Sequence record: DRR723986_9379
Direction: 5' to 3' (one strand)
DNA: 51,482 bases
Position 1 is the first letter of the stretch, and each line of letters begins with the position of its first letter. Positions 1-51,482 of the stretch are shown here, piece after piece. The position numbers and the translations under genes were made by a program. The notes under the pieces were generated by a model that was not told the DNA's origin, did no database searches, and saw only the letters and a list, made by a program, of their open reading frames with translations.

Positions 1-318
1 GTGATGTGGAATCATGGCTTTCATCCACTGCACATCTGCAATTAAGGTTTGATTTCTCAACATAGTCAGCGTACTTATGAAAACGATTAGGGAAGAGGCT
101 AGAATAATGTAATTGGTCTTTTTATTCTCATACATTCCCCACATAAATAGAAGCATGGAAATGGCCATAGGGGCAACCATCAAGATGGTCATATAGGTCC
201 TGGTAGTGCTCAGCATGACATGCTCGAATAAATCTGCATTTAGAAACATTACTCCATACATAATGACAAAGGAAACTGCCATCATTGCTGCGAATTTTAA
301 ATAGTTCTTACTTTTCAT
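1..318 (-). CDS. DUF305-family membrane protein, Met-rich (partial; runs off the left edge of the window)
   Basis: Not in the ORF track. Manual minus-strand translation from ATG at 318 gives MKSKNYLKFAAMMAVSFVIMYGVMFLN...ADVQWMKAMIPHH, with no stop before base 1. MIPHH is the DUF305 motif. Starts 2 nt after the tolC stop. Confidence 0.8.
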   Translation of the reverse strand, partial: MKSKNYLKFAAMMAVSFVIMYGVMFLNADLFEHVMLSTTRTYMTILMVAPMAISMLLFMWGMYENKKTNYIILASSLIVFISTLTMLRNQTLIADVQWMKAMIPHH

Positions 319-320
319 AA

Positions 321-1550
321 TCAGAAGGTTTTAGCGGTTATATAATTGATTTGAGCCAAGGAAGTTTGATAAGCTACCGTGGCTTTGAGTTTCATTTTTT
401 GGTATTCCAACAGTTGTTGCTGTACCCTCAAGACCTCTTCAAAGTCGTTTCCTGAATTGCTATAGGCAGAATAAAGTAATTCCAGAGTTTGCTCGGATGT
501 TTGCACTTGTTTGCTATACAGCGAGATCAGATTCTCCTGAATCTCCATGTCGGTGGAGAAGCGGTAATAGGAGCCAAATAGTTTATTGTTGAGTTCGTCC
601 TTCTCCAGTTGATAAGATTCCTGCATAAGTTTGGCTTCCTTCTGTGCACCCTTATATTTCCCTCTGAAAATCGGTAGGCTCATCGTGACCATAGGCATCA
701 AGACATTTTTCCCGTTATCTGGGATGTCCATATCTGTTCTTTCGCCGACAAGTACATAATCGACACCTGCACCTAGCTTTGGCATTCCTTGCTTTTGGGC
801 AACACGCACGCTTGCTTCACTGGCCTGAATTTTCAAATCTATACTCCCCAACATGGGGTTTGCCTGGATTGAATCAGTTGAAATCTGCCGGTCAGCATCC
901 GTGATTTGGAGCATCTCAGAGATCTCAACGGGGGAATCATGAGATCTGGAAAGCAGGGAATTGAACCATGAATTGCTTCCTTTGATTTTCATCTGTAGCA
1001 CTTCGATGTTAGTTTTGGTTGCCTGAATCATAATTTCTACTCGTAGTGCATCTGCAAGAGAACCTTGGCCGTTTTCGAATTTTGAAGTAGCTAATGAGTA
1101 ATAAGTTTCAAGGATTTTCAGATTCTCCCGTTCTAGGTTTATCAATTCGTGCGTTTCTACCAAAGGATAATAAACAGTGGCCAATTGGCTGTATAGTTGG
1201 TTCTTAGCATCCAGAAATTCCTGATATTTTGCTTCAGCCATGAAGGAAGCTACATCTTTCTGAGCTCTTAGCGTACCGAACCAAGGGAACATCTGCGTCA
1301 AAGAAAAGCGGGCATTCTGAGGACCAACTCTGGTTTCAACCGGAGATATGAAATATCCAAAAGACAGGTTTGGATCTTGTAAGGATCCTACCTGCGGGAT
1401 TTTTTCCATGGCAGCTTCAAATGCTTTGTATTTAGCTTGAAGACCTGGATTGTTTTCAGCGCCTATTCGAAAATAGTCTTCTAAACTTTGCGAACTAGCT
1501 GAGAAACTCATACCCAGAAGCAAAAGAATGGAAAGTGTGATAGTTTTCAT
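321..1550 (-). CDS. TolC-family outer membrane efflux protein (CusC/CzcC-like)
   Basis: 409 aa with signal peptide, ENNPGLQA and two OEP-like helical repeats; directly downstream of the RND pump. Confidence 0.9.
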   Translation of the reverse strand: MKTITLSILLLLGMSFSASSQSLEDYFRIGAENNPGLQAKYKAFEAAMEKIPQVGSLQDPNLSFGYFISPVETRVGPQNARFSLTQMFPWFGTLRAQKDVASFMAEAKYQEFLDAKNQLYSQLATVYYPLVETHELINLERENLKILETYYSLATSKFENGQGSLADALRVEIMIQATKTNIEVLQMKIKGSNSWFNSLLSRSHDSPVEISEMLQITDADRQISTDSIQANPMLGSIDLKIQASEASVRVAQKQGMPKLGAGVDYVLVGERTDMDIPDNGKNVLMPMVTMSLPIFRGKYKGAQKEAKLMQESYQLEKDELNNKLFGSYYRFSTDMEIQENLISLYSKQVQTSEQTLELLYSAYSNSGNDFEEVLRVQQQLLEYQKMKLKATVAYQTSLAQINYITAKTF

Positions 1551-1552
1551 TT

Positions 1553-4500
1553 TCAGCTTTTTTTAAGTTTTCGTTCTTCCCGGATGGAGTATAAGACAGG
1601 TACAATAAAGTAGGTGATAGCAGCCACGATCATTCCTCCAAAAGCCGGAATAGCCATCGGAATCATGATATCTGACCCTCGTCCCGAGGAGGTTAAAATC
1701 GGAAGTAAGGCTATAATGGTAGTAGCCGAAGTCATGACTGCCGGTTTTATTCGACGCTGTCCAGCTTCCACAATTGCCTTTCGTATTCCTTTAAAATTGT
1801 CAGTTTTGTTGCGTTCAAAACTCTGGTCCAGATAAGTAGCCATCAGCACCCCATCATCGGTAGCAATACCAAAAAGCGCAATGAACCCAACCCAAACCGC
1901 TACGCTCAGATTTATTTGGTGTACTTGGAACAGGTCCCGCATATTTGTGCCAAAGAGGTTAAAATCAGCAAACCAAGGCTGGCCGTAGAACCATAGCGTA
2001 ATAAAAGCCCCGGAGAACGCCATAGCAATTCCAGTGAAGACCATGAAAGTGGTGCTTACGGATTTGAACTGGAAATAAAGAATCAAAAAGATAATGACCA
2101 ACACTGCCGGGACGATGATGCTCAGGCGTTTTTCTGCACGAACCTGATTTTCGTAGCTACCGGAGAATTTGTAAGTCACTCCAGTTGGGACTTCCAGCTC
2201 GCCTGAATCAATTTTGCTTTGGATCAGCCGTTTGGCATCCTCGACTGTGGTCACTTCAGAATTCCCATCCCGCTTATCGAAAAGCACATAACCCACCAAA
2301 AAAGTCTCCTCACTTTTGATTGCCTGAGGTCCCCGGACATAGTCGAAGTCAACAAGTTGCCCTAAAGGGATTTGAGCTCCTGTAGGGGTAGAAACATAGA
2401 TTTTGGACAAGCTCTCAGGATCATCCCGTAATTCCCGTGGATAGCGAACACGGACAGGGAATCGCTGCCGTCCTTCTACGGTGGTAGTGATATTCATGCC
2501 TCCAATAGCCGTTTCTATTGTTTGCTGTACATTTTCTATTGTTAAACCAAATCGGGCGATTTTCTCTCGGTTTATATTGAGCTGTAGATAGGGCTTCCCG
2601 ACAATTCTATCAGCGAATACTGCTTCTTCTTTGACTGAGGGAACCTGCTTTAATATAGTTTCCAGTTGAATGCCAAAGTTCTCTATGGTCTGCAAATCAG
2701 GGCCATAGACTTTGATTCCCATGGGTGCCCGCATGCCAGTTTGGAGCATAACCAGTCGGGTTTCAATGGGTTGGAGCTTAGGTGCGGATGTGATTCCTGG
2801 GATTTTTGTGACTGCAATAATTTCATTCCAGATATCATCTGGGGATTCTATATGATCGCGCCAGTTTCTGTAATACATCCCATTCTCATCAGGGATCAAA
2901 TTTTTTGTAGACTTATTTTGTGCAAGAGCGTCCTGATTCGATAGGGTGTCACCAGAGGCAAATATGAACCTACCTTCTTTATCAATTTTGAAACGCTGTT
3001 TATGCCCTTTGGAGTTGAGAAGATATTCTGACTTGTAATTAATGATATTCTCGTACATGGAAATCGGAGCTGGATCGAGTGCAGATTCTACTCTTCCCAA
3101 TTTCCCAACTGTCAGATCAACCTCCGGAATGTTAGTCAACAGCATATCCAATTGACCAATAATTTTTCTATTGTAAGCAATGCCAGAGTGAGGCATCGCA
3201 GTTGGCATGAGTAGGAAGCTTCCTTCATTCAGAGAAGGCATAAATTCCTTTTGCATCCCCGGGAAAGTATGTGATAAGCTAGACCATGGTTTACTGGATT
3301 GAATATCCCAACCTATGAGATTGGTGGCTTTGGGAATTAGTCCAAAGGCGGCATTAAAGCCAAGCCAAACGGTTGCTCCCAACAAAATTAAGGCTGCAGG
3401 AATACTGAGGAAGGCAGTTTTGTTGTCTAGGCACCAGGTTAATACACGTTTGTAATTGTATTCCAATATGGAGAATGCACCTAAGATCAGGCTAACCAAA
3501 ATGGCGACAAATAGCACATTGGCAATAATAGAATGAGAAGCTCCTAGTGGTAGCCAATAAGTAGCTAAGAGCCATACCACTCCTACGATTGCCAGAATAA
3601 TTTCAAGTTGATTGTATACAGGTAGAATGCGAGTTGGGATGGTTCTCGCTTCTTTTTCTACATAGAATTTTGCAAAAGAAATGATGCTAAAGAATACCAA
3701 CATTATCCCTGCCCAAGTATAACCGTAAATCAGAGCTCCAATACCGAGCATAAGTAATAAACCATTACCTAATAGCTTGTACCGCTGATTTTTGACTTTG
3801 AAACCAAAAAATACATGAGCTAACATAGGTAGAATCAATAATGAAACTATCAAAGCTGCTATAAGAGCAAAAGTCTTGGTATAGGCTAGAGGACCAAATA
3901 GTTTTCCCTCTGCAGCTTCCATGGTAAAAACAGGAATAAAGCTCACAATAGTTGTAGACACTGCAGTTAGAATTGCAGTAGCTACTTCGGAAGATCCCTT
4001 GTATATGGTCGTGATTAATTTTTGCTCAGGTGGAGCTTCGTCAATGTGTTTGATGATGTTTTCAGAAAGTATAATTCCAAGATCCACCATAGTTCCGATA
4101 GCGATGGCTATACCTGAAAGAGCTACGATGTTTGCATCTACTCCGAAGTAGCGCATGGCTATAAAAACCATGAGAATGGCGATCGGTAATAAACTGGAAA
4201 TCAAGATGGAAGCTCTGAGATTATAAACCATCACGATTACCACCAAAATAGTAATCAGGATCTCTAGCGAAAGAGCCTCTTCCAACGTTCCTAAAGTTTC
4301 CTGGATCAGGGTTGACCTATCGTAAAATGGCACTATAGTCAACTGACTTATACGGCCATCTGCCAAAGTCTTTTTGGGAAGACCCGGAGCTATTTCGTTG
4401 ATTTTCTCTTTGAGGTTATTGATGACCTGAAGGGGGTTGGAACCGTATCGAGCGACTACAACTCCGCCTACTACTTCAGCCCCATCTTTATCGAGAAGCC

Positions 4501-5371
4501 CTCTTCTGTTTGCAGGTCCTAGGCTCACTACGCCGATATCCTTTATTCGGACCGGAACGTTTTGCTCGACAGCAACTACAGCCTCTTCCAGATCTTCTAC
4601 CTTTTTGATGTAACCTAAGCCGCGGACTAAATACTCTGCTTGATTGATTTCTATAGTTTTAGCACCTACATCCCGGTTGGATTGCTTTACCGCCTCCATG
4701 ACTTTCATTAAGGGAATATTGTAGGCTTTAAGTGCGTCAGGGTTAACATCCACTTGATATTCCTGTACAAATCCACCAATAGAAGCTACTTCAGAAACGC
4801 CTTCGACTGCATTTAATCCATATTTCACAAAGAAGTCTTGGACAGTTCTGATCTCATGGAGATCCCAGCCCCCAGTAGGATTTCCTTGTTCATCTCTACC
4901 TTCGAGTGTGTACCAATATACTTGCCCCAGTGCTGTGGCATCGGGTCCCAATCCTGGTTGAACAGCTTCTGGAAGTAGCCCTGCCGGTAATGAACTGAGT
5001 TTTTCCAGAATTCTGGATCTTGACCAATAAAATTCTGTGTCTTCATCAAAGATGATGTAGATGCTTGAAAAGCCAAAAATAGAGGAACTGCGGATGGACT
5101 TGACACCTGGAATTCCTAATAAGTAAGTCGTAAGTGGGTAGGAAATCTGGTCTTCAATATCCTGGGGAGATCTTCCTGGCCATTGTGTGAATACGATCTG
5201 TTGATTTTCGCCAATATCTGGAATGGCATCCACTGGAACAGGATCGGAAGGTAGAGCACCTACTTTCCAACCAAATGGAGCAGTCACTATGCCCCATGCA
5301 ATCAGAGCAATCAGTAAGAGTACGGTAACGAGTTTATTCTCAAGAAAATACTTGATAATTGAGTTAAGCAT
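1553..5371 (-). CDS. cusA: Heavy-metal efflux RND permease, CusA/SilA type (Cu+/Ag+)
   Basis: 1272 aa. PVDAIPDIGENQQIVFTQWPGRSP, GPDATALG and AIAIGTMVD motifs. The Met-triad equivalents are present (NEGSFLLMP, DPAPISMYE, PIETRLVML). Confidence 0.9.
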   Translation of the reverse strand: MLNSIIKYFLENKLVTVLLLIALIAWGIVTAPFGWKVGALPSDPVPVDAIPDIGENQQIVFTQWPGRSPQDIEDQISYPLTTYLLGIPGVKSIRSSSIFGFSSIYIIFDEDTEFYWSRSRILEKLSSLPAGLLPEAVQPGLGPDATALGQVYWYTLEGRDEQGNPTGGWDLHEIRTVQDFFVKYGLNAVEGVSEVASIGGFVQEYQVDVNPDALKAYNIPLMKVMEAVKQSNRDVGAKTIEINQAEYLVRGLGYIKKVEDLEEAVVAVEQNVPVRIKDIGVVSLGPANRRGLLDKDGAEVVGGVVVARYGSNPLQVINNLKEKINEIAPGLPKKTLADGRISQLTIVPFYDRSTLIQETLGTLEEALSLEILITILVVIVMVYNLRASILISSLLPIAILMVFIAMRYFGVDANIVALSGIAIAIGTMVDLGIILSENIIKHIDEAPPEQKLITTIYKGSSEVATAILTAVSTTIVSFIPVFTMEAAEGKLFGPLAYTKTFALIAALIVSLLILPMLAHVFFGFKVKNQRYKLLGNGLLLMLGIGALIYGYTWAGIMLVFFSIISFAKFYVEKEARTIPTRILPVYNQLEIILAIVGVVWLLATYWLPLGASHSIIANVLFVAILVSLILGAFSILEYNYKRVLTWCLDNKTAFLSIPAALILLGATVWLGFNAAFGLIPKATNLIGWDIQSSKPWSSLSHTFPGMQKEFMPSLNEGSFLLMPTAMPHSGIAYNRKIIGQLDMLLTNIPEVDLTVGKLGRVESALDPAPISMYENIINYKSEYLLNSKGHKQRFKIDKEGRFIFASGDTLSNQDALAQNKSTKNLIPDENGMYYRNWRDHIESPDDIWNEIIAVTKIPGITSAPKLQPIETRLVMLQTGMRAPMGIKVYGPDLQTIENFGIQLETILKQVPSVKEEAVFADRIVGKPYLQLNINREKIARFGLTIENVQQTIETAIGGMNITTTVEGRQRFPVRVRYPRELRDDPESLSKIYVSTPTGAQIPLGQLVDFDYVRGPQAIKSEETFLVGYVLFDKRDGNSEVTTVEDAKRLIQSKIDSGELEVPTGVTYKFSGSYENQVRAEKRLSIIVPAVLVIIFLILYFQFKSVSTTFMVFTGIAMAFSGAFITLWFYGQPWFADFNLFGTNMRDLFQVHQINLSVAVWVGFIALFGIATDDGVLMATYLDQSFERNKTDNFKGIRKAIVEAGQRRIKPAVMTSATTIIALLPILTSSGRGSDIMIPMAIPAFGGMIVAAITYFIVPVLYSIREERKLKKS

Positions 5372-5378
5372 GATTTAA

Positions 5379-5464
5379 TCCTGGTAAAAGGGGAAACTAG
5401 AATAAAGAGGCTAGGTAGTTGAAAGCTACTAGGAAAAAAGAGGTCGGATGACCGATTACCAGGA
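5379..5464 (-). promoter_or_regulatory. Structured intergenic RNA between the HYC_CC_PP gene and cusA (candidate cis-regulatory element)
   Basis: Perfect 9-bp inverted repeat TCCTGGTAA (5379-5387) / TTACCAGGA (5456-5464) enclosing two smaller hairpins (~5411-5432 and 5444-5455). Confidence 0.5.
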
Positions 5465-5468
5465 AGTA

Positions 5469-5882
5469 TTAAATCAGGAATGATTGAAAAAGAACTGTGT
5501 AGTTTTTTTCAATCGAAGGGGGGGAAATAAATGGATTTATATAAGCTTTAGTACTTGTTAATTCAATGCCAAAGATAAAGGATTGGGTAAATGCCGCAAC
5601 AAAAATTAGTTGGGCTGAATCTAATTGAAGAACTTTTAATTGTTGATCCCCATCGTTATGAACAAGTTCAAAACTATTTTGACAACATGGGTTTGCTTCA
5701 CTTAAGCCCCCTTCTTCAGAAGAAGAAGACTTTTGGTGTTTCATACCACAATCCAAATTTTTGGCAGAAAGACCTATTGCATTTAACATTTCAGATCCCA
5801 TGCATATATGACTGCTTTTCGCCAAACCGATGTTTGTGAAAAGAAGTAAAAATGCTAAAACTATGGAAAATGATTTTTTCAC
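5469..5882 (-). CDS. HYC_CC_PP-family small secreted protein
   Basis: 137 aa, GTG start. Signal peptide, then H-I-C, D-C-G-M, C-C and a C-terminal SPP..LFQSFLI. First gene of the metal-efflux operon. Confidence 0.8.
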   Translation of the reverse strand: MKKSFSIVLAFLLLFTNIGLAKSSHICMGSEMLNAIGLSAKNLDCGMKHQKSSSSEEGGLSEANPCCQNSFELVHNDGDQQLKVLQLDSAQLIFVAAFTQSFIFGIELTSTKAYINPFISPPSIEKNYTVLFQSFLI

Positions 5883-6065
5883 TAATACAATTATAGGATA
5901 AATTCCTGAGGCTTTGAAATAATTTAGCTGAATCTTAATCTACGCAATTTTCTTAATTGGGTTTAAGATTTCCTTTAAACTTTGCAAAGAAATATTTTTT
6001 GCAACTTCTGACTTATCTGAAAGCATGTGAGAATTGGAAGTGTATTTGGCTTATTGCAATGGTTT

Positions 6066-6208
6066 TTAACAACAACTTTCGTTTTCTTGAATTAGTGAAC
6101 AAGGTACTGTTCCATATAGAAAAACTGCCATGCATTTTTTGGCAGATCCTCTGATTTTTTATGTCTGCAGTTTGGACAATTTATTTCTGGTTTTAATTGA
6201 ACTACCAT
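6066..6208 (-). pseudogene. GDCCVxC-domain small Cys-rich protein remnant (internal deletion and frameshift)
   Basis: Minus strand from ATG 6208 reads MVVQLKPEINCPNCRHKKSEDLPKNAWQFFY, then in another frame YGTVPCSLIQENESCC* (stop 6066-6068). Both ends match the family as I recall it; the central GDCCVxC block is missing. Confidence 0.75.
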
Positions 6209-6480
6209 TTGTTTTCATCTTTGTCGGTTACGCTATAGACTGTTGAATTAATTGCTTTCTCGATTTCTGTTTTTTCAAATTCAATAATTACATTTCCATT
6301 TTCAAAGGACGTTTTTGAGTATACGATTCCGTTGAATTTATTTAAGTCGTGACTTAAGTGGACTTAGCAACTCACACAAGTCATTCCGTTGATTTTGGTT
6401 TCAGTTGTTTCAATGTCCGATTTTTCGGCAATGAATAGGTCCATTTCTATATTTGGGTAAATTAATTTTGAAAAATATGG
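6202..6480 (-). pseudogene. merTP: merTP (mercuric transport protein) C-terminal HMA-domain remnant
   Basis: Minus-strand translation PYFSKLIYPNIEMDLFIAEKSDIETTETKINGMTCVSC*VHLSHDLNKFNGIVYSKTSFENGNVIIEFEKTEIEKAINSTVYSVTDK. GMTCxxC motif, in-frame TAA at 6364-6366, N-terminal membrane part absent. Confidence 0.75.
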
Positions 6481-6638
6481 TTTGTTTACTAGATAGTTTA
6501 CTATTTAAACTTGACCTCAATTATAGTTTCCCCCTCCCCATCAATTCCCTGGCATATTTTGATTTTCCGTTGTTCTTGTTCAATGTAAGATTCATTTTTG
6601 AGTTTTGGACTCTCCATAAAATAAGCTGTATTCTTAAT

Positions 6639-7853
6639 TTATTTTAACTTATCTCGGAGTGCCTTCATGTCAAAACTTATCTTCGTATCTAGGATTTTGG
6701 CATAGTGCTGTGTCTGCTTAAGGGATTTGTGTCCGAGCATTTTTGATACGGTTTCGATAGGGACTCCGTTGGCAAGCGTGATTGTTGTCGCAAATGTGTG
6801 CCTTGCTATATGAAAAGTGAGTGGTTTATTGATCTCGCAGACATCTGCGATTTCCTTAAGATACGAATTCATCTTTTGGTTGCTCAATACTGGTAGGACA
6901 TGAGCCCCGTCCTGGCATTGAGGATGGTTCTTATATTTTTCAATAAGCTCCAAAGCTTTTGGTAATAAGGGCAAACGGGTAGGAGAATCTGTTTTTTGTC
7001 GATGGGTATAAATCCATTTTTCCCCATCTATTCCCGTAGAAATCTGATTCCTTTTTAGATTTTTGACATCTATATAGGCTAGTCCAGTAAAGCAGCTAAA
7101 CAGGAAAATATCCCTAACCTGGCTAAGACGTTGTATAGAGAATTTTTTCTCTATTAAATTTTCTATTTCATGCCAAGTAAGAAAAACCCTGTTGTTGACT
7201 TTGGTCGCCATCTTGAAACGGATGAATGGGTTTCTGTCAAGCCATCCATTATTGATGCAGATTAGAACTACTTTTTTAAAGTTGTTGAGATATTTTACAG
7301 TGGTATTGTGATTGCAATTTCTAATACTCTTAAGCCAGAAAGCGTAGGATGAGATAAACTCGTAATCTAACTGCTTTATGTCCATATCCTTTTTCTTGTA
7401 CTTCCAGTTAATAAATGAGCGGGTGTGGTCCAGCGAGGTTTTATAGCGTAGCAGGGTCCCTTCTGCGAAATCCTTTCCTACCAATGATTCTAAATTATCA
7501 TTGTGTTCTTGGAAGATTTCCAGGATCATTTTTCTTTTTTCTCCAATACCAAGGATAATATTTTTCAAGGATTCGGCGGAAATTTCCTTGTCTGATTCAA
7601 GTAATTGTTTTTTCGCCTGAAGTACTTTGTGATGGATGGTGTCCAAATAGGCATTTAATTCTCTGGCATCTTCTTTTGTCCCCTCTGCTCTACCAAAAGA
7701 GGTATTCCATCGTGAAACTGCCCACAATCTTTTGGTAGACAGTTCTTTTGATTGACCATCCACGGTAATCCTGAGGTAGACATACCTCGCTGATCCGGTT
7801 TCTTTTTTGGATTGTTTCAAGAAGAAGTGCAATCCGAAGCTTTTTTCTAACAT
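6639..7853 (-). CDS. Tyrosine recombinase / site-specific integrase (Bacteroidota IntDOT-like; arm-binding, SAM-like and catalytic domains)
   Basis: 404 aa. YLRITVDG arm domain, FSCFTGLAY, HIARHTF, LGH and TQHYA motifs; adjacent to the ssrA 3' end. Confidence 0.93.
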   Translation of the reverse strand: MLEKSFGLHFFLKQSKKETGSARYVYLRITVDGQSKELSTKRLWAVSRWNTSFGRAEGTKEDARELNAYLDTIHHKVLQAKKQLLESDKEISAESLKNIILGIGEKRKMILEIFQEHNDNLESLVGKDFAEGTLLRYKTSLDHTRSFINWKYKKKDMDIKQLDYEFISSYAFWLKSIRNCNHNTTVKYLNNFKKVVLICINNGWLDRNPFIRFKMATKVNNRVFLTWHEIENLIEKKFSIQRLSQVRDIFLFSCFTGLAYIDVKNLKRNQISTGIDGEKWIYTHRQKTDSPTRLPLLPKALELIEKYKNHPQCQDGAHVLPVLSNQKMNSYLKEIADVCEINKPLTFHIARHTFATTITLANGVPIETVSKMLGHKSLKQTQHYAKILDTKISFDMKALRDKLK

Positions 7854-8044
7854 GACAAATTAGTTTAAAGTTAAATAAAACTCGAAAATCAGGCTCTAAA
7901 TAACAAGAAGCTCAATATATGAACATGTTCATAATCAGTTAACTATGACTTCCAGCCAGCGTCTTTTTTTTGGGAGAAGCCGAACTACACGAATGACGCA
8001 ACTGAATTTTGAGTAATTGTGAAGATTTTGGTGGTTTTAGCCAC

Positions 8045-8080
8045 AAAAAAAAGCCTGCAAAGAGTCTTTTTGCAGGCTTT
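8045..8080 (-). terminator. Rho-independent terminator downstream of ssrA
   Basis: Hairpin AAAGCCTGCAAA...TTTGCAGGCTTT followed by a T8 run on the minus strand. Confidence 0.75.
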
Positions 8081-8213
8081 AATTTTACAATTCTGAAAAG
8101 CTAAAATCTGATAATCTAAAATTAAAAGACTGTTAATCAGCTATTTAATTCCTTTTAATCAATTTATTGAAGTCATATTGTATAATTTCTTCAACTTTTT
8201 TTTAGCTTTTTCC

Positions 8214-8614
8214 GTGGAGCTGGCGAGATTCGAACTCGCGTCCAGATAAGGAAACAACGTACCTTCTACATGCTTAGTCACCTGTTAGGTTTTCGATCGA
8301 AATATGCTGGGTGACACACCTTGTTTCGACTTAGCTACTGAATCTTAAACTTGCATAATAGCATCACAAGCAGCAGTCCGATCAAGTCGACACCTCAGAT
8401 CCACCCGGATCAGACAACGGGCGGTGAGATGTGGCCGGGGAATTACTCTCGTAACTCAACCCTTTAAGCGTTCTTTCCTGTTAAGGTAAGATTAGGCAGC
8501 CATAGCGTAAGATTCTTCGCCATTTATAGTGCATATGAATTTTTCAAGGCCGTACATACTCCAGCCTGCATGCGAGCCCGATCTTTACACTTACTGTCAA
8601 AACCGGTCAGCCCC
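8214..8614 (-). ncRNA. ssrA: tmRNA
   Basis: Minus-strand 5' end GGGGCTGACCGGTTTTGACAG and 3' tRNA-like end GACGCGAGTTCGAATCTCGCCAGCTCCAC. Tag reading frame 8521-8492 encodes (A)GEESYAMAA*. The terminal CCA is not fully encoded. Confidence 0.96.
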
Positions 8615-8630
8615 ATTTGAATTAGGATGA

Positions 8631-8638
8631 CAAAAGTA
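8631..8638 (-). promoter_or_regulatory. Bacteroidota -7 promoter element for ssrA
   Basis: TACTTTTG on the minus strand matches TAnnTTTG, 16 nt upstream of the mature 5' end. Confidence 0.6.
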
Positions 8639-8850
8639 ATGGGAAAATAGTTCCGACTTGAGGTCGGGGTAATAAAATTTAATTATTCAGGGATCAGTGT
8701 TCAGTTGGCAGGCCGATTACTGAACACTGCGCATTGAATACTTATTCAAATTCTCTAATAATATGCGCTTCAAACTCAATTCTTTACGGAAAATCTTTTA
8801 AATAGCTCGGATTTCAGGCTTCCCGAGTATAGAGTTTTTTATATCTTGCG

Positions 8851-9999
8851 GTGATGGAAAATTTCGTCGTTTCGGCAAGAAAATACAGACCGGCAGATTT
8901 TAAGAGCGTAGTAGGACAGCAGCATATCACGACCACGCTCCAGAATGCCATAAAAAACAATCACTTAGCTCAGGCTTTTTTGTTTTGTGGTCCACGTGGG
9001 GTGGGTAAGACTACCTGTGCGCGTATCCTTGCCAAGACAATCAACTGCGAAGATCTTCAGGCTGACTTCGAAGCTTGCGGTAAATGCGAATCCTGCGTTT
9101 CTTTCCAAAACAACAGTTCCTTCAATATCTACGAGCTCGATGCTGCTTCGAACAACTCCGTGGATGATATCCGTAATCTGGTAGATCAAGTACGCTATGC
9201 TCCGCAAAAAGGGCAGTATAAAGTCTATATCATTGATGAGGTTCACATGCTTTCCAATCAGGCTTTTAATGCCTTTTTGAAGACTTTGGAGGAGCCTCCT
9301 AAGTATGCCATTTTTATTTTGGCAACCACAGAGAAGCATAAAATTATCCCTACTATTCTTTCTCGTTGTCAGATTTTTGATTTCAATAGAATTCAGATCA
9401 AAGACATTTCGGGTCATTTGCAATATATCGCGGAAAAGGAAAAAGTGGATTATGAGGAAGAAGCGCTTAGACTTATTGCCACCAAAGCAGATGGCGCGCT
9501 TCGGGATGCACTTTCTATGTTTGATTTGATTGTGACTTATTCCGCTGGGAAAAAAGTGACCTATCATGAGACCATAGGAAATCTTCATATTCTGGATTAT
9601 GACTACTATTTCAAAGTTTTGGATGCTTTGGTCTCTGAGGATCTTTCTCAGGTTTTATTGATTTTTGACGAGATCCTGAAGAAAGGTTTTGATGGGCATA
9701 ATTTTATTGTTGGACTTTGCGAGCACTTACGTGACTTGTTAGTGGCCAAAGATCCTGCTACTATAGAATTGATAGAGGTGTCAGAGTCTGCTAAAGAACG
9801 CTATTTGCAACAAACAGAAGCGGCTTCTGCTTCATTTTTACTTTCTTCATTGAACATCGCAAATCAATGCGATATCCATTATAAGACTTCAAAGAATCAG
9901 CGCTTGCATGTGGAGTTGGCTCTGATGAAAATGGCGAAGCTTCCTCAAGCATTTCGCCTTTCTATGATGGCAGCAGAGGATGCAAAAAAAAAAGCCTGA
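8851..9999 (+). CDS. dnaX: DNA polymerase III subunit gamma/tau, N-terminal (gamma-length) reading frame
   Basis: SARKYRP, GPRGVGKTT, zinc-site cysteines, ELDAASNNSVDDIR, IIDEVHMLS and SRC motifs. Start is GTG 8851 or ATG 8854. Ends at the A10 run followed by GCC TGA. Confidence 0.97.
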   Translation: MMENFVVSARKYRPADFKSVVGQQHITTTLQNAIKNNHLAQAFLFCGPRGVGKTTCARILAKTINCEDLQADFEACGKCESCVSFQNNSSFNIYELDAASNNSVDDIRNLVDQVRYAPQKGQYKVYIIDEVHMLSNQAFNAFLKTLEEPPKYAIFILATTEKHKIIPTILSRCQIFDFNRIQIKDISGHLQYIAEKEKVDYEEEALRLIATKADGALRDALSMFDLIVTYSAGKKVTYHETIGNLHILDYDYYFKVLDALVSEDLSQVLLIFDEILKKGFDGHNFIVGLCEHLRDLLVAKDPATIELIEVSESAKERYLQQTEAASASFLLSSLNIANQCDIHYKTSKNQRLHVELALMKMAKLPQAFRLSMMAAEDAKKKA

Positions 10000-10574
10000 C
10001 AGGGGAAGCCCCTGAACCAGTAAAAGAATCAATTGCCTTACCCATATCTTCTAGTTCTGCAAAACCTAGCTCTTTGCATAAGACTATTTCTATTCCAAAA
10101 AACCTCGGGCATACCAAACAGTTAGCTGAGCAAAAGGCTAAAGATGAACTTATCCAAGCCAGATCTAAGGTAAGTGAAGAGGTCGTTGAAGTAGAAATTG
10201 AAGGGAGAGATCTTACTCAAAGTATCTTAGATGAAGTCTTTCCAAAGGTAAAAGAACATTTTCAGCAGCTTGGGAAAAGTATGGAATTGGCGATTCTAGG
10301 TGATTCTATTAAAATGAATTCTGATACGGTAATCCTTGAGGTGATGGGGCACGTGCAAGAAGAACTTGCATTGAAGATGAAGCCTGAATTAGTTCGAGTA
10401 GTCCGGGAATTTGGCTCAGTCAATCATTTTAAAGTAGAAATTGAAATAAAAGAAGAGCTGGAATCAGAACGGAACAAACTTTATACGAGCACCGATAAAT
10501 TCAATTTTTTAAAAGAAAAGCACGCTGCATTGGCAGAGTTTCAGCGTAGGTTTGGACTGGAAACAGATTTCTAA
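9984..10574 (+). CDS. dnaX: Probable DnaX tau C-terminal extension in the -1 frame (ORF track 10074-10574 extended back to the A10 run)
   Basis: The -1 frame is open from 9984 (KKKSLTGEAPEPVKESIALPISSSSAKPSSLHK...) to 10574. It has a Pro/Ser-rich linker and ends KLYTSTDKFNFLKEKHAALAEFQRRFGLE, resembling Bacteroidota DnaX C-termini. Confidence 0.8.
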   Translation, partial: KKKSLTGEAPEPVKESIALPISSSSAKPSSLHKTISIPKNLGHTKQLAEQKAKDELIQARSKVSEEVVEVEIEGRDLTQSILDEVFPKVKEHFQQLGKSMELAILGDSIKMNSDTVILEVMGHVQEELALKMKPELVRVVREFGSVNHFKVEIEIKEELESERNKLYTSTDKFNFLKEKHAALAEFQRRFGLETDF

Positions 10575-11563
10575 AAGTCAAGTGAAATCCCAAAGTTGAT
10601 TAGATTTTGCAGTTGCACTGCTTGTCTGGACGTCCCGTCATCTTGTTTGATAAACACCTCCTCATCATAGATTAGCACGGTTTCTATTCGAGTGGAAATA
10701 AATTTATTCACCTGCATTCTGATCACAGATTTGAAATTGACAACCATATTTCCAAATACCTCATAGTTTGAGAAAAGATTGATGTCAGATTTCCAGGTGA
10801 CATTTTTCATTAATTGGATGTCTGTCACAGAAGCCGCAAGCGAAACCCCAGCTTCAGCTCGAACATTTTCCCCTGGTACTACTCCGAATGCACCAGCGCG
10901 ACTCAGTGAATCATCCAATACAATCGTAAATCTACCTGTGAAAGGGGAGAGTATTACCGAAAGCTTACTTTTGTCTTTATAGGTTTTTCGGTAGTTAAGA
11001 CCCGTGGAAGATTGTACATAGCCAGGAGAAAGTAAGTCGGATATTTTTGTTCGGATTTCCACATCACTTCCCGCTGGTCTGGAAAATTTGTAACCAGCAA
11101 GCAGCTGTGTCCTTGCATCTAATTGAGTGGATAAGTAGAAAAATTCAGAAAGCTCCCGACCATAATTACTGACAAAAGTGAAGTTATCATTAGTTTTTCT
11201 GGTTTTGAAATCTCTATCATCTTGTCGGTTGAACCCAAGACTTACAGTAAGCTGAGTATCCCAAACCTTATTATCTTTTTTGTAATTAGCATAAAGAGTC
11301 AAGCCGGAGTTCATTGCAAAAGTACTTGCGCCACCCGCAGCCCAATTTGACAAAGTGACTTGCTGAATATTTAGGTTATAATTGCCTCCTGTTTTCCAGA
11401 AAATTTCCTTTACTGGCTCTTCTACAAATAGTGAATCTCCAAGCATCAATAAAGTATCTCCATTAATGAGGACAGTATCAGGAATGTATTGCCTGTCCTG
11501 AGCCTGCAAAGTTTGGCCGAGGCATACTAGAAGTAATCCAAAAATTAGGAGATATTTTGACAT
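10571..11563 (-). CDS. DUF3078-family outer membrane beta-barrel protein
   Basis: Signal peptide, QVTLSNWAAGG motif, RKTNDNF, C-terminal Phe. Confidence 0.85.
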   Translation of the reverse strand: MSKYLLIFGLLLVCLGQTLQAQDRQYIPDTVLINGDTLLMLGDSLFVEEPVKEIFWKTGGNYNLNIQQVTLSNWAAGGASTFAMNSGLTLYANYKKDNKVWDTQLTVSLGFNRQDDRDFKTRKTNDNFTFVSNYGRELSEFFYLSTQLDARTQLLAGYKFSRPAGSDVEIRTKISDLLSPGYVQSSTGLNYRKTYKDKSKLSVILSPFTGRFTIVLDDSLSRAGAFGVVPGENVRAEAGVSLAASVTDIQLMKNVTWKSDINLFSNYEVFGNMVVNFKSVIRMQVNKFISTRIETVLIYDEEVFIKQDDGTSRQAVQLQNLINFGISLDF

Positions 11564-11587
11564 TTAAAAAGCGTGGATGATTGCAAT

Positions 11588-13180
11588 TTAAGGGCGGAAG
11601 ATAACCAATTTCTGCCCTATGGATATGATGTTTTGAGCTCCAATATTGTTCCAGCTTTTCAACTGGTTGACAGTCACTCCGTATTTCTTACTTATAGCAA
11701 ATAGTGTGTCTCCACTGGAAACAGTATGTGTTATTTTTGAGGTTGAAGAAGTAGTGTTATTAGGGGCGGAAGTATTAATAGCCGGTTGATTAGTGGTAGG
11801 AATAGTCGATACCTCTGATGCCATAACTTCTCTGGTTGGTGCTGGGTTATTGATTTTCACCATCGGAATATCCTCTCCACGTTTTCTATGCTCTTGAAGG
11901 TTTAGTACCATTCCAACTTTCAAGTCTCTGTCTTTTCTGATTCGGTTCTTAGACTTCAGTGCAGAAAGTTTGATTCCGTATTTCTGAGAAATGCTCCACA
12001 GGGTCTCTCCTGAGCGAACGATATGTGTAGCGACTTCAGCACTTGCATTCTTTTTTTCGGTGTAATAATACTCTCCAGCTTCGATACGCTCCCCTTTATC
12101 TAGGTCATTTAGCCTTCTCAATTTATTTTCTCTAATACCCACTCGATCTGAGAATGTACTTTGTGTAGTGGATTGAGCAGCTTGTACACCATCAAGATTG
12201 TTCACGGTAATCTGGTCTGGCTGTGAAGCTTTGGTCGTGTTTCCAGAGATTCTCGGGAAGGAATTAGCTTGTTGATATGAAGATGAAGTAGAAGTAGTGG
12301 TGGAGTTAGAACTTTGGGTAACAGGTTTCGATTCGGTGATGATTGCCTGCTGAATCGGTGCTGATCCATCACGTACATATACTACAGTATAAACTCTGTC
12401 GCCTGGGATTTTTCCGTTTTTAGTCCAGAGATTATATTCTTCTAAATGCTTTTCTGTCACCCCATACTTCTTGGCCAAAGCAGCCAGAGTGGTAGGCCCT
12501 TGAACTCGCTCTTCCACCATGTATTGACCACTGCTGGTAAATGAGGTGGTTTGGCTTCCAAAAGCGATTTTGTGAGCCAAGAATTTTTTAAAATACCAAT
12601 GTGTATTTCGGTCTACATCTACGATCTGCTTGCCATTGTATTGAGTCCCAAAATAGGCTTTCGCTCCTCCCAAACCCATTTGGTAAGAAACCAAAGCGCA
12701 CATCCAGTTGTCGAAGGTGTTATTATGCTTCTGTAAATAGAGTGCAGCTCCTTTAGTTGATGAGACAATATTTTTTCGATCATCGATTTGGTTATCTACT
12801 CTTAGAAAAACCTCCTCTGCTGTTCCTTGCTTAAACTGCCAAAAACCAACTGCATTAGAAGTAGAAACAGCATCTCCGATCAGACTACTTTCTTGAATAG
12901 CAAGGTATTTTAGATCTACAGGTACGCCTGCATTCCGAAGTTCCCGCTCGATAATCGGCATATATAAATTGACTCTATCCTGCTTTACTTTGAAATAGGA
13001 AGGATTTCTGTATTGTGCATCTACGTCAAGCTGGATTTCACGTCTAGCCTGGGGATTTATTCGTACGATTAGATCTGCAAACTCCAATTCCGCAGGTACT
13101 TGCGGTATTTGGGCCATGGACTCTTGGCCAAAAAACACTAGCAGGATGAAAAGAAGGTAAGGGGTACTGTTGATTTTCAT
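11588..13180 (-). CDS. LysM-repeat lytic transglycosylase (MltD-like)
   Basis: SLT motifs YLAIQESS and AVGFWQF; LysM domains HIVRSGETLWSISQKYG and HTVSSGDTLFAISKKYG. Confidence 0.9.
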   Translation of the reverse strand: MKINSTPYLLFILLVFFGQESMAQIPQVPAELEFADLIVRINPQARREIQLDVDAQYRNPSYFKVKQDRVNLYMPIIERELRNAGVPVDLKYLAIQESSLIGDAVSTSNAVGFWQFKQGTAEEVFLRVDNQIDDRKNIVSSTKGAALYLQKHNNTFDNWMCALVSYQMGLGGAKAYFGTQYNGKQIVDVDRNTHWYFKKFLAHKIAFGSQTTSFTSSGQYMVEERVQGPTTLAALAKKYGVTEKHLEEYNLWTKNGKIPGDRVYTVVYVRDGSAPIQQAIITESKPVTQSSNSTTTSTSSSYQQANSFPRISGNTTKASQPDQITVNNLDGVQAAQSTTQSTFSDRVGIRENKLRRLNDLDKGERIEAGEYYYTEKKNASAEVATHIVRSGETLWSISQKYGIKLSALKSKNRIRKDRDLKVGMVLNLQEHRKRGEDIPMVKINNPAPTREVMASEVSTIPTTNQPAINTSAPNNTTSSTSKITHTVSSGDTLFAISKKYGVTVNQLKSWNNIGAQNIISIGQKLVIFRP

Positions 13181-13246
13181 TCGAAAAAGGCTTTCATCAT
13201 CGATTCTGACTCATTTTAGCAAAAATGATTCCCCTTTTCGTTTCGG

Positions 13247-13891
13247 CTAGATTTTTCTTGCAATCATTACTCCATCTCGAATTGGGAGAAGTGCGTTTTC
13301 GACTCTTGGGTCGTTTTGAACCATCGCATTGAAGTCCAATAAAGCTTGGGTGTCCTTGTCTATTTTCTTGCCTTTCTCGACTAGGATTTTACCTGACCAA
13401 AGCACATTGTCTGCAAGGATAATCCCTCCAGGATTCATCTTATTGATGATCAAGTCGTAGTACTTTCCATAATTGATTTTGTCAGCGTCAATAAACACCA
13501 TGTCAAAAGGGCCCGTAAGTTCAGGTATAATTTCGAGCGCATTTCCCAGTCGGTAATCGATTTGATTAGCCAGGCCACTTTCTTCAAAAAAGCCACGGAC
13601 CATCGTCTCCAGCTCATCATTGATGTCCAGCGTAATTAACTTTCCACCTTTTTTCAATCCTCTAGCTAGGCAGATCCCTGAATAGCCAGTGTAAGTGCCA
13701 ATTTCAAGAATAGTTTTTGGATTTTGCATTTTGGCGAAAAGTTCCAGCATTTTCCCTTGCAAATGTCCGGAGATCATCCGGGGCATCATCACTTTTGCCT
13801 GCGTTTCACGTGTGATTTTTTGAAGCAGAAGATCTTCCTCACTGCTGTGATTTTCACAATAGGTTAAAAGAGCTGGATCGATAAATTCCAT
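13247..13891 (-). CDS. SAM-dependent O-methyltransferase (COMT/CCoAOMT family)
   Basis: LEIGTYTGYS, FDMVFIDADK and ADNVLWSG motifs. Confidence 0.92.
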   Translation of the reverse strand: MEFIDPALLTYCENHSSEEDLLLQKITRETQAKVMMPRMISGHLQGKMLELFAKMQNPKTILEIGTYTGYSGICLARGLKKGGKLITLDINDELETMVRGFFEESGLANQIDYRLGNALEIIPELTGPFDMVFIDADKINYGKYYDLIINKMNPGGIILADNVLWSGKILVEKGKKIDKDTQALLDFNAMVQNDPRVENALLPIRDGVMIARKI

Positions 13892-13893
13892 AA

Positions 13894-15123
13894 TTATTGG
13901 GGAGTGTAAGTTAGGAAAGTAAGCTGATCAGGATTGAAGATTTCTTCGGCGATTCCCTGGATTTCTGCTGCTGTGGTATTTTTGATCTGGGTGAATATTT
14001 TGTCCAAAGGATCTACTTTTCCATGATCCAGGAGACTTTTTCCATACACTAGCATCAAGGCGGAGTAATTTTCCTCAGCCATCGCCATTTGGCCAATTGC
14101 CTGTTCTTTTGCCATGTGAAGCTGTAGGGTCCCTAGTCTGGTATTAGCTAATTTGCTCATTTCTTTTAAAACCAGTGCTTGTGCTTTTTTCAGCGTTTTT
14201 CCCTCGGTACCAAAGTATATTCCAAAAAATCCTATGTCTGAAAAAGGCTGATAACTGGACTCTATACTATATACATAACCATGTTTTTCCCGAAGCATCA
14301 GGTTAAGACGGCTATTCATACTTGGCCCACCCAGGATATTATTGAGCAGGTAAAGTTTGAATCGATTAGGATCGTAAAGGGAAAATGCCGGTCGTCCAAT
14401 TGCACAAAGGGACTGGCTGATATCTCGTTCCTGCGTTTTCACTTTGGGTACATAGTTGTTGAATCCATTTCTGACATAGAGACTTCTCTTCGTCTGGATT
14501 TGGGATAAAGGAGTCTCAATTCCCTTTAGAACTTTTTGGAAGGAGATATTCCCAACGACTGAGAAGATAAGTCTGGAAGTGTCCAAACGAGTGGAAATGA
14601 AATCAAAGAAATCCTGCTGAGTAAAGCTTCCGACGGTTTGCTCTGTACCCAAGATGTTTCTTCCCAGTGCATGATTCTCAAAAACCAATTCGTCGAGCTC
14701 ATCCTGAATCGCATCATCTGGAGAATCCCGGTACATTGCCATTTCTTCCAAGATAACTTGCCGCTCTTTTTCTATCTGCTTTTCCGGGAATGTGCTGTTG
14801 AAAGTGATGTCAAAAAGTAATTCGGACGCTTTGCCATAATGCTCCTTTAATGTTGATGCATAGAAGCATACTTTTTCTTTGGTGGTATAGGCGTTAAGTT
14901 CTCCGCCGAGCGATTCCAGGCGATTAAGAATATGGAAGGTTTTACGCTTCTGTGTGCCCTTGAAAGCCATGTGCTCCCAGAAATGAGCCAGACCTTCTTG
15001 CTCTTTGGTCTCATCTCTACTTCCTATATCTAATATAAATCCGCAGTGAACTAGTCTGGTATGGGTAACTTCCTGATGGACAATCCGAATGCCGTTACTA
15101 AGTTCTTTGATGTTTAATTCCAT
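13894..15123 (-). CDS. M16-family zinc peptidase
   Basis: Inverted zincin motif HFWEH, LNAYTTKE, LGGPSMNSRL. Confidence 0.92.
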   Translation of the reverse strand: MELNIKELSNGIRIVHQEVTHTRLVHCGFILDIGSRDETKEQEGLAHFWEHMAFKGTQKRKTFHILNRLESLGGELNAYTTKEKVCFYASTLKEHYGKASELLFDITFNSTFPEKQIEKERQVILEEMAMYRDSPDDAIQDELDELVFENHALGRNILGTEQTVGSFTQQDFFDFISTRLDTSRLIFSVVGNISFQKVLKGIETPLSQIQTKRSLYVRNGFNNYVPKVKTQERDISQSLCAIGRPAFSLYDPNRFKLYLLNNILGGPSMNSRLNLMLREKHGYVYSIESSYQPFSDIGFFGIYFGTEGKTLKKAQALVLKEMSKLANTRLGTLQLHMAKEQAIGQMAMAEENYSALMLVYGKSLLDHGKVDPLDKIFTQIKNTTAAEIQGIAEEIFNPDQLTFLTYTPQ

Positions 15124-15243
15124 GCTTTAATTTACCCTGTCGGTAATATACAAAGTAAAGCAGGAAAATGGTTCCAGAGGAATTTCAAACCTAATTTTCA
15201 CCTGAGAATTTGTAACTTTCCAACTCAGAAGAATAAGAATAAT

Positions 15244-16536
15244 ATGAAATACCAACCTCTTTCCAGTTCTCTATACATTAAGAATCGTGAGAAATTTTGC
15301 TACAAACTTGCTGAAAGTAGCGTCGCGATTTTTAATTCGAATGACATCATGCCTACCAACGCAGACGGAACCATGCGCTTTCGTCAGAATAATGATTTGT
15401 TTTACCTGACAGGTATAGATCAGGAAGAAACAATATTACTCGTCGCGCCGGATTGCCCAAACCCTACTATGAGAGAAGTCCTGTTTCTACGTGAAACAAA
15501 CGAGCATATCGCTATCTGGGAAGGGCACAAGTATACAAAAGAGGAGGCTGAAGCTACATCTGGAATCAAAAATATTCAGTGGCTAAGCAATTTTGATCAG
15601 GTGTTTAATACCGTTATGGCGCTTAGCTGCAATGTCTATCTGAATACGAATGAACATCTGCGAGCAGGTGTGGTGGTGGAAACTCAGGATGCTAGATTTA
15701 TAAAAGAATGCAAGGAGAAATTTCCGCTGCATAATTATCATCGATCAGCGCCAATAATGCACGAGCTGAGAGGAGTGAAGGAAAAGGAGGAAATTGACCA
15801 GCTACAGATAGCTTGTGACATTACTGAGAAAGGCTTTAGAAGAATCTTGTCTTTCGTAAAACCAGGAGTTACTGAATATGAGATAGAAGCAGAGTATCTG
15901 CATGAGTTTGTGAGAAACCGAAGTAATGGCTTTGCGTACCAGCCTATCATCGCCTCCGGAGCTTCTGCTTGTGTGCTTCATTACATTGAAAATCACAAAG
16001 AATGTCTTGCGGGAGAATTACTTCTCATGGACGTAGGTGCAGAATATGGTAATTACAATGCCGATATGACGCGTACCATTCCAGTGAGTGGGAGATTTAC
16101 AGAGCGACAACGAGCAGTTTATGATGCTGTTTTAAGAGTGCAAAAAGAAGCTGCTAATATTCTAAGAATCGGTACAAACATTCAGGATTACCACAAAGAA
16201 GTAGGATTGATCATGCAAAGTGAATTGGTTGGCTTAGGTCTGATTGATCAAACTGACATTAAAAATCAAGATCCAGCTTGGCCTGCTTATAAAAAGTACT
16301 TTATGCATGGTACTTCCCATCATTTGGGACTGGATGTGCATGATGTTGGGACGATGCATGGGCCGATTAAACCAGGAATGGTGTTTACAGTAGAACCAGG
16401 GATCTATATTCAGGAAGAAGGTTTAGGTATCAGATTGGAAAATAACATCGTAATTAAGGAAGAAAAAGGTTATTTCGACCTGATGCGTAATATTCCAATA
16501 GAAGCTGAGGAAATCGAAGATTTGATGAATAGTTAA
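15244..16536 (+). CDS. pepP: Xaa-Pro aminopeptidase (M24B)
   Basis: FRQNNDLFYLTG N-domain; DVGAE, DMTRT, HHLGLDVHD and TVEPG metal-ligand motifs. Confidence 0.9.
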   Translation: MKYQPLSSSLYIKNREKFCYKLAESSVAIFNSNDIMPTNADGTMRFRQNNDLFYLTGIDQEETILLVAPDCPNPTMREVLFLRETNEHIAIWEGHKYTKEEAEATSGIKNIQWLSNFDQVFNTVMALSCNVYLNTNEHLRAGVVVETQDARFIKECKEKFPLHNYHRSAPIMHELRGVKEKEEIDQLQIACDITEKGFRRILSFVKPGVTEYEIEAEYLHEFVRNRSNGFAYQPIIASGASACVLHYIENHKECLAGELLLMDVGAEYGNYNADMTRTIPVSGRFTERQRAVYDAVLRVQKEAANILRIGTNIQDYHKEVGLIMQSELVGLGLIDQTDIKNQDPAWPAYKKYFMHGTSHHLGLDVHDVGTMHGPIKPGMVFTVEPGIYIQEEGLGIRLENNIVIKEEKGYFDLMRNIPIEAEEIEDLMNS

Positions 16537-16563
16537 TTGGATTTTTACACCAAAACCCACCAA

Positions 16564-16606
16564 AACAAAAAAGCTTTACCTAGTTAATAGGTAAAGCTTT
16601 TTTGTT
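16564..16606. terminator. Bidirectional intrinsic terminator
   Basis: Perfect inverted repeat AACAAAAAAGCTTTACCTA-gttaa-TAGGTAAAGCTTTTTTGTT between convergent genes. Confidence 0.88.
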
Positions 16607-16620
16607 GTTAAAATCTGAAT

Positions 16621-16998
16621 TTAATCGTTCGGATAAGGTATGTACACAAAACTAGTAAATGCTCCATCCATCACAAACAAGCAGCAGAATTCGTCTGGAT
16701 CTTTATAAGCTTTTTCGAAGTCTGGAAGAGATTCTTCAGCGATTAATTTGCGTTGAACAAATTCGTCCACATAGGTCATGAAGTAATTCCAATCCAAACC
16801 TTTTTCTTCTTTTCCCACAAAGATTTTACCGATAGGCTGCATCTCTTTTGATATTGGGAAAATTGGGTAATTAGAGAATTTTCTGTCTCTGATTTGATAG
16901 GAAGCTTCTTTCAAAGCGTCCGATATTTTTATGAAATCAGCGGTAATTGTTCCTAAGTATTTGCCGCTAAGTTCTGGATCATTGAAATCTGAAATCAT
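16621..16998 (-). CDS. Hypothetical protein
   Basis: 125 aa; ATGA overlap with the rlmD stop; followed by the terminator. Confidence 0.8.
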   Translation of the reverse strand: MISDFNDPELSGKYLGTITADFIKISDALKEASYQIRDRKFSNYPIFPISKEMQPIGKIFVGKEEKGLDWNYFMTYVDEFVQRKLIAEESLPDFEKAYKDPDEFCCLFVMDGAFTSFVYIPYPND

Positions 16999-18401
16999 GA
17001 TTTTAAAGTTAAGAGTACGACATTTTCTACGTGATAGGTTTGTGGAAACATATCCACTGGCTGGATTTTTTCCACCTTATATTTTTCTCCTAAAAGAGCC
17101 ACATCCCTTGCCTGTGTGGCGGGGTTACAAGAAACGTAAACAATCTTGGGAGCGTTCAGTCTCAAAAGCATCTGAACTACCTTCTCATCCATTCCAGCAC
17201 GAGGAGGATCGGTGATGATCAGATCCGGTGCGGCATGATTTGCGATGAATTCATCGTTTAGCATGTCTTTCATATCGCCGGCATAGAATAGGGTGTTGTC
17301 GATACCGTTGATCTGGGAATTGATTTTCGCATCCTCGATCGCCGCAGGTACATATTCAATTCCGATCACTTGTTTCGCCTTTTTCGCCACGAAATTAGCG
17401 ATAGTACCCGTTCCGGTATACAGATCATAAACCACTTCATCTCCTTGCAAATCAGCAAAATCACGTGCGACCTTGTACAATTCGTAAGCTTGCTCAGAGT
17501 TGGTTTGGTAGAAAGATTTTGGTCCGATTCGAAATTTCAAGCCTTCCATTTCTTCTTCGATAAAGTCATTTCCTGCGAAAGTCACCAAATCCAAATCATG
17601 GAAAGTCTCATTTCCTTTGGTATTGATCACGTAAAGTAGTGAAGTGATCTCAGGGAATTTCTGATTCAGAAACTCCATCACTTTTTGAATTCCTTCCGGA
17701 TCATTTTCGCCAAACTGTACAATCACCATGGATTGATCTGTACTGGTTGTTCGGATGATGAGATTGCGAAGAAGTCCAACTTGATTTCTAATGTCGTAGA
17801 AACTTAGGTTGTTCGCTAGCGCAAATGTTCTCAGCTCATTCCTGACGTCATTCGAGATATTTCCCTGTAAGTAGCAGTGATCTACATCCACGATCTTATC
17901 AAACATCTTTGGGATATGAAAACCAAGTGCATTTCGGTCAAAATCTTCTCCCGACTGGATTTGCTCTATGGTCAGCCACTTCTTGTTTGAGAAGGTAAAG
18001 TCTAGCTTATTTCTGTAGTATTTGGTTTTTTCTGAACCTAGCGTTGGCCACACTTCAGGGATTTCCACTTTGGCTATACGCTGAAATTGGTCCAAAACCT
18101 GCTGACGCTTGTAGGTTTTCTGCAAGTCATAATTAATGTGTTGCCACTTGCAGCCGCCGCAAGTCCCAAAATGTGGGCAGAAAGGCTCAATTCTTTCTTT
18201 TGAATACTCGTGGAATTTGACTGGTTCGCCTTCCATAAAGGAGCTTTTTCCCTTGGTGATTCTCACATCTACCACATCTCCAGGAGCAACGCCTGTTACA
18301 AAAACCACTTTTTCTTCGTGATGTCCCAAACATTTTCCCTCCGAAGCAATACGTTCGATGAGTAGGTTGGTAATCACTTTATTTTTCATTTTTCGCGACA
18401 T
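16995..18401 (-). CDS. rlmD: 23S rRNA (uracil-C5)-methyltransferase RlmD
   Basis: TRAM domain, CPHFGTCGGC Fe-S motif, SFYQTN, DPPRAG, YVSCNP and DMFPQTYHVE. Likely start is ATG 18401 rather than the track's 18431. Confidence 0.93.
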   Translation of the reverse strand: MSRKMKNKVITNLLIERIASEGKCLGHHEEKVVFVTGVAPGDVVDVRITKGKSSFMEGEPVKFHEYSKERIEPFCPHFGTCGGCKWQHINYDLQKTYKRQQVLDQFQRIAKVEIPEVWPTLGSEKTKYYRNKLDFTFSNKKWLTIEQIQSGEDFDRNALGFHIPKMFDKIVDVDHCYLQGNISNDVRNELRTFALANNLSFYDIRNQVGLLRNLIIRTTSTDQSMVIVQFGENDPEGIQKVMEFLNQKFPEITSLLYVINTKGNETFHDLDLVTFAGNDFIEEEMEGLKFRIGPKSFYQTNSEQAYELYKVARDFADLQGDEVVYDLYTGTGTIANFVAKKAKQVIGIEYVPAAIEDAKINSQINGIDNTLFYAGDMKDMLNDEFIANHAAPDLIITDPPRAGMDEKVVQMLLRLNAPKIVYVSCNPATQARDVALLGEKYKVEKIQPVDMFPQTYHVENVVLLTLKS

Positions 18402-18406
18402 GGGCG

Positions 18407-18414
18407 CAAAATTA
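18407..18414 (-). promoter_or_regulatory. -7 promoter element for rlmD
   Basis: TAATTTTG on the minus strand, 5 nt before ATG 18401. Confidence 0.6.
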
Positions 18415-18640
18415 GGGAATTTTGGCTGCAATAAGGAATATCAGATCTAACTTGAATTTTATCTCGTACTTAAAATTTCTACTGCCCATTAAAAAACAAT
18501 CCATTAGAAAACTTAAAAATGGAAATTTTGGTTAGAACTTGTTCGGTAGGAAAATCCCTAATTGGTTGAGCTTTTGATAAAAGTCAATTTTCGAAGTTTT
18601 TTCGATACTCGGACTTGAAATTTAAAAAATACAAATTCTG

Positions 18641-18648
18641 TATCTTTG
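18641..18648 (+). promoter_or_regulatory. -7 promoter element for the SDR gene
   Basis: TATCTTTG, 8 nt before ATG 18657. Confidence 0.65.
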
Positions 18649-18656
18649 CACGATCA

Positions 18657-19478
18657 ATGAAAGAAGATAGTCTTAAAGATAAAGTAGTCATAGTTACTGG
18701 TGCCACATCTGGAATAGGAGAGTCTTGTGCGAGAGTTTTTGGCGAAGCAGGAGCTAGGGTGGCCATAACAGGCAGAAATCAAGAAAAGTTGGATGCTACC
18801 AAAGAAAAGTTGGCTGCAGAAGGGCTAAATGTTTTGACCATTTTAGCTGATGCCAGCGTGATTGCGGATAACCAACGGATGGCAGAAACGGTACTTTCTG
18901 AATATGGAAAGATCAACATTTTGATAAACAATGCGGGCATTTCTATGCGTGCACTTTTCGAAAATCTTGATTTCGAAGTCTTTCATAAAGTGATGGAAAC
19001 CAATTTCTGGGGTACTGTATACGCAACCAAGTTTTGTTTGCCATCTATAATTGAGAATAAAGGGACCGTCATTGGCATTTCCTCGATCAACGGATTTCGT
19101 GGTACACCAGCTAGAACGGCATATACGGCAAGTAAATTTGCGATGAATGGTTTTTTTGAATCGCTTAGAACAGAAGTAATGAAAAAGGGAGTTCATGTCT
19201 TAGTGGCTTGTCCTGGATTTACTGCGTCCAATATTCGTAAAAATGCACTCACTGCTCATGGTTCTTTACAAGGAGAATCGCCTAGGGACGAATCCAAAAT
19301 GATGAGTTCGGAAGAAGTAGCAGAAGAGATATTGAATGCTACACTGAAAAGAAAGCGTGATTTGACGCTTACTACCCAAGGAAAGCTGTTGAAATTCCTT
19401 AATAAGTGGATGCCGGGCAGGTTGGATCATATTGTGTATAATCAATTGAAAAAGGAAAAAGACTCACCTTTCCATTAA
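18657..19478 (+). CDS. Short-chain dehydrogenase/reductase
   Basis: TGATSGIG, NNAG and YTASK motifs. Likely start is ATG 18657. Confidence 0.93.
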   Translation: MKEDSLKDKVVIVTGATSGIGESCARVFGEAGARVAITGRNQEKLDATKEKLAAEGLNVLTILADASVIADNQRMAETVLSEYGKINILINNAGISMRALFENLDFEVFHKVMETNFWGTVYATKFCLPSIIENKGTVIGISSINGFRGTPARTAYTASKFAMNGFFESLRTEVMKKGVHVLVACPGFTASNIRKNALTAHGSLQGESPRDESKMMSSEEVAEEILNATLKRKRDLTLTTQGKLLKFLNKWMPGRLDHIVYNQLKKEKDSPFH

Positions 19479-22400
19479 ATGCCTGATTCAATCTTTCAGA
19501 CTTACCGAAACCGCCTCGTAGACCTGTCCTCCAAAAATAGGTCGCTTTATTTATCTAAGTCGGAAGGTTTTGGAGTTCTAGATCTGAAGGAATTTGATTT
19601 TTTAAATGGTGAAAATAGCTTTGAGATAATCAGGAAGTCTATTTCATCTAAGAAACCCCTCACATTAATCCCTGAATCTGATCCTCGTCTTGCGAATGTA
19701 AATACGCTTTCAAATGCATTATCCAGACTTTCCTTTCGTGATCAATTGACCCAAGAAGAGACTGGTGAGCAATCACTTTTTCTTGGTTGGCCATTTGTTG
19801 AAGGGAAGCTTATTAATGGTCAGGTCTTGCGTGCGCCACTATTGCTTTTAGGTATAAAGTTGCAACTTGAACATGGGCAATGGGTACTCTCAAAAACGGA
19901 CGATTGGCAATGGAATCCGGCATTTCTTTTGGCTTATAGCCATGCATATGGAAAAGTAGTAGAGGCAGATTCGTTGAATCAAGAATTGCAGGAATTATCG
20001 ACTGATGCAACTGGGTTTCGAACTGGGTTTTCAAAGATTCTTAATGATCACTTCTCGATTCAGCTGAGTTCATCGCTGTTTGAAGACCAGTTGGCTCCAT
20101 TCCCAGTTTCCCAACTTAGTCTGGATTCTACTCAATTTCAGGATGGAAGGATTGCCTTGAAAAGCTATGCTTTGTTAGGGTTATTTGCTCAAAAAGGAAG
20201 TTTTCTTTTCACTGATTACGAAAAGCTGGAAAAGGAATTTGGCGAGTTTAGTCTGGAAGAGTTATTTACTCAGTTTTTTGCAAACGATGAAAGTCAGCCC
20301 ATTCCTAGAGAAGACCAGCTTTTTCCTGTGTTTCCACTGGATGCTTCTCAGGAAAATGTTTTAGTGAAAGTTCGGCAAGGCAAAAGTCTTGTTGTTGAAG
20401 GTCCGCCAGGTACGGGCAAGTCTCAATTAATTGCAAATCTGGTTTCAGACTATTGCTCTCGCGGCAAAAAAGTATTGGTGGTCTCACAAAAGAGAGCTGC
20501 CCTTGATGTGGTTTTTGAGCGATTGAGTAAAGCTGGTTTTGGTGATTTCTTGGGGTTGGTGCATGATTTTCGGGCAGATCAGAAAGTCCTCTTTCAAAAG
20601 ATAAAAGCTCAAATTGAATCTATAGAGGCTTATCAGGAGCAAAATCGAGGGATTGATTCTATACAACTTGAGCGTGAAATCTCTCAATACTCTAAAACAA
20701 TTGCTAGGCTTTCGGATAAGTTTGAGAGGTTTAGATCTGCACTTTTTGATACCGATGCGGCTGGCATTCCAGTAAAGGCAATGTATTTGAAGGCTGACCT
20801 CCAAAAGCCATTCTTCGAGCATTTTGAATTAGTAAAGCTGGATTATCAGTCAGCTCTGGATTTTGAAAAGAATTATAAAATTCACCATTCTTATAAAGTC
20901 CAGTTTGCTGGCTCCTTTTGGGAAAACAGAGTTTCTTTTGCCCATTTTGAGCCCTCGGTTTTCCCTAGGATAAATCAGGTTCTGAAAGAGATTTCAGGAT
21001 TTAGAGAAAAGACTTTTCACCTGAACAATGATTTTGACTTTGATAAGCTATCCGAGCTAATACTAACAGATGGTGATTTCTGCAAAAAGGTAGAACGAAT
21101 AAGTTCTTTCCTTAAGCAATTGGAAAAGCCTGATTTAGGTATTTCAGCTGTTTTCGATCCTGCTATATTAAGGGGTCTGACCATCATTAAGGACTGGAAT
21201 ACTAAGGCTATCAATAAGTTGCAAAAGCTTTCATTTGGGATATCGGCAAGTAATGAGAGTATTTCTGCTTTGGAAGGTGAGTTGAATTCGCTACAACCTA
21301 AAGTAAATTCATGGCTTGGCAGAATTCAGGTGAACTTGAGTAAAAGTAAGTTTCCACTGACTTTTGATATTCTGAAGAAAGCCAATCTAAGCTTTAATGA
21401 AGCATCTGTATCTAATATTCAAGCTGAATTAGACATACTCAAATCCTTGAAAATTGAGCTTTCAGAGCTTCCGATAATTGAAGGTTTGAATAGGAATGAG
21501 CTTTCAATTGAAGGGTTGAAGGATGAGGTTGAATTGATAAGCCCGATTTTGGCTTGGGTGGAGTCATGGAAAAGTCAGCCAGAAGTTCATTCAGTGGCAA
21601 ATTGGAATTCTGATGACTTTATGCAGCTGCTCAAAAAACTAGATGAATTCTCTAAATCGTTTCAGCTCAACTCTACTAATTGGATGGCATATTTGAGGGA
21701 TAAACAAATTTTGGAAATTCTTAAAAATGACTTCCCTACTGACAAGTTTGAAATCCAGATTAATCAGACATTTTCTGAGTTAGTTGCTTTTGATAGGTTT
21801 TTGGAAAGCTCTGACACAGTTACTCTTGCACTTGAAAAAAAGCTTGAAACTGATTTTGCCGACTTGAATTTAAGTGAGCAGGTTTTGGTGTTTTGGAATT
21901 CCTGGTATTTGGCTTGGATAGCTCAAATTGAAGTTAAGAATCCTGTTTTGGCAGATGCTGGAAGTCTCAAAATGGCCCATGAGTTGGCTGAATTGAAGGA
22001 TTCAATTCTTGAAAAAAGGAAGATTGCTAGGCACATCGCCTTGCTAAGACTTCGAGAACAAGTTACTTCTGGCTTGGAGTTTAACCGTTTAGGAAATCGA
22101 CTGACTTATCGGGATTTGCTTCATCAGGTAAGTAAAAAGAGGCAGCGCTGGCCGATTCGGAAACTGGTGGAAGAAATGGGAAAGGAGGTTTTTCGTTTGT
22201 TGCCCTGTTGGTTTGCGAGCCCTGAGACTGTTTCAGCCTTGTTTCCTTTAAATCAGGAGTTTGATTTGGTGATTTTCGATGAGGCTTCTCAGTGTCAAGT
22301 TGAGCGCGGTTTGCCTGCTATGCTTCGTGGTAAGCAGGTGGTGATTGCCGGAGATTCCAAGCAGCTGAGACCTTCAGATTTTTATCAGGTGAAATGGGAG

Positions 22401-23360
22401 TCTGACGAAGAAGGGTTGGAATACGAAGCAGAATCTTTACTGGAATTGGCTGGAAATTTCTTCGAAAAGCACCAACTCAAGGGGCATTACCGCTCTTCAG
22501 ATCCTGCATTGATACATTTTTCCAATAGTCATTTCTACGAAAATCAACTGGAAACTTTGCCGGATTATGCAACTTCAATGGCTGGAAAACCTGCTTTTTC
22601 TTGGGAAAAAGTGGAGGGAATCTGGGTAAACCAGGTGAATAAGATGGAGGCCGATGCTGTGGTTTTGAAGGTGGAGTCAATTGGTGGTTCTTATCCTGAA
22701 GATACTATTGGTATTGTAACGGGAAATTATTTTCAAATGGAATTGATTCGGGAAAAGCTCTGGAAAGCTGGTTTTCAAAATAGTGGAATCAAGGTTCGAA
22801 ACATTGAAAATGTACAGGGTGATGAGTTTGATCAGGTGATTTTATCCTTAGGCTATGCTCCAAATCCTGAAGGGAAGTTGGTGACAAACTTCGGGTTGCT
22901 TGGGAAATCTGGTGCTGAAAATAGATTGAATGTGGCTATCACCCGTGCTAGGAAAAAAATGCATATTATTTCGAGTATTGATTCAGCTGATTTTCGTCCT
23001 AGCCAACTTAAAAATCCAGGTTTAGTCTTACTGCGGGAGTTTTTGGCTTTTGCCCGTGTTCAGAGTGAAAATGCTTCGATTTCTATTCCTGAGCCCATTT
23101 CAAAGGGTTATGAAATTGATTGGAGCTTGAAAAATAGACTTCTGAAGAGCGGTAATTCTTATTCAGCTGATGTTCCATCAGTAGTGATGGATTTGATGTC
23201 AGAGGATTCAAATGGAGATAAGATAGCCATACTTACAGATGATCAACGGTTTTTTAATGCCTCCACAGCTAAAGCCGCTTTGGCTTACCACCCGATTCTT
23301 CTTGAGCAAAAAGGATGGAGTTATGATTGGAAATGGAGTAGAGATTCGTTTATTGATTGA
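19479..23360 (+). CDS. DUF4011-like N-terminus plus superfamily 1 (UPF1/DNA2-like) helicase with a degenerate C-terminal nuclease-like tail
   Basis: YRNRLVDLSSKNRSL N-terminus; GPPGTGKS, DEASQ, GDSKQL, HYRS, VQGDEFD and RLNVAITRAR helicase motifs. Confidence 0.85.
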   Translation: MPDSIFQTYRNRLVDLSSKNRSLYLSKSEGFGVLDLKEFDFLNGENSFEIIRKSISSKKPLTLIPESDPRLANVNTLSNALSRLSFRDQLTQEETGEQSLFLGWPFVEGKLINGQVLRAPLLLLGIKLQLEHGQWVLSKTDDWQWNPAFLLAYSHAYGKVVEADSLNQELQELSTDATGFRTGFSKILNDHFSIQLSSSLFEDQLAPFPVSQLSLDSTQFQDGRIALKSYALLGLFAQKGSFLFTDYEKLEKEFGEFSLEELFTQFFANDESQPIPREDQLFPVFPLDASQENVLVKVRQGKSLVVEGPPGTGKSQLIANLVSDYCSRGKKVLVVSQKRAALDVVFERLSKAGFGDFLGLVHDFRADQKVLFQKIKAQIESIEAYQEQNRGIDSIQLEREISQYSKTIARLSDKFERFRSALFDTDAAGIPVKAMYLKADLQKPFFEHFELVKLDYQSALDFEKNYKIHHSYKVQFAGSFWENRVSFAHFEPSVFPRINQVLKEISGFREKTFHLNNDFDFDKLSELILTDGDFCKKVERISSFLKQLEKPDLGISAVFDPAILRGLTIIKDWNTKAINKLQKLSFGISASNESISALEGELNSLQPKVNSWLGRIQVNLSKSKFPLTFDILKKANLSFNEASVSNIQAELDILKSLKIELSELPIIEGLNRNELSIEGLKDEVELISPILAWVESWKSQPEVHSVANWNSDDFMQLLKKLDEFSKSFQLNSTNWMAYLRDKQILEILKNDFPTDKFEIQINQTFSELVAFDRFLESSDTVTLALEKKLETDFADLNLSEQVLVFWNSWYLAWIAQIEVKNPVLADAGSLKMAHELAELKDSILEKRKIARHIALLRLREQVTSGLEFNRLGNRLTYRDLLHQVSKKRQRWPIRKLVEEMGKEVFRLLPCWFASPETVSALFPLNQEFDLVIFDEASQCQVERGLPAMLRGKQVVIAGDSKQLRPSDFYQVKWESDEEGLEYEAESLLELAGNFFEKHQLKGHYRSSDPALIHFSNSHFYENQLETLPDYATSMAGKPAFSWEKVEGIWVNQVNKMEADAVVLKVESIGGSYPEDTIGIVTGNYFQMELIREKLWKAGFQNSGIKVRNIENVQGDEFDQVILSLGYAPNPEGKLVTNFGLLGKSGAENRLNVAITRARKKMHIISSIDSADFRPSQLKNPGLVLLREFLAFARVQSENASISIPEPISKGYEIDWSLKNRLLKSGNSYSADVPSVVMDLMSEDSNGDKIAILTDDQRFFNASTAKAALAYHPILLEQKGWSYDWKWSRDSFID

Positions 23361-23383
23361 TAAATAAGAATATTGACTTATAG

Positions 23384-23499
23384 ATCATTCACTAAGTTAT
23401 TTTTATCTATTTAATGAATGATTAATCATTCGTTATTAAATTTGTTTTTTTGTGTTATAAATCACTCATTAAGTCGTATATTTATGGATAATGAATGAT
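23384..23499. promoter_or_regulatory. Candidate operator array upstream of the hipB-like gene
   Basis: Five ATCATTCATTA-like half-sites at 23384, 23412 (reverse), 23425, 23461 and 23489 (reverse). Two inverted pairs have identical 17-nt spacers. Confidence 0.7.
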
Positions 23500-23508
23500 A
23501 TTTAAGTC

Positions 23509-23844
23509 ATGGATTATAATCAAATAAGCGATTTAGCAATTTTGCAAAAGCTAGGAGATTTTGTCAAGCATCATCGTATGGAGCAAAACAAGTCTCAGGA
23601 TCAGTTGGCGACCGAAGCTGGTGTGAGTAGATCCACACTGAGTCTGTTGGAGCGTGGTGAAAAGGTGAATTTGATCACTTTGATTCAGGTGCTCAGAGTC
23701 CTTAATCAATTACAATGGCTAGAGTCATTTGAAATAAAGCCTGTAATAAGTCCAATGACTTATATCAAGCTTCAAAAGAAGCATGAACGTCAACGCATAA
23801 GGAATAGTGGTATGGCGGCAGAAGATCCACCTTTAGAGTGGTAG
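23509..23844 (+). CDS. XRE-family HTH antitoxin (HipB-like)
   Basis: SQDQLATEAGVSRSTLSLLERG HTH; overlaps the hipA start; ends in LEW. Confidence 0.85.
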   Translation: MDYNQISDLAILQKLGDFVKHHRMEQNKSQDQLATEAGVSRSTLSLLERGEKVNLITLIQVLRVLNQLQWLESFEIKPVISPMTYIKLQKKHERQRIRNSGMAAEDPPLEW

Positions 23845-25139
23845 TAGCGGCCGAAATATGGATTTGGGATAAGCTTGCCGGTGCTATCCTCTGGGATGAT
23901 TCTGAGCAAATGGGAAGTTTTGAGTTTGACCAAAATTTCCTTTCCTCGGGTCTGGATATTTCTCCAATCAAAATGCCATTGAGTCAAGGAAACAGGATTT
24001 ACCAATTCCCTGAAAACAGAAAATCCCGAGGCGATGTTTTTGACACATTTAAAGGGTTGCCAGGTTTGCTTGCAGATATGCTGCCTGACAAATACGGAAA
24101 TCAACTCATCAACGCTTGGTTAATTCAAAACGGGCGAGCGATCGATAGCCTGAATCCTGTCGAACAACTATGCTTTATTGGAAAGCGAGGAGTGGGGGCC
24201 TTGGAAATCAAACCTTCTTTTCGGTCTGAGGCTATGAAAGCAAGCTCTTTGGAAATTGACAGCTTGGTTAATATTGCGGGAAAAATCCTTAACTCCAGAG
24301 CCGATTTCCAATCAAATTTGACAAGTGAGGAGCAATCTGCACTTTCTGATATTCTCAAAATTGGTACTTCAGCAGGTGGAGCGCGTGCTAAGGCCGTAAT
24401 AGCATTCAATACAAAAACAGGCGAAGTAAAAAGTGGCCAAGTGAAAGCTCCACCTGGATTTTCTTACTGGATCATCAAATTTGATGGAGTGCATGATTCT
24501 CAATTTGGTGCTACTGTGGGTTTTGGGAGAGTAGAAATGGCTTATTATTTAATGGCTAAAGCAGCTGGGATTGATATGAGTGAATGCAGGTTACTGGAGG
24601 AGAATGGCCGGGCACACTTTATGACGAAGCGATTCGACAGAATGGATAATGGTCAGAAAATCCATATGCAGAGTTTATGTGGCATCCGTCATTTTGATTT
24701 TAATCAGGTTGGTTTTTACAGTTATGAGCAGGTTTTTGAAACTATGCGAATGCTAAGGCTTTCTTACCCCGAGGCGGAGCAGATGTTTACTCGGATGTTG
24801 TTTAATGTCTTGGCGAGAAACTGCGACGATCATACCAAGAATTTTGCCTTCCTAATGGATCAAGGGGGAAAATGGTCACTGTCACCGGCCTATGATATTT
24901 GCTATGCATATCGCCCTGGAAGTCTCTGGGTAAGTTCACAGTCTTTGACTGTAAACGGTAAAAGGGAAGGAATCGATGAATCAGATTTTCTGGAAGTAGC
25001 TAGAAAGATGAATATTAAAAAGCCTGAGGAAAAGATCGCTCAGGTGAAATCAGTAGTAAATAGATGGAATGAATTTGCGGAGGAAGTCGGAGTTGATTCT
25101 GCACTAAGGGATGGGATAAAAGCCACACTTTTGGTGTGA
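23838..25139 (+). CDS. hipA: HipA-family kinase toxin of a type II TA system
   Basis: N-terminal HipA coupling domain (LPDKYG), P-loop GTSAGGARAK, catalytic NCDDHTKNF, LSPAYD. Confidence 0.92.
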   Translation: MVVAAEIWIWDKLAGAILWDDSEQMGSFEFDQNFLSSGLDISPIKMPLSQGNRIYQFPENRKSRGDVFDTFKGLPGLLADMLPDKYGNQLINAWLIQNGRAIDSLNPVEQLCFIGKRGVGALEIKPSFRSEAMKASSLEIDSLVNIAGKILNSRADFQSNLTSEEQSALSDILKIGTSAGGARAKAVIAFNTKTGEVKSGQVKAPPGFSYWIIKFDGVHDSQFGATVGFGRVEMAYYLMAKAAGIDMSECRLLEENGRAHFMTKRFDRMDNGQKIHMQSLCGIRHFDFNQVGFYSYEQVFETMRMLRLSYPEAEQMFTRMLFNVLARNCDDHTKNFAFLMDQGGKWSLSPAYDICYAYRPGSLWVSSQSLTVNGKREGIDESDFLEVARKMNIKKPEEKIAQVKSVVNRWNEFAEEVGVDSALRDGIKATLLV

Positions 25140-25175
25140 CTTAAATTTGCTAGAGTTACTGCCAAGTTGGACAAT

Positions 25176-25946
25176 CTAAATATACCCGACCAATTTGTAC
25201 ACCAAAATCCCGATCCATTCTTTGAATAATTTATGCCAGTTTTCGATGGAAGAAGGGCTAGGGTAAATGAATGCAGGAAGGTCATATTTGGTATCATGAC
25301 TATAATAGTCAGTGGGAAAAGTTTCTGTCTTTAACCCGACTTTATCGAAGCAGCCTTTTGCTCGATACATATGAAATGCTGAAGTGATCAAGAGGAATTC
25401 CTGATTCGTATCTATTCCTTTTTGCTCTAAGAATGTCTTCGTGAAAAGTGCATTCTCATGCGTGTTTTTGGATTTATCCTCGATCATCACGTCCTCAGAT
25501 GGAACTCCTGTCATGATAAGGAATCGCTGTAAAAGCTCAGCTTCAGATTGTGGGTTGACTGGATTGAGTCCTTGTCCGCCTGTTATGAGGATTTTCTTGA
25601 TTTTTCCCTCACGATAAAGTTGCAAGGCATGAGTGATCCGATCTGCGCCTTTGTTGAAGAAAGTTCGATCGTATGCGGTTTTACTCAGGTTGGTCACGCC
25701 AGTTAGAACAATGCCAATTTCGTGGTTTTTAATCTCGTTAAAGTCTTTAAAATCGGGTTCCCAAGCAAGCATGGCTTGATTTGTGATAAATTGATTGGAG
25801 AAAAACCACAACAAGATGATCCCAGTCCAAAGGCTCCTTTTACCCCATTTCTTTTTCACATATAGAGCCCCAACTACAATTAACAAACTGATAATGGTCA
25901 AGGGCATTGCCAAAAAGCTCAGGAATTGGGAGAGATAGAAAAACAT
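25176..25946 (-). CDS. YdcF/ElyC (DUF218) family membrane protein
   Basis: Two N-terminal TM segments; ITGG, EDKSKNTHENA and LITSAFHMYRA motifs. Confidence 0.9.
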   Translation of the reverse strand: MFFYLSQFLSFLAMPLTIISLLIVVGALYVKKKWGKRSLWTGIILLWFFSNQFITNQAMLAWEPDFKDFNEIKNHEIGIVLTGVTNLSKTAYDRTFFNKGADRITHALQLYREGKIKKILITGGQGLNPVNPQSEAELLQRFLIMTGVPSEDVMIEDKSKNTHENALFTKTFLEQKGIDTNQEFLLITSAFHMYRAKGCFDKVGLKTETFPTDYYSHDTKYDLPAFIYPSPSSIENWHKLFKEWIGILVYKLVGYI

Positions 25947-25983
25947 GAATTGATTTAAGTGTTTGAGGCAAAGAAAGGAGGGA

Positions 25984-26084
25984 AATGATCAATAATCAAT
26001 TTTCAATGAGCAAATTCAATTTACAAATTGTCAACTGTGTAACGCTTTGATAATTGAGCATTGCCCATTGAACATTGCACATTT
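25984..26084. repeat. Inverted arrays of degenerate 7-bp repeats
   Basis: AATGATC AATAATC AATTTTC AATGAGC (25984-26011) and ATTGAGC ATTGCCC ATTGAAC ATTGCAC (26053-26080). Confidence 0.7.
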
Positions 26085-26140
26085 CCAAATTCTTTTCCCC
26101 AACGTTTCCTTAAATCCATCTCATCGGGTTATTTTTGAGC

Positions 26141-29086
26141 ATGAGTTCAAGCCTACCTAACCTATTGCCGTTGCTTCAAGATCTTTCTGCCCAGATGGAA
26201 GGTACATTGCAAGTTGATTCTTTAACCAAGACCCTTTATGCCACCGACGCCTCCGTTTATCGGGAGATGCCTTTGGCAGTAGCTTTTCCAAAAAGCGAGT
26301 CAGATATAAAGAAGCTTATACTTTTTGCTTCCAAAAATGGCACTTCACTGATTCCTAGGACTGCAGGTACTTCACTTTCTGGGCAGTGTGTGGGAAATGG
26401 AATAGTGGTGGATGTATCGAAACATTTTACCAAAATTTTGGAATTGAACGTGGCCGAGCGCTGGGTTCGAGTGCAACCCGGAGTGGTACGTGATGAGCTC
26501 AATCGCTATTTAAAGCCTCACGGTCTTTTCTTTAGTCCGATTACATCTACTGCTAGCCGGGCGATGATAGGTGGAATGGTGGGGAATAACTCTTCAGGTA
26601 CAACCTCTATTGTATATGGAGTGACAAGAGATAAAGTCATTTCCTTAGATACGATTTTGAGTGATGGAAATCCGGTGAAGTTTGAGGCGCTTACAAAGGA
26701 TGAGTTTGAAGAAAAAACTAAGTTGCCATCACTGGAAGGGGATATTTATAGAAAAGTATTGGAGGAATTAAGTGATGAAGAAGCTCGACAAGAGATTCAT
26801 GCACAATTCCCTAAACAATCTATTCATCGTAGAAATACTGGCTATGCAGTAGATGAATTACTGAAAGCTGAGATTTTTGAAGGGGAGGAAAAGTTTAATT
26901 TCTGTAAACTTTTGAGTGGTTCTGAGGGGACTTTGGCTTTCACAACGGAGATTAAAATCAGCCTTGATCCACTTCCGGAACCGGTGGAAATCGTCGTAGC
27001 TGCGCATTTCGCGACTATCCACGAAAGTATGGTTTCAGCCCAGACAGCCATGAAGCATCCTGCAACAGCTGTTGAGTTGATGGATAAAATCATTTTGGAC
27101 TGTACGAAAGAGAGTATAGAGTACAGCAAGAATCGGTATTTCGTAGAAGGAGATCCTGAGGCAATTTTGATGGTGGAGTTCCGCGGCCAAACGCTGGAGG
27201 AAGCTATGGCTAAAGGCAAAGCGCTGGTGGACGACCTGATAGCAACTGGACTTGGCTATGCGTATCCGATTATTGAGCCGGCGATGGTTTCTACCGCTTG
27301 GGCACTTCGCTCAGCAGGATTGGGGCTACTCGCAAATATTCCTGGCGATGCAAAGGCTGTAGCATGTATTGAAGATACTGCTGTGGATATCGAAGACCTA
27401 GCCAATTACATCGATGAGGTAGGAGCTATGATGGATGGGTTTAAGCAAAAGCCTGTTTATTATGCGCATGCAGGGGCTGGGGAGATACATTTGAGACCAA
27501 TTTTGGATTTGAAAAAGTCCAAGGATGTGGAAGAGTTTTACCAGATTTCCAAAGCTTCTGCTGAGTTGGTAAAAAAGTATCAAGGATCACTTTCCGGTGA
27601 GCACGGAGATGGTAGAGTACGAGCTGCTTTCATTCCGCTGATGGTGGGTGAAAAAAACTACCAACTTTTCCGTAGGATCAAATTCTCCTGGGATCCACAA
27701 AATATTTTCAATCCTGGGAAGATCGTGGATGCAGCTCCCATGAATAAATTTCTGCGTTATGAGCCGGATATGGAAACTCCTACTCATGATACCATCATGG
27801 ATTTCTCCAATGTTGGAGGGATTCTCCGCTTGGCAGAAAAATGTAATGGGTCTGGAGACTGTCGCAAACTCCCTGGCTCAGGAGGTACCATGTGTCCAAG
27901 CTATATGGCTACCCGAAATGAAAAAGACACTACGCGTGGTCGGGCCAATACTTTGCGCGAGTTTCTCACGATGGACAAAAAGGAAAATGCCTTTAACCAT
28001 CCTGAGATCAAAGAAGCGATGGATTTGTGTCTTTCCTGCAAAGGCTGTACGGCGGAATGTCCTTCGAATGTGGACATGTCTAGCATGAAAGCTGAATTCC
28101 TGTATCAATACCAAAAAGCTAATGGTATTCCGCTTCGGTCAAAAGCTTTTGCTTACATCAACGAGTTAAATGAGCTTGGCGCTAAAACTGGCGGTCTGGC
28201 AAATTTCATGTTGAGCAATAGTCTTACTGGAGGCATGATGAAGTCTGTTTTGGGCGTAGCCCCAAAAAGAAACCTGCCGGAGATCAGTAAGGTAAGCTTG
28301 CGAAAGTGGTATAAGAGGAACTATGACAATCTTCCAGCAGCTGCTAAGCAAATCAAATCCATATACTTCTTCGTGGATGAATTTACCAACCATAATGATA
28401 CAGAAATAGGAATCAAAGCCATTTCTCTGCTGAAAAAGCTAGGCTATGAGGTAAAAGTTGTAGATCATGAGGAAAGCGGAAGATCTGCTCTTTCTAAAGG
28501 TTTGCTCCCAAAAGCTAAGAAGCATGCTGAAGCGAACGTGGCAATTTTTGATAAACTGATTGATGGGAATACGCCTCTGATTGGGTTGGAGCCATCAGCT
28601 ATCTTAAGTTTCCGCGATGAATATCCTCGAATCGTTAAGAAAGAATTGGTGGAGGCAGCAAAGAAACTGAAGTTTCATGTGAAGCTGATCGATGAATTTT
28701 TGGCTCAAGAAATCGCTGCAGGAAACATTACATCAGATTTGTTTACAACTAAAACACAGAAAATAAAACTTCACGGACATTGTCACCAGAAGGCGCTTTC
28801 TTCCATGACTTGGACGCAGAAATTATTGTCTTTGCCTGCTAATTATTCTGTTGAAACTATCCCAAGCGGATGCTGTGGAATGGCAGGAAGCTTTGGTTAT
28901 GAAGCGGAGCACTATGAAGTTTCTCAGCAAGTGGGAGAGTTGGTGCTCTTTCCAGCGGTGAGAAAAGCAGAAGCAGAAACTATCATTGCAGCTCCTGGAA
29001 CCTCCTGCCGTCATCAGATCGCTGATGGGACAGGCAGAAAAGCCAAGCATCCTGTAGAGATTTTGTGGGAAGCGCTGAACAACTAA
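26141..29086 (+). CDS. FAD-binding and (Fe-S)-binding oxidoreductase (YdiJ / GlcD-GlcF fusion type)
   Basis: YATDASVY, GTSLSGQ, GSEGTL, SGEHGDG, CLSCKGCTAECP, HGHCHQ and CCGMAGSFG motifs. Likely start ATG 26141 (track start TTG 26135). Confidence 0.9.
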   Translation: MSSSLPNLLPLLQDLSAQMEGTLQVDSLTKTLYATDASVYREMPLAVAFPKSESDIKKLILFASKNGTSLIPRTAGTSLSGQCVGNGIVVDVSKHFTKILELNVAERWVRVQPGVVRDELNRYLKPHGLFFSPITSTASRAMIGGMVGNNSSGTTSIVYGVTRDKVISLDTILSDGNPVKFEALTKDEFEEKTKLPSLEGDIYRKVLEELSDEEARQEIHAQFPKQSIHRRNTGYAVDELLKAEIFEGEEKFNFCKLLSGSEGTLAFTTEIKISLDPLPEPVEIVVAAHFATIHESMVSAQTAMKHPATAVELMDKIILDCTKESIEYSKNRYFVEGDPEAILMVEFRGQTLEEAMAKGKALVDDLIATGLGYAYPIIEPAMVSTAWALRSAGLGLLANIPGDAKAVACIEDTAVDIEDLANYIDEVGAMMDGFKQKPVYYAHAGAGEIHLRPILDLKKSKDVEEFYQISKASAELVKKYQGSLSGEHGDGRVRAAFIPLMVGEKNYQLFRRIKFSWDPQNIFNPGKIVDAAPMNKFLRYEPDMETPTHDTIMDFSNVGGILRLAEKCNGSGDCRKLPGSGGTMCPSYMATRNEKDTTRGRANTLREFLTMDKKENAFNHPEIKEAMDLCLSCKGCTAECPSNVDMSSMKAEFLYQYQKANGIPLRSKAFAYINELNELGAKTGGLANFMLSNSLTGGMMKSVLGVAPKRNLPEISKVSLRKWYKRNYDNLPAAAKQIKSIYFFVDEFTNHNDTEIGIKAISLLKKLGYEVKVVDHEESGRSALSKGLLPKAKKHAEANVAIFDKLIDGNTPLIGLEPSAILSFRDEYPRIVKKELVEAAKKLKFHVKLIDEFLAQEIAAGNITSDLFTTKTQKIKLHGHCHQKALSSMTWTQKLLSLPANYSVETIPSGCCGMAGSFGYEAEHYEVSQQVGELVLFPAVRKAEAETIIAAPGTSCRHQIADGTGRKAKHPVEILWEALNN

Positions 29087-29114
29087 ATGAGATGATATTT
29101 TTATCCAAAAAACA

Positions 29115-30131
29115 ATGAAAGAAAAAACCCGATTAGTACAGCTAACCCACCCCGAAAAAGGAAGAAAAGTAGCTGTTGTTGCAGAACCTTTTCTGGTTTT
29201 GGTGGATGAAATTACTTCCATTTACCACTTAGCACTAAAAGCAATGGATTCTGAGGTTTCGATTCATCTCCTTTTGGATCAACAACTTTCAAATGAAAAG
29301 CTGGATTACGATAAAGTTTATTTTGGAACAAGCGATTGGAGGTTATTGCCGTCATTTGACAATCCAGATGTAGTTTCAAATTGTATGGTTTCTGGCACTG
29401 GGTTGACACACCACAGTAGCGCGATGAACCGAAATGTCATGCATCAGAGCGAAGCAGGAAATGCATTGACAGACAGCATGAAGGTTTATCAGTGGGGAGT
29501 AGATGGGGGGAAGCCTGTCGAAGGAGAAATTGGTATTCAGCCAGAATGGTTTTATAAAGGGACTGGGTCTATTCTAAAAGGACATGGTGAGGCATTGCAT
29601 GTTCCTGCTTTTGGAAACGATGGTGGTGAAGAACCGGAAATAGCTGGTGTTTATATTATAAATAGGAAAGGTCAACCAAAACGAATTGGGTTTACCACAG
29701 GTAATGAATTCTCAGATCATGTCATGGAAAAGAAGAATTACCTCTACCTGGCACCTTCTAAATTGCGTAATTGCTCTATCGGTCCAGAACTTGTTCTTAC
29801 TGATGATTTTTCCGATCTAAATGGAAATGTTAGCGTGTCGCGCGGAGAAGAAGTGCTATGGTCAGCCGACATAAAAACCGGTGAAAACAACATGGCGCAC
29901 AGCTTAGCTAACCTGGAATACCATCATTTTAAATATCCTGATCATCGACAGCCGCTACAAGGACACGTACATTTCTTCGGTACTGGAGCATTCAGTTTCG
30001 GGGCTGGAATAAGTTTAGAAAGTGGCGATCAGATGAAAGTGCAATGGGATGGAATGGGCCGTAGTCTTGTGAATTCGCTTAAAATCGCTGAAAATAAAGA
30101 ATCATTGGTTTCCGTAAATTCTATTCTCTGA
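29115..30131 (+). CDS. AraD1/GguC-family (fumarylacetoacetate hydrolase fold) protein
   Basis: SGTGLTH, QPEWFYKG, GGEEPEIAG, GNEFSDH and NLEYHHFKY motifs. Confidence 0.85.
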   Translation: MKEKTRLVQLTHPEKGRKVAVVAEPFLVLVDEITSIYHLALKAMDSEVSIHLLLDQQLSNEKLDYDKVYFGTSDWRLLPSFDNPDVVSNCMVSGTGLTHHSSAMNRNVMHQSEAGNALTDSMKVYQWGVDGGKPVEGEIGIQPEWFYKGTGSILKGHGEALHVPAFGNDGGEEPEIAGVYIINRKGQPKRIGFTTGNEFSDHVMEKKNYLYLAPSKLRNCSIGPELVLTDDFSDLNGNVSVSRGEEVLWSADIKTGENNMAHSLANLEYHHFKYPDHRQPLQGHVHFFGTGAFSFGAGISLESGDQMKVQWDGMGRSLVNSLKIAENKESLVSVNSIL

Positions 30132-30180
30132 GCAAGTCTAGCGTTTTTGTCTCCTGATGTGAATAAGGATTTGCCATCGC

Positions 30181-31362
30181 TTATTTCACTTGATACTTGA
30201 TAAGTATAGGGTCCTCAAAATCCTTTAGATCATTAATGATTTTCTCAAGCTTTTCTCCATATTTCCCAAGCATTCCACTCTCCAAGGCATGTATCCAATC
30301 ATCAGCTCGAAGTATGTCATAGAAATAGCCATCTTTTGCATCTCCTTTTCCATTTGACCAGCCTGCTAAAGATTGGAAAGCGGTTACCTGATTAGTTCTG
30401 TGATTGAGAAAAACCTCATGAATCGGGAAGGTTCTCATGTTGCCTAAATCCATATTCGGATTTTTTGCAAGCGCAAAGGTTTTAATTCTAGAAATGGAAT
30501 CCGTTTGCCATATTTTACCCATGTTGATTGCAAAAGGTTGATTAGCGACAGTAGCCTCTAGCTGAGCCCCGTCCATTTTCAAATCCTCTTCAGTGGGTTT
30601 TCTGTCCCCGAAATCCAAGCTGGCAAATGGAGTCACTTGCTCATTTTTATACTGATAAAGTGTGTCTGAGAAAGCAAAGTTGAGCAGAAATAAATTGCCA
30701 ATTTTTTCGAATTCTCCCTCTCCGATTTCAGATGTTATAGGAGTTGCTTTAATTGGAATGTCTGAAGTTTGGCCAGTAGAGCCATCCATGATTTTATAGA
30801 TGTTGAACTCTCCATTTTCATCTACATTTCCATTATACAACGGGGACGTTAGCCATTTGTCCTGAGAGATTTTGGTGAAATTAGGAATGAATAAAGCTTC
30901 TTTATCAAGTGAAATTGTTCTGATGTAATCAAAATCAGGAAAATGGTATTGCTTGATTTTTCCAGATCCAACTGTAATACTGAGCGTATCTTGGCTCAGG
31001 TCAACTCCTTGGATTACTTGATACTCCTCAGGGCCATTGCCATTTTTAGCCAGGGATTTTATGTAATTCCCTTTTAAGTCAAAGAGATGGACTTTAGCTT
31101 CTGGATTGCAAATGGTCGAATACACAAAATAGTTTTCGGTGACAATCAAATTCCAAACACTACAATTGAGGTTGACAGGTGATTCATTGTTGTTTTTCAG
31201 AGGAATAAACTCAATCGAAGAAATTACCTCATCAATTTTTGAAATGTTTTGCTCAGTAATGCTAAAATTGGTGAATCCAGATTCTTCTTCTGCAGGCTTA
31301 CAGTTGAAAAATAAAATGGAAAAAGTCAGAAGTATTAAAAAGCTGGTTCTTGATATTTTCAT
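30181..31362 (-). CDS. Putative lipoprotein, 6-bladed beta-propeller family
   Basis: Signal peptide ending FFNC followed by KPAEEES; LFDLKGNYIK and GNGPEEY motifs. Confidence 0.7.
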   Translation of the reverse strand: MKISRTSFLILLTFSILFFNCKPAEEESGFTNFSITEQNISKIDEVISSIEFIPLKNNNESPVNLNCSVWNLIVTENYFVYSTICNPEAKVHLFDLKGNYIKSLAKNGNGPEEYQVIQGVDLSQDTLSITVGSGKIKQYHFPDFDYIRTISLDKEALFIPNFTKISQDKWLTSPLYNGNVDENGEFNIYKIMDGSTGQTSDIPIKATPITSEIGEGEFEKIGNLFLLNFAFSDTLYQYKNEQVTPFASLDFGDRKPTEEDLKMDGAQLEATVANQPFAINMGKIWQTDSISRIKTFALAKNPNMDLGNMRTFPIHEVFLNHRTNQVTAFQSLAGWSNGKGDAKDGYFYDILRADDWIHALESGMLGKYGEKLEKIINDLKDFEDPILIKYQVK

Positions 31363-31393
31363 TGTGTGTTATATGGTTTTTTGAAATGCGAGG

Positions 31394-32359
31394 TCAAGAG
31401 CGAATAGCTAATACTTTGCGAGCAACATATTCAGCGCATCTTGCAGCCAATCTGGAAGTAGCCTGATCATGGTCAAAAGCTGGATTGAGCTCTACCACAT
31501 CCATAGAAATCAGCTTTTTCGAAGAAGCAAGTAACTCAAAAACTTTAAACGCAAACTCAGGTCTGAAACCCATAGGAGAAGGTGCCGAAACTCCTGGAGC
31601 AAACGCTGAAGAGAATCCATCCATATCTACGCTTAAGTAGATTTTGTCAACTGAGTCCAGAAACCAGAGGATTTTTTCTTGAATTACTTCCCAGTTATTC
31701 ATTCTAAAATCTTCCATTACCATCCATTTAGCGCCTATTCTTTCCGCAGTATTAAAAAGTGATTTTGGATTAACAGAGCGCTGCACACCTAAACATAAAT
31801 ACTGAAAGGAACCTGGGTTTTCTTCAGCTAATTGGAAAAAGGGAGAGCCAGAATGTCCTTTGCCCTCCAAAGTAGGACGAAGGTCAAAGTGCGCATCCAT
31901 ATTGATGATGCCTAGTTTCTGGTTTTTTGAAGCTAAATGCTGGAAAACACCTCTTCCGTGAGCCAAAGCCAAATCATGCCCTCCGCCCAGTAGAATGGGG
32001 AAATGCTTTGTTTCCAGTAGATTGAAGACGGTTTTAGTGATTAATTCATGGCTGGACTCCATATCCGAATCCTCGGTGTACACATCTCCATAATCGAAAA
32101 TCCTGCTCCGCTCTGGCAAGTGAAAAGCCAAGGTTCCAAGTCCTTTCCTGATGGCATTTGGCCCTTCAGCAGTACCTAGTCTTCCTTGATTTCTTTTGAC
32201 TCCCTCTTCACCTGCATAGCCTAAGATTCCTACTTTGGGAGTCAGCTGATCTTCATCTAATTTCAGGTCTTTTATTGCGATAGCGGCTTGATGCCAGTAC
32301 TCGATAGTTTCAGATTTTCTTCCCGACCAAAGCGATGGATTTGGATTTTGATGAAGCAT
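31394..32359 (-). CDS. hutG: Formimidoylglutamase (arginase family)
   Basis: GVKRNQGRLG, LGGGHD, DAHFDLR and SVDMDGF motifs; hut context. Confidence 0.92.
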   Translation of the reverse strand: MLHQNPNPSLWSGRKSETIEYWHQAAIAIKDLKLDEDQLTPKVGILGYAGEEGVKRNQGRLGTAEGPNAIRKGLGTLAFHLPERSRIFDYGDVYTEDSDMESSHELITKTVFNLLETKHFPILLGGGHDLALAHGRGVFQHLASKNQKLGIINMDAHFDLRPTLEGKGHSGSPFFQLAEENPGSFQYLCLGVQRSVNPKSLFNTAERIGAKWMVMEDFRMNNWEVIQEKILWFLDSVDKIYLSVDMDGFSSAFAPGVSAPSPMGFRPEFAFKVFELLASSKKLISMDVVELNPAFDHDQATSRLAARCAEYVARKVLAIRS

Positions 32360-32484
32360 ATGGATTTTGGATTATTTTCTAGTAACTTAAAAATGGTGTT
32401 TTGATAGTTTTAATACCATAAACAATGTATTCTGTTTTTAGGTAATATTCAAAAGTTTCGACTTAAAACCCAGTTCCTTTAGCC

Positions 32485-33105
32485 ATGAAAGAATATAGAA
32501 TTCCGCAGAAAGAAAAGATTAATTTGGATGTTTTTGAGGAGCCAAGCGGTTCCTTCGCAGGGTATTCCTATGCAGATTATCTCAAATGGGATTATGAGGA
32601 AATAGTCGAGTTGATCAAGGGCAAAATCTTTGCAAAGGCGGCTGCTCCCAATCGAAGGCATCAAGAAGTTTCAGGGAATATTTATTTAGCGATAGGGAAT
32701 TTTCTTAAAAACCATCGGTGCAAGGTTTATTCAGCACCTTTCGATGTGAGATTCTCTAAAGATCCTGATTTTTCAAAAACAGACTCGGTAGTCCAGCCGG
32801 ATATTTCTGTGATTTGTGATCTTAGCAAATTGGACGAAAAGGGCTGTTGGGGTGCTCCAGACTTGATTGTGGAAATTCTGTCTCCGGGAAATAGCCGGGT
32901 GGAAGTTCAGAATAAATATGAGCTATACGAGGAATATAGAGTTCGTGAATACTGGGTGGTTCATCCAACGGACTGTACAGTTTTGATCTATACCTTGATT
33001 GGAGGGAAATTCCAACCTTCCCGACTTTTCACCTCTGGAGATCAAATAAATTCGAGTGTGATTCCAGGATTTTCACTTGATCTCGAAGATGTTTTTGAGG
33101 GGTAA
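32485..33105 (+). CDS. Uma2-family PD-(D/E)XK endonuclease
   Basis: ELIKG, HQ, APFDV, VQPD, APDLIVEILSPG and EYWVV motifs. Confidence 0.9.
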   Translation: MKEYRIPQKEKINLDVFEEPSGSFAGYSYADYLKWDYEEIVELIKGKIFAKAAAPNRRHQEVSGNIYLAIGNFLKNHRCKVYSAPFDVRFSKDPDFSKTDSVVQPDISVICDLSKLDEKGCWGAPDLIVEILSPGNSRVEVQNKYELYEEYRVREYWVVHPTDCTVLIYTLIGGKFQPSRLFTSGDQINSSVIPGFSLDLEDVFEG

Positions 33106-33118
33106 TTAATGAGATTTT

Positions 33119-35119
33119 TTAGAGCAAATTCTTAAATACCTTCTCATCCACCAAATTTGGAATAGTCACTTTCAATTCTGGACTTCTATCCATTTCTCGC
33201 TGTATTGCTTCCAAAGACCCTGAATTTCTCGCCCAAGCGCGTCTAGCTATTCCATTATTCACGTCATAAAAAAGCATGGATTTGAGCTTTCTCTCAGCAT
33301 CTACCGACCCGTCTAGCACCATTCCAAAACCTCCGTTCATCACTTCTCCCCAGCCTACTCCGCCGCCATTGTGGATCGAAACCCAAGTTGCACCTCGGAA
33401 ACTGTCTCCGATCACATTATGAATGGCCATATCTGCGGTAAACTTGCTTCCATCGTAGATATTGCTTGTTTCACGGTAAGGTGAATCGGTCCCACTTACA
33501 TCATGATGATCTCGACCCAGTACAATCGGAGCAGAAATTTCTCCAGATAGAATTGCATCGTTGAATGCTTTCGCAATTTTTGCTCTTCCCTCAGCATCTG
33601 CATAAAGGATTCTCGCCTGTGAGCCAACTACTAATTTATTTTTCTCAGCCTCTTCTATCCAAGTTACATTGTCCTGCATTTGTTGCTGGATAGACGCTGG
33701 TGAATTTTGCATGATTTCCTTCAAAACTTGCGCAGCAATCTGATCTGATTTTCTTAAATCTTCTGCTTTACCAGATGTGCACACCCAGCGGAAAGGGCCA
33801 AAACCATAATCGAAACACATAGGTCCTAAAATATCCTGTACGTAGGAGGGATATTTGAAATCAATTCCATTCGCAGCCATTACCTCAGCTCCAGCCCGGG
33901 AAGCTTCCAGCAAAAAGGCATTTCCATAATCGAAAAAGTATGTTCCTTTTGCCACATGTTTGTTGATAGATTGAGCGTGTCGCCTCAGCGTTTCCTGCAC
34001 TTTTGCTTTGAATTTCTCAGGGTTTTGAGCCATTAGCTGATTGGATTCTTCGAATGATAACCCAGCTGGATAATAGCCGCCAGCCCAAGGGTTGTGAAGG
34101 GAAGTTTGGTCAGAGCCCAGTTCTATGAAAATATTTTCGGTATCAAATCGCTCCCATACATCGACGATATTACCTATGAATGCCAATGAAACAACTTCCA
34201 TATTTCGCTTCGCAAGTTGAGTTCGGAATACTAACTCATCCAGATTTACTATCAATTCATCTACCCAGCCTTGCTCATACCTTTTACGCGCGGCAGATGG
34301 ATTTACTTCCGCACATATCGTAATACAACCTGCAATATTCCCAGCTTTAGGTTGAGCTCCACTCATTCCTCCAAGGCCTGCGGTTAAGAATATTTTACCA
34401 GCCGGTTTTTCTCCATTTTTTAATTTCTTGCGAAATGCATTCATGACAGTAATAGTCGTGCCGTGCACTATCCCTTGGGGTCCTATGTACATAAACGATC
34501 CTGCTGTCATCTGTCCATATTGCGTCACTCCCAGTGCATTGAATTTCTCCCAATCGTCTGGTTTGGAATAATTTGGAATCATCATTCCGTTCGTAACTAC
34601 CACGCGTGGTGCTTTAGGAGAAGAGGGGAAAAGTCCCATTGGGTGACCGGAATAAATGTGCAGCGTTTGATTTTCTGTCATTTCAGACAAATACTTCATC
34701 ACCAATAGGTATTGTGCCCAGTTCTGGAAGACCGCTCCATTTCCACCATAAGTGATCAATTCCTCAGGATGCTGAGCAACAGCTGGATCCAAGTTGTTTT
34801 GGATCATCAACATGATCGCTGCTGCCTGCTGACATTTTGCAGGATATTCCTGAATCGGTCTTGCACGCATTTCGTATTCCGGCATAAAGCGATACATGTA
34901 AATTCGACCAAACCCCTTGAGCTCTGCTAAAAATTCACTTACCAATTCTGCATGCCATTCTTTAGGAAAATAGCGCAAGGCATTACTCAAAGCAAGTTTC
35001 TTCTCTTCTGTAGAAAGTATATCCTTGCGCTTAGGAGCATGGCTCAAACTTGTATTTCTAACTTTTCTTGGTGGAAGTTGAGAAGGGATGCCTTGGGATA
35101 TTTGCTCTTGGAAAACCAT
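33119..35119 (-). CDS. hutU: Urocanate hydratase (long form)
   Basis: NNLDPAVAQHP, YGQMTAGS, GLGGMSGAQ, SDQTSLHN and GRDHHDVSG motifs. Confidence 0.96.
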   Translation of the reverse strand: MVFQEQISQGIPSQLPPRKVRNTSLSHAPKRKDILSTEEKKLALSNALRYFPKEWHAELVSEFLAELKGFGRIYMYRFMPEYEMRARPIQEYPAKCQQAAAIMLMIQNNLDPAVAQHPEELITYGGNGAVFQNWAQYLLVMKYLSEMTENQTLHIYSGHPMGLFPSSPKAPRVVVTNGMMIPNYSKPDDWEKFNALGVTQYGQMTAGSFMYIGPQGIVHGTTITVMNAFRKKLKNGEKPAGKIFLTAGLGGMSGAQPKAGNIAGCITICAEVNPSAARKRYEQGWVDELIVNLDELVFRTQLAKRNMEVVSLAFIGNIVDVWERFDTENIFIELGSDQTSLHNPWAGGYYPAGLSFEESNQLMAQNPEKFKAKVQETLRRHAQSINKHVAKGTYFFDYGNAFLLEASRAGAEVMAANGIDFKYPSYVQDILGPMCFDYGFGPFRWVCTSGKAEDLRKSDQIAAQVLKEIMQNSPASIQQQMQDNVTWIEEAEKNKLVVGSQARILYADAEGRAKIAKAFNDAILSGEISAPIVLGRDHHDVSGTDSPYRETSNIYDGSKFTADMAIHNVIGDSFRGATWVSIHNGGGVGWGEVMNGGFGMVLDGSVDAERKLKSMLFYDVNNGIARRAWARNSGSLEAIQREMDRSPELKVTIPNLVDEKVFKNLL

Positions 35120-35124
35120 TATAA

Positions 35125-35252
35125 TTACGATTTATGATTTACGAATTACGAGATCAATTGGAACCTCAGTCTTAATTCAAGAAACTGAAGTCAAATGTTT
35201 AAAGTCTAAAATCTTTACTCTTGATTCTTATGTCTTAAGTCTAAAATCTTAT
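35125..35252. repeat. Two arrays of degenerate 7-bp repeats in the hutI-hutU spacer
   Basis: TTACGAT TTATGAT TTACGAA TTACGAG (35125-35152) and nine GTCTAAA/ATCTTAT-type units (35190-35252). Confidence 0.75.
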
Positions 35253-36481
35253 GTCTTCAACCCATTCTTCCACACTTGTGCAGGTTTTAGTTTCCCTTGC
35301 TGGTAAAGTATTTCTCTATAATCATGCGTTGCGTACAGATTGAAGTCAGCTAATAGTCCAGCTTTCAACTTACCTCGATCTTCTAATCCCAAAGCTGCTG
35401 CTGCTCGGAAAGTGAGAGCTGCTAGAACTTCTGCGGTGCTGAGTTTTTCGAAAGTTGCCAAGATGGAAGCCTGTGTTATCAGGTCACCCATTGGGGCAGA
35501 ACCCGGATTCCAGTCGCTGCCGATCGCCAAAGAACCTCCCTGATCTAGAATTTTTCTAGCTGGAGTAAATGCACAACCCAAGCCTATTGAAGCTCCAGGA
35601 AGTGCGACGGCGATCGTTTCGGATTTCGCCAGAATATCAATTTCTTTTTTGCCTGAAGCTTCTAGATGATCGGCTGATTTTGCACCAAATTTTGCTGCTA
35701 CTTCAGATCCGCCCGTCGTGAATTGATCGGCATGAACAGTAAGATCAAACCCTAAATCTTTTGCTTTTTGGTAATAGCTCACAATCTCATCAGGAGAGAA
35801 AGCGCTTTTTTCGATAAAGGAATCGATTCGATTTGTTAGATTTTCTGACTTGAGAATTGGGTATAGCTCTTCAGAAATCATTACCAGATACTCTTCATTT
35901 GTTCCCTCAAAATCTCTGGGTTTCATATGGGCAGCCAAACAAGTAGAAATTAAATCAGCCTTGGTTTCTGAATTTGCTTCTCGTATTGCTCGAAGCATTT
36001 TGAGTTCCTCGGCTACATTGAGTCCATAGCCACTTTTTACTTCAATTGTAGTTACGCCTTCGCTCAGATGTCGATTTGCATTTGCAGCGGTTCTTTCGGC
36101 TAGTTCTTTCTGATTGAGGTTTCTGGTTTGGGTGACAGTATCCCAGATTCCACCACCAGCTTCCGCAATTTCTAAATAGGATTTTCCAGCATTTCTCATT
36201 GCAAAATCCTGAGCCCGGCTACCTCCAAAACAAATATGCGTATGGCAATCTATCCAGCCTGGAAGGGCCACAAACTCACCGTCAAGCTCAATAAGCTCTA
36301 CATTTTTTGTCTTGGCCTGATCTAGTAAATGAGAATATTCCCCAACTTCAAGAATTTTTTCGTCTTCAATTAAAATTCCTACATTCTCGAGAATCATCAA
36401 TTGCTCGTCTTTCAAAGCCCCCTTTATGGGAAGATTGTCAAGTGTAAGTAATTGCGTAATTGGTCCTAGTAATTTGTGCAT
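35249..36481 (-). CDS. hutI: Imidazolonepropionase
   Basis: IDCHTH, EVKSGYGL, HADQF, SADHLE and SDWNPGS motifs. Confidence 0.96.
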   Translation of the reverse strand: MHKLLGPITQLLTLDNLPIKGALKDEQLMILENVGILIEDEKILEVGEYSHLLDQAKTKNVELIELDGEFVALPGWIDCHTHICFGGSRAQDFAMRNAGKSYLEIAEAGGGIWDTVTQTRNLNQKELAERTAANANRHLSEGVTTIEVKSGYGLNVAEELKMLRAIREANSETKADLISTCLAAHMKPRDFEGTNEEYLVMISEELYPILKSENLTNRIDSFIEKSAFSPDEIVSYYQKAKDLGFDLTVHADQFTTGGSEVAAKFGAKSADHLEASGKKEIDILAKSETIAVALPGASIGLGCAFTPARKILDQGGSLAIGSDWNPGSAPMGDLITQASILATFEKLSTAEVLAALTFRAAAALGLEDRGKLKAGLLADFNLYATHDYREILYQQGKLKPAQVWKNGLKT

Positions 36482-36565
36482 GTTACAAGTTTTGAAATGG
36501 ATGTGAAAAAATGTGGTTGGTGGCTAATCTCTATGGGCTAAAGACTATTGAGCATGGACTTTTAA

Positions 36566-38131
36566 TTAAATTCTAAATAAGTTACTCCACTCCGTCTCAA
36601 AAGGCAACCCTTCTACTTTCGCTACCTCATTCGCGATTTCGATCAATTCGCCACTTTGAATCATCTCAATCGCCGCTTCCATATCCTCAGTCATCACGCG
36701 ATCATTGATTACAGGAGCTATACTTTTTCGAACATGCTCGTGTATTGCTGTCATTACTTTTCCGGATTTCAAAGGAGCATGGAAATCCATGGCTTGAGCA
36801 GCATAAAACAGCTCAATTCCCAGGATTTTCTCAACGTTTCCAATGACTTGCAGGGCTTTTCTCGCACCAATTGAACCCATACTTACGTGATCTTCCTGAC
36901 CAAGGGAAGTTGGGATGCTGTCGGCTGAAGCAGGAAAGCAAAGTCCTTTGTTTTCAGAGGCCAAAGCCGCTGTGGTGTACTGAGGTATCATCAAACCAGA
37001 ATTCAATCCCGTTTCCTTCAACAGTAACTTAGGAACACCTGGTGTATCTCCTTCAAGGGAAAGATAGATTCTTCGATCTGAAATATTTCCCAGTTCTGAA
37101 GCTGCAAGACAAGCATAATCCAACGGTAAAGCGATGGGCTGACCATGGAAACTACCTCCGGAAATCGTGTGATCTTCGCTGAACACAACTGGATTGTCTG
37201 TTACGGAATTTATCTCAATTTCGATGGCATCCTTCAGATGCAACCAGGCATTTCTCGATGCTCCATGAACCTGCGGCATACAGCGCAAAGAATAGGGATC
37301 TTGAACTCTCGCACAATCCAAATGTGAATTGACGATTTCTGATTCATGAAGTAGGTTCAGGATAGTCTTAGCTACATGCTGATTTCCTGTGAAAGGTCTA
37401 AGCTGATGAAGTTCAGGGGAAAATGGTTTGATAGACCCCATCAAACCCTCAATCATCATCGCTCCAGTGATGTCAGCGTGGACAAGCAAATTATGCAAGC
37501 GATCCACAACTTTCACTCCGTAAGCAGCCATAAATTGGGTGCCGTTTATTAGGGCTAACCCTTCTTTTGGTCCGAGAGAAAGAGGTGATATTCCCAACTT
37601 TTCAAATACAATTGATGTGCGATGGATTTCTCCCTCGAAATGTACTTTTCCTAAACCTAAAAGTGGTAGAAATAAATGGGAGAGTGGGGCCAAATCGCCA
37701 GATGCCCCTACTGAACCTTGGATTGGAACTACGGGAATTACTTCGTTCTCCAGCATCCAAAGCATTCTTTCCAAGGTTTCGAGTTTGATTCCAGAAAATC
37801 CCTGCGCCAATGCCTGAAGTTTCAAGACAAGCATCAACTTGGAGATTTCTATTGGAACTGGATCGCCCAAACCTACAGCGTGACTTTTTAGGAGGTTTTC
37901 CTGCAGAGTCTGTGTGTCAGCAGCTGAGATTTTGCTCGTACAAAGTGGGCCGAAACCCGTGTTAATTCCATAGACAGCTTTTTCACGGTTGGCAATAGTA
38001 GCAACAGCTCGTGCGGAGGCTTTTACTTTTTCACGAGTTTCGAGGCTTAACTCTCCTTTAATCTCTTTTCTAGCAAGTTTCAAGGCAGTGCCCACCGTCA
38101 GTAGGTCTTGGCCGTATTGGAAAGTATTCAT
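36566..38131 (-). CDS. hutH: Histidine ammonia-lyase
   Basis: YGINTGFG, GSVGASGDL (MIO-forming ASG), QDPYSLRC and QEDHVSMG motifs. Confidence 0.97.
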   Translation of the reverse strand: MNTFQYGQDLLTVGTALKLARKEIKGELSLETREKVKASARAVATIANREKAVYGINTGFGPLCTSKISAADTQTLQENLLKSHAVGLGDPVPIEISKLMLVLKLQALAQGFSGIKLETLERMLWMLENEVIPVVPIQGSVGASGDLAPLSHLFLPLLGLGKVHFEGEIHRTSIVFEKLGISPLSLGPKEGLALINGTQFMAAYGVKVVDRLHNLLVHADITGAMMIEGLMGSIKPFSPELHQLRPFTGNQHVAKTILNLLHESEIVNSHLDCARVQDPYSLRCMPQVHGASRNAWLHLKDAIEIEINSVTDNPVVFSEDHTISGGSFHGQPIALPLDYACLAASELGNISDRRIYLSLEGDTPGVPKLLLKETGLNSGLMIPQYTTAALASENKGLCFPASADSIPTSLGQEDHVSMGSIGARKALQVIGNVEKILGIELFYAAQAMDFHAPLKSGKVMTAIHEHVRKSIAPVINDRVMTEDMEAAIEMIQSGELIEIANEVAKVEGLPFETEWSNLFRI

Positions 38132-38162
38132 AACTATTTGGGTCTTAATTCTAGGGTCCTGA

Positions 38163-38208
38163 CAAAGATATTAAGCATTAATGATAATTTTTGATATCAA
38201 TTTTATCA
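38163..38208. promoter_or_regulatory. hutH -7 promoter and candidate LysR binding box
   Basis: TATCTTTG on the minus strand (38163-38170). Palindrome TGATA-N7-TATCA at 38192-38208 fits T-N11-A. Confidence 0.65.
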
Positions 38209-38231
38209 TGATTTGATACCTTTAAGGCATC

Positions 38232-39098
38232 ATGGAATTAAGACATTTGAGTTACTTCAAAGCAGTGGCTGAGGAATTGAATTTCCGTAAAGCAGCCGAG
38301 CGACTGTTTATTTCCCAACCGGGTTTGAGCAGGCAAATCAAAAATCTGGAAGAGATGCTGGATGTGAAACTCTTTGAGCGCGATCAAAAGCATGTGGAGC
38401 TGACTGCTGCAGGCGCCTATTTTAAAAATGAAGTTGACTTCGTTCTAAATCATCTGGATCTCACAAGAAGCCAATTGAAATTGATTTCCGCGGGGAAAAT
38501 CGGAGAGCTCAGAATTGGCTTCCTGGGTTCGGCATCCAATCAGGTTTTACCGGATTTGCTAGGCAAACTGAATGCTAATCAACCCTTAATTAGCACTAGT
38601 TTGGAAGAATTAAGTAATTCCGTTCAAGTGGAAATGATTGAGAAGGACAAGTTGGATTTGGGTTTTGTAAGATTGGCATCTGTGCCAAGTGATCTCGAAA
38701 TGAAGGTTGTTTTGAGAGATAGTTTTTCGTTGGTAGTTCCCAAAAATCATCCACTTCAGGATCGAGATTTTACATCAGTCAACCAATTCAAAGATGAATC
38801 ATTTGTGCTTTTTTCCTCTGATTATAGCAATCTCTATTATGAGCAGATTATTGGAATTTGTCGAGATGCTGGTTTTTCTCCAAAGATCAGACATAAGTCC
38901 GTTCATGCATTGACGATATTCAAATTGGTAGAAAATGGGATGGGAGTAGCGATTGTTCCTACTTCTTTAAAAGAAGGATACGAACTTAATGTCCGATTTA
39001 TGCAGATTCCGAATATCCCGCAATTCACAGAGCTTTCTGCTATCTGGAAAGGAGAGAATCGCAATCCGGCATTGAAACAGGTTTTGCCTTTGATCTAA
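38232..39098 (+). CDS. LysR-family transcriptional regulator (probable hut regulator)
   Basis: MELRHLSYFKAVAEELNFRKAAERLFISQPGLSRQIKNLE; divergent from hutH. Confidence 0.93.
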   Translation: MELRHLSYFKAVAEELNFRKAAERLFISQPGLSRQIKNLEEMLDVKLFERDQKHVELTAAGAYFKNEVDFVLNHLDLTRSQLKLISAGKIGELRIGFLGSASNQVLPDLLGKLNANQPLISTSLEELSNSVQVEMIEKDKLDLGFVRLASVPSDLEMKVVLRDSFSLVVPKNHPLQDRDFTSVNQFKDESFVLFSSDYSNLYYEQIIGICRDAGFSPKIRHKSVHALTIFKLVENGMGVAIVPTSLKEGYELNVRFMQIPNIPQFTELSAIWKGENRNPALKQVLPLI

Positions 39099-39127
39099 CC
39101 AAATCATTAAATTAGAGCTTAAAATCA

Positions 39128-39149
39128 AAATGTCGGGTAAATGTCGGGT
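39128..39149 (+). repeat. Tandem 11-bp direct repeat, candidate operator
   Basis: AAATGTCGGGT x2, upstream of the XRE-membrane gene. Confidence 0.65.
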
Positions 39150-39224
39150 CAAAACCGAGTCTATTTCGCCCTAAGTCACAATCCAATCAGAGAAATTGCC
39201 ATGGTTAACAAAAACATACACACT

Positions 39225-40043
39225 ATGAAACAACCAGAATTAGGCAAGAAAATCTCTGAAATGAGAAAGGCAAAAGGATTGACTCAGGAGGAGTTGGTCG
39301 AATTGTGCAACCTGAACGTGCGAACAATACAGCGCATAGAAGCAGGAGAGGTGACTCCGAGGAGTTATACGATCAAGGCTTTGTTTGAGGCTTTGGGGAT
39401 TCAATTGAATGAAAAATTAAATGTCCCAAATGAAAAAACATCCACGCTACCGGAATCTTTCAAAAAGCTATTATATATGTGTTTTGGAGCAGGTTTATTA
39501 TACATGATTAGCTCTATTGTTGAGTTCCCCATTGATAATAGCATATTCGAAGGAAATAAAGATATTGACCTAAATTTTTATTTGGGATTAAAATTGGCTT
39601 CCCTGATTTTCTATTCAGCTTTCATGGTAGCATTTTATAAGATTGCTGATTTCTCTGATAATTTTATGCTTAAAATTGCTTCTTGGATAATGATTTTGGC
39701 AAATGTTGTTGGTGTTAGCATAGAAGTCTATTTTGCAGTGATGGATGATTCTCCAAATTGGCTATTCATAATTCCATATATTATTTCTACTGGTGCAGTA
39801 TTTATAATATTTGGGATTAGCTTTTTACAATTTAAGTCACCTTTGAAATCATTAACAGTTCCCCTAGGTGTTTTAGGAATTGTAACCGGCGCCCTATTTG
39901 TAACTGTTATTGGAGCAGTTTTAGGTATGATAACCCAACTGGTATTCGAAATTGGTTTATTGTATTTCTTATTTTGGTTCGTTAATAAATCCGGGAGATC
40001 TTCTTCTCCCGATTCTACTTTTAGCTCTCAAGTAACGGCTTGA
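39225..40043 (+). CDS. XRE-family HTH protein with a multi-pass membrane C-terminal domain
   Basis: MKQPELGKKISEMRKAKGLTQEELVELCNLNVRTIQRIEAG followed by about 5-6 hydrophobic segments. Likely start ATG 39225 (track start 39141). Confidence 0.85.
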   Translation: MKQPELGKKISEMRKAKGLTQEELVELCNLNVRTIQRIEAGEVTPRSYTIKALFEALGIQLNEKLNVPNEKTSTLPESFKKLLYMCFGAGLLYMISSIVEFPIDNSIFEGNKDIDLNFYLGLKLASLIFYSAFMVAFYKIADFSDNFMLKIASWIMILANVVGVSIEVYFAVMDDSPNWLFIIPYIISTGAVFIIFGISFLQFKSPLKSLTVPLGVLGIVTGALFVTVIGAVLGMITQLVFEIGLLYFLFWFVNKSGRSSSPDSTFSSQVTA

Positions 40044-41706
40044 TTTTATCTTTCACCAACTTCAAAATCTCCGCATTTTTTGGACTTGAAGTCTCGATTT
40101 CCAGAATTTTTGGATAAATGGAGTCTTCATAAAAGTCTTGGAGTGATGCCTCCAGTTCTTCCTGATTCATAACTTTTGAATAAAAGAATCCAAATTCTGT
40201 GGCCAAATGTTGAGCGGATAATCTCTGCTTTGTTTCAAAAAATTCTTCCAGCTCAGGCTGATTTGACGGTCCGTCGATTAATCTGAAAATGCCACCGGCA
40301 TGATTGTTTAGCAAAATGATCCGTAGGTTTGGCATGGAGTAATTATGCCAAAATGCATTGCGATCGTAGAAGAAAGCCATGTCTCCAGTGATCAATGTAA
40401 TGATTTCCTTGGTGGTAAATGTACAGCCAACAGCTGTGGAATTGGACCCATCTATCCCTGAAGTTCCTCTGTTACAAATCACTTCCTGAGTCCTTTTTCC
40501 CAGCAAATTCAAATAACGAACGGCCATGCTATTCGCGACATGGATTTTGGATTGTGCTGGAGTTTTACTGAGGCAAATAGATAAAGCAGGATATTCTCCA
40601 AATTCTGACTCTTTTAATGCATCTGCAAGAGCGGATTTAGCATTCTTCTCTAATTGAAACCAACGATAATAGAAATCTTGGTCTTGAGGTTTCAAGTCAG
40701 TCGCAAGCCAATTCAAAAAATGTACTGGACTACAAGGAATGGTGCGTGAGAGCCGCTGAAAGGTATCTTTTGCTTTTCCATCTTCCTGAATATGCCAGTG
40801 TGAAGTTTGAGTTTTTCGAAGGAAAAGCTTCAAGGATTTTGAAATCACCGACTTCCCAAATGAAATAATCAATTCCGGCTCTAGTTCTTGACTTAGATCC
40901 GGGTTTCCTAGCCAATGATCGTGAAGTGAAATAGTCTGGTCGGACTGCAAATTGCTAATCGTATCCGTCACGATCACTACTTTTTTATCTTTCGAAAGTT
41001 GATCTAAAACAGCTTGAAGATCATCGCTTGGTTTCTGTTGTCCTGCGACTATCAGAATCTTACTAAAGGACTGAAGACGATTTTTAAGTCTTTTCAAGCT
41101 TTCTTCAGATAGCTGAACAGAAGAGTGCTCCTGATTGAAAACTCTCGGTTTTTCCGGGAAAGTCAACTTTTCGCCCTTACTAGGATAAAATGGTTCTCGA
41201 AGCGGAATATTAATATGAACTGGTCCGGAAGGGAATTGCTTAGCAAGGTTGATTGCTTCATTTACGATTCGAGATGAATGCCAAAGTTGATCCGTATTAT
41301 TTGTATTATCAGGTAACTGATAACTTCCTTTCACATGCTTTCCATAGACTTCAGGTTGGAAAATTGTTTGTCCATCGTATTGATCAATCCACTCAGCAGG
41401 TCGGTCGGCAGTGAGTATTAGAAGTGGTATTTGTTGGAAAAATGCCTCAGCTACTGCCGGATAGTAATTCAAAGCAGCCGATCCAGAGGTGCAAACTAGC
41501 ACAACAGGCACTTCCAATTGCTGAGCCATCCCTAAGGCTATGAATGCAGCCGAACGTTCATCAGAGATAGTTCTGGCATGAATCTGCGGATGCCTGGCAA
41601 AGGCCAAAGTGAGTGGAGCACATCGCGAGCCGGGTGAAAGTATAGCGTTTTCTATGCCTTTTTTGGCACAAATGGCTACTAATTCAGTGATCTGAGGAAG
41701 AATCAA
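40021..41706 (-). CDS. menD: SEPHCHC synthase
   Basis: SPGSRCAPL, DERSAAF, CTSGSA, TADRP and NRGTSGIDGS motifs. Confidence 0.95.
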   Translation of the reverse strand: MILPQITELVAICAKKGIENAILSPGSRCAPLTLAFARHPQIHARTISDERSAAFIALGMAQQLEVPVVLVCTSGSAALNYYPAVAEAFFQQIPLLILTADRPAEWIDQYDGQTIFQPEVYGKHVKGSYQLPDNTNNTDQLWHSSRIVNEAINLAKQFPSGPVHINIPLREPFYPSKGEKLTFPEKPRVFNQEHSSVQLSEESLKRLKNRLQSFSKILIVAGQQKPSDDLQAVLDQLSKDKKVVIVTDTISNLQSDQTISLHDHWLGNPDLSQELEPELIISFGKSVISKSLKLFLRKTQTSHWHIQEDGKAKDTFQRLSRTIPCSPVHFLNWLATDLKPQDQDFYYRWFQLEKNAKSALADALKESEFGEYPALSICLSKTPAQSKIHVANSMAVRYLNLLGKRTQEVICNRGTSGIDGSNSTAVGCTFTTKEIITLITGDMAFFYDRNAFWHNYSMPNLRIILLNNHAGGIFRLIDGPSNQPELEEFFETKQRLSAQHLATEFGFFYSKVMNQEELEASLQDFYEDSIYPKILEIETSSPKNAEILKLVKDKIKPLLES

Positions 41707-42920
41707 GCGCTTGGGTTTTGGATAAATTTACCTATGATCTGACATTTAAGCTCAGTTTCTTCCCATTCCTTCTCGGGGTCAGAATCTTCTGTCACACCAG
41801 CCCCTGCATAAAGTGTGGCTTCGTTGTTATGAAGACTAGCGGTCCTTAGGTTGACATATATAGATGTGCTGCCCTGGATATTCACAGGACCTATAAATCC
41901 AGAGAAAAATGAGCGGTCAAAGCCTTCAAATTCCTGAAGAAAATCGTGTGCTTCTTTTCTTGGCATACCGCAAACTGCGGAAGTGGGGTGAAGTAACCCG
42001 AGCATAATGGAACCTAGCTCCGGGAATCCAGTTTCCTGCATGTTGATTTTAAAATCAGAACGTAAATGCAAAAGATTGCCTGCCAACACGGTTTTTGGAC
42101 CATGCTCTTCGTATTCACGTAACCTGATTTTTTTGAAACAAGAAACGATGTAACGGCTTACTAAGGCTTGCTCCTCAATTTCTTTTTGGGTCCAGGCAAC
42201 TGATTTTAGAGGATTATCTCCAGTTGCTTTTTGAGTGCCAGCAAGAGACATGGTGCAGAATATGTCACCTTTGGTTTCGATCAAAGTCTCAGGAGAAGCG
42301 CCAATCCAAGTTCCTACATGCGGCAAATGGAAAAAGTTGATAAAAGCATTTGGATATGCTTCCATCAAACTTAAAAGGGTACAGCTCAAGTTGAAACTAG
42401 TAGGAATTGAAATAGTCTTGGTACGTGCAGGAACTACTTTTTCAAGTTGATTGTCCTGAATTGCCTTGATTCCTTCTTTTACTAGCTGGGTGAAATGATC
42501 TTTATCCTCGCTAATTTTTGAAACTTCTATTTTATGAATTAGAGTTTGATTGATCAGCAGTTCTCTGATTTCTTGAGAAGATAGCCTCTCCTGGTTTTTC
42601 AATTGGATTTTGGCCCACTCTGGAAGTTCGTCGGCTGCTAATGGTTTATCAAGCTCAAATGAAAAATACTTGTTGGCCTTGATGAAATAAGCTTTTTTGT
42701 CAACTTGGTCAGCGAATGGATGCACGATAAATCCAGGCTCAAGATTTTCAATTGACAAGTCAACTTTTACGGGTTCCGCGGTGTCATTTAAAACAATTTC
42801 TACGGTATTTGATTTTGGCTTTCGCCAGATAGCAAAAGAACCAGCAGAAGTTAATCCCAACTGAAGTAAAAGTTGAAGTATATCTGCTTTAGTATGATTT
42901 GTAGCTACGTTGGTTTGCAT
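41703..42920 (-). CDS. menF: Isochorismate synthase (chorismate-binding family)
   Basis: KVVPAR, GASPETL, SLAGT, LHPTSAVCG and YAGAGV motifs; men context. Confidence 0.88.
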   Translation of the reverse strand: MQTNVATNHTKADILQLLLQLGLTSAGSFAIWRKPKSNTVEIVLNDTAEPVKVDLSIENLEPGFIVHPFADQVDKKAYFIKANKYFSFELDKPLAADELPEWAKIQLKNQERLSSQEIRELLINQTLIHKIEVSKISEDKDHFTQLVKEGIKAIQDNQLEKVVPARTKTISIPTSFNLSCTLLSLMEAYPNAFINFFHLPHVGTWIGASPETLIETKGDIFCTMSLAGTQKATGDNPLKSVAWTQKEIEEQALVSRYIVSCFKKIRLREYEEHGPKTVLAGNLLHLRSDFKINMQETGFPELGSIMLGLLHPTSAVCGMPRKEAHDFLQEFEGFDRSFFSGFIGPVNIQGSTSIYVNLRTASLHNNEATLYAGAGVTEDSDPEKEWEETELKCQIIGKFIQNPSA

Positions 42921-43342
42921 TACTTTTTATCTAAAATCGCCATGGTAATTCTGCTGATGCAGCATAGCTGACCTTGCTCATTTGTGATTTTAATCTCCCA
43001 GACTTGCGTACTTTTCCCAATATGAATAGGTTTCGTAATTCCAGTGACTAATCCAGACTTAACGCCTTTTAGGTGATTTGCGTTTATTTCCAGACCTACA
43101 CAAATTTGTTTTTTTAAGTCAAGAGTTAGCGAAGCTGCTACACTTCCGAGAGTTTCGGCGAGTACTACATTTGCTCCTCCGTGTAACAAGCCCATGGGTT
43201 GTTTTGTTCTTTCATCCACCGGCATAGTCGCGCACAAGTAGTCGTCACCAACTTCAGTAAATAGTATATCCAAATGTTCTGTCATTGTGTTTCTTCCGCT
43301 TTGGTTGATTTGATCCAATGAAGGCTTTTGGGTGAATACCAT
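42920..43342 (-). CDS. menI: Hotdog-fold thioesterase (DHNA-CoA hydrolase, MenI/YdiI-like)
   Basis: QPMGLLHGGANVVLAETLGS and GLEINANH motifs; co-transcribed with menF and menD. Confidence 0.82.
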   Translation of the reverse strand: MVFTQKPSLDQINQSGRNTMTEHLDILFTEVGDDYLCATMPVDERTKQPMGLLHGGANVVLAETLGSVAASLTLDLKKQICVGLEINANHLKGVKSGLVTGITKPIHIGKSTQVWEIKITNEQGQLCCISRITMAILDKK

Positions 43343-43394
43343 GAATTTTAAAGTAAATGAGTTTTCTTTGGGGTGCAGACAAAAATAGATAATC

Positions 43395-44015
43395 TTGAAT
43401 CGAAAAAAAATTTACTTAGTTAGACACGGGCAAACTGATTATAATCTCAAAGGTGTAGTTCAAGGAAGTGGGATAGATGCTCCTATCAATGAAAACGGAA
43501 GAAAGCAGGCTGCAGCATTTTTTGATGCCTATAAAAATATTCCGTTCGATCAGGCATATTACACAGGCCTTCAGCGGACAAAGCAATCCATACAGTCTTT
43601 TTTAGACTTGGGTATACCAGCTATTTCCACCACTGATCTCAATGAAATTTCATGGGGAGATTACGAAGGCCTCCCAATGTCCCCTGAAGAAAGTAAATAC
43701 TATCAGCATATGCTGGATCAATGGCAGCAGGGAAATCTCGATTATTGTATTGCAGGTGGGGAGAGTCCCAATATTGTTGCAAAGCGAATGCAACGGGGGA
43801 TTGATGCGATAATAGCCGGTCCTGGTGAAACTATTTTAGTTTGTATGCACGGACGCGCAATGCGAATCTTCCTAAGCTTGATAATGAAGCAGGATTTATG
43901 TCACATGGATATGTTTGAGCACAAAAACCTGTGCTTGTATCTAATTGAGGAAAAGGAAGATGGTACTTTTGAATTACTCAAAAGAAACGATACTGACCAC
44001 CTTAAGGAGCTGTAG
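43395..44015 (+). CDS. Histidine phosphatase (phosphoglycerate mutase family)
   Basis: LVRHGQT, LNEISWG, GGES and HG motifs; TTG start. Confidence 0.9.
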   Translation: MNRKKIYLVRHGQTDYNLKGVVQGSGIDAPINENGRKQAAAFFDAYKNIPFDQAYYTGLQRTKQSIQSFLDLGIPAISTTDLNEISWGDYEGLPMSPEESKYYQHMLDQWQQGNLDYCIAGGESPNIVAKRMQRGIDAIIAGPGETILVCMHGRAMRIFLSLIMKQDLCHMDMFEHKNLCLYLIEEKEDGTFELLKRNDTDHLKEL

Positions 44016-44415
44016 TATTCCGCTTATCGTTTTTGTCCTTTTTCTGACTTGCTTCAAAGGCGGTGAGGAAGATGTCCAAAGACTTTTTATTGGCAGTCAT
44101 ATCGATCAATCTAAAGGCAATCTCCTGTAGCTTCATGTCTTCGCCTTCATCTCTGGAAACAAGAAATTGTCCAAGAAAACAAGCGTCAAAATCACATTTT
44201 GGAATGTCAATAATGAGTGCTAGTTCTGAATTTCCTGAATAGCTTCTAGTTTTGAATTTGGAAGAAAATTGGCTCTGAATATCTTTTAAAGAGGTGTTCA
44301 GAGATTTTAATTCTTTTGATTTGAATATGATCAAAAAAGTTTTGGATTCCGTCTCTTCAGCTGAGACTGAAAGAGAAAGAAATAGGGTAATTATAAGAAT
44401 TCCAAGACTTTTCAT
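44002..44415 (-). CDS. Hypothetical secreted protein
   Basis: ATG 44415 gives the signal peptide MKSLGILIITLFLSLSVSA. The track's longer start lies within the upstream terminator. Confidence 0.7.
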   Translation of the reverse strand: MKSLGILIITLFLSLSVSAEETESKTFLIIFKSKELKSLNTSLKDIQSQFSSKFKTRSYSGNSELALIIDIPKCDFDACFLGQFLVSRDEGEDMKLQEIAFRLIDMTANKKSLDIFLTAFEASQKKDKNDKRNTTAP

Positions 44416-44461
44416 AGCTTCCAATATAAAGATATTTTGCAGTTGAAAGCAAAAAAGTGGT

Positions 44462-44501
44462 AAAAAAAGAAGCCCCAAGCAATTTGCTTGGGGCTTCTTT
44501 T
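44462..44501 (-). terminator. Intrinsic terminator after the zinc-ribbon gene
   Basis: AAAAGAAGCCCCAAGCAA-t-TTGCTTGGGGCTTCTTTT, with a T7 run on the minus strand. Confidence 0.88.
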
Positions 44502-44527
44502 GATCATATATCTCGTTAAAGTCTGAC

Positions 44528-45313
44528 CTAAGCTTTTGTCTTAGTAGACTTGGTTGCTCTTTTTTTCTTTGGTGCTACCTCTTCTACAACCTCATCTTCA
44601 ACACCTGCTAGGATTCTACCGCAATGCTCACATACGATCAATTTTTTCTTTTCACGAATATCAGCTTGTCTTTGTGGTGGAACAGTATTGAAGCATCCAC
44701 CGCAAGCACCTCTTTTTACCAAAACTACTGCAAGTCCATTCTTTGCGTTAGCTCGGATTTTGGTGTAAGATTTTAAAAGTCGCTCGTCAACTTTCTTCGT
44801 TGCTTTTTCACGATCGTTTTTAAGCTTTGCTTCTTCAGATTCGCTTTCAGATACAATCGAAGTCAATTCGCTGTTTTTCTGATCTAAATCTTTCTGACGA
44901 TCCTTCTTCACTGCACTTAATTCCTCCAAGTCTACTTTCTTGGTGTCAATTCTATAACCAGCCTCAGTGATTTTTTTCTTAGCAACCTGAATCTCTAGAT
45001 CCTGAAGCTCAAGCTCTTTAGTGATAGCATCATATTCGCGGTTATTGCGAACATTCATCTGCTGCTCCTGATACTTCTTGATCAGTTTTTCAGAGTCCTT
45101 GATGCTTTCTTTAAGCGCCTTTATTTCGTTTTCAAAAGAATCTATTTCACTTTGAAATTTCTCCAATCGCGTTTCGTAACCAGCAATTTCATCTTCAAGA
45201 TCCTGAACCTCTTCTGGAAGAGCTCCTCGGACTTTAATGATGGCATCTAGTTTTGAATCTAAAAGTTGAAGGTTGTGAATAGCTTCGAGTTTCTGTGCTA
45301 CTGTACTTTCCAT
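44528..45313 (-). CDS. Coiled-coil C4 zinc-ribbon protein (CT398/HP0958-like)
   Basis: Long coiled coil, NNREYDA, CGGC...CEHCGRIL. Confidence 0.9.
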   Translation of the reverse strand: MESTVAQKLEAIHNLQLLDSKLDAIIKVRGALPEEVQDLEDEIAGYETRLEKFQSEIDSFENEIKALKESIKDSEKLIKKYQEQQMNVRNNREYDAITKELELQDLEIQVAKKKITEAGYRIDTKKVDLEELSAVKKDRQKDLDQKNSELTSIVSESESEEAKLKNDREKATKKVDERLLKSYTKIRANAKNGLAVVLVKRGACGGCFNTVPPQRQADIREKKKLIVCEHCGRILAGVEDEVVEEVAPKKKRATKSTKTKA

Positions 45314-45316
45314 GTA

Positions 45317-46417
45317 CTATCGGTAGGATGTGGGATTTGTAACTACTTTTGTCAAATAGAGTGCAATATTAGGAAAATTTTGTGACAAAAACTCCCTGAG
45401 TAATTCTTTTGTGAAAATTTCACTCTCATAATGTCCGATGTCACAGAGAATTAATGCACCGTCTGCATCAAAAAACTCGTGGTACTTTACGTCAGCGGTC
45501 ACAAATACATCTGCCCCAGCTCTTTTTGCATCACTGAGAAGGAAAATTCCTGCTCCTCCACAAACCACAATTTTTTTGATTTTTCGAGGAATAAGTGCCG
45601 TATGTTTGATCACTTCCAAATTCATTTTAGCTTTTAAGTAGTCTAAAAATTCTTCTCCTTCCATTTCATTAGAGAGATTTCCGATCATTCCAGCACCTAC
45701 TTCCTGGTTTTCATTTTCTAGACTTTGCACATAGTAGGCAACTTCCTCGTAGGAATGCGCTTCCCGCATTTTTTGTAAAACTTTTGGAAGCAGATGATTG
45801 GCAACCAAAACTTCCACTCTGATTTCGGATTCTTCTTGTGGTTTTTCCCGCTGTCCCAAAGTTGGGTTTGCTTTTGCCGAAGGGGTAAAAGTCCCAGTCC
45901 CTTTTACCTGAAATGAACAATCAGCGTATTCACCGATCTTACCTGCACCAGCTGCATAAACTGCCTGGAGCACTTTTTCTTTTTCTGGTTCTGGAACGAA
46001 GAATACGAGTTTGCTTAGTAATTGCTTTTTAGGCTGTAATATCTTGGTGTCCAACAGGCCCAATCGATCAGAAATCCTCTTGTTCACCCCATGAGCGACA
46101 TGGTCTAAATTTGTATGAATAGCATAAATGGCGATGTCGTTTTTTATTGCTTTAATAATCGTACGCTCCACGTAATTTTTCCCAGTGAGACTTTTCAAGC
46201 CTTTAAAAACTATAGGATGATGAGCCACAATCATATTAGCACCTAGTTCAATGGCCTCTTCCACCGTCGCTTCTATGCAGTCTAGAGAACAAACAATCCC
46301 TGTTACTTCTGCATTCCTTTCTCCAGTGATTAAGGTGGCGTTATCGTAAGACTCCTGATAGGATGGAGGCGCGATTTGCTCCAGGTAGGAAATCACATCG
46401 CTAATCTTGTATCCCAT
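45317..46417 (-). CDS. Nif3-like (DUF34) dinuclear metal centre protein with PII-like insertion
   Basis: QESYDN, AHHPIVF, HTNLD, HSYEEVAY and GHYESE motifs. Confidence 0.93.
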   Translation of the reverse strand: MGYKISDVISYLEQIAPPSYQESYDNATLITGERNAEVTGIVCSLDCIEATVEEAIELGANMIVAHHPIVFKGLKSLTGKNYVERTIIKAIKNDIAIYAIHTNLDHVAHGVNKRISDRLGLLDTKILQPKKQLLSKLVFFVPEPEKEKVLQAVYAAGAGKIGEYADCSFQVKGTGTFTPSAKANPTLGQREKPQEESEIRVEVLVANHLLPKVLQKMREAHSYEEVAYYVQSLENENQEVGAGMIGNLSNEMEGEEFLDYLKAKMNLEVIKHTALIPRKIKKIVVCGGAGIFLLSDAKRAGADVFVTADVKYHEFFDADGALILCDIGHYESEIFTKELLREFLSQNFPNIALYLTKVVTNPTSYR

Positions 46418-46456
46418 ATTTTTTCTGTTTATTTGATCAAAAATAGTAATTCTGGA

Positions 46457-47512
46457 ATGCGCTGGTACGCTTTTTTACTTTATCCTTTTGCTTTATTGTA
46501 CGATTTGGTCACGAGACTTCGGAATTGGTTTTTCGATTTGGGCTGGCTGAAAAGTGTTCCTTCGCCTATTACGAGTATAGTAATTGGGAATTTGAGTGTG
46601 GGCGGGACTGGCAAAACTCCCATGGTGGAATACCTTATCAGAAAGCTTCAGAAAGAATGGAAGGTAGCCTCACTAAGCCGAGGGTATGGCCGGAAAACCA
46701 AAGGGTTTCTTGAGGCTAACAACCAGATTGCCCCACAGGAAATTGGCGATGAACCATTTCAGATTTATCAAAAGTTTGGTGAGGAGATCTCGGTATTTGT
46801 AGGAGAAGATCGAGTGAATGCACTTGAAAGAATAGTGTCGAAGACAGACTTTCCAGAGTTGGTTATTTTAGATGATGCCTATCAGCATCGCTATGTGACC
46901 GGAGATTTGACTATTCTTTTGACTACTTATCAAAAGCCATTTTTCTCGGACTTTCTTTTGCCAATGGGAAGATTGAGAGAGAGCAGATCTGGTGCGAAAA
47001 GAGCTGATGTGATCATCGTTACCAAATGTCCAGAAGGTATCTCTGACTTGGAAAAGAATAGGTTTAGGAAGGAGTTTTCCAAATATAAACGTTCTGGGAT
47101 ACCCGTACTTTTTTCATTCATTTCTTATGGAGAACCGATTCCAATAGTAGATTCGACTCCTTTTTCATCTAAAATTATATTGTTGACAGGACTGGCAAAT
47201 GACCAAGCTCTTGTGGAATTTGTCGAGAAAAAATTTAAACTGCTTGAAGTCATCAGATATCCAGATCATCATGATTATTCAACGACAGATTTTCAAAAAA
47301 TTCAAGCGTTGGTAAAGCAACTGGCTGGACAAAATCCCGTTGTATTAACAACTGAAAAAGATGCTGTGAAAGTTAAATCCAATGCACCCAAAGGTTTTCT
47401 GAAAGAAATTCCGATTTTTGTGCTTCCCATTGAAGTAAGGTTTTCTGCTAATGATGAACTTACTCTAGCCGAACTAATCCAACAAAAGGCCTTCAAAAAA
47501 GGCAATAACTAA
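46457..47512 (+). CDS. lpxK: Tetraacyldisaccharide 4'-kinase
   Basis: GNLSVGGTGKTP, SRGYGR, GDEP, LDDAYQH, LRE, YPDHH and TTEKD motifs. Likely start ATG 46457. Confidence 0.95.
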   Translation: MRWYAFLLYPFALLYDLVTRLRNWFFDLGWLKSVPSPITSIVIGNLSVGGTGKTPMVEYLIRKLQKEWKVASLSRGYGRKTKGFLEANNQIAPQEIGDEPFQIYQKFGEEISVFVGEDRVNALERIVSKTDFPELVILDDAYQHRYVTGDLTILLTTYQKPFFSDFLLPMGRLRESRSGAKRADVIIVTKCPEGISDLEKNRFRKEFSKYKRSGIPVLFSFISYGEPIPIVDSTPFSSKIILLTGLANDQALVEFVEKKFKLLEVIRYPDHHDYSTTDFQKIQALVKQLAGQNPVVLTTEKDAVKVKSNAPKGFLKEIPIFVLPIEVRFSANDELTLAELIQQKAFKKGNN

Positions 47513-49471
47513 GTGAATAAACGGATACTCTGTTTCATATTTTTCTTCAGTGTCGTGAGTTTAACCTCCGCTTTTGCACAGGTTATTGCTCCCCCGACAC
47601 GGAAAAACCCAAATCAACAGCAAAATCGTGAGCGAGTAATTCCTCAGGAAGAGGAGGAAGCAGGGGAGAGAAAATCTTTGTTGGATGATAGTACCAGGAT
47701 GGTTTATGGGCCTACTACGAGTTTGTACTTTTTTGAAAAGGATATCAAGCGTAATAACCTGATTCTCTACCCGCAGGATACTGTGTTGAATAATTTTCAT
47801 AATTATTCACCTGTGGAAAAAAGCAATTGGAAATATCAAGATCTCGGGAATATTGGCAGTGCTGCGAAGCCTATTTTCTATGAGATTCCGGATGTTATAG
47901 GAACTAGATCTGGATTTTCGGTATACGATTTATACTATCATGCCCCGGAAGACAATAAATATTTCGATACGAAATCACCCTTTACGGAAATGTCTGCCTT
48001 TTTTGGCGGAGGTCAGCGAAATATGTTGGATTTGGCTTTTGCCAGAAATATAAACCCAAGATGGAATGTGGGGTTTGATTTTCACACGATACGAGCTCGA
48101 AAGACTCTAAATCCAAATGCACGTGATGATAATATGGTGGTCCAGAATTCTTATTCTTTGCACACAAATTATCGATCGGAAAATGGGAAATATTGGTTTC
48201 TAGGTAATTTTTCCAGAATGCTTCACAAGGTGAATGAAATTGGAGGGATCATTCCTCCCAGTGTGGATAGCACTTCTGTTTATTTTACTTATGAAGATGC
48301 AAAGGTGTGGCTGAGTAATACGCAAGCGAGTGACTTACGTCAGGAGTATCGTTTTTATCATGAGTATAGTGTCCGTGATGAGCTGCAGATCTATCATATT
48401 TTTGATCAAAAGAATAACGACTTCACTTTATCAGCTGCTATGAATAGCAGCGATTCACTTTTCTTTCCTAGTGCTCGCCTAAATGCTCTGATGGATAGCA
48501 CCCAATTGGATACCACGAGGAATTATAGTGATTTCAAGGAATGGGGTAATGAAATAGGTTTTAAGGGGAGTTTTAAGGGTTTTTATTATAATGCTCATGC
48601 GAAGTTTCGCACAGGTAGGATGAAAAGCACCTTTTACCCTAAGAAAAATAACTTCAATGAGGTCTACTTGGGTGGAGAATTAATCGGGAAGATTTCTGAA
48701 AAATGGTCTATCAGTGCAGATGGAGAATACCTCATTCCAGGTGCTTTCAGACTTCACGGATTGTTTGTTTCTCCTTGGCTGGAAGTGGATTACACGAAGG
48801 CAGTTTACAAGCCTACCTCCATGCAGCAAATGTATTACGGGAATCATTACCAATGGGATAATAATTTTGATAACATTGGAGTGGATCAAGTCAGAGGAAT
48901 ATTTAAGATAGATTTCAATAAAATCCAGCTTAGGCCATCTTTGACAATTAACCGAGTAAATAATTATGTCTTCTTTAATGAGGACAGGGAAGCTGAGCAG
49001 GCAAGTGGAGAGGCTTTTATGTTGATTCCGGGCTTGAAATCCAGTATTAGAATTGGTCAAAAGTTTCAATGGGACACAGAAGTGATTTTCACTCAAATCT
49101 CAGGGGCATCAGGCGATGCTTTTAGGATTCCGCAGCTCTATGCGAATACTAAATTCTATTTTGACAGTCCAATGTTTAATGAAAATGTATATGTCCAGCT
49201 TGGGGTCGATATACGTTATCATTCAGATTATTTTGCTGATGCATATAATCCAGCCACTCAGCAGTTTTACCTACAGAATAATTTCAATATTTACGCCTAT
49301 CCAGTTGCTGATGTTTTCCTTGATTTCCGGATAAATCGTACGCGGGTTTTGTTAAAATATAATCACTTGAATAGTGGCTTGATGAATCAAGAAGGATATT
49401 TTGTAACACCAGATTACACAGGGTATAAGTCTTTTATAGACTTGGGGATAACTTGGTATTTGTTCGATTAA
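47513..49471 (+). CDS. Putative porin (Bacteroidota outer membrane beta-barrel)
   Basis: Signal peptide, DLGNIGS, YNPATQQFYLQ, C-terminal GITWYLFD. Confidence 0.8.
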   Translation: MNKRILCFIFFFSVVSLTSAFAQVIAPPTRKNPNQQQNRERVIPQEEEEAGERKSLLDDSTRMVYGPTTSLYFFEKDIKRNNLILYPQDTVLNNFHNYSPVEKSNWKYQDLGNIGSAAKPIFYEIPDVIGTRSGFSVYDLYYHAPEDNKYFDTKSPFTEMSAFFGGGQRNMLDLAFARNINPRWNVGFDFHTIRARKTLNPNARDDNMVVQNSYSLHTNYRSENGKYWFLGNFSRMLHKVNEIGGIIPPSVDSTSVYFTYEDAKVWLSNTQASDLRQEYRFYHEYSVRDELQIYHIFDQKNNDFTLSAAMNSSDSLFFPSARLNALMDSTQLDTTRNYSDFKEWGNEIGFKGSFKGFYYNAHAKFRTGRMKSTFYPKKNNFNEVYLGGELIGKISEKWSISADGEYLIPGAFRLHGLFVSPWLEVDYTKAVYKPTSMQQMYYGNHYQWDNNFDNIGVDQVRGIFKIDFNKIQLRPSLTINRVNNYVFFNEDREAEQASGEAFMLIPGLKSSIRIGQKFQWDTEVIFTQISGASGDAFRIPQLYANTKFYFDSPMFNENVYVQLGVDIRYHSDYFADAYNPATQQFYLQNNFNIYAYPVADVFLDFRINRTRVLLKYNHLNSGLMNQEGYFVTPDYTGYKSFIDLGITWYLFD

Positions 49472-50085
49472 TGATGAGTTGGGAAGAAAGTACACAGCAG
49501 AAGATGCTGAATTTGAAATTGCCGACTGATCCTAGATGGGTTGGAATAGCAGAAATGAATTTGCAGGATATTCTCACCGACCATGCTTACTGTGAGCAAA
49601 AGGCAGCTTCTTCTTGTATCAGTTTGATTTTGCGGTTTAACGATTTAGATGAATTGGTTGATACCTTAACTCCAATCGTCGCTGAAGAGTGGGGGCACTT
49701 TGAACGAGTTTTGGAGCAGATCCGATCTAGAGGGTTGGAGTTTGGATTTCCTAGAAAAGATGAATATGTGGTTCAGCTCACCAATTTTGTGAAGAAAGGA
49801 GGAAGTAGAATGCAGCAGCTTACCGAGCAATTACTAATGAATGCTTTAATCGAAGCGAGAAGTTGTGAACGATTTAAACTGCTTTCTAATAATCTGACAG
49901 ATCCAGAATTAAAGAAGTTTTATTACGAACTCATGGTGTCTGAAGCGGGGCATTATGTGACGTTCATCGAGTTGGCAAGAAAATACCAGGAACCTGCTAA
50001 AGTAAATGAAAGGTGGCAGGAATGGCAGGACTTCGAAGCTATGGTGATTAAGAAACTAGAAATTCGTGGAGATCGAATTCATTGA
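49471..50085 (+). CDS. miaE: tRNA-(ms2io6A) hydroxylase (ferritin-like)
   Basis: LKLPTDPRW, DHAYCEQKAA, EEWGHF, IEARSCERF and SEAGHY motifs. Start is ATG 49471 (TAATG overlap) or 49504. Confidence 0.9.
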   Translation: MMSWEESTQQKMLNLKLPTDPRWVGIAEMNLQDILTDHAYCEQKAASSCISLILRFNDLDELVDTLTPIVAEEWGHFERVLEQIRSRGLEFGFPRKDEYVVQLTNFVKKGGSRMQQLTEQLLMNALIEARSCERFKLLSNNLTDPELKKFYYELMVSEAGHYVTFIELARKYQEPAKVNERWQEWQDFEAMVIKKLEIRGDRIH

Positions 50086-50191
50086 GTGTATCTTAAATTT
50101 TCTAGACGAATAGTCATTTACCGCGTATTTATTTATTATTGACTTATCTAGTCACAATTGGCTTAAAAATCCGTTCTATTACGAACATATT

Positions 50192-51436
50192 ATGAATCTG
50201 ATCGAAAACGTACGTGAAGCCGTACGATCCATAAAAGTAAATTTACTAAGAACTGTTCTCACGGGAGCCATCATAGCCATCGGTATTTCATCTCTGGTAG
50301 GAATGCTAACAGCCATTGATGGTATTAAAACTCAAATTGCAGATAGTTTCTCTGGTTTGGGGGCTAATTCATTTGATATCAGAAATAAGGGATTTAGTGG
50401 TGGAAGAGCGATTCAAGATGGAAAGACTGAAAAGACTTACCCTAACCTTACCTTTCGAGAAGTGATGAGTTTCAAAGAGAAATACAATGAGATAGGTATT
50501 TCTACCGTGTTCGTTTCGGTGACTGGGTCTGCGGAGGTAAAAAGAGGTTCCAAGACCACAAACCCAAATGTTAGAGTTCGCGGGGGAGATGAGAATTATT
50601 TAGGTATTAAAGCTATGAAGCTTGGTTTTGGTAGAAATTTCACTGCCATGGAAGTGCAAAATGGTTATAACATTTGCATAATAGGTAAGGAGCTTAGAGA
50701 AACACTTTTTGAAGAAAATGAAGATCCGATCAATCAAAAAATAACCTTTTTGGGGAGACCATATACGGTAATCGGTATTTTGGAAAAACAAGGAGGTGTA
50801 GGGCCGGATCAAGGAGCTGATAGACAAATTCTGATACCTATTGAAAATGCCAGCCGACTGGATCAAAGAGGTAATTTCAACTACAATATCACAGGTATCG
50901 CTTCTGGTCCTGAACGCATTGATTACGAAATGGGCCAGGCAATAGGGATGATGAGAGAGATACGCCAAGATCGAGTTACGCAGGAAAATTCATTTGAATT
51001 AGCGAAAAGTGAATCTGTGGCCGAAAGCTTGGAAGAAGTTGCTGGTTATCTTAGGATGGGTGGTTTTGGAATTGGTTTTATCACCTTGCTAGGAGCTTCT
51101 ATCGGTTTGATGAACATTATGCTCGTATCTGTGACTGAGCGTACACGGGAAATAGGTATCCGTAAGGCACTTGGAGCCACACCACTCAGAATTAGGCAGC
51201 AGTTTCTTCTGGAAGCAATTATGATCTGTATACTTGGAGGAGCTATGGGCGTTCTCTTAGGGATATCCATTGGTAATATCATTGCCGCGGTGATTGGAGT
51301 AGGAGGGTTTTTGATTCCGTGGCTATGGATGATTGTAGCCTTTGTGATTTGTATAATCGTAGGGCTGATGTCTGGATATTTTCCAGCATTCAAAGCCTCC
51401 AAATTAGACCCTATAGAATCTTTGAGATACGAATAA
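50192..51436 (+). CDS. ABC transporter permease (MacB/FtsX family)
   Basis: [38 protein letters not shown] and DPIESLRYE motifs. Confidence 0.93.
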
Positions 51437-51482
51437 TTAAGACATAGTTATCATTAAAACAGGCCTCAAATTATAATTTGAG

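Follow-up and report, generated by a model that had tools for sequence, protein, structure and literature searches.

The stretch of DNA analysed here (51,482 nt, record DRR723986_9379), to which we refer as the window, contains a dnaX gene that is divided between two overlapping reading frames (Table 1). Sequence comparison assigns the source organism to Algoriphagus (Cyclobacteriaceae, Cytophagales), with A. winogradskyi DSM 15360 as the nearest record; the C part, the product of the downstream frame, is 99% identical there. The upstream ORF is taken to represent DnaX domains I-III, i.e. the gamma form, because Pfam detected DNA_pol3_delta2 (1.4e-47), the DnaX ATPase lid (DNAX_ATPase_lid) and gamma domain III (DNA_pol3_gamma3) in its product. 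The same N part covers positions 1-365 of NCBIfam NF011531, a Bacteroidota-type DnaX model of 614 positions, at 5e-218. Since relatives align from residue 2 onwards, ATG 8854 is preferred as the start codon and is probably the true one, which would yield a gamma protein of 381 residues.

Table 1 Features of the dnaX locus in the window.
Feature	Position	Strand	Description and basis
dnaX zero-frame ORF, predicted gamma form	8851..9999	+	382 aa from GTG 8851; DnaX domains I-III; ORF list, Pfam, NCBIfam
A10 slippery run, putative recoding site	9984..9993	+	encodes KKK; sequence; conserved in Algoriphagus
Zero-frame stop TGA	9997..9999	+	ends gamma one codon past the run; sequence; same place in 58 Algoriphagus loci
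-1-frame extension	9993..10574	+	193 aa and stop; Pro/Ser-rich linker and predicted tau C-terminal domain; no in-frame stop; NF011531
Hairpin CAGGGG-aag-CCCCTG	10000..10014	+	6 nt past the run; local, not conserved; sequence, folding
+1-frame stop TGA	10013..10015	+	19 nt past the run; would end the products of third-frame mRNAs; sequence

The -1-frame ORF is assigned to the linker and the C-terminal domain of tau on the basis of its relatives. Its product matches the end of the same NCBIfam model (positions 452-613 of 614, 3.9e-10), aligns in tblastn searches with the C-terminal ends of DnaX proteins from other Cytophagales families in which a single ORF encodes 598-619 aa, and has the C-terminal motif YT..(D/E)KF.FL.EK.PAL....FGLE.DF that is common to an alignment of 35 sequences. 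Pfam contained no family for the C part at E ≤ 0.01, nor did it assign one to the C-terminal ends of two relatives with a single ORF; a profile of 35 C parts had no match among PDB sequences at E ≤ 10, and a Foldseek comparison of the C part with the PDB gave nothing at E ≤ 0.001. In an AlphaFold model of the C part (pLDDT 72, core about 79-89), residues 75-154 form a small alpha/beta domain. This domain superimposes on DnaA domain I with a middling Z of 8.0 (rmsd 2.7, 75 aligned residues) and on DciA with equally middling Z values of 6.8 and 6.3, while its match to residues 521-591 of E. coli tau (5fku_E) is weaker, again middling (Z 4.6, rmsd 3.3, 70 aligned residues). DnaA domain I, DciA and tau domain V have a KH-like fold in common. 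The modelled fold is consistent with a tau domain V-like, Pol III alpha-binding module, with scores that fall short of proof.

At the junction (9976-9999) the zero frame reads GAG GAT GCA AAA AAA AAA GCC TGA. An earlier note, made from the letters of the window alone, had described this run of ten A's at 9984-9993 and the stop that ends the zero frame at 382 aa, and had proposed that the -1 frame stays open to 10574 and continues the protein to about 574 residues with a linker and a DnaX-like C-terminus. All of these coordinates proved right. From position 9993 the -1 frame encodes SLTGEAPEPVK... and meets its first stop, TAA, at 10572-10574, so that the predicted fused DnaX comprises 381 + 193 = 574 aa. 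An A_AAA_AAA heptamer fits the zero frame at 9984-9990 and again at 9987-9993. Upstream of the run, separated from it by 4 nt, lies a GAGG sequence (9976-9979) that doubles as part of the codons for a conserved Glu-Asp/Glu pair; in E. coli dnaX the Shine-Dalgarno-like stimulator has a spacing of about 10 nt, and the GAGG of the window sits closer. The dnaX A10 is the only A run of at least nine residues on either strand of the 51 kb; dinucleotide shuffles gave 9.0 ± 4.5 matches. The dnaX run exceeds chance expectation. The nearest genome (5 Mb) contains about 18 places with an A run of A10 or longer.

The arrangement was followed through Algoriphagus in a set of 58 loci including the window, which correspond to 54 distinct C-part sequences since two collections overlap. 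The run consists of exactly ten A's in 57 of the 58 loci, the C part lies in the -1 frame in every one of them, and the zero frame always ends one codon past the run (TGA in 53 loci, TAG in 5); a stop in the +1 frame follows 7-28 nt past the run (median 11.5). The sole deviating locus belongs to A. halophilus SOCE003 (L050), where the run is A7 and the frames are unchanged; unless a long-read homopolymer error accounts for it, seven A's are few for polymerase slippage to work efficiently. The first A of the run belongs to a variable codon (GCA, TCA, ACA, CCA, GTA or ATA), and the residue before KKK is accordingly Ala, Ser, Thr, Pro, Val or Ile. Because this codon changes its residue yet always keeps its final A, and because all three lysine codons are invariably AAA, selection on the run appears to act on nucleotides rather than on residues.

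Two alternative explanations of the split gene have to be considered at this point. The homopolymer could have been assembled or sequenced wrongly, or the population could be polymorphic in its DNA (A10/A11 phase variation), the true gene being a single ORF; homopolymers are error-prone, one relative has A7, and a few of the genomes sampled below have A9 or A11. We regard this as extremely unlikely. The A10 with its frame offset was found in many independent assemblies of Algoriphagus, complete genomes among them, and the zero-frame stop directly past the run is conserved as well. The earlier note had suggested a check of raw reads for A10 against A11; Logan contigs assembled from two further read sets, at depths of 149 and 4.7, span the run without an indel, although rare variants could be hidden in them. 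By all these comparisons the split dnaX gene is genuine and conserved and not an assembly error.

It is likewise very improbable that the downstream ORF is translated separately, so that the cell would contain gamma and a free C-terminal protein and no fused tau. Gene callers do predict a protein of 127-200 aa, and TTG 10074 is a possible start codon in the window. The peptide from the run to 10074 (SLT..PEP.KEPIPLP..K.S.LQKTISIPK) is, however, conserved and shows coding-type substitutions. Pairwise differences at the three codon positions of the -1 frame average 0.34/0.17/0.44 in the first 81 nt past the run and 0.20/0.12/0.52 beyond these 81 nt; position 2 of the -1 frame is thus the least variable one directly past the run. 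In 7 of 17 distinct close relatives ATG, GTG and TTG are absent from the first 40 codons of the -1 frame. Because of this substitution pattern and of the relatives that lack a start codon, the -1 frame is most plausibly entered at the run, without a start of its own. Moreover, the equivalent region belongs to a single ORF in other families. In the Pol III holoenzyme tau tethers the polymerase cores to the clamp loader, and a detached polymerase-binding domain would forfeit this tethering role.

The check by alignment of Cytophagales dnaX genes that the earlier note had suggested was carried out and had a mixed outcome, in that the A run and the stop turned out to be conserved and the hairpin did not. 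The N part of dnaX was found in 248 of 251 Cytophagales genomes. Among the 150 matches listed, with 101 others outside this count, the ORF lengths form two groups with none between, a short one of 376-445 aa (82 ORFs) and a long one of 557-815 aa (68 ORFs); at least two of the short frames end at contig ends. The gamma/tau boundary was surveyed in 60 hand-picked and mutually related genomes of 16 families, for which reason the following counts are descriptive rather than statistical. An A run of at least seven residues is present at the boundary in 57 of the 60 genomes (48 with A10, 4 with A9, 3 with A11 and 2 with A7) and is missing in three. It is found in genes with gamma as the default product and in genes with tau as the default product alike: 34 genomes are gamma-default with an open -1 frame, 24, including one that a contig end truncates, are tau-default, and two are odd. 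One of the odd loci has all frames closed within 102 nt (G155), and in the other only the +1 frame is open (G087). Of the 55 loci whose run comprises at least nine A's, 53 have precisely one open frame. Among 106 non-tau frames, 99 meet a stop within 18 nt; the corresponding value for off-frames in the coding region beyond is 36%. In 41 loci the open frame matches the C-part profile, and this is frame 0 in genes of tau length, the -1 frame in the others and never the +1 frame.

The open +1 frame of G087 (L084) was not retained as a +1 case, as no frame matched the C-part profile within 450 nt. G210 and G198, with frames of 412-422 aa, were not retained as gamma-default genes, their frames being cut by contig ends.

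Both polarities occur inside 8 of the 16 sampled families, and two members of one genus, G184 with A9 and G074 with A10, have the same upstream sequence and opposite polarity. These observations speak for flips of the polarity. The proposition that A10 is an ancestral and near-universal gamma/tau switch of the Cytophagales, in which the default frame would be almost neutral and would flip time and again, is in our estimate about equally likely to be right or wrong. If it is true, polymerase slippage on the tract would be near 50% throughout the Cytophagales, and the essential tau of many of them would be made only from 'erroneous' transcripts. A literature search found no survey of how frequently dnaX polarity is reversed.

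Past the run the window contains the GC-rich hairpin of Table 1, located six nucleotides from the A's exactly as the earlier note had stated. Its proposed role as a stimulator of frameshifting did not hold up. The hairpin is present in the window but not unusual (z = -0.81 for the local 86-nt fold and -1.62 for the 50 nt past the run). Apart from the window, only the A. winogradskyi genome has it intact, and the next relatives already have mismatches in it. When 54 distinct split loci were folded, the 50 nt past the run did no better than shuffles, with a mean z of -0.48 and values below -2 in 4 of the 54. A conserved stem-loop 5-9 nt past the heptamer was found neither among the Algoriphagus relatives nor in the 54 split loci. 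With an occurrence in two genomes only and no general downstream structure, the hairpin was rejected as a conserved frameshift stimulator; it is probably incidental and stands outside the mechanism.

We consider it likely, from the comparative data, that dnaX, an essential gene of the clamp loader, harbours a programmed recoding site at which tau is obtained by RNA polymerase slippage of the Thermus type on A10. In such a mechanism the RNA polymerase would slip on the A10/T10 tract and produce mRNAs with 9, 10, 11, 12 and further numbers of A's. Transcripts with 10 (or 10 ± 3n) A's would be decoded to gamma, whereas those with 11 (8, 14 and so on) would bring the downstream frame into register and give the 574-aa tau. 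Third-frame mRNAs would reach a stop after seven more codons and yield a gamma-like protein. This would be the mechanism of Thermus thermophilus dnaX, except that the register in the genome is shifted by a single base. The earlier note had assigned gamma to plain decoding and tau to a one-base slip at A10, and this division is supported by the conservation of a layout that is not an error; it had left the choice between a ribosomal shift, slippage by one additional A, or both, and of these the comparative evidence favours slippage and places the ribosomal shift second.

Alternatively, tau could arise mainly by -1 ribosomal frameshifting on A_AAA_AAA, aided in the window by the hairpin, which would be the E. 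coli mechanism with the products reversed. We judge this to be improbable as the main route, though clearly less so than the two explanations rejected above. The zero frame holds a perfect A_AAA_AAA heptamer in the correct register, and in the window genome the GC-rich hairpin follows at the classic spacing of 6 nt; both points speak against polymerase slippage as well, as does the A7 of A. halophilus SOCE003. According to Atkins et al. 2016 (PMC5009743), tau of such genes is described as 'being derived from frameshifting', and a Chlorobium candidate with E. coli-like signals is named there. On the other hand, the hairpin is missing from all relatives but one and no general structure follows the run. 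A heptamer would be enough for the ribosome, yet exactly ten A's are kept, and they are kept likewise in tau-default genes. The third frame, which is irrelevant to a -1 shift, also closes fast. Furthermore, A_AAA_AAA is reported to be less shift-prone than A_AAA_AAG in E. coli (PMC5009743). We therefore rank polymerase slippage before ribosomal frameshifting, because the A10 exceeds what a heptamer needs and both non-tau frames close rapidly, and because the same run is retained in either polarity while the hairpin is not conserved. Ribosomes that slip by -1 on A_AAA_AAA could make a share of the tau, or even most of it, and the same protein would result by both routes.

The dnaX gene of E. 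coli uses a -1 ribosomal frameshift at A_AAA_AAG that is stimulated by an upstream Shine-Dalgarno-like element and a downstream stem-loop. The window shares with it the gene, the boundary, the common N-terminus of two products and an in-frame A-rich slippery heptamer. In E. coli, however, the product of the frameshift is the short gamma and the stem-loop is conserved, whereas the hairpin of the window is not; the run of the window also differs in that ten A's precede the G. Closer to the window is dnaX of T. thermophilus, in which slippage on A9 generates mRNAs in all three frames and stops are located nearby in both non-tau frames (Larsen et al. 2000, cited after PMC1088944 and PMC5009743). 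The window resembles this gene in having an A run at the gamma/tau boundary and near stops in both non-tau frames, the zero-frame stop being 3 nt and the +1-frame stop 19 nt past the run. The two differ in that tau of Thermus is genomic and gamma comes from slipped mRNAs, while the window is reversed, has A10 instead of A9 and is a case of presumed slippage. Tau as the genomic zero frame, the Thermus polarity, is accordingly not the state of the window; among the 60 Cytophagales genomes in the sample, 24 have it. In mxiE of Shigella flexneri the longer product requires that a non-templated nucleotide be inserted at a homopolymer run (PMC1088944). The two overlapping ORFs of mxiE are comparable to those of the window; the gene is another one and its mRNA run consists of U and not of A.

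The arrangement itself is not new, contrary to what the earlier note had implied, as an 'inverted' dnaX was published in 2013. Antonov et al. 2013 (NAR, PMC3711429) described 17 two-ORF dnaX genes from 12 genera with a -1 shift at the DNA level, of which nine have A10 and none was annotated in RefSeq. The runs were aligned to that of Thermus and transcriptional realignment was proposed (PMC3711429), which, together with the A9 of T. thermophilus, provides the precedent for polymerase slippage at the A10 of the window. Atkins et al. 2016 repeat the two-ORF dnaX genes and point out that at an efficiency of about 50% a change of one nucleotide swaps the roles of the two frames (PMC5009743). As in the window, gamma of the genes of Antonov et al. 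ends right past the site and their tau depends on a -1 change in the DNA, and we see no difference in kind: domains I-III are followed by a stop, the tau C-terminus lies in the -1 frame and the A10 at the junction is conserved. No Bacteroidota genus name was found in the main text or in supplement 2 of that paper. In the literature retrieved by our search, Algoriphagus is not linked to a split dnaX, and the co-mention of Algoriphagus and dnaX there concerns, to judge by title and abstract, another subject. Because the arrangement and its proposed mechanism have been in print since 2013, the window adds little as a discovery. Mildly new are the generality of the A10 switch in the Cytophagales and the differences in polarity among relatives.

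For the annotation of genomes the consequences are practical. Tau is absent from the predicted proteomes of Algoriphagus and of many other Cytophagales, and its C part is filed as 'hypothetical protein'. Gene callers as well as completeness and essential-gene analyses should join both ORFs at A10. The gene would be another example of an essential protein that depends on a non-standard read-out, and the Cytophagales offer a natural series of both polarities for the measurement of slippage. The earlier note had expected that annotation pipelines would split the gene, and this is the case: NCBI lists the downstream ORF as 'hypothetical protein' in many Algoriphagus species, with calls of 127-200 aa. 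A search for fused proteins of at least 339 aa that include the C part found none at E ≤ 1e-5, which is weak evidence for such splitting. Some UniRef entries for this ORF are named 'DNA polymerase-3 subunit gamma/tau'.

The polarity of the dnaX junction is reversed within a single genus by a one-base difference. Two loci of genus g14, L109 (genome G184) and L110 (genome G074), are identical in the sequence upstream of the run and differ in polarity, i.e. in whether the plain genomic frame ends just after the A run (gamma-default) or continues through it as a single long frame (tau-default). An assembly error in one of the two loci may account for this difference.

Features at the dnaX junction of two g14 loci and downstream of tau in the window
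Feature	Position in window	Strand	Run and next base	Default product	Length	Remark
L109 (G184)			A9+G	gamma	405 aa	
L110 (G074)			A10+C	tau	699 aa	
Convergent ORF	10571-11563	-			330 aa	signal-peptide-like start

The dnaX junction of Algoriphagus halophilus SOCE003 (L050, complete genome) has A7, not A10; its frames are the same as elsewhere and the run is three A's shorter, which represents either a true shortening to the bare A_AAA_AAA heptamer or a homopolymer error of long-read sequencing. At the locus of genome G087 (L084) the +1 frame is the only open frame after A10, and a profile built from the C parts of tau of relatives found no match in any frame within 450 nt of sequence. At the locus of genome G155 (L074) all three frames are closed within 102 nt of the run. 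The same profile matches farther downstream in the -1 frame, beyond the point where all frames have closed, which points to either an error or another break.

A Shine-Dalgarno-like GAGG is located at 9976-9979 of the window, 4 nt upstream of the A run, and is retained in most relatives. It doubles as codons for a conserved Glu-Asp/Glu, and for this reason the sequence alone is no guide to its role. Shine-Dalgarno pairing is generally little used by Bacteroidota ribosomes.

Residues 75-154 of the -1-frame product (P0001, window 9993-10571), the C part of tau, adopt an alpha/beta fold in the predicted structure. This predicted model comes closest to DnaA domain I and to DciA, at Z values of 6.3-8.0; its likeness to domain V of E. 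coli tau, the Pol III alpha-binding domain, is weak (Z 4.6). We take the fold class of the model to be KH-like, a fold that is presumably common to the matched domains. Some orthologues of P0001 carry the Pfam tag PF28557 in the database.

The convergent ORF downstream of tau ends with a four-base overlap with the tau stop codon region, and this overlap leaves no space for a terminator between both genes. Beyond dnaX, about 17 runs of ten or more A/T are present in the 5 Mb nearest genome (G001; about 18 places altogether), some of which may be further slippage sites or may be intergenic.
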